Shown here piece after piece: positions 1 through 25,289 of a stretch of DNA of 25,289 bases. The stretch covers positions 1-25,289 of the forward strand of contig JBDLKA010000048.1 in the NCBI GenBank assembly GCA_039714075.1, in the 5' to 3' direction. Both the position numbers and the translations under genes were made by a program. Positions within the stretch are counted from its first letter, which is position 1. Each line of letters starts with the position of its first letter. The stretch is from Candidatus Krumholzibacteriota bacterium. GTDB taxonomy: Bacteria > Krumholzibacteriota > Krumholzibacteriia > LZORAL124-64-63. The notes beneath the pieces were generated by a model, which saw only the letters and a list, made by a program, of their open reading frames with translations, did not search any database and was not told the DNA's origin.

Positions 1-30
1 TCGACATTCCCTCGCCGGGCTCTCCGTCAT
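1..30 (-). CDS. Possible 5' end of a gene running off the window (MTESPARECR...)
   Basis: ATG at 30 on the minus strand with GGGGA upstream, same strand as the preceding operon. Only 10 codons are visible. Confidence 0.25.
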   Translation of the reverse strand, partial: MTESPARECR

Positions 31-166
31 GTGTCGGTGTCCCCGTCCGGTCGGTTCGCTACCTTTCCCGTATGGCTGCCAACCTCTTCGAGAATCCGGC
101 TTCTCACCGGCCGACGGGTGATGGGGGGAAACCACCAACACAACACTGAATTTTCAAGGCGGGATC

Positions 167-2116
167 CTACCTCCTGTGGGAGGTGCCGCCGCCGCGGCTG
201 CCGCCCTTGCTGGATCCGCCGCCGCTGCTGCGGCTACCGCCACTGCGGCCGCCCGAACTGCGACTGCCGCCACTGCTGCTGCCGGAACTGCGGCTGCCAC
301 CGGAGTTCGAATTCGACTTGTTACCCACCGAGCCGGAGCTGCGAGTGGTGTTCCCCTTGCTTCGGGAAGATCCCGACTTGGGCTTCACCTTGCTGCCCCG
401 CTCCTTGGTGCCACTGGATTTCTTGCTGCGGGAATCGGGTTTCACTCTGCTTGACGACCCCGAACGAGTTCCCTGGGTCGAACGGCTGGGGCGATTGCTG
501 CCCGGCCGTACCTGGCGCGTGCGGTCGTTACGGTCACTGGACTGGCCGCTGCGGCCGGAATTCCAGACCCGGGTGCCCCTTTTCCGCGGTTCGACCGGTT
601 TGATGGTCCTCTGCGTCGACCTTTGGCCGGTTTGGTTCCCGGCCTTGCGGTCCTGGACCGACCCGCCGGTGCGGCTCGTCCCGGAACCGCGCACGGTGGT
701 GGAGCTCCCGGAGCCCCGGCTCACCGGAACCAGGCCCGACCGGATGCCGCCCCCGCCGGCCCGGTGCCGGAAATCGGGTTCGGTCTGCCGGCCACCAGTG
801 CGACCATTGACACCACTGTTGGTACGTGAGCGGGAGGTGGTGCTGCCGCCATCCCTGATGCGCAGGCCCGCATTGCCCCGGGTCCGTACGCCTTCATCAA
901 ATCGGGGCCGTCCGCGGGGAGAGACCTTGGTATCCGCACCGCCACTGCGCCGGGCGCCGGTGGCGGCCAGGTTTCCGGAGCGGCCCCTGAGACCGTCGAG
1001 ATCCGACATTCTGGTTCGATTGCTCATGGCATCCCGCTGGCGGGAGTCGGGTGTATCGGAGTTGACCATCCGGCTGACCGATGCATATTCCCTGGTCTTG
1101 GTCACCGCGCCGCCCCGGCCACCCTGGGTAAGGGGCTTGTAGCGGCGATTCCCGTGGCTGCCATTGTCGTAATAGGTGTAGCAGTTGCCGGCGTAATAGG
1201 GTGAATAGCCCCAGGAATAGCAGGTCCGTCCGTACCAGCCGTAACCGTAATAGGGAGCGCAGGTATAGGAAGGCCAGTACCAGAAGTTGATCCAGGGCCT
1301 CCAGGTCCACGGATCCACGTAGACGTAGACCGGATTGGCGTAGACGGGGTAGTAACCGTAATCGGTATACCAGGAGTTGACCCAGCCGTAATCGTATTTG
1401 ATTTCGAGGGTGCACGTATCCCGGTAGGGCTGGTAGGCCACCTCATCCTCGAAGTGGCACTGGTTGCACAGATAACGAGGATGCTCGACCTGGCGGTGCA
1501 CGTAATAGCTGGTGTAGTTGGTCACCACGTATTCTTCCGAGTTTTCCAGACCCGTAACCGCGAAGTTCACCTCGTTCATGGCCAGGAAGGGATCCCCGGC
1601 AACCTGGAAATGGAATTTGTCCACATTCTGTTCGTGGTGGAAATCGATTTCCAGATCCCTCAGGTCGAAGGGATATTTCGAGACGACCGCCTCGACGAAC
1701 CCCTCCCCTTCGTTGTTCGAGGTGCGCAGCTGGCGGGCTCCCGCCACCGGCAACAGGTATTCGTGGCCGCCGAAGACAAAGCCGTCATCCAGCCGGCTGC
1801 GGGGCCAAAGCACCGTGACCAGCCCATCGGCGTCGATGCGGTAGACCACGGCGTAGGCATCCTCGTTGGTCTGGAAACCGGCGCCCATTTCCTCGCCGCG
1901 CTGATAGATCTCGTCTTCCGCGCGATCCAGCCAGACGCCGACCCGCAGGTCCACCTTGCCGTAGTCGAAATCGCCGCTTTCGTTGTTCTGGGCCAGGACC
2001 GCGGTGTTCAGGCCGAAAACCAGGGCCAAGCCGAACAGGACGGCCGCCGAAAGGATATTCCACCTCGAGGGAAACCCTCGCAGTTCGTCCTTGGTATGGT
2101 TGTTTATCGCTTTCAT
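167..2116 (-). CDS. Exported DUF4384-like domain protein with CxxCH motif, Tyr/Trp-rich segment and long Arg/Ser/Gly disordered tail
   Basis: ORF 167..2155; ATG at 2116 has AGGAG at 2130-2126. Signal-peptide-like N-terminus ending AVLA-Q. The segment VWLDR..YQRGE...FQTNEDAYAVVYRIDADGLVTVLWP resembles DUF4384. CNQCH lies at 1468-1454. GGSRSSG-type repeats at the C-terminus. Confidence 0.8.
   Translation of the reverse strand: MKAINNHTKDELRGFPSRWNILSAAVLFGLALVFGLNTAVLAQNNESGDFDYGKVDLRVGVWLDRAEDEIYQRGEEMGAGFQTNEDAYAVVYRIDADGLVTVLWPRSRLDDGFVFGGHEYLLPVAGARQLRTSNNEGEGFVEAVVSKYPFDLRDLEIDFHHEQNVDKFHFQVAGDPFLAMNEVNFAVTGLENSEEYVVTNYTSYYVHRQVEHPRYLCNQCHFEDEVAYQPYRDTCTLEIKYDYGWVNSWYTDYGYYPVYANPVYVYVDPWTWRPWINFWYWPSYTCAPYYGYGWYGRTCYSWGYSPYYAGNCYTYYDNGSHGNRRYKPLTQGGRGGAVTKTREYASVSRMVNSDTPDSRQRDAMSNRTRMSDLDGLRGRSGNLAATGARRSGGADTKVSPRGRPRFDEGVRTRGNAGLRIRDGGSTTSRSRTNSGVNGRTGGRQTEPDFRHRAGGGGIRSGLVPVSRGSGSSTTVRGSGTSRTGGSVQDRKAGNQTGQRSTQRTIKPVEPRKRGTRVWNSGRSGQSSDRNDRTRQVRPGSNRPSRSTQGTRSGSSSRVKPDSRSKKSSGTKERGSKVKPKSGSSRSKGNTTRSSGSVGNKSNSNSGGSRSSGSSSGGSRSSGGRSGGSRSSGGGSSKGGSRGGGTSHRR
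183..330 (-). repeat. Degenerate coding repeats (GGSRSSG/GGSS) at the C-terminus of the DUF4384-like protein
   Basis: Recurrent ctgcggctgccgcc / ccgccactgc units on the + strand translate as SGGSRSSGSSSGGSRSSGGRSGGSRSSGGG on the minus strand. Confidence 0.7.
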
Positions 2117-2151
2117 GGTTTCACGCTCCTTTTTTCCAGTCCGTCGGCCGA

Positions 2152-3168
2152 TCAAAAGCTGACGATCTGCGGCTTGGCCGGGCCTGTCTCCAGATCCTCG
2201 GGGGCCTTGAGTTCGGGCAACCCGGGAATGGTCTGGTACGCCCAGATGATGTCAACGGTATCCTGATAGGTGCCGGTGACCCCGAATTTCGCGTAATGCA
2301 GTGCCTGACCCCGGATTTCCACCACGTAGATATGCCCGGCGACCAGTTCGATTTTACCGGTCTGGGAATAGCCGTCGGCCGGCGCCCAGGAAACACCCTC
2401 GAAAATGAGGGACCCGCCGCTGGTGAACACGCCGAAATCCTGCAGGACGACTCGCGAGGGGTTGGCATCCACGTAGGGAACCCCGTTTTCAAAGTATATG
2501 ACAAAGTCGGCAGGATCGACCGTCGGGTCGACCCGACCGGCATTGATATTACCCTGGTTGGCGGCCGCCTTCGCGAAATCGAAACCGGACTTGTTGGCCT
2601 GGGCGCCATTACCGTCAAAGAGTTCCACCGCGATATAGTTTCCGTTCACATAGGGACTCATCGGCAGCGGGGCGTCGAGAACGAGCTCGAAGCTGAGGGC
2701 GCTCTCTTTGCCCGCCGCGTTGACGGCCGCGACCGCGTATTCATACCGGAAGCCGTTTTCCACTTCGATGTCGTCGAACCAGTGCAGCCCGGTGTAGTCG
2801 TCATAGTTCTCGTCCCAGGCCACTTCACCGATATAGTAGAACTCGCGGTTGGGATCATTCTGATCCCCCTCTTCGAAGAAACGGCTGTAGATCACGTATT
2901 TTTCCACGTTGGGACTGTAGGTGCCGTCGTAGGGGGCATAGGAGATGTCGTACCACTGGACAATGACGAGATTGTCACCGCTGATGGTGTGGACACCCGT
3001 GGGAACGACCGGAGGCGGCAGTTCGCCAATGGGGGGTTCCACGCAGTTGAGGCAATCCTCATCCGACTCGCAACCGGCCAACAAGGCAACCAGGGCAATC
3101 AAGACGGCCGCCATAACGGCTGACTTCAACCAGGTGCTTCCTGTGGTATTTTCCTTGGCCCGCTTCAT
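2152..3168 (-). CDS. Lipoprotein with FN3-like N-terminal domain and beta-rich C-terminal domain
   Basis: GGAGG SD at 3180-3176. Hydrophobic stretch with lipobox LAGC. FN3-like pattern P..PTGV....GDN.V.V.W ... YEYAVAAVN..G.ES.LS. Acidic composition. Confidence 0.8.
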   Translation of the reverse strand: MKRAKENTTGSTWLKSAVMAAVLIALVALLAGCESDEDCLNCVEPPIGELPPPVVPTGVHTISGDNLVIVQWYDISYAPYDGTYSPNVEKYVIYSRFFEEGDQNDPNREFYYIGEVAWDENYDDYTGLHWFDDIEVENGFRYEYAVAAVNAAGKESALSFELVLDAPLPMSPYVNGNYIAVELFDGNGAQANKSGFDFAKAAANQGNINAGRVDPTVDPADFVIYFENGVPYVDANPSRVVLQDFGVFTSGGSLIFEGVSWAPADGYSQTGKIELVAGHIYVVEIRGQALHYAKFGVTGTYQDTVDIIWAYQTIPGLPELKAPEDLETGPAKPQIVSF

Positions 3169-3214
3169 GTTACGACCTCCAGGTCATCGGTTCAGTATTC
3201 CTGCCCACACATAC

Positions 3215-3229
3215 GCACGGTCCGTGCCA
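3215..3229 (-). promoter_or_regulatory. Sigma-54 (-24/-12) promoter for the lipoprotein/DUF4384 operon
   Basis: Minus strand reads TGGCACGGACCGTGC: GG-N10-GC with the full TGGCACG -24 element. Predicted start near 3203, about 35 nt before the ATG at 3168. Confidence 0.75.
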
Positions 3230-3480
3230 CTTGGTTCGGACCCTGGCACGGGAAAATGCCGAAAGCGGAAATAAGGTATAATAGCCGGCCCGGAGGAGGC
3301 CATCAACTCGTTAAACTGTTATCCGGCAGGACAATAAAGCACCACCGGTTTGGCTGGTAAGGTGAAAGTATCCCCTGGCCTTACCCATCACCTTTTCCCG
3401 GTTATTGAATTCCGGTGTTCATGTTTGTGCGATTTGAAGGACAGATTACCCAAAAAGGGACGAGGAGGAAGGTGGCAGGC

Positions 3481-3553
3481 AAAAAAAAAGAGCCCCGCCT
3501 TGCGGCATCCCGATCTTGAATCTCGCCATTTCAAGATCAGGCGGGCTCTTTTT
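3481..3553 (-). terminator. Intrinsic terminator built as a three-way junction (3' end of the candidate ncRNA)
   Basis: Minus strand: AAAAAGAGCCC ... GGGCTC followed by T9, enclosing a CCTGATCTTGAA/TTCAAGATCGGG stem and a GCC-GCAA-GGC hairpin. T5 on the + side means it could be bidirectional. Confidence 0.75.
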
Positions 3554-3801
3554 CCGGGACCTGCCGGCCAGGTCCAGATTCTTTCAGTCATTCGTGTTTC
3601 GGGAGAAAAGGATTCCGGTTCTCTCTTGCCGACGAATTTGATTGATCAGACCCCACCTCGTCACAACCGATCCGCCGACCCTTCTTGTTGAGAACTCCTT
3701 TTTGCCGGTAAGCATTAAGGAAAGAACCTCAACTCTCCCGAAAACACGAATTTCAAACAACATTCAATCTCCGAAGAGGATCCCTGTAACTCACCCCTTC
3801 A
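3481..3801 (-). ncRNA. Candidate sigma-54-dependent structured non-coding RNA (~320 nt), family not recognised
   Basis: Bounded by a sigma-54 promoter (3827-3813) and a U9 terminator. Contains a cUUCGg hairpin (3778-3769), a 17-bp closing stem (3751-3734 with 3606-3590), nested inner stems, a 7-bp hairpin (3575-3557) and a GCAA tetraloop. Most non-Watson-Crick positions are G-U on the minus strand. Confidence 0.6.
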
Positions 3802-3812
3802 CCCCCTGTACA

Positions 3813-3827
3813 GCAGGACCCGTACCA
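3813..3827 (-). promoter_or_regulatory. Sigma-54 (-24/-12) promoter
   Basis: Minus strand reads (T)TGGTACGGGTCCTGC(T): GG-N10-GC. An AT-rich tract lies upstream (about 3830-3960), as is typical of bendable sigma-54 spacer regions. Confidence 0.65.
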
Positions 3828-3906
3828 ACTTCAAGATTGAGCAGGAAAAATTTAAGTCACTATGTTTATGGAGGTTACGGCATTCAAAAATTAGCCGCGA
3901 GGGCAC

Positions 3907-3922
3907 CAATCACAGCTGATTG
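3907..3922. promoter_or_regulatory. Candidate upstream activator sequence (palindrome CAATCA-N4-TGATTG)
   Basis: Perfect 6-bp inverted repeat about 110 bp upstream of the predicted sigma-54 start at ~3801, a usual enhancer distance. Confidence 0.35.
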
Positions 3923-3987
3923 TAAACAGTTTTTATAGCTTTCGGGCGCTGAAACATAAGTGGCCTGGTTGGAACAAGTTAAGATAT

Positions 3988-4014
3988 AAAAAAAAAGAAT
4001 GCCCAAACGGGCAC
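3988..4014 (-). terminator. Intrinsic terminator of the TPR sigma-54 activator gene
   Basis: Minus strand: GTGCCC-GTTT-GGGCAT then TCTTTTTTTTT, about 25 nt after the stop at 4040. Confidence 0.65.
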
Positions 4015-4039
4015 AAAGAGGACAAGTTAACAGGGAGGG

Positions 4040-7000
4040 CTACTCTTTCCCCAAACCGTAATGGCGGATCTTCTTGAGAAGGTTGGGATAGCTGATCTTG
4101 AGCGACCGCGAGGCCTGTGATTTGTTGCCCCCGGACAGTTTCAGGGCCCGGCGGATTTCCCGGCACTCGATTCCCGCCAGGGTATCCCGCAGGGGAATGA
4201 CTTCTTCCCCGGGAGCTTCATGGTCGACCCCGCCGGAAATTTCGGCAGGAAGATGCTCGGGTCGCAGGACCGAGTCGCCCTGGGCCAGCACGATGGCTCG
4301 GCGCAGGGCCTTTTCGAGTTCCCGCACGTTTCCGGGCCAGGAATGATTGATCAACATGTCGAGGAACACCCGGTCCAGGTCTGAAGGGGCAGCCTCCATC
4401 TCCTGGCTGAACCGGTCGACGAAGTGGTTGGTCAAAAGCTCGATGTCGTCAGCCCGCTCGCGCAAGGGAGGAATCACCAGGGGGAAATCGAGCAGCCGGT
4501 AGTAGAGATCCTCGAGGAAGCGGCCCTCCTGGGCCATCTGGTGCAGATCCGATTTCGAGGCGCAGACGATCCGGACATCCACCCGCAATTCCCGATTGGA
4601 CCCGACCGGGCGCACCACTTTGGTATCCAGGAAATGGAGCAGTTTGCCCTGCATGCTGAAGGGCATCTTGCCGATCTCGTCCAGGAAGACCGTTCCGCCT
4701 TCCGCTTCCACCAGCAGCCCCTGCTTGTCATTGTGGGCCCCGGTGAAACTGCCCCGCTTGTGGCCGAACAATTCACTTTCCAGCAACGATTCTGGAATGG
4801 CGGCACAATTGATGGTCAGGAAACGGCGATCGGCCCGTTTGCTCAGGGCATGGATGGAATAGGCAAGCAGTCCCTTGCCGGTCCCCGTCTCCCCGTTCAA
4901 CAGGACGGTCAAATCGCTGGGCGCCACCTTCCGGGCCAGCCCCAGCATCTCGAGCATCTTCACGTTCTGCGTGATGATGTTCTCGAAACTTTCGATCTTT
5001 TCGAAAACCCCGAGTTCTGCGGCCTGGGACCCGCCCCGCCCCTTCTCGTACAGGAACAGTGCCAGGAATCCCATGTAGGTGGCCAGAAAGTCCAGGGAAG
5101 CCCTGTCGAAACCGGGTGCGGCCTCACTCCGGGAGGATTTCCCCAGGAAAAGAAGACCGAACTGACGCCCGTGAAGGGCAATGGGCATGAACACGCAACT
5201 GGCAGCGACCGTGGCCAGGGCAGGCACCGCCTGGGTAAGCGGGTCCCCCTCATCCAGTTTGGAAAACAGCGAGGTACCCGACCGGTGACCTTCGGCCAAT
5301 TCCCGGTCGAACCAATGGGTCAACTGCTGGCCCAGGTTTTCGGTCAGGCCGTGGCGGGCCGTGATCCGCAATCCGTCCCCGGCACCGGTGTCGTCGACCA
5401 TGGCGATAAAACCGGAATCGGCCTGGACCCTTTCCATGCCCGCACCCAGGACCGAGCCCAGGTTGCGGGGCACCGAAGCGTCCCCCTTGGCGAACAGGCC
5501 GGGCAGGCAGGAGATGGCCTGCAGATGACTTTCTGTACTCTGGACACCGCCCAGCAGCCCTCCCTCGATCCGATCCCGCAACTCGACCACCATGGGAGCC
5601 AATTCGACGTCGTCGAAGCCGGCCGCGTGCCTTTCCAGTTCAAAAACGGTGAGCAGGGCATCATCGAACTGGCCCAGCCTGATCTGGACTTCGGCCAGGC
5701 GCTCCAGGATGTCGCACAACATCCGGTCGCTGACCGCGGAAGCCCCGTTTTCCTGGGCGTCCATCAGGAAGCGCCGCAGCAGAAGCAGTTCGGCCTCGCC
5801 GGCGGTATCAAGGCGATGGTCGGTGAAATCGAGGATCGTCCGGCACCAGTGGTGGGTCAGTTTCTGTTCACCGAAGGTGGCGATGGCCTGGCGGAAATGG
5901 TAGTCCGCCTGTTTCTGGTCCGCCTGGCCGGAATAGGCCTTGCCCATGGTGGCGTGACAGAAACCGATTTCGTAGTTTTCGCCGCAATTCTCACAAACGG
6001 CCAGGGCGGCCTGGCTGACGGCCACCGCTTTTTCCAGGCGGCCGGCCATCAAATGGGCTTCACCCATGCGCCGCTGCAACTCGCCTTCGAGATCGTTCCC
6101 CGCGGCGATGGTGCGTGATTTTTCCAGACCCAGCTGGTAGTTGAAGCGGGCCTTTTCGTGCTCGCCCCGGGCCAGCAGGATATCGCCCAGGTACTCGTCG
6201 GCAATGGTGGACTCACGCAGGAAACGGTTCTGATCGGCGAAGGCCTTGCCCTCGAGGATCAATTCCTCGGACCGGGCCAGGCGACCGGACAGGGTCTCGA
6301 GGCGCCCCATGGCCAGATAAAGACGGGTCTGCCGCATCCTGTCCCCGAGGCTGACGGACAACCGCAGACCTTTTTCCAGCAGGGACCGGGATTCACCCAG
6401 GCGGTCCATCTTCTGCAGGATGATGCCTTGATTGAGATAGAACCCGGGCAACAGATGGCTGGCGCCGATGTTGTGGGCCAGTTCGACCGCTTTTTCCATC
6501 AGGGATGTGGCGCGGTCCCAGCGGCAGCGGATCTTCTGCAGGACCGCCAGGTTGTTCAACAGGTTGGCCACACCCAGATCGTGTCCGATACGACGGAAGG
6601 TGGACAACCCGTCGTTGAAGAATTCCTCGGCTTTTTCCAGGCGCCCGAGCCTACTGTAACAGATCCCCATCCCCACCTGGAGAACGGCGACATCCGAATG
6701 TTCATCCGTCAGGGCCAGGACCGAAAAAGCGCGTTTCGCCAGATTCAGGGAGTCATGGAGCCGACCGCGCTCGCGCAGAGCGATGGCGCTACGTGCCTGG
6801 AAAATGGCCCGGTGGACGGCGATCTCGTCTGGGTCCGAAACGACCGAGGTCCGGGCGATGAGATCCTCCGCCCGGTCGAGAAGCAGATCAACCTGGTCGA
6901 AGTTGCCCAAAAGGATGTTGGAATCGACTGCCTTGCGCAGGACCCGCACGGCCTGGTCCCGGTCCATCCGGGAAAGAACACCTTCAGCGAAGAGTTGGCG

Positions 7001-7150
7001 GTAATAATCCAGGGCCGTGGAATAGGCGGAGGCATGATAGTGAAGGTCGCCGATTTCCTCCAAGCGGGCCCACTCCGTCCCCTGCCGGGAACGGGCGCTA
7101 TCCGGCTGGCCCGAATTGGACTGGCTTTGGTCTTTGAAATTATCTCTCAT
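4040..7150 (-). CDS. Sigma-54 enhancer-binding protein with long N-terminal TPR array, GAF-like domain, AAA+ domain and Fis-type HTH
   Basis: Walker A GETGTGKG, ESELFGH, GSFTGA, Walker [15 protein letters not shown] and HTH GNKSQASRSLKISYPNL. TPR-like helices such as LGRLEKAEEFFNDGL, ANLLNNLAVL and YLNQGII. GAF-like CVFMPIALHGRQFGLLFLG. No receiver domain. Start is ATG 7150 or TTG 7153, after GAGGGA. Confidence 0.92.
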   Translation of the reverse strand: MRDNFKDQSQSNSGQPDSARSRQGTEWARLEEIGDLHYHASAYSTALDYYRQLFAEGVLSRMDRDQAVRVLRKAVDSNILLGNFDQVDLLLDRAEDLIARTSVVSDPDEIAVHRAIFQARSAIALRERGRLHDSLNLAKRAFSVLALTDEHSDVAVLQVGMGICYSRLGRLEKAEEFFNDGLSTFRRIGHDLGVANLLNNLAVLQKIRCRWDRATSLMEKAVELAHNIGASHLLPGFYLNQGIILQKMDRLGESRSLLEKGLRLSVSLGDRMRQTRLYLAMGRLETLSGRLARSEELILEGKAFADQNRFLRESTIADEYLGDILLARGEHEKARFNYQLGLEKSRTIAAGNDLEGELQRRMGEAHLMAGRLEKAVAVSQAALAVCENCGENYEIGFCHATMGKAYSGQADQKQADYHFRQAIATFGEQKLTHHWCRTILDFTDHRLDTAGEAELLLLRRFLMDAQENGASAVSDRMLCDILERLAEVQIRLGQFDDALLTVFELERHAAGFDDVELAPMVVELRDRIEGGLLGGVQSTESHLQAISCLPGLFAKGDASVPRNLGSVLGAGMERVQADSGFIAMVDDTGAGDGLRITARHGLTENLGQQLTHWFDRELAEGHRSGTSLFSKLDEGDPLTQAVPALATVAASCVFMPIALHGRQFGLLFLGKSSRSEAAPGFDRASLDFLATYMGFLALFLYEKGRGGSQAAELGVFEKIESFENIITQNVKMLEMLGLARKVAPSDLTVLLNGETGTGKGLLAYSIHALSKRADRRFLTINCAAIPESLLESELFGHKRGSFTGAHNDKQGLLVEAEGGTVFLDEIGKMPFSMQGKLLHFLDTKVVRPVGSNRELRVDVRIVCASKSDLHQMAQEGRFLEDLYYRLLDFPLVIPPLRERADDIELLTNHFVDRFSQEMEAAPSDLDRVFLDMLINHSWPGNVRELEKALRRAIVLAQGDSVLRPEHLPAEISGGVDHEAPGEEVIPLRDTLAGIECREIRRALKLSGGNKSQASRSLKISYPNLLKKIRHYGLGKE

Positions 7151-7232
7151 CAACCGTATCCCTCGGCGAGGAAGTGGACCGGCGACAATTTATTTTTTGT
7201 CCCGGCTTCAGGACCGCCCCTCACGGGCAGTC

Positions 7233-7565
7233 CTAAAGAGCCAGCTGGATCAGTGAGTTCAGGAGGAGCCAGAGCTCATCCAGGACCGAATCGTCCCAAT
7301 CACCGCATCCTTCTAGGGAACCCAAACCGTCAGGTTGATCCTTAGCCCCTAAACCATCTCCCATTTCACCAGGATCACCATTCTGGCCGTCGTCGGAGGC
7401 CCCATTGACTACGACGACAAGATCATTTTGATCATTTTGGGAGGAGGAAGCTGAGGAATCCTGCTTCTCCGGAATTCCACCGGCAGCAGCAACAGAAGAA
7501 AGCGAAGTGATGGACAAAAACGACCACATCACCAGAAGAACCAGAACCGTCAGATTCTTTTTCAT
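7233..7565 (-). CDS. Small (110 aa) secreted acidic protein, candidate propeptide
   Basis: AAGGAG SD before ATG 7565. MKK n-region, hydrophobic h-region and VAAA-G cleavage-like site. Asp/Gly/Ser-rich mature part (GDPGEMGDG) and amphipathic C-terminal helix VLDELWLLLNSLIQLAL. Confidence 0.75.
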   Translation of the reverse strand: MKKNLTVLVLLVMWSFLSITSLSSVAAAGGIPEKQDSSASSSQNDQNDLVVVVNGASDDGQNGDPGEMGDGLGAKDQPDGLGSLEGCGDWDDSVLDELWLLLNSLIQLAL

Positions 7566-7705
7566 GTCCTTCTCCTTCATAACAACACCCCGTCTTAAAC
7601 AAAACCACCGCGGCACTCCGGACCTGGTATCTGGAGCCGCAGAAAAATCCTAATTACTCTATTTATTTACGGATCAAAGGTTGATCCGTCAACAAGTTTC
7701 GGGAA

Positions 7706-9067
7706 TCAACCCGATTCCGGCTGGGTACGCAGCCCGTATTTGGTGATCTTCTTGTAGAGGTTGCTCCTCTGCATTCCCAAGGCTTCCGCCGTCTTGCTGA
7801 CATTGTACAGGTTTTCCTTCAGCTTGTGTTGAAGAAATGCCCCCTCGCTTGCGGATTTGAAGTCCTGGAAGTCGTTGCATTCAAAAAAAGAAGGTTCCCC
7901 GGCGACCTCATGGGAGGCACCGGGCAACAGAGGCAGGTCCGTGGGCTTTATGACCTCCTCCGGGGCCAGGATCAGCATTCTTTCCACCAGGTTACGCAAT
8001 TCCCGGACGTTGCCGGGCCAGGAGTATTCCTGCAGGATCGCCAGGGTCTCGGGGTCGAAACGGCGGGGCTTTGTTTTCAGCCGCGCGGCCAAATCGGCCA
8101 GGAACCATTCCAAGAGCAGGGCAATGTCCCCTTCCCTCTCCCGCAAGGGAGGCAAATGAATGGAAAGGACATTCAGGCGGAAGAAGAGATCCCTCCGGAA
8201 ACCGGATTCCGGCGAAGACAGATCGCGGTTCGTGGCGGCCACGATACGAACATCGACTGACTTGGTGTCTCCCCCTCCCACGCGCTGGAACTTGTTTTCT
8301 TCCACCGCCTTGAGCACCTTGGCCTGAGCCTCTTCGTTCATGTCGCCAATTTCATCGAGAAACAGGGTTCCCCCGTCAGCCAATTCGAATTTGCCGATTC
8401 TCTGCTTGTCCGCGCCGGTAAAACTGCCCTTTTCATGGCCGAAAAGTTCACTTTCAACCAGATCCCGGGGGATGGCCGCACAATTCACCTCGACCAGGGG
8501 ACGGTCCATGCGGGCGCTGGCCCGGTGAATGGCCCGGACCACGAGTTCCTTGCCCGTGCCGTTCTCGCCGGTGATCAGGACGGTCGCCTCGCTGGCGGCA
8601 ACCTTGTCTATGAAGGCCCGCACCTCGCGGATGCCCCGGCTTTCCCCCACCAGGGGGTGGGATGTGACCGCCTGATCCTGGAGAATGCGGCGGTCCGAAA
8701 GCACCTCCTGGTGATCCAGGCAATTGGTGAGCGTCACCAGCAGCCGCGACCTGTCCAGGGGCTTTTCCAGGAAATCATAGGCGCCCTTCTTGACGGCATC
8801 CACAGCGGTTTCGATGTTGCCATGGCCGGAAACGACGATCACGGGCATCCGATGCCCGTCGGCGGCCAGGCGGTCAAGAACTTCGAAACCATCCATTCCC
8901 GGCATCTTGACGTCCAGCAGAATGACGTCCGGAGCCGAGGACGCCACCACGGCCAGCCCCTCGGCCCCGGACCCGGCTTTTTTCACTTCGTAACCCTCAT
9001 AGGAGAGAATCTGTTCAAGGGTTTCGCGGATGGCGATTTCATCGTCGATGACAAGGACCGTTTTCAA
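7706..9067 (-). CDS. NtrC/NtrX-family sigma-54-dependent response regulator (REC-AAA+-HTH)
   Basis: REC motifs [18 protein letters not shown] and [60 protein letters not shown] start. Confidence 0.95.
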
Positions 9068-9235
9068 TGGTCTTCCCTTTTCGTGGGGGGCGGCTTGCGC
9101 GTCGAGCCCGCCGGTAGGTTATTGGGGTTGCTTATCGCACCTTTGCCATAACTTGCACCGGTTTTCAAGCGGGTGTCAAGAGGCGACCGGATTCGAGAGT
9201 CCTTCAGGACAATGCACCCGATCAAGGATCAAGCG

Positions 9236-10294
9236 ATGGATTGCAAACCCCTGCTCCGGTCCCTGGTTCCCGACCGCCTGGCCGGACTTGTCGCCGAAGC
9301 CGGGCTGCCCGCCTACCGGGCTGATCAGCTGGCCGACTGGCTTTTCGCCCGGGGAGTTTTCCGCTGGGAGGAAATGACCAACCTTCCCCAGGCCCTGCGA
9401 GCCGACCTGGCCGCACGGTTCGACCTGTCCGCCCTGGAGCCCACCGAACGGCAGGTTTCCGGCGACGGCACCCGGAAATTCCTGTTCCGCCTGCGGGACG
9501 GCGCCACCGTGGAAAGCGTGATCATTCCCATGGAAGAGCACGCCACCTTCTGTATCTCCACCCAGGTCGGGTGCGCCATGGCGTGCCGTTTCTGTGCCAC
9601 CGCCCGGGGCGGCCTGGTCCGCAACCTGGAAGCGGGGGAAATCCTGGAGCAGGTGCTGCGCCTGCGCCACGATACCGCGGCCGATCCCCTTCCGGGGCTG
9701 GGCAACCGCCAGTTCAACGTCGTCTACATGGGCATGGGTGAACCGCTGGACAACTGGGAAGCGGTGAACGACAGCCTGACTTGCATGATGGACCCCGGGG
9801 GCCTGGCCATGTCCCGCAGGAGGATCCAGATATCGACCAGCGGCCCCGGTGAAGGTCTGCGGAAAATGGTCGCCGCCGAACCGGGGGTCGGGTTGACCAT
9901 CAGCCTCGGGGGCAGCACGGACGCCGAGCGTAAGGCGGTCATGCCGGTACCGGGCCGCACCTCCATCCGGGAAGTCCTGGACCTGGCGGTGCAATACGTT
10001 CGCCGCACCGGAAGACGGGCCACGGTGGCCTGGGTGTTGATCGCCGGCCAGACCGATGATCCGGAGCAGGCCGCGAGGCTGGCCCGGTTGCTGCGGGGCA
10101 AGCCGCTCAAGGTCAACCTCATCCCCCTGAACCCGCTGGACGACGGCAAACTTCTGCCGCCGGACCAGAAGGAGATCCAGGCCTTCCGCCGGATTCTGGC
10201 CGATGCCGGAATCGACACCTTTGTCAGGATCAGCGGCGGGCAGGATATTGCCGCTGCCTGCGGCCAGTTGCGACGAAGGCGATTGCGGTCCTGA
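9236..10294 (+). CDS. rlmN: Radical SAM RNA methyltransferase RlmN (23S rRNA A2503 C2)
   Basis: DGTRKFLF, CISTQVGCAMACRFC (CxxxCxxC), MGMGEPL, VNLIPLN and DIAAACGQL. Start uncertain (9212 or 9236). Confidence 0.9.
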   Translation: MDCKPLLRSLVPDRLAGLVAEAGLPAYRADQLADWLFARGVFRWEEMTNLPQALRADLAARFDLSALEPTERQVSGDGTRKFLFRLRDGATVESVIIPMEEHATFCISTQVGCAMACRFCATARGGLVRNLEAGEILEQVLRLRHDTAADPLPGLGNRQFNVVYMGMGEPLDNWEAVNDSLTCMMDPGGLAMSRRRIQISTSGPGEGLRKMVAAEPGVGLTISLGGSTDAERKAVMPVPGRTSIREVLDLAVQYVRRTGRRATVAWVLIAGQTDDPEQAARLARLLRGKPLKVNLIPLNPLDDGKLLPPDQKEIQAFRRILADAGIDTFVRISGGQDIAAACGQLRRRRLRS

Positions 10295-10336
10295 GCAGGG
10301 AAGCCCCCTCGGTCGTGCCGGCCGGATCCTACCCGC

Positions 10337-10364
10337 AAAAAAAGGCCCCTCTTTCGAGGGACCT
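10337..10364 (-). terminator. Intrinsic terminator downstream of the Rrf2 gene
   Basis: Minus strand: AGGTCCCTC-GAAA-GAGGGGCCT then T-tract, between the convergent rlmN and rrf2 genes. Confidence 0.75.
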
Positions 10365-10396
10365 CAATTCATCCTGATCTTGTCGAGCGGGGTCGT

Positions 10397-10795
10397 TTAG
10401 AGAACGTCGGCCAATGAGGTCTTGTCCAGGGCCCCGGTCAGGGCGGTCTGGGCTTCGCGCCAGACGTTGGCCACGGCACAGGTATCGGCATCCTGACAGG
10501 GATCCACCTTGCGCAGGCAATGGTTCAGGGCGATGCCGCCTTCGCAGATCTCCACGATTTCCCGCAGGGTGATATCGTCCGCGGGCCTACCCAGGCTGAA
10601 TCCGCCCTTCACTCCCCGGTGGGATTTCACGACTCCCGCCTGGGCCAGCATCTGGAAAATCTTGGCCAGGAAAGCTTCGGAAACCTCGCAGGATCCGGCA
10701 ATGAGCTTCAGTTGGACTGGAGCGTCATTGTTGCGGCGGGCGAGTTCCTGGAGACCGCGGATGGCATATTCAGTCTGTCTGGTAATCTGAAGCAT
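10397..10795 (-). CDS. Rrf2-family transcriptional regulator with Fe-S-type cysteines
   Basis: YAIRGL...FLAKIFQML..AGVVKSHRGVKGGFSL.RP..DITL.EIV..EG, plus C-x6-C-x5-C (HCLRKVDPCQDADTC). Confidence 0.93.
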   Translation of the reverse strand: MLQITRQTEYAIRGLQELARRNNDAPVQLKLIAGSCEVSEAFLAKIFQMLAQAGVVKSHRGVKGGFSLGRPADDITLREIVEICEGGIALNHCLRKVDPCQDADTCAVANVWREAQTALTGALDKTSLADVL

Positions 10796-10869
10796 CGGAG
10801 ACCTTTCCTTCTATGGCATTGCTTTGGCGAATCTCCCTGGGACTAAATAGGACCATAGTCGGATTGTTG

Positions 10870-12114
10870 TCAAACACTGGAATTTTTGGCGAGGCGCAAA
10901 CTTTTTGCCACCAGATTTGAAACTGGACATTCCGGGGCCGAAATATCGAAAAAACGGGCCCATAATTGTTTATGGTTGGATGATGAACTTCCGGCCACCA
11001 CCCCGCTGCGGTCCCGGTGTTCAGGCGGCGCAGCCAATATATCCCCGGGATGGTCCGGTCCCTCGGCAAGACGCAAATCATAAACCGACACCAAGAGTCG
11101 GTACCTGGTAATCTGGTGCCGAAAACTGCCCACCAGGACCGGATCCTGGTCATTCCGGGAATATCCCGGAATCGGCACACCGTGCAGCCAGGACCTCCAG
11201 AACCGGCCGGGCCAATCGGCGGCCCCATTCACCGGTCGGGGGAGCCAAGGCGTGGACGGCAGCCCCCAGAGCCCGGCATGAAGTCCGGAGACATCCGCCC
11301 TGACCGGAGGAGGGACATCAGCAGGACCGGCGACCGGACCGGCACCGGGAGGAAGCAGGAGCACCTGCTCCTGCCGGCGGACAAGCAGCAGCCCCAACTG
11401 GACGCCAATGGCGGCGGCGGTGGACTTCGCCGGTGGCACCTGGTCCACGATCCCGGCCTGGTGAGCACGGCACAGGGAACGGACCGGACAGACAGGGCAG
11501 CGAGGATCCCCGGCGCGGCACACCAACGCCCCCAGTTCCATCACCGCCTCGTTCCAGTCCCCCGGTCGTTCTTCATCCACCAGGCCGGCGGCCACCCGGT
11601 CGAGATGGGCAGGCTTGAGATCCGCCAGGGTTTTCGTGTCGCCCACCAGCCAGCGGGAAAGGACCCGGCGGGCATTGGCGTCCACCGCGGGCACCCTGAT
11701 GCCCAGACCGATGCTGGCCACGGCCCCGCCGGCATAGGGACCGATCCCCGGCAGAGCCAGCCAGCCTTCGACCTCCCGGGGCAGTTTGCCCTCCATTTTG
11801 TCGGCCACCATTCGGGCGGCCTCGTGAAGCTGCCGGGCCCGCCGGTAATAACCAAGCCCGGCCCACAGGGACAGGACTTCATCCGGATCCGCCGCGGCGA
11901 GAGTCTCCACGTCGGGAAATACGGCCAGGAACTTCTCCCAATAGGGCACGACCACCTTGACGGTGGTCTGCTGCAGCATCATTTCGGAGATCCAGGTCCC
12001 GTACAAGGTGCGGCGGCGGCGCCAGGGCAGTTCGCGTTTATTTACGTCGAACCAGGACAGCAACAGGCGGCGGTACTTTTCCGGGTGGTCATTCAGGTAA
12101 GCGGCGGTGGGCAA
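10870..12114 (-). CDS. mutY: A/G-specific adenine DNA glycosylase MutY
   Basis: RELPWR, WISEMMLQQT, W.GLGYY.RAR.LH, HhH LPGIGPY, VDAN..RV and the 4Fe-4S motif C....PRC..CPV...C. Confidence 0.92.
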   Translation of the reverse strand: MPTAAYLNDHPEKYRRLLLSWFDVNKRELPWRRRRTLYGTWISEMMLQQTTVKVVVPYWEKFLAVFPDVETLAAADPDEVLSLWAGLGYYRRARQLHEAARMVADKMEGKLPREVEGWLALPGIGPYAGGAVASIGLGIRVPAVDANARRVLSRWLVGDTKTLADLKPAHLDRVAAGLVDEERPGDWNEAVMELGALVCRAGDPRCPVCPVRSLCRAHQAGIVDQVPPAKSTAAAIGVQLGLLLVRRQEQVLLLPPGAGPVAGPADVPPPVRADVSGLHAGLWGLPSTPWLPRPVNGAADWPGRFWRSWLHGVPIPGYSRNDQDPVLVGSFRHQITRYRLLVSVYDLRLAEGPDHPGDILAAPPEHRDRSGVVAGSSSSNHKQLWARFFDISAPECPVSNLVAKSLRLAKNSSV

Positions 12115-12264
12115 TTCCGGGTTCAGGATGACAAGGTCTCCCCTGGCTGGTCAGGCGTGGCGCGGATTGTTCGCCCGTTGACAAAACGGAGTGCCGCAGG
12201 TAAGCATTGTGCCCGTTGTTCTTGTTCAAGGCAACCAGGTTCCGGTGACGATAAGGAGTAAACA

Positions 12265-14076
12265 ATGTCTGCCCAGACCATCCCCGAGCTTTTCCTGTCC
12301 TCCGTGCGGGAGTTCCCCCGTCCGGACTGTTTCTCCTACCGGGATGAAACGGGCCAGTACGTGGATGTCTCCAGTGAGGAAGCGCTCCGCCGGGTCAGGG
12401 CCCTGAGGATGGGTCTGAAATCCCTGGGCGTCCAGCCGGGTGACCGGGTGGCCCTGCTTGCGGAAAACCGGATCGAGTGGGCCCTGGCCGACCTGGGCTG
12501 CCTTTGCGCCGGCGCCGTCACCGTTCCTGTCTACCCCACTCTGATGGTGGACACCATCGAGTACATCATGAGTGAATCCGAACCGGTGGTGGTCTTCGTA
12601 TCGACCGAGGAACAGGCCGCCAAGATCCACCAGATCCGGGAGCGGTTGCCGTCGGTCCGGGATGTTATTTCATTCGAGCGGACCAGCCTGCCCGACATCC
12701 TGACTTTCGACAAGTTGAAGCAGATCGGGCAGAACCTCCTGGAGGACAACCCGCCGGCGCCCCGGGACGAATGCGCAGAGTTGGACAAGGATTCCCCCTG
12801 CAGCATCATCTACACCTCCGGCACCACGGGCAACCCCAAGGGGGTGGTCCTCTCGCACTGGAATTTCGTTTCGAACGTGCTGAACATAAAGGACCAGGTG
12901 CCGATCAGTTCGGCGGACCGCTGTCTGTCCTTCCTGCCCTTGAGCCACGTCCTGGAAAGAATGGGCGGGCTTTTCACCATGCTTACGGTGGGGGCCAGCA
13001 TCGCCTACGCGGAAAAAATGGAGACGGTGCCGCAGGACATCCTCGATGTGCGGCCGACGTTCATGATCAGTGTCCCGCGGCTCTATGAAAAAATCTACGC
13101 CAAGGCCATGGCCACGGCCATGGGTGCGGGCTTTCCCAAGAAGAACATCTTCATGTGGGCGCGGGATGTGGCGATCCGCAAGGCCCGCATGAAGGCGGCC
13201 GGCCAAAAGACCGGGGCCCTGTTCAACTTCCAGTACGCCCTGGCGGACAAGCTGGTGTTCAGCAAGGTGCGCGCCAAACTGGGCGGCAGGATCCAGTTGA
13301 TGATTTCCGGCGGAGCCCCCCTCAACTCCAAGATCAACCAGTTCTTCAACGGCGCGGGCCTGAATATCCTGGAAGGTTACGGACTGACCGAAACCAGTCC
13401 CATCCTGACGGCGAACACCTTCGACAACTTCCGTTACGGCAGCGTCGGCAAGGCGATCCCCGACACGGAACTGAAGATCGCGGAGGACGGGGAGATCCTG
13501 GCCCGCGGCCCCCAGGTCATGCTGGGCTACTACAGGAACGAGGAGGCCACCCGGGAAGTCATCGACGAGGACGGCTGGTTCGCCACCGGTGACATCGGCC
13601 ATCTGGACGAGGACGGATTCCTGTTCATCACCGACCGCAAGAAGGACCTCATCGTGACGGCCGGCGGCAAGAACATCGCGCCGCAACCGATCGAGAACCA
13701 ATACGCGGCCAACAAGTACATCTCGCAAGCGGTTATCATCGGGGATCGTCGTCAGTTCCTGTCGGCCCTGATCGTACCCAATTTCGAGACCCTGCAGGAT
13801 TTCGCCTCCGGCAAGGGCATCCATTCCATGGAGGTGTCCGACCTGGTTCGCCATCCCCAGATCCAGGCGCTGTTCGAAGAGATCATCAACGACATGAACC
13901 AGGATCTGCCCAGCTTCAGCCAGGTCAGGAAATTCTCCCTGCTGGAGCGGGAATTCACCCTGGACGACGGGGAACTGACCCCCACCATGAAGGTCAAGAG
14001 GTTCGCGGTCAACCGCATGTACAAGGAGACCATCGACACCATGTACCCCGAGCCCCTGGCCGGGGAAGACGCCTGA
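12265..14076 (+). CDS. Long-chain fatty acid-CoA ligase (AMP-binding family)
   Basis: AAGGAG SD. IIYTSGTTGNPKGV, LSFLPLSHVLER, EGYGLTET, GWFATGDIG, DRKKDLIVTAGGKNIAPQPIE and ELTPTMKVKR. Confidence 0.95.
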   Translation: MSAQTIPELFLSSVREFPRPDCFSYRDETGQYVDVSSEEALRRVRALRMGLKSLGVQPGDRVALLAENRIEWALADLGCLCAGAVTVPVYPTLMVDTIEYIMSESEPVVVFVSTEEQAAKIHQIRERLPSVRDVISFERTSLPDILTFDKLKQIGQNLLEDNPPAPRDECAELDKDSPCSIIYTSGTTGNPKGVVLSHWNFVSNVLNIKDQVPISSADRCLSFLPLSHVLERMGGLFTMLTVGASIAYAEKMETVPQDILDVRPTFMISVPRLYEKIYAKAMATAMGAGFPKKNIFMWARDVAIRKARMKAAGQKTGALFNFQYALADKLVFSKVRAKLGGRIQLMISGGAPLNSKINQFFNGAGLNILEGYGLTETSPILTANTFDNFRYGSVGKAIPDTELKIAEDGEILARGPQVMLGYYRNEEATREVIDEDGWFATGDIGHLDEDGFLFITDRKKDLIVTAGGKNIAPQPIENQYAANKYISQAVIIGDRRQFLSALIVPNFETLQDFASGKGIHSMEVSDLVRHPQIQALFEEIINDMNQDLPSFSQVRKFSLLEREFTLDDGELTPTMKVKRFAVNRMYKETIDTMYPEPLAGEDA

Positions 14077-14077
14077 C

Positions 14078-15004
14078 ATGGAACGAACCACCGTGGACCA
14101 GGGGCCGCCCGCCCGGACATCACCCTGGACCAGGCCGATGGTCTGCACCAGTGTGGGCCTCGTGGGCAACATCCTGTTGTCCGTGGGGAAACTCGCCTTC
14201 GGCATGATCGCCGGCTCGGCCGCCCTTGTCGCCGACGGCTTCCACAGTCTGGCGGATGTCCTGAGCGATGTGGGAATCCTCCTGGCCCTCAAGGCCTCCA
14301 CGCGGCCGCCGGACAAGAACCATCCCTACGGCCACCACAGTTTTGAAACCCTGGGCGCCACCCTGGTGGCCCTGTTCATGCTTTTCACCGCGGTGATGAT
14401 CGCCAAGAGCGCGATCGAACACCTCATCGAGGGCACCTACCTCGTTCCCCAGCTTGGCGCCCTGCTGGCTTCGATCGTGGCGGTGGTGATCAAGGAAGTG
14501 ATGGCCCGCTACACCCTGTTCGTGGGGCGCATACACGGCAGCCCCGCCCTGTTGGCCAACGGCGCCATGCACAGGTCCGACGCCATCAGTTCCCTGGCCG
14601 CCGCCGCCGGCATCGGCGGAGCCATGATCGGCTGGACCTTCCTGGACAGCGTCGGCGCCCTGGTCATCGCGATATTCATCCTCAAAATGGGCTGGGACCT
14701 GATGCGGGAAAACGTCATGGCCCTGATGGACACCATGCCCGACGAGGAGTTGCTGGAGGAGATCCGCGCCGCGTCACTGGACGTGTCCTGCGTACAGGAA
14801 GTCCGTGACATGCAGGTCCGGCAAAGGGGATCCTGGTTCATGGTCGATCTGCGGATCGCGGTCCACCCCGATCACACCATCGAGTCCGCCCATGCCACCG
14901 CCCACGAAGTCGAGGACGCGGTCCGGGAAAAAGTCAAGCGGGTGACCAGGGTGTTCGTCCATGTCGAACCAGGGATGCGCGACCAGGAACCGGATTGCCG
15001 ATGA
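14078..15004 (+). CDS. Cation diffusion facilitator (FieF-like) metal transporter
   Basis: GS.ALVADGFHSLAD, PPD..HPYGH..FE, H.RSD in TM5, and cytoplasmic domain with AH..AHEVE and VFVHVEP. Confidence 0.93.
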   Translation: MERTTVDQGPPARTSPWTRPMVCTSVGLVGNILLSVGKLAFGMIAGSAALVADGFHSLADVLSDVGILLALKASTRPPDKNHPYGHHSFETLGATLVALFMLFTAVMIAKSAIEHLIEGTYLVPQLGALLASIVAVVIKEVMARYTLFVGRIHGSPALLANGAMHRSDAISSLAAAAGIGGAMIGWTFLDSVGALVIAIFILKMGWDLMRENVMALMDTMPDEELLEEIRAASLDVSCVQEVRDMQVRQRGSWFMVDLRIAVHPDHTIESAHATAHEVEDAVREKVKRVTRVFVHVEPGMRDQEPDCR

Positions 15005-15040
15005 AGCTACCCGGGTCACGCTGAGAAATGCGGCCGCCCC

Positions 15041-16336
15041 TTATTTGCGGTCCGCCCGGTTCCCCAGGGCCACGGTAAAATTCAGCAGCCGGCCTTCCCT
15101 TTCCACGCGAACCTCGACCAGATCATCCGGTGCATGGGACCTGAGAGCCTGGGTGAAGGATTTCAGGTCCACCACGTCGGCGCCGCCCAGGCTGATCAGG
15201 ATGTCACCCTTCTGCAGGCCCGCCATGGCGGCGGGGCTGCCGTCAAAAACACCGGCCAGCTTGTAGCCCTTGACCTCGGTGGTGAAATCAGGCAGGGACC
15301 CGAACCAGGTGTCCCGGTTCTGCCCCTCTTCTGCGTCGGGGCGAAGATTCTTTTCCGCGACCATGACCCAGGGGAAACTTTCGGGTTCCCCCCTGAAGGA
15401 ACCGAGCAAACGGTCGGTAAAGGCGGCAACTTTCGCCATGGCCGGGTAGTCGAGAGTCGGCCAGTCGTCGGCCGGCCGGTTGTATTCCGGATAGGCGCCG
15501 CCGAAAACGAAGATGACCGGAATCTCCCTGGTATTGAACGACATGTGGTCACTGCCGGACCAGCCGCCGGGAGCGAGGGACAGTTCCAGGTTTCCGGTAT
15601 TGGCGGCATTGACCAGGGCCGGAAACGAGGGTGTGGTCCCCACCCCGCTGACATAGAGGCGATCGGAGTTCAACTGTCCGACGGTGTCCAGATTGATCAT
15701 GGCATCAACGCTGTCAAGAGGCACAGGCATATGGGCCACCATATGGCCCGACCCCTGAAGTCCCACTTCCTCGGCCGCGAAACTGGTGAAGATCACGCTG
15801 CGCCGATCGCCCGCAGCCTGTTCCGGCACCGAAGCCAAACGGATCAATTCGAAAACGACCGACACGCCCGAGGCGTTGTCGTTGGCACCCGGATAGTAAT
15901 CTCCTGTGGCCGGTGGATCCGCAGGACCGGCGGCCGGCGTCACCCGCCCGAGATGGTCATAGTGGGCACCCACGACGACATAGCGTCCGGCCAGCCGACC
16001 CTGACCCGGCAGAATCCCCGCCACGTTGCGGCCTGTTTTACCCGCGAGTTCCTCACCCGCCCAGCCCTGCCCCGAAAGGGGGAACTCCTGGAACCAGGAG
16101 CCGTCGAAGGCGGGTTCCAGACCGAGCTCCTCCATCCAGGCGGCCAGGGTATCCGCCGCGGCATCCACTTCCGGTGTCCCGCTGCCCCGGCCCGCCAAGT
16201 CCGGGTCCGTCAGAACCGTACAGCGGTATTGGAGGATTTCCGGGGAAGGCCCCGGCGCCCCCGCTCCCGGTGCGGCCAGCGGCCGGACCGGCAGAAACAG
16301 GACGGCCAGGAGTATTGCGGCTTGCAGATGTTTCAC
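15041..16336 (-). CDS. Secreted M28-family metallopeptidase with C-terminal PDZ domain
   Basis: Signal peptide, GAHYDHLG, GANDNASG, AEEVGL.GS, NLDTVG, SDH.SF, and PDZ GSPA..AGLQKGDIL. GTG start overlaps the upstream stop. Confidence 0.9.
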   Translation of the reverse strand: MKHLQAAILLAVLFLPVRPLAAPGAGAPGPSPEILQYRCTVLTDPDLAGRGSGTPEVDAAADTLAAWMEELGLEPAFDGSWFQEFPLSGQGWAGEELAGKTGRNVAGILPGQGRLAGRYVVVGAHYDHLGRVTPAAGPADPPATGDYYPGANDNASGVSVVFELIRLASVPEQAAGDRRSVIFTSFAAEEVGLQGSGHMVAHMPVPLDSVDAMINLDTVGQLNSDRLYVSGVGTTPSFPALVNAANTGNLELSLAPGGWSGSDHMSFNTREIPVIFVFGGAYPEYNRPADDWPTLDYPAMAKVAAFTDRLLGSFRGEPESFPWVMVAEKNLRPDAEEGQNRDTWFGSLPDFTTEVKGYKLAGVFDGSPAAMAGLQKGDILISLGGADVVDLKSFTQALRSHAPDDLVEVRVEREGRLLNFTVALGNRADRK

Positions 16337-17037
16337 GACGATTCTCCTTGAAGGATGGCCCGGAAGGTTTCCCTGGCGTCACAGAAGGTCTGGAACCTGT
16401 CACTGAAAGTGGTCACATGGTCTTCCATTGCCCGACGGTCATAGGCGGCGGTGGCCATGATGACCGCCAGGATGTTTCGGGTCGCGGCGGTGGTGCAGGT
16501 GCGCGCGGAATCGGAGGTGGGTGAGCCGAAGGGACCGATGTCGTCGAACAGACCCAGGCGGCCGTCCAGATGGACATCCCCCTTGCGGATGCCGGCGTAC
16601 TGCTCCCGTTCGGTGCCGGTCCGCAGAACGATGTCCCCGGAGACCCGTTCGAGATCGTACATTCCGACCGGCAGCAGGAATTCGAGGGAAGCCAGGTTGC
16701 AGCTGTCGACCACATTGCTGATCCGGTAGAGGTCCTTTCCCTTGAGAACCCGGCGCAGGAGCGCTTCGCTGCTGGGCCGATGGCGGGAAGGGTCCATACC
16801 GAAGGACTTGTAGAGGGTGCGTGCTTCACCGAGTCCCGGGATTTCCGAGGGCAGCAGACCCTGGTACTTGTCGGCCAGGGTGACGCCGAGTTCGGAAGTG
16901 GCCACGCCTACAGCCGGGTTGTCGGCCACCTTCACTCCTTCCAGAACCAGGAGGCCGCAGGACAGGCGGTCCGCCACTTCCGGGGCGATGGCCACCCGAC
17001 GGCCGTCCGGCAACAGACAGGAAACGCCGGCGTTCAA
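16333..17037 (-). CDS. Stand-alone B3/B4 (PheRS beta editing-like) domain protein
   Basis: G.DPSRHRPSSEALLRRV.KG..L..I..VVD..N..SL....P.G.YDL, and D..GPFGSPTSDS.RT. TTG start at 17037 overlaps the rfbB stop, with GGAGG SD. Confidence 0.85.
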   Translation of the reverse strand: MNAGVSCLLPDGRRVAIAPEVADRLSCGLLVLEGVKVADNPAVGVATSELGVTLADKYQGLLPSEIPGLGEARTLYKSFGMDPSRHRPSSEALLRRVLKGKDLYRISNVVDSCNLASLEFLLPVGMYDLERVSGDIVLRTGTEREQYAGIRKGDVHLDGRLGLFDDIGPFGSPTSDSARTCTTAATRNILAVIMATAAYDRRAMEDHVTTFSDRFQTFCDARETFRAILQGESS

Positions 17038-18068
17038 GACTTCCCTCCGGACGAATACCGCCCGCCGTCGCCGTACATCTTTTCGTAGTAGGAGGTGTAG
17101 TCGCCGCTCCTGATCTGCTCCCACCAGGTGCGGTTATCCAGATACCAGTCGACCGTCCGGGACAGACCCGTCTGGAAATCGACGCCGGGTTTCCAGCCCA
17201 ACTCGGTCATGATCTTCGCCGCATCTATGGCATACCGCCGGTCATGCCCCGGGCGGTCCTCGACGAAAGTGATCAGGTCGCGGCTTTTGCCCAACTTGTC
17301 GACCAGCATCCGCACCAGGTCGAGGTTCCGCATTTCATTGCACCCCCCGATGTTGTAGATGTCCCCGGGAGTGCCCCGACGCAGGACGGCATCCACCGCG
17401 CGGCAATGGTCCTCCACGTACAGCCAGTCCCTGACGTTGAGCCCGTCGCCGTAGACGGGCAGGGGCTTGTCCTCGAGGGCGTTGGCGATCATCAGGGGGA
17501 TCAGCTTCTCGGGAAACTGGTAGGGCCCGTAGTTGTTGCTGCAGCGGGTGATCATCACCGGAAAGCCGAAGGTCTTGAAAAAGGATCGGCACAGCAGATC
17601 GGCGCCGGCCTTGCTCGCCGCATAGGGGGAATTCGGCGCCATGGGGGTGTCTTCGACGAACTGCCCCTCGTCCCCCAGGGATCCGTAGACCTCATCCGTG
17701 GAAACCATGACGAAGCGGTCCACGCCGGCGGCGCGGGATTCCTCCAGGAGAATCTCGGTGCCCAGCACATTGGTCAGAATGAAGATCTCCGGCCCCTCGA
17801 CCGAGCGATCGACATGGCTTTCGGCGGCGAAATGGACCACCGCTTCGATCTTTTCTTCAGCCAGGATTCCCCGCACCAGATCACGGTCCCTAATATCCCC
17901 GCGGACAAAGCGGTAGCGCGGGTCCTTTTCGTATCCGGCCAGGTTGGCCAGGTTGCCCGCATAGGTCAACAGGTCCAGGTTGATCACCCGGTCGCCGGAT
18001 TCCTCCAGCAACAGGCGGATATAATTCGATCCGATGAACCCCGCGCCGCCGGTCACCAGAATATTCAT
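17034..18068 (-). CDS. rfbB: dTDP-glucose 4,6-dehydratase
   Basis: MNILVTGGAGFIGSN, LTYAGN, HFAAESHVDRS, STDEVYG, YAASK, SNNYGPYQFPEKLIP and DRPGHDRRYA. ATG 18068 overlaps the upstream TGA. Confidence 0.96.
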   Translation of the reverse strand: MNILVTGGAGFIGSNYIRLLLEESGDRVINLDLLTYAGNLANLAGYEKDPRYRFVRGDIRDRDLVRGILAEEKIEAVVHFAAESHVDRSVEGPEIFILTNVLGTEILLEESRAAGVDRFVMVSTDEVYGSLGDEGQFVEDTPMAPNSPYAASKAGADLLCRSFFKTFGFPVMITRCSNNYGPYQFPEKLIPLMIANALEDKPLPVYGDGLNVRDWLYVEDHCRAVDAVLRRGTPGDIYNIGGCNEMRNLDLVRMLVDKLGKSRDLITFVEDRPGHDRRYAIDAAKIMTELGWKPGVDFQTGLSRTVDWYLDNRTWWEQIRSGDYTSYYEKMYGDGGRYSSGGKS

Positions 18069-18895
18069 CGCGTTTCTTCCTTTCGGGCCGCGGCCAGCGC
18101 CTTGACGAAATCCGCGGTCCTGTTTTCGCAGATGCGCGCCCGGCCCGTGGCCGGATCGCTGTCCTGCAACGACGAGCCCACGATGAACCCGTCTGCCCGG
18201 GGCAGGAAATCCCCCACCGTGGCGGAGGTCACCCCGCTGCCCACCAACAGGGGACAATCGGGAAGGGCTTCCCGCACCACCGCCACTTCTTCCGGATCCG
18301 CTCCGGCGCCGGTGGCCGCCCCGGTAACGATCACCGCATCGGCCAGCCCGCGCAACCGGAGATCCTTGACCTCGTCCTCCAGGGGCCTGTCCACCAGGGG
18401 ACGGGCATGCTTGACCCTGACGTCGGCCCAGATGGCGGTTTCGCTGCCCAACTCGCGGCGACGGCGCAGGGTGTGCCAGGCCCGGCCCTCGATGGTGCCC
18501 TGGTCGGTCAGGGCGGCTCCGGTGTGCACGTTGACCCGGACAAACGCGGCCCCCGTGGCCGCGGCGATGGCCAGGGCCGAATCCACGTCGTTCCGCAGGA
18601 CATTGACCCCGAACAGAAGATCGGGGCAGGCCGTTTTGACCGCCTGGACCAGGACCGTCATCGCCGCCACCGTTTCCGCGGGAACCCGACCCGGGTGGAA
18701 CGGCACGTCATGGTAGTTTTCAATCATCACGGCTGTCACCCCGCCGGTGACCAGCGCCCGGGCGTCGCCGAGGGCGCCGGCGAGGACCTGATCCATGTCC
18801 CCGGCCCACCGGGGGCTGCCGGGCAACGGCTCAAGGTGGATCATGCCCACGACCGCGGGCGTAATCAGTTCCTGGAAGTCGCTTCTGGTCCACAT
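18065..18895 (-). CDS. BtpA/SgcQ family TIM-barrel protein
   Basis: GMIHL.PLPGSP, MIENY.D.PF, GVNVLRND, ADV.VKHA, ADAVIVTG..TG, LVGSGV and ADG.IVGS. Start 18895 or 18934. Confidence 0.9.
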   Translation of the reverse strand: MWTRSDFQELITPAVVGMIHLEPLPGSPRWAGDMDQVLAGALGDARALVTGGVTAVMIENYHDVPFHPGRVPAETVAAMTVLVQAVKTACPDLLFGVNVLRNDVDSALAIAAATGAAFVRVNVHTGAALTDQGTIEGRAWHTLRRRRELGSETAIWADVRVKHARPLVDRPLEDEVKDLRLRGLADAVIVTGAATGAGADPEEVAVVREALPDCPLLVGSGVTSATVGDFLPRADGFIVGSSLQDSDPATGRARICENRTADFVKALAAARKEETR

Positions 18896-19004
18896 GGTTC
18901 CAAATTCACCTTTCGGGATCCCGGCGTCGTTCATTTGCTTGGCGGATTCGATATGATAGAATAAATTATCCCACCTGGAGTTTCACAAGGGATTAAGGAG
19001 CAAC

Positions 19005-19601
19005 ATGCAGATCATCAACGGCAAGACGGGTTGGATCGAGGTCATCTGCGGCCCCATGTTCAGCGGCAAGAGCGAGGAATTGATCAAGCGGATCCGCAGG
19101 GCCCAGATCGCGCGCCGCCGGGTGCAGATCTTCAAACACGGTATCGACGCCCGTTACGACGCCACCAGCATCGTGTCCCACAGCCAGCAAAGCCTGCCCG
19201 GCATTGCGGTCACCGACGTGAAGGACATTCTCGAACTCGTGGACGACCGGACCGAACTGGTGGCCATCGACGAGGGACAGTTTTTCAGCCATGACATTGT
19301 CGATGTGGTCAACAAGCTCGGCAACCAGGGCAAGAGGGTGATCGTCGCCGGCCTGGATCTGGACTACAAGGGCATTCCCTTCGGCCCGATGCCCGAATTG
19401 ATGTGCTCGGCCGAATACGTGACCAAACAGCTGGCCATCTGCATGACCTGCGGGGACCCCGCCAACTTCACCCAGCGGTTGACTCCCGCCACGGACCAGA
19501 TCGTGGTCGGAGCCAGCGAGATCTACGAAGCCCGCTGCCGCCGCCATTTCGAGCCCCCCGAAGAGAAAAACCCCGGACACAAGGATCAGGCCCGGGGTTG
19601 A
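19005..19601 (+). CDS. tdk: Thymidine kinase
   Basis: AAGGAG SD, GWIEVICGPMFSGKSEEL, IDEGQFF, AGLD.D..G.PF, zinc-site C..CG and YEARCR.H. Confidence 0.96.
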   Translation: MQIINGKTGWIEVICGPMFSGKSEELIKRIRRAQIARRRVQIFKHGIDARYDATSIVSHSQQSLPGIAVTDVKDILELVDDRTELVAIDEGQFFSHDIVDVVNKLGNQGKRVIVAGLDLDYKGIPFGPMPELMCSAEYVTKQLAICMTCGDPANFTQRLTPATDQIVVGASEIYEARCRRHFEPPEEKNPGHKDQARG

Positions 19602-19622
19602 GATTCAGGATGGTCGGATCCG

Positions 19623-21311
19623 TCAGCTGAAGAAATGGGGATCGATCTTCAGCTCGGCGGCACGTGTCCTCAATTCGGCCAGCACCTCCGGGGTTACCTG
19701 AAGGAATTCCGCGGCCTGACTGGGACTCTCCTTTGGCTCGACGAATTCCTCGACCGGGGGCTGCTCCTCACCTTCGATTTCCTCCACCTGGCCACTGCTG
19801 GTCAGGGCGACTTCCTCGCCGAGGGCGATCATGGCGGCGATGCGGTTGTTGGTGGCCTCGGCCTGCTGGAAACCATGATGCCAGCGGACCGCCTCCTCGA
19901 GTTCCGGGCTCAGATTCCATTCCTTGATCAGCAAGGCCCCCAGTTCCCCGTGATCGAATCCCAGTCGCTGCCGTTCCACCACGTGGTACGGCATCCCCTG
20001 CGCCGAGGATTCATTGACGATCTCCTGGAAAAGCTCGGGATGGCTGCGTGCCAGGACCAGCTGGCCGATGTTCTGCATCAGACCACCGATGAATACGCTG
20101 TCGGGATTGCTGCCGCCGAGGGCCTGGGCCACCAGTTGTCCGGCCATCGCGGACATCACGGACTGCCGCCAGATCTTCTGGTACAGCATGCCCGCGCCCG
20201 GGGACAGGAAAACCGACCGGGCGGCGGTCACCAGGGTCCAGTTCCTGATGGCTACGAAACCCAGGCGGACAATGGCCTCGCTCACGGTGTCGATTTCCCG
20301 GACCGCCCCGTAGAACGGGCTGTTGGCGATGCGCAGGACCTTGGCCGTCAGGGCCTGGTCCATGGCCAACGCCTGCTCGAGTTTGGGCGCGGTGGTTCCC
20401 GGATCCTCGATGACCGCCATGATGTGGCAGGCCGCCTTGGGCAGGGCCGGCAATTCCCCGCTGTGGTTCAGGATGGATGCCGGAGTCAGGTCCCCGGTCC
20501 GGCCCTCCCGTTCCGCGGTGGTTGCCGATTCGTCGGAGGCAGCCGCCACGGTTCCGGCGGCGGATTGGTCCCCCGCCTGCGGATCGGCCTCGGCCGGATC
20601 CGCGGCACCGTCACCGGGCAGGCCGGGGTCTGACCGGGCTTTTTTCTCCAGGTCGGTCCGGCGCCGGTGGAGTTCGGTTTTGAGGATTTGTTCCGCCGCC
20701 CCCTTGCGGTATCCGATCCCCTTGTTGAGCAGGCTCATGCGCGCCAGGGCGTATCGAGCCAGGATCTCCGCCGCGGCCAGGACATTTTCCGTGTCCTGGT
20801 CCGCATCCAGGTAGAGGAAGGTGTTCCAATGGCTCTGGGAAGGCAGGGGCAAAATGATGATCCGCCGATCCCTGCTGCCGCGGCCGAGCATGAGGGTCAG
20901 GTCCAGGGGAAAATGTTTTTCGGGTACCGGCCCGGCATAGACCGTGGGATCCTTGGAGAGGGCGTGAAAGACATCCTCATCCGTGCTGGGAATGGGCGCC
21001 CGCCCGTCGGGGCGTTTCTTCTTGGCTTCGGCGGGCAGTTGGATGTTCTTCTCCAGAAAGACCTGAAGGCCGCTGGTCCAACGCTTAAAGAGCACCAGGC
21101 GAAGTCCCGTGCGTCCGGCCAGACGATGAAAGAATTCGGGGAATTCCTTGATCTGGGTCAGACCTGAAATTTCCGTGAACCCCATCCGCAGAAGGTCCAG
21201 CCCGTCCCGGGTCTGTTCCGCCACGGAGCCATCATGCTTCGGCGTCAGGGCATCCAGCATCTCATCCACGCCCTGGAGTTCATCCGTTTGTGTTGCCAAG
21301 GGTTTCCTCAT
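19623..21311 (-). CDS. HDOD domain signalling protein with uncharacterised N-terminal domain and acidic linker
   Basis: LPALP, DQALTAKVLRIANSPFYG, I.TVSEAIVRLG, G.DHGELGA.L...WNL and AVRWHH. Start 21311 or TTG 21299. Confidence 0.85.
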   Translation of the reverse strand: MRKPLATQTDELQGVDEMLDALTPKHDGSVAEQTRDGLDLLRMGFTEISGLTQIKEFPEFFHRLAGRTGLRLVLFKRWTSGLQVFLEKNIQLPAEAKKKRPDGRAPIPSTDEDVFHALSKDPTVYAGPVPEKHFPLDLTLMLGRGSRDRRIIILPLPSQSHWNTFLYLDADQDTENVLAAAEILARYALARMSLLNKGIGYRKGAAEQILKTELHRRRTDLEKKARSDPGLPGDGAADPAEADPQAGDQSAAGTVAAASDESATTAEREGRTGDLTPASILNHSGELPALPKAACHIMAVIEDPGTTAPKLEQALAMDQALTAKVLRIANSPFYGAVREIDTVSEAIVRLGFVAIRNWTLVTAARSVFLSPGAGMLYQKIWRQSVMSAMAGQLVAQALGGSNPDSVFIGGLMQNIGQLVLARSHPELFQEIVNESSAQGMPYHVVERQRLGFDHGELGALLIKEWNLSPELEEAVRWHHGFQQAEATNNRIAAMIALGEEVALTSSGQVEEIEGEEQPPVEEFVEPKESPSQAAEFLQVTPEVLAELRTRAAELKIDPHFFS

Positions 21312-21491
21312 TCATTTGGCAGCCGCGAAGAATCGAAATTCCCGGCTCCGGTTCCGGACATTGATCGGCTGTCCTGATAATCGGCAGGCAAAGCGGGGTC
21401 ATTTATCATTTTTTGGATTTCGGGCGGATTCAAGAATGGCGGAAAGGCAGGGGATTGGTTGCGTTTGGGCCACTCAGAGGGTAATTTGGCC

Positions 21492-21526
21492 CCTCCGGAC
21501 CGCCACCGACCTTCGGACCGCCACCG
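21492..21526 (+). repeat. Tandem direct repeat CCTYCGGACCGCCACCG x2 (18-nt period)
   Basis: 21492-21508 and 21510-21526 match at 16 of 17 positions, immediately upstream of the queD SD. Confidence 0.7.
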
Positions 21527-21539
21527 TTAGCGGGGAAAC

Positions 21540-21905
21540 ATGAACTGCAGGATCACCAAATCTTTCACCCTGGACGCGGCGCATTGGCTCCCGGAAGTCC
21601 CCGAAGGGCACAAATGCGGTCGCCTGCACGGGCATACCTATACCATAATCCTGGGTTTGGAGGGCGCCCTGGAGGCCAGGATGGGCTGGGTGCAGGACTA
21701 TGGTGACGTATCCCGGGCCTTCGCCCCGCTCCTGGACATGTTCGACCACCATTGCCTCAACGAAATCGAGGGTCTGGAAAATCCGACCGCCGAAGTCATG
21801 GCGGCCTGGATCTTCGGCCGTCTGAAGAGCGATCTGCCCCTGCTGACGGATGTGACGGTCTGCGAAACCCCCACCACCACGGCTGTCTTCAGACCGGGGA
21901 CGTGA
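21540..21905 (+). CDS. queD: 6-carboxy-5,6,7,8-tetrahydropterin synthase
   Basis: F..DAAH.LP.VPEGHKCGRLHGHTY, DH..LNEIEGLENPTAE and V.ET. Confidence 0.95.
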   Translation: MNCRITKSFTLDAAHWLPEVPEGHKCGRLHGHTYTIILGLEGALEARMGWVQDYGDVSRAFAPLLDMFDHHCLNEIEGLENPTAEVMAAWIFGRLKSDLPLLTDVTVCETPTTTAVFRPGT

Positions 21906-21924
21906 CCGGGCCTGGTGACCGGAC

Positions 21925-24609
21925 CTAGGAAGAACTCCGCTCCAGCCGGACGGGAGTCACACTGCCGGCAGGCAACCACCCGCGCCATTCACCACCCAGT
22001 CCTATCCTGACCCAGCCCTCCCTTTCGCCTTCGATGTTGACCGTCAAGCCGTCGTGGACCTCGAACAGGACCGGGAAATTGTCGGCCGGCCCGGACTTGA
22101 CCTCCGCCACCCCGACGATCACCACCGCTTCATTCCTGATTTCCTGGTTGTGCCAGCGGCCGGCGGTCACCGTCGCGACGACAAGGAGACCGGCCGCGGA
22201 GGTCAGCAGCAGCCGCCGCAGTTGAACACCGAAATCCTCGCGGTACCAACCCCAACCGACCAGGGCCGCGGTCAACCAGACCATCACCAGCAGCACCACG
22301 CCCCATTGGTCAAGAGTCAGGGCGGAAACGATCCAGGCCACCTGGGCGATGAACAGGGGCCATTCCTCGTCCGTGAGCTCCAGATCCTTGATATGATGCC
22401 GGACCCAGGCCAGGTTGGCGTGGATGTCCCGGTCCCGCGGAGCGAGACGCTGGGCGCGCAGATAGGAAGCCACCGCCTGGCCGAGTTCACCCCTGCGGGC
22501 GTAGGCATTGCCCAGATTGAAGTGGAGCACGGCGTCATTGGCTCCCAGGTCGCGGGCTTCGAGGTAGAGTGCCAGGGCCTGATCGGTTTCCCCCGACGTG
22601 TAGGCCTGGTTCCCCTCCGCCAACAACCGCACGGGGTCCGCTCCCGGCCGTCCCGCCCCAGCCTGGTCGGCTGCTTCCGTCAATGGCGCCGCAAGGGTGA
22701 GCAGAGCCAGGCCCGCCAGAAGGCCGACCACAGGGCCCGGTGTTTTTCCCGCGGAACTACCCGGGGCTTTCCGGGCGTCGTCCAGTCCCTTCAGCAATTC
22801 TTCCACTTCCGCGACCAGGGGAGCGCCCCGGGCCCCGGCCCGGCCTCCCCCATAGCGGGCCGAGTCGCACGCGTCGAGGATTTCAACCAGTCGGTCCGCC
22901 GTGGCCGGAAGACCCACCCCGGCGCAATATTCCTTGATCTCCGAAACCCCGACAGCGGCCAGGGGCCGATCCGTGCAGTCGGCCACGAAACCGTGGACGG
23001 TCCGCGCGATACCGGCCAGGGACTCGGGCGAGTCCCCTGCGGATGGTGCCTTGGCCAGTTCGGCGCGGGCCGTCACCAGGGACAGCCGCAGACGCCGGCC
23101 GGCTGGATTCCGCCGGTCCGCGGACAGGCGGTTGAGGTAGATCCGCAACAGCCCGATCATCAGGACCGGAAGCAGAAGAACGACCCACCAGCCGAAACTG
23201 CCCAGCCAGGGTCCGGACCGCCGGCCAAGCCGGCCGGGGACCTTGTGGATGAAGGCCAGGTCCTCGCTCAGCCTGCTGATCTCGCTGCGCAGGAATCCGG
23301 AACTGTCGTCTCCGGTCTGGGGAAGGTTACTGGGAGTTACCTGGACCTCGCCGATGTCCGCACGGGCGGTCAGGTATTTGCCCCGCCGGGAATCGAACCA
23401 GGACAGTTCCACCGGTGGAATGACCAGCAGGCCTTCGGCTCCCGGGATGAGGACCTTTTCCAGGGAGATCATGCCCGACATCCGGTCATGGGTGGGCCGC
23501 GACTGGAAACTTTCCGCGGCATCGTGCATGCGGGTCTCCGGAGGAGCGGTAATTTTCAAACCGGAAAAACCCTTGAGAAACCCGTCGGCAACCAGCGTGA
23601 CCTTCAAGCCCAGGGCCTCGCCCCGGGGAACGGAATCCTGATCCACGTTGGCCTGGAGGCTGAGACGGGAAGCAACGATTCCGGAAAAACCTTCCGGACG
23701 CGGGGCCGGAAGTTCCCGGACCTTGATGACCAGGGACCGTGTCCTGAGAATATTGGGACCTCGTCGTGATCTCCGGGAATTGAAAAACCGGTCGAATACC
23801 CCTTCGGGGAAGGACAGTTCGGCCGGTTCGATGGTCAGATCCCCGCTGCGGGTGGGAAAAAGGGAATACCGGATTTCCGTGACGCTGTAGGCCCGCCCCC
23901 GGACAGCCTTGCGGTAGTTCTTTTCCTCGCCCAGGTCTTCACGCCAGAAACCCTCGGTACGGGGTGCCTTGTAGGAGGGATTGTTCCAGGGTTGGACCCG
24001 GCGCCAGTAGCGGAAGGTGAGAATGATCTGCTGCCCGACCCAGGCTTCCTCGAAATCCGCGTCCAGGGTGAGAAAAATATCGTCGCCGGGTTGGCCGGAC
24101 CGGGCATCGGTGGCATCCACCCCGGATCCCATCGGGGACGGAACCCGGTTTCCCGTATTCGCCGGCGGAATGGTCTTCGGCGGCAAGGGGGCGGTAACCT
24201 TGACCTGGATCGGTTCGGTCCGGCAATCGGTGCCCCCGGCGGAAACAACCACGGGGCCTATCGTAAAGTCGCTCTCCTGCTCCACCTTCAGATACCACGT
24301 CCGGGAAACCGAGGTCCGGGCCTTCCCGTTGACCACGCTCATGCTTTGATTGGTGCCGCCGCTCTGGATCCGGACTCCCTTGATTTCGGGCAACCGGAAA
24401 TCCGCCGACCACCCCATGTCGCCGGTGGCCGATACGGTGAGGACGACATTTTCACCCCGGGGCACGGTGGTCCGGTTGACTTCCGCCGCGCAGGAAAAAT
24501 CCCCTTGGGCCTGCGCCCCTGCTGGAGACAGCAGCACCAACAGGATCAGGATCCAGGGCGCCGTATCAAGTGCGGGTCGGGGAAAATTCCGCATCGTTGG
24601 GATCACCAT
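21925..24609 (-). CDS. BatD-family protein fused to a BatE-like TPR + SH3 module
   Basis: Signal peptide and three Ig-like BatD-type repeats (G.FTIGP, VGQQI.LT, LFPTRSGDLTIEPA, G.L.IPPVELSWFD). TM helix, then TPR (EGNQAY..G, LHFNLGNAY.R.GELG.A.A.Y.RA..L.PRD.DI.ANL), two TM helices and an SH3-like end (GP.....LFEVHDG...GWVRI...WRGWLP). Confidence 0.85.
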   Translation of the reverse strand: MVIPTMRNFPRPALDTAPWILILLVLLSPAGAQAQGDFSCAAEVNRTTVPRGENVVLTVSATGDMGWSADFRLPEIKGVRIQSGGTNQSMSVVNGKARTSVSRTWYLKVEQESDFTIGPVVVSAGGTDCRTEPIQVKVTAPLPPKTIPPANTGNRVPSPMGSGVDATDARSGQPGDDIFLTLDADFEEAWVGQQIILTFRYWRRVQPWNNPSYKAPRTEGFWREDLGEEKNYRKAVRGRAYSVTEIRYSLFPTRSGDLTIEPAELSFPEGVFDRFFNSRRSRRGPNILRTRSLVIKVRELPAPRPEGFSGIVASRLSLQANVDQDSVPRGEALGLKVTLVADGFLKGFSGLKITAPPETRMHDAAESFQSRPTHDRMSGMISLEKVLIPGAEGLLVIPPVELSWFDSRRGKYLTARADIGEVQVTPSNLPQTGDDSSGFLRSEISRLSEDLAFIHKVPGRLGRRSGPWLGSFGWWVVLLLPVLMIGLLRIYLNRLSADRRNPAGRRLRLSLVTARAELAKAPSAGDSPESLAGIARTVHGFVADCTDRPLAAVGVSEIKEYCAGVGLPATADRLVEILDACDSARYGGGRAGARGAPLVAEVEELLKGLDDARKAPGSSAGKTPGPVVGLLAGLALLTLAAPLTEAADQAGAGRPGADPVRLLAEGNQAYTSGETDQALALYLEARDLGANDAVLHFNLGNAYARRGELGQAVASYLRAQRLAPRDRDIHANLAWVRHHIKDLELTDEEWPLFIAQVAWIVSALTLDQWGVVLLVMVWLTAALVGWGWYREDFGVQLRRLLLTSAAGLLVVATVTAGRWHNQEIRNEAVVIVGVAEVKSGPADNFPVLFEVHDGLTVNIEGEREGWVRIGLGGEWRGWLPAGSVTPVRLERSSS

Positions 24610-24855
24610 TTCTTTCCGCTTTTCGGCTTGCCGCCCTTGAGTCTCTTCTGCACGGATTTCTTGAGCTCTTCTTCATCCCGGTCCAGGGCCTTCAGGATCT
24701 GCAGGGCCTGTTCCCTGGTCAATTCCTCGGTTTCGGATTCGGTGGGCTCCTGTTCTTCTTCGGATTGATCCGCCTGGTCCTGCTCCTGTTGTTCCTGCTG
24801 TTCCTGTTCCTGCTGATCTTGTTCCTGCTGATCTTTGCAATCACCATCCTGCAGA
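24603..24855 (-). pseudogene. 3' fragment of a BatC-like gene (Gln/Glu-rich linker and C-terminal helix); 5' part absent
   Basis: QDGDCKDQQEQDQQEQEQQ...ELTREQALQILKALDRDEEELKK...KKW matches the BatC-type C-terminus and sits in the expected position before batD. The upstream in-frame sequence is antisense to an SDR. Confidence 0.7.
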
Positions 24856-24858
24856 TGA

Positions 24859-25289
24859 AGCTCTCGCGGGCGAATCGTGGCGGCCGACGTCGCGCGCCGT
24901 GAGGACATCGGGGCGTTGATGGAAGGCACCGTCAAGGCCTTCGGCCCGCCGACGATCCTGGTCAACAACGCCGGCATCGCGGTGTTCGAGGATCCGCTGC
25001 TCCTGGACCAGGAGCAATGGGATCGCTGCTTCAGCGTCGACCTGGACGCCGCCTGGTGGGTCAGCCAGGCCGTCCTCCCCCACATGCTCGCCAAGGAACG
25101 TGGCGCCATCGTCAACATCGCCTCCTCGCACTCGTTCCAGATCATCCCGGGTTGTTTTCCGTATCCCGTGGCCAAGCACGGGCTCATCGGCCTGACCCGG
25201 GCACTGGCTGTCGAGTACGGCGCCCGGGGTATCCGCATCAACGCCATCTGCCCGGGCTACGTCGAGACGCAGGGCGTGCGCGACTACTT
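24859..25289 (+). CDS. Short-chain dehydrogenase/reductase fragment (N-terminus missing, runs off the window)
   Basis: Frame including codon 24901 reads IVAADVARREDI...ILVNNAGI...GAIVNIASSH...YPVAKHGLIGLTRALAVEYG..GIRINAICPGYVET (NNAG and YxxxK motifs). In-frame TGA at 24856-24858. No TGxxxGxG motif. Not in the supplied ORF track. Confidence 0.85.

Follow-up and report, generated by a model that had tools for sequence, protein, structure and literature searches.

A Candidate Peptide-Paired TPR Sigma-54 Activator and Its Structured RNA in Candidatus Krumholzibacteriota

Introduction

Peptide signalling through cytoplasmic TPR proteins has been described for Bacillota, whereas small molecules are the typical signals of Pseudomonadota and Actinomycetota (PMC10075063). 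In the RRNPP(A) systems outlined there (Rap-Phr, NprR-NprX, PlcR-PapR, and AimR-AimP), a Sec-type propeptide gene adjoins the gene for a cytoplasmic TPR protein, a short conserved core lies inside a variable precursor, and several paralogous pairs occur per genome; their signature comprises a propeptide of 10–100 aa and a receptor of 250–500 aa (PMC10075063). In Vibrio, the sigma-54 activator LuxO drives the Qrr sRNAs, which in turn repress the production of LuxO and so close a negative feedback loop (PMC3262071). In Myxococcus, the Pxr sRNA gene lies directly 3′ of the sigma-54-dependent nla19 and has a sigma-54 promoter of its own, about 260 nt beyond that gene (PMC5568312).

The window analyzed here is a whole stretch of 25,289 nt (contig JBDLKA010000048.1) from a 4.06-Mb, 92% complete genome of Candidatus Krumholzibacteriota. 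A preliminary description had proposed that it may join an RRNPP-like peptide input to a sigma-54/sRNA output, a combination not recognized as described, and no description of the cassette was found in the openly accessible papers searched. The proposed circuit resembles a type of peptide signalling described so far only in Gram-positive bacteria. If true, intracellular peptide quorum sensing would extend beyond Bacillota, through another TPR lineage and another output, in pairs that the size limits of the published detector would miss. It would also offer a new control of a sigma-54 activator by a co-encoded peptide, a library of >160 natural peptide–receptor pairs from which orthogonal switches could be built, and two RNA families not yet catalogued; each step could be reconstructed in E. 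coli, with no need to culture the host.

Comparison With Described Systems

Every part named in the preliminary description was present, on the minus strand (Table 1). As in RRNPP(A) systems, a predicted Sec signal peptide, a TPR receptor and direct gene neighborhood were combined; a short core was conserved within a variable precursor, and a genome had several paralogous pairs. However, the receptor was 1036 aa long, and its paralogues about 820–870 aa, against 250–500 aa in the signature, while the 110-aa precursor marginally missed the 10–100 aa range (PMC10075063). Unlike RRNPP(A) receptors, the N-terminal TPR is followed by a GAF-AAA+-HTH output, the host is a diderm and the output is sigma-54. 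The nearest folds of the TPR were LGN/Pins, kinesin light chain and MalT, of which the LGN/Pins TPRs bind peptides. Profile matches to Rap and NprR were weak (E 1e-5 to 1e-4) and ranked under many eukaryotic TPRs, and Rap, NprR, PlcR and AimR were absent from the 50 top fold matches listed, so that no specific kinship with them emerged. Membership of RRNPP thus fails on receptor size and TPR kinship, and the locus rather resembles an RRNPP input joined to a LuxO-Qrr-like output.

As in LuxO-Qrr, a sigma-54 activator would drive an sRNA (PMC3262071), and negative feedback is proposed here for several families. Unlike the phosphorylation-controlled LuxO, the activator here has no receiver, and its RNA, about 320 nt long, is unrelated to Qrr by Rfam. 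In this locus, as in nla19-pxr, an sRNA gene follows a sigma-54-dependent regulator and has a sigma-54 promoter to itself (PMC5568312); however, Nla19 is a response regulator, Pxr is 108 nt long and its family was not matched by the RNA here in Rfam, and nla19-pxr has neither propeptide gene nor TPR sensor. Hfq (PF17209) was not found in the 92% complete host genome; PF01423 was a poor test for it, giving no match in E. coli. In CbrB-CrcZ of Pseudomonas, a long non-coding RNA that depends on sigma-54 likewise comes after the activator gene, but that system has a two-component input and works by Hfq sequestration, neither of which applies here on present evidence.

Table 1. Features of the locus within the 25,289-nt window.
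Feature	Position	Strand	Basis or remark
Second conserved structured RNA, 5′ part	1..150	-	Cut by contig end; ~200 nt in relatives
Exported DUF4384 protein, Tyr-rich middle, Gly/Ser/Arg-rich tail	167..2116	-	Pfam
Lipoprotein-like protein, 338 aa, first P2-operon gene	2152..3168	-	Lipobox in sequence
Sigma-54 promoter P2	3214..3229	-	Exact GG-N10-GC spacing; in 91/101 loci
Enhancer 2, GTCCC-N5-GGGAC type	3446..3462		Sequence comparison; unlike enhancer 1
Structured non-coding RNA, ~320 nt	3481..3801	-	Predicted; terminator ending ~3481
Sigma-54 promoter P1	3812..3827	-	Exact GG-N10-GC spacing; in 96/101 loci
Enhancer 1, palindrome TRTAAA-N5-TTTAYA	3920..3938		Putative TPR-activator binding site
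Terminator-like hairpin (4014–3999) and T run after activator	3989..4014	-	Sequence
Receiver-less TPR-GAF-AAA+-HTH sigma-54 activator of 1036 aa	4040..7150	-	Pfam
Conserved activator-leader element, just 5′ of Shine-Dalgarno	7165..7177	-	Complementary to RNA loops GGCGAG and GGUGG
Candidate propeptide, a small protein of 110 aa with predicted export	7233..7565	-	Signal peptide ~residues 1–28
Conserved core GDPGEMGDG, residues 63–71, candidate mature signal	7353..7379	-	Sequence conservation
Sigma-70-like promoter of propeptide-activator operon	7664..7692	-	TTGAC, 17 nt, TA-rich hexamer; by eye
Orphan NtrC-type response regulator, receiver-AAA+-HTH	7706..9067	-	Pfam

Conservation of the Cassette

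The cassette was conserved across Ca. Krumholzibacteriota. The TPR activator had matches in 204 of 208 genomes of the phylum, and synteny was counted over 101 loci (the window's own family is f1). The small signal-peptide ORF lay directly 5′ of the activator in 99 of these (of the other two, one meets a contig end and one is a frameshifted copy with the core still visible), so that the synteny looked for upstream, and at P1 downstream (Table 1), was borne out. Paralogous TPR activators had their own core-bearing ORF in 67/71 cases, with one further case spotted by eye, and so did all 11 Eisenbacteria-type loci with upstream DNA. The cassette is hence near-universal in an uncultured diderm phylum and also occurs in Eisenbacteria-type sequences; no relatives were found among viral contigs or plasmids. 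The sequencing runs listed included no RNA data set that contains it, which counts neither for nor against expression. An atlas search with the small protein returned only unnamed clusters (<0.9), commonest in Eisenbacteria and Zixibacteria, a lead only.

The sigma-70-like promoter, identified by eye, was visible in most of 15 leaders of the propeptide operon. Sigma-54 autoregulation of this operon was rejected, a sigma-54 site scoring >12 in just 1 of 99 leaders. rpoN was present in the host genome.

The TPR Activator and the Small Protein With Predicted Export

The receiver-less TPR-GAF-AAA+ architecture claimed for the activator agreed with Pfam, which matched TPR_12, TPR_2, Sigma54_activat (PF00158) and HTH_8 (PF02954), with GAF_2 at 571–698 below the cut-off and no match to Response_reg. 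The translation contains GSFTGA, GETGTGK and VFLDEI, and the protein has the AAA+ domain, GAFTGA-type loop, Walker A/B motifs and Fis-type HTH of a sigma-54 enhancer-binding protein. In the structure model (pLDDT 92) the TPR formed an all-helical superhelix. The eight helix pairs assigned in the TPR carry 22 conserved polar residues, 17 of them on the A helices that line the groove and 5 on the B helices; among the 22 are many Arg/Lys, plus Asn 201 and 241. The terminator placed after the activator was seen as a hairpin, but such a hairpin was kept in only 12/101 loci.

The small protein consists of a signal peptide, a variable acidic/Gly linker, the core, and an amphipathic C-terminal helix. 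Its N-terminus shows Lys-Lys, a hydrophobic stretch and Ala-x-Ala; a charge/hydropathy heuristic predicted a signal peptide in 99/101 loci, with the x-x-Ala motif in 92/96. Over 99 loci the length was 84–126 aa, mostly 100–126 aa. The protein is hypervariable apart from the core, of about nine residues and Gly-Asp-Pro/Ala type: across 96 sequences only M1, G63 and D64 were invariant, and the core was 74% identical against 20% for the remaining mature protein (810 pairs whose receptor TPRs were on average 63% identical). The core motif was found in 162 of 163 ORFs, compared with a mean of 33 in shuffles.

Complex prediction of the core with the TPR gave 0.58, the best of three controls reaching 0.02; runs shared at least 48% of contacts, with a partner pLDDT of at least 46. 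The mark was reached by 116/157 solved complexes and 2/215 mismatches, but at ≤0.60 by just 18/157 solved complexes and both mismatches. The docking check is hence a weak pass, weakly favoring a core that sits in the TPR groove, and it may echo solved LGN-peptide complexes. Paralogue cores were clade-specific and tracked receptor clades, yet such co-phylogeny is expected from linkage alone. Of the RRNPP-like input, the pairing of peptide and receptor stood: it is supported by synteny, the constrained core and its repetition at paralogues and in a second phylum, with the complex prediction a weak addition.

Promoters, Enhancers, and the Structured RNA

Both sigma-54 (-24/-12) promoters claimed earlier had the exact spacing; the pattern TGG[CT]AC[AG]N5TGC occurred 28 times in the genome, P1 and P2 being two of these. 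Enhancer 1 was the genome's best site and the sole strong one accompanied by a sigma-54 promoter. It was kept together with the ISYP-type recognition helix of the activator in Eisenbacteria-type and f3 loci, and is likely the binding site of the TPR activator. Since enhancer 1 has no counterpart elsewhere in the genome and accompanies the activator, these comparisons support the proposed sigma-54/sRNA output, in which the activator would drive P1 and the small RNA.

The structured transcript predicted after P1 also stood: the region at about 3801–3481 folded better than 100/100 shuffles (z -2.5), and in a consensus structure 34 of 43 pairs had double-sided changes among 36 relatives. Its conserved loops lie at 3712–3704, 3659–3649 and 3527–3522. 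No Rfam family matched over the RNA in a search of window positions 1–9200, and no small ORF was shared among 13 RNA sequences inspected. In families f6 (11/12), f7 (2/3) and f8/9 (9/10), in total 22/25 loci, predicted pairing between the RNA 5′ end and the activator start surpassed that of shuffles, with sequences that differ per group. Such pairing was not significant in the window's family (f1, 0/58), where the energy was no better than shuffles, or in f2 (0/4) and f4 (1/7), in total 1/69 over the three; UCGCC was present in 68 of 69 activator leaders of f1, f2 and f4. These patterns suggest that in several families the RNA feeds back negatively on its activator. Among 15,498 candidate starts in the genome, 216 had seed matches to the G-rich loop of the RNA, none prominent.

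Proposed Circuit and Alternative Explanations

As a whole, the locus is best explained, with moderate confidence, by a circuit in which a peptide-paired TPR activator fires P1 and thereby the RNA. The sigma-70-type promoter would co-express small protein and activator, Sec would export the former, and cleavage would free a short acidic Gly-Asp-Pro/Ala peptide. This would re-enter the cytoplasm, plausibly via an Opp/Dpp-type transporter; neither a processing site nor a gene for a protease or transporter was found within the locus, and Opp-type binding proteins occurred in 120/121 genomes, an unspecific result shared by 11/14 controls. The peptide may then occupy the concave groove of the TPR superhelix, as the complex prediction weakly suggests, and switch the AAA+ domain, with activation the likelier outcome, since N-terminal domains of such sigma-54 activators usually exert negative control. 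The activator on its palindrome would fire P1 to yield the 320-nt RNA, for which the comparative evidence is strong, and the RNA could damp the loop by pairing with the activator translation start (in three families; in the window's family a 5–6 bp seed only).

Each paralogous TPR-AAA+ activator has its own peptide, hence several cognate pairs per genome. More tentatively, these may form a widespread family of diderm peptide pheromones that are exported, processed and passed from cell to cell, and that TPR sigma-54 activators read once the peptides have been re-imported, in several channels per genome of which the core one has sRNA feedback. A cell-autonomous monitor of export or the envelope, in which the core binds the TPR but the signal stays within the cell, is rather unlikely, although it accounts equally for the binding evidence and needs no passage of the outer membrane. 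Either unexported precursor would accumulate in the cytoplasm on Sec failure and bind the activator, or a membrane-tethered form would be clipped in the periplasm under envelope stress and at once taken back. Amphipathic or hydrophobic helices lie beside the core in most families, and a fairly hydrophobic C-terminal tail (15-residue hydropathy >1.6 in 27/97 ORFs) could tether the protein in many cases; neighboring genes encode envelope and secreted proteins. Cores are also common to entire genera or families, a slow rate of change for kin-specific signals. However, several paralogous pairs with distinct cores per genome suit separate channels better than one monitor.

It is less probable still that the small protein has a different partner in the envelope, such as a sensor kinase for the orphan response regulator, while the activator responds to a metabolite via GAF or to another protein via TPR. 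The main family does have a GAF domain, which may carry the real signal, no sensor kinase adjoins the response regulator in the window, and core-TPR covariation (mutual information) showed no groove enrichment, the top 30 comprising 8 A-helix, 5 B-helix and 17 other positions. Yet paralogues that are 200 aa shorter, without a GAF-sized segment and away from the response regulator, keep the core-bearing ORF, as do Eisenbacteria-type loci with a different gene upstream, and the complex prediction weakly favors core-TPR binding. A secretion-sensing arrest peptide like SecM or VemP, controlling activator translation in cis with the core as stalling motif, would fit the signal peptide, the short conserved motif and a next gene that follows within about 130 nt and has a conserved leader, but is very improbable, as the motif is acidic and the core-to-stop distance (30–56 residues in the main family, 33–85 in paralogues, with variable gaps) would leave a stalled ribosome at no fixed place relative to the activator start.

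The P2 Operon and Flanking Features

The lipoprotein and DUF4384 ORFs reported after P2 were found as such; the former had no Pfam family, and a homologue lay downstream in most loci. Their assignment to the same activator did not hold. Enhancers 1 and 2 did not cross-score (medians 15.9 vs. -6.6 and 19.0 vs. -1.2), so that a single activator for P1 and P2 was rejected, and the P2 operon was missing from 4/4 loci of family f3. With its different enhancer, P2 is probably read by another activator, and the operon would form a neighboring unit. The likely candidate is the NtrC-type gene, which preceded the small ORF in 93 of the 98 loci whose flank was long enough. This gene had been omitted from the preliminary description.

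The second RNA carries an unpaired C-rich stretch at 130–119, and a complete copy had no Rfam match. About 7 bp, one of them G-U, could form between this stretch and the G-rich loop of the first RNA, with no clear compensation by eye; the pairing is kept as a lead only. The envelope and secreted-protein genes nearby include M6-peptidase-like ones with T9SS-like tails (matches below cut-off).

Locus organization and conservation

Every part of the module was recovered on the minus strand at the position assigned to it in the preliminary description. Pfam searches of the activator found TPR, weak GAF, Sigma54_activat and HTH_8 domains and no receiver domain. The sigma-54 pattern had 28 matches in the 4.06-Mb genome, two of them at the module, and rpoN was found in the same genome. 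At 19623-21311 the window encoded a protein that has an HDOD domain and whose N-terminal half is uncharacterised; its remaining genes were of the usual housekeeping kinds (RlmN, Rrf2, MutY-like, acyl-CoA ligase, cation efflux, M28 peptidase, BatD).

Coordinates of the module's features and of related elements (window unless a locus, or a contig of the window's genome G000, is named)
Feature	Coordinates	Strand	Remarks
Small ORF	7565-7233	minus	110 aa
Activator	7150-4040	minus	1036 aa
P1	3827-3812	minus	sigma-54 site, pattern match
P2	3229-3214	minus	sigma-54 site, pattern match
Lipoprotein-like ORF		minus	338 aa
DUF4384 ORF		minus	
Second structured RNA	150-1; complete in L135:14480-14700	minus	~200 nt, after DUF4384 gene
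Other enhancer-2 sigma-54 promoter candidates	G000 C27:930-797; C99:11001-11120		each before small exported protein
Paralogous pair	G000 C40:9343-8966 (exported ORF) and 9204-6400 frame (activator)		locus L156

The N-terminal 708 residues of the activator had matches (E ≤ 1e-10) in 204 of the phylum's 208 genomes, including 125/125 high-quality ones, the weak matches possibly being other TPR proteins. The locus set (n = 101) comprised the window and 100 fetched loci (99 orthologues and one paralogue), picked for flank and spread from 150 listed matches, with family f3 outside the set. A small ORF of 84–126 aa with a signal-peptide-like start lay upstream of the activator in 99/101 loci, ending within about 130 nt of it, as the preliminary description anticipated. 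One of the two other loci was at a contig end and the second held a frameshifted copy still showing the core. The cassette is real and conserved.

Small protein and receptor

Two of the 99 small ORFs looked frameshifted and were left out of later alignments; among 96 aligned proteins only M1, G63 and D64 were invariant. The core followed the pattern G-D-P/A-D/G-D-x-x-x-G with clade-specific variants. Over 810 pairs, identity averaged 74% in the 9-residue core, 20% in the remaining mature part and 63% in the TPRs. The core motif, defined from the same 163 ORFs, occurred in 162 of them vs a mean of 33 and a maximum of 46 in 200 shuffles. The window's core contains an Asp-Pro bond (7379-7371) and relatives L076, L077 and L079 carry GDPH, which we take to be reminiscent of self-cleaving GDPH motifs; Ala replaced Pro in about 30% of cores, so the bond is not universal.

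The TPR region was modeled confidently (pLDDT 92). Foldseek ranked LGN/Pins TPR-peptide complexes first, MalT domain III gave the best target TM-score (0.78), and no RRNPP receptor was among the top 50 fold matches listed; in the profile search, Rap and NprR appeared only at E of about 1e-5 to 1e-4. In TPRs the A helices line the groove. Conserved polar residues numbered 17 on A helices vs 5 on B helices, many being Arg/Lys, a predicted arrangement compatible with an acidic ligand. The predicted complex of TPR residues 24-535 with small-protein residues 48-80 scored 0.58, the best of three controls reaching 0.02, and weakly supports binding of the core to the TPRs. The mark applied was reached by 116/157 solved complexes and 2/215 mismatches, although at scores of 0.60 or under by only 18/157 solved complexes and by both mismatches. 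At least 48% of contacts agreed between runs and partner pLDDT was at least 46, the interface not being reported; similarity to solved LGN-peptide complexes may contribute to the score. Mutual information between the two proteins was not enriched in the groove. Cores tracked receptor clades on the tree, a pattern that would also arise from linkage alone.

The reading that we favor, at slightly better than even chances, is that the core peptide would be exported and then processed, would re-enter the cell and act on the activator through its TPRs, and that the activator would drive synthesis of an RNA which may in turn damp the activator. Of that scheme, the anatomy of the locus, its conservation, the promoter and enhancer motifs and the covariation of the RNA are shown, and binding has weak support; we infer processing, re-import, regulatory sign and density sensing. 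A cell-autonomous monitor of export or of the envelope would use the same core-TPR binding and is unlikely, though not negligible. Action of the small protein elsewhere seems improbable, and an arrest peptide very improbable indeed. Taken together, the weights of these readings make direct core-TPR binding quite probable and leave peptide travel between cells somewhat doubtful.

Promoters and enhancers

P1 was present in 96/101 loci and P2 in 91/101. The motifs upstream of them were unlike and did not cross-score, at odds with the single activator for both promoters previously proposed. Enhancer 1, before P1, was a palindrome (TRTAAA-N5-TTTAYA), often in two copies spaced 63–64 nt; the window had one strong copy (3938-3920), the best site in its genome and the sole strong one beside a sigma-54 promoter. 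Lineages retaining the activator's ISYP-x-LL-x-KI helix also retained enhancer 1. Enhancer 2 (GTCCC-N5-GGGAC type), before P2, also preceded a sigma-54 site on contig C27 and a weaker one on C99. It scored in 77/93 loci with an NtrC-type gene upstream and 0/5 without, the matrices having been trained on the same loci and related loci not being independent. From the differing enhancers, the uniqueness and co-retention of enhancer 1 and the association of enhancer 2 with the NtrC-type gene, P1 is likely dedicated to the TPR activator and P2 is likely under another activator, whose regulon may include the C27 and C99 sites.

The promoter of the propeptide operon was sigma-70-like, not sigma-54. 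A perfect 9-bp inverted repeat (7690-7668) overlapped it in the window and was absent from the relatives' leaders inspected. In one unnamed lineage (L243:1660-2300), enhancer 1 and P1 stood ahead of a gene for an exported acidic/Trp-rich protein, not an obvious RNA. Relatives carried a gene for a large M6-peptidase-like protein after the P2 operon; one full copy had FG-GAP repeats and a T9SS-like tail (M6 and tail matches under cut-off), and SprA was found in the window's genome.

Structured RNAs

The structured transcript postulated behind P1 was supported as a predicted RNA of ~320 nt with a fold z of -2.5. It was single copy, had no Rfam match and contained no ORF common to relatives. Among 36 family members, 34/43 consensus pairs showed double-sided changes (covariation term -5.3 kcal/mol), and two loops were conserved in sequence (GTGGGG 94/96, GGCGAG 85/96). 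Pairing of the whole RNA with the activator, accessibility included, was clearly above shuffles in families f5-f9 and not in f1, the window's family (55/92 loci run). With a 40-nt window picked after that result, pairing of the first 40 nt beat shuffles (p ≤ 0.05) in 11/12 loci of f6, 2/3 of f7 and 9/10 of f8/9, vs 0/58 of f1, 0/4 of f2 and 1/7 of f4. The pairing sequences in f6, f7 and f8/9 were family-specific and covered the start codon or first codons. In f1, f2 and f4, 68/69 leaders had UCGCC next to the Shine-Dalgarno, a sequence complementary to the invariant loop GGCGAG; this is suggestive of a short seed through which the RNA might contact the activator leader.

The second structured RNA had an unpaired C-rich stretch, conserved loops and no Rfam match; a C-rich motif lay at the same place in 47/101 loci, and f2, f6 and f7 had a related C-rich module directly 3' of the first RNA instead.

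Related systems and wider distribution

The preliminary description joined an RRNPP-like input to a sigma-54/sRNA output. The input side works like RRNPP systems (PMC10075063) but falls outside them in size and homology, and the output side works like LuxO-Qrr (PMC3262071) or nla19-pxr (PMC5568312). Unlike in these latter two systems, the activator lacks a receiver. The literature searched, with subscription journals and preprint supplements outside reach, yielded no description of the cassette, which is apparently undescribed.

In family f3, the small ORF was present in the two loci that included upstream DNA. All four f3 loci had P1 together with an RNA-like region, and in none of them was P2 or a lipoprotein gene present within 1.5 kb. 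Outside the phylum, a profile search found many full-length activator relatives (30–35% identity); 4 of 20 relative clusters looked up bore the name Ca. Eisenbacteria, and similar architectures were commonest in WOR-3 and Acidobacteriota (Atlas listing, architecture only). When metagenomes were scanned with one protein of an Eisenbacteria cluster, 22 of the 78 loci obtained were relevant. In Eisenbacteria-type loci, mostly close kin of one another, a signal-peptide ORF whose core was of GDGDG or GDPDE type occurred in 11/11 having upstream DNA; among the 15 having downstream DNA, 14 had a sigma-54 site between +203 and +259, 14 an enhancer 1 score of at least 9, and 2 an enhancer 2 score reaching 12.

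Paralogous pairs

The window's genome had one paralogous TPR-AAA+-HTH gene (contig C40), also with a signal-peptide ORF, and its family had matches in 78/208 genomes. Such an ORF lay upstream of 67/71 genes in 70 loci, one being frameshifted; of the other four, two were at contig ends, one had an ORF spotted by eye and one was without. A sigma-54 site lay downstream in few paralogues. Separately, locus L076 (genome G110) held a full-length activator duplicate with its own propeptide and no P1, P2 or enhancer 1 downstream. The C40 activator was without a GAF-sized segment, and its exported ORF combined a GDPLD core with a beta-strand-like tail.

Follow-up and report, generated by a model that had tools for sequence, protein, structure and literature searches.

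A covarying sigma-54-dependent RNA gene beside an activator gene in one Krumholzibacteriota family, with a possible feedback role

The window considered here, a 25,289-nt stretch of a Candidatus Krumholzibacteriota genome, includes some 320 nt on the minus strand (3801-3481) lying between the gene for a sigma-54 activator and a cell-envelope operon. What does this interval encode, and, if it is an RNA, what might the RNA do? A sequence-only reading had proposed an unannotated, structured RNA of about this length, with its own promoter and terminator. Comparison with related genomes supports that proposal: the element is single-copy, lies outside Rfam, and covaries. We regard it as virtually certain that this is a real sigma-54-dependent non-coding RNA gene, consisting from 5′ to 3′ of a hairpin, a linker, a branched rod, a variable hairpin, and a three-way-junction terminator (3481..3801, minus strand).

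The features flanking it are all on the same strand. Immediately upstream is a gene (4040..7153, minus strand) for a 1036-aa activator in which Pfam identifies TPR repeats, a weak GAF match, a sigma-54 interaction AAA+ domain, and a Fis-type helix-turn-helix (HTH_8). This is preceded by a 127-aa ORF (7233-7616, minus strand) with a signal-peptide-like start and no Pfam match, and further upstream by a receiver-domain NtrC-type activator gene (7706-9067, minus strand). Downstream is an operon (167..3168, minus strand) for a 338-aa lipoprotein, with the lipobox LLAGC and no Pfam match, and a 662-aa DUF4384 protein (167-2155, minus strand), whose C-terminal tail of about 300 residues is almost wholly R, S, G, T, and K and is probably disordered. 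The operon has a sigma-54 promoter of its own, TGGCACGGACCGTGCG (3214..3229, minus strand), about 45 nt before the lipoprotein ATG; with the second activator gene, the locus thus contains two activator genes and two promoters of the sigma-54 type. Wherever the flanking sequence is long enough, the genes stand in the order activator, RNA, lipoprotein, DUF4384 protein on a single strand. Of 68 locus rows, 66 have the activator upstream on the strand of the RNA, and the remaining two begin inside the RNA; the lipoprotein gene is downstream in 63 of the 68.

The promoter predicted for the RNA is borne out by its conservation. A near-consensus -24/-12 element, TGGTACGGGTCCTGCT (3812..3827, minus strand), can be read in the sequence beginning about 210 nt past the stop codon (4040) of the 1036-aa activator gene, with GG at 3826-3825 and GC at 3814-3813, giving a predicted transcription start near 3801/3800. 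Defined as a -24 GG and a -12 GC at 10-bp spacing, close to TGGCAC-N5-TTGCW, such an element is found at a fixed distance from the RNA in the window and in 63 of 64 oriented homologous loci, and the 64th retains GG-N10-GC. Upstream of the window's -24 element by 110 nt is an enhancer-like inverted repeat, TATAAA-N5-TTTACA (3921..3937, minus strand); repeats of the type TGTAAA-N5-TTTAYA occur at -110 and/or -174 in 52 of the 64 loci, where 0.8 would be expected from shuffled sequences. The genome encodes rpoN. The hairpin and T-run that had been read as a terminator insulating the RNA from the upstream gene are present in the window (4014-3988), and the RNA itself ends in a branched stem followed by nine U (3489-3481).

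Folded as a single sequence, the ~320-nt RNA has a predicted free energy of -125.8 kcal/mol (z = -3.25), and none of 100 shuffled versions was equally stable. Covariance models were built for the rod (R2) and for the 3′ junction (R1), and all loci were realigned to them; with RNAalifold run directly on the MAFFT alignments, several helices were lost or came out in the wrong register. For the rod, with 65 sequences, 90.3% of cells are paired vs. 72.7% for shuffled controls, and double changes occur in 39 of 43 pairs; for the 3′ junction, with 63 distinct sequences, the corresponding figures are 92.3% vs. 80.0%, with double changes in 23 of 24 pairs. Because each alignment was fitted to its model, slid controls make the fairer comparison, and against these the covariation score is 0.551 for the rod (best control 0.193) and 0.437 for the junction (best control 0.134). 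The ~160-nt branched rod and the 3′ three-way-junction terminator are therefore both strongly supported by covariation, the check that had been suggested for homologous loci. The minus-strand orientation is confirmed as well, with at most 22.7 bits for the reverse strand against 138 bits forward.

The individual parts of the fold fared unevenly. The closing helix of the rod (3751-3734 with 3606-3590), already drawn in the sequence-only reading, shows changes on both sides in 12 of 12 pairs, with 94% of cells paired. It leads into a three-way junction from which two arms branch, a short one (CCUU/AAGG) with GCUUACCGGC as its cap and a long one with the invariant loop GAGGUGGGGUC (3659-3649) at its tip, the whole rod spanning 3590..3751 (minus strand); the short arm with its cap and the apical GA-GGUGGGG-UC loop are both supported. 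Several inner rod helices had been mispaired. The nested helices GGUUCUUUC/GAGAGAACC and CUUACCGGC/GUCGGCAAG are replaced by other pairings that do covary, namely GUUCUC (3695-3690) with GAGAAC (3623-3618), GUCGGC (3679-3674) with GUCGGC (3633-3628), and GGUUG (3668-3664) with CAAUC (3644-3640). In all, three of the smaller helices of the earlier drawing do not survive. A CUC-UUCG-GAG mini-hairpin proposed near the 5′ end is not conserved; its CCUCUUC is instead the 3′ strand of the 5′ hairpin P1 (3773..3800, minus strand), which pairs GAAGGGG (3800-3794) with CCUCUUC (3779-3773) and carries the family-wide core GUURCAGGGA in its loop. P1 looks compensatory between genera by eye, but a model-based count (77.6% vs. 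73.9%) gives no clear separation, and a shuffle test on enclosing pairs (61 of 64, with 47 expected) did not discriminate. A variable linker separates it from the rod. On the other side of the rod, the hairpin GGACCUG-N5-CAGGUCC (3557..3575, minus strand) is present in the window as described, but differs in sequence and length from one relative to another, and some relatives lack it. The terminal three-way junction with its U-run (3555-3481) is the structure in which 23 of 24 pairs show double changes; its helices (3482..3555, minus strand) include a long hairpin with GGCGAG (3527-3522) in its loop, identical in 46 of 46 aligned RNAs, and then a GCAA-capped hairpin and U9. Overall, the helices vary while the multi-helix architecture is kept, and many nucleotides in the internal loops and junctions are invariant.

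There is a weak hint that the RNA is abundant and discrete. Contigs from two metatranscriptomes, of different studies, are confined to the RNA (3590-3777), with none on the flanking genes: one metatranscriptome has a contig over 3602-3762, and the other has contigs over 3590-3755 and 3638-3777, one of which runs on into the variable hairpin as it occurs in a relative. Such contigs carry no strand, ends, or level, and DNA carry-over is possible. They leave 3481-3589 and 3778-3801 uncovered, from which, with contigs, nothing follows. The RNA stretch is also contained in two DNA runs.

By BLASTN, the element was found in 24 of 36 genomes of the same family, and weakly in one of 24 from other families. 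A three-motif pattern scan covering genomes of 185,579 species returned 54 loci, 39 of which were confirmed as full-length homologues by a profile of alignment A1; the other 15 were rejected by the same profile as chance matches in unrelated taxa. Titles among the 39 include Candidatus Krumholzibacteriia/-ota (15), “uncultured Fibrobacteraceae” (nine), Gemmatimonadales (one), and Chromatiaceae (one). The last two (L052 and L071, the latter a 2-kb contig) look like mis-binning or mislabelling rather than true occurrences. With strict filters, a covariance model of the 3′ domain found one copy each in 54 of the 60 genomes from the same family as the window, and weak matches in three of 90 from the rest of the phylum; these three (L133, L137, L138) have no adjacent rod, and were therefore treated as chance. 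Of the six family genomes without a model match, five were examined (G009 was left out): in three the activator gene is cut by a contig end, and two have divergent but recognizable rod and 3′ domains at the syntenic site. Essentially all assembled genomes of this one family of Krumholzibacteriota carry the RNA.

Within the scope of Rfam 15, the RNA belongs to no known family, as had been expected: there were no matches at gathering score in the window, and none in the corresponding loci of eight relatives. A search in E-value mode, with E up to 10, gave noise only, such as a terminator-like suhB match at 3982-4019. Rfam includes the 6S, CrcZ, Qrr, GlmY, Pxr, and CsrB/Rsm families. The absence of RNase P and tmRNA signatures noted earlier also holds, the genome's RNase P RNA and tmRNA having been found at other sites; 6S RNA and SRP RNA were likewise considered and rejected as identities, and all four RNAs were located elsewhere in the genome. 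The suggestion that the rod might be 6S-like did not hold up: a canonical 6S RNA is encoded on another contig (76 bits), and the rod here branches at a three-way junction, whereas 6S RNA is an unbranched rod with a central bubble. SRP RNA was found twice with equal scores (G000 C119:10108-10205 and C144:7238-7335), and C144 also has several tRNA-like weak tmRNA matches; the duplicate could stem from redundancy in the assembly or from a mixed bin (estimated contamination 4.3%). A search of the openly accessible literature on Krumholzibacteriota, judged by title, and on sigma-54 small RNAs yielded no description of such an RNA.

What might the RNA do? The explanation that best fits the locus overall is a sigma-54-dependent non-coding RNA acting in trans as a regulator, with feedback on its activator, to which we give about an even chance. 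Control of the RNA by one of the neighboring activators is in itself likely. An enhancer-binding activator at the inverted repeats approximately 110 and 174 bp upstream would open the promoter, allowing sigma-54 polymerase to start near 3801; of the two candidate activator genes present, the more likely source is the one just upstream, encoding the TPR-GAF protein. Transcription would stop at the three-way junction and U-run. We infer that the RNA then acts in trans through its invariant hairpin loops and without Hfq, for which no match was found in the 92%-complete genome.

A candidate target is the leader of the activator mRNA itself (7147..7186, minus strand), which has an SD-like GAGGGA, the sequence CUCGCC at 7170-7165, and a start ATG at 7150. 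The activator start could be located in 19 relatives, for a set of 20 leaders including the window's. CUCGCC is found at -22..-14 in all 20, directly before an SD-like RGGGA, and is complementary to the invariant GGCGAG loop of the RNA; the duplex has a mean z of -3.4, with at most 3% of shuffles as good for any one leader. With two divergent genomes added, the CUCGCC core is present in 21 of 22 leaders, the exception (L159) having GUCGCC while its RNA loop stays unchanged. In minimum-energy folds of 17 of the 20 leaders, at least three SD bases pair with an upstream C-rich strand and the CUCGCC core is in the hairpin loop. The outer stems of this leader hairpin differ between genera, yet are complementary by eye; its predicted energies are ordinary, with z scattered around 0. 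The GGCGAG loop of the 3′ domain could kiss the CUCGCC loop of this predicted hairpin, in which the ribosome-binding site would be sequestered, and so feed back on activator synthesis with either sign.

Such a contact is tentative. The 6-nt match was found after several loops and neighboring leaders had been viewed, so that a chance match would not be rare (15-30%, as a rough estimate), and since both GGCGAG and CUCGCC are invariant, no compensatory change backs the pairing. Resting as it does on six invariant bases picked out post hoc, loop-loop pairing with the activator leader seems to us possible, but on balance doubtful. Neither of two other loops did better than shuffles against the 20 leaders: the apical G-rich loop forms 8 bp with the leader in the window but has a mean z of -0.28, and the 5′ hairpin loop gives a z of +0.5. 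The exact 14-mer of the leader occurs once in the 4.06 Mb genome. A genome-wide search for the CCAC..CUCGCC leader motif gave 128 loose matches, two of them before start codons, which is within chance expectation. These two, possible further targets on minus strands, are the genes for a secreted 404-aa protein (G000 C117, near 5827) and an RtcB-like ligase (C8, near 37006), each with a CCACC..CUCGCC-like motif just ahead of its ribosome-binding site. In a positive-feedback version of the proposal, somewhat less probable again than the pairing itself, Shine-Dalgarno-like G-rich loops would help the RNA invade the C-rich anti-SD strand and release translation, for an Hfq-free, bistable envelope program.

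With its 320 nt and its many invariant internal loops, the RNA exceeds the usual base-pairing sRNA in both size and elaborateness. The strongest of the alternatives is that it binds protein: RNA polymerase, the ribosome, or some RNA-binding protein would use it as a scaffold or be titrated by it as a decoy or sponge, and its invariant loops would be contacts for protein or rRNA instead of antisense seeds. Its size, its conserved architecture, and its invariant loops and junctions would all suit such a function. The loop of the 5′ hairpin, ACAGGGAU, is similar to the high-affinity consensus for CsrA, there is a csrA gene in the genome, and the apical GAGGUG resembles a Shine-Dalgarno sequence. 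The earlier idea of a GGA-rich protein sponge is not borne out, however: there is one conserved unpaired GGA, that of the 5′ hairpin loop, as against many in known sponges; the RNA has no repeated motif; the csrA gene is in a fliW-csrA-flgM cluster, which is the protein-antagonist type of setting; and most CsrAs of Krumholzibacteriota are reported to receive a non-functional score in a B. subtilis assay model (PMC13443453). The canonical 6S RNA encoded elsewhere likewise speaks against this reading. We put protein binding at roughly half the likelihood of the trans-acting regulator. As an observation apart from the RNA, csrA is flanked by fliW and by a weak FlgM-like gene (L088, G000 C1:8841-11993), so the lineage probably has a flagellar CsrA-FliW partner switch.

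The same invariant nucleotides in internal loops and junctions, within a conserved multi-helix architecture, could instead belong to a new kind of RNA that senses a ligand or processes itself, its conserved core binding a metabolite or carrying out a reaction. Nothing in the RNA resembles any Rfam ribozyme or riboswitch, though; it closes with a strong terminator, leaving no gene for it to control, and its confinement to one family and one activator locus is typical of a regulatory sRNA. We consider a sensor or catalyst improbable.

At all loci the RNA is on the same strand as the lipoprotein operon and immediately upstream of it, as would be expected of a cis-acting leader or attenuator working by terminator read-through. 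But the operon's own sigma-54 promoter is found in 60 of 62 loci, 165-480 nt past the end of the RNA, the terminator stem and its U/C-rich tail are conserved, and, one box excepted, the stretch separating the RNA from the operon lacks conservation. That box, GTCCCTTTTTGGGTAATCTGTCC (3439..3461, minus strand), is directly past the RNA terminator; a loose pattern for it matched in 30 of 64 loci, and it may be an enhancer for the next promoter or a bending site. Because the operon has its own sigma-54 promoter, the RNA is a separate unit and not a leader, a role we consider very unlikely; for the same reason, RNA and operon can be seen as parallel outputs of one switch. Least credible of all is a small-protein mRNA or a dispersed MITE/REP repeat without RNA function: ORFs of 59 and 67 aa do overlap the region, but the local ORFs have no Pfam match, the 59-aa frame has one-base indels (not divisible by three) in same-genus relatives, substitutions track helices and not codons, and there is one copy in the 4.06-Mb assembly and one per relative, which excludes a dispersed element.

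It is rare for a large RNA outside any known family to covary this strongly, and the source phylum has no cultured member. The anatomy of the locus is unusually complete: three structured domains and a terminator follow a sigma-54 promoter with enhancer sites, and the neighbors are fixed. Reconstruction and testing in a laboratory host are therefore feasible, with no need to culture the organism. The RNA family itself matches nothing catalogued; the layout of an activator gene followed by its sigma-54-dependent non-coding RNA gene is already known from cbrB-crcZ and also from Qrr, GlmY, and Pxr. With 6S RNA it shares a long imperfect helical rod, but the rod here is branched, is flanked by further domains, and is under a conditional sigma-54 promoter. 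Pxr of Myxococcus and GlmY of enterobacteria have a sigma-54 promoter and a neighboring activator gene, but are much smaller, with other folds and mechanisms, and are also among the families with no Rfam match to the Krumholzibacteriota RNA. CrcZ is sigma-54-dependent and about 400 nt long, and its repeated A-rich motifs make it a decoy for Hfq/Crc. Like CrcZ (and CrcY) of Pseudomonas, the RNA gene described here is directly downstream of an NtrC-family activator gene; crcZ maps downstream of cbrB in all the Pseudomonas genomes analyzed (PMC5113210). Unlike CrcZ, the Krumholzibacteriota RNA has no repeated motif, no Rfam match, and a different fold, in another phylum and in a genome in which Hfq was not found.

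For the candidate contact with the activator leader, close parallels are CopA-CopT, RNAI-RNAII, and OxyS-fhlA, in which complementary GC-rich hairpin loops kiss, one partner being at a ribosome-binding site. GC-rich complementary loops, one of them by a ribosome-binding site, are what is found here as well, although those contacts are experimentally proven and this one is a 6-nt prediction lacking compensatory change. The Qrr sRNAs of Vibrio are about 100 nt long, depend on a sigma-54 activator and on Hfq, occur in multiple copies, and pair via a linear conserved region. The proposed feedback of the RNA on the mRNA of its activator would be like that of Qrr and LuxO; Qrr sRNAs pair with the luxO mRNA of their own activator (PMC3262071). 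The Krumholzibacteriota RNA differs from them in being ~320 nt long and single-copy, in having no sequence or model match to them, and in that it would use a loop-loop contact. If the leader contact is real, it would be an Hfq-independent, structure-based version of Qrr-LuxO-type feedback, and would show how sigma-54 cell-envelope switches are tuned in the FCB group.
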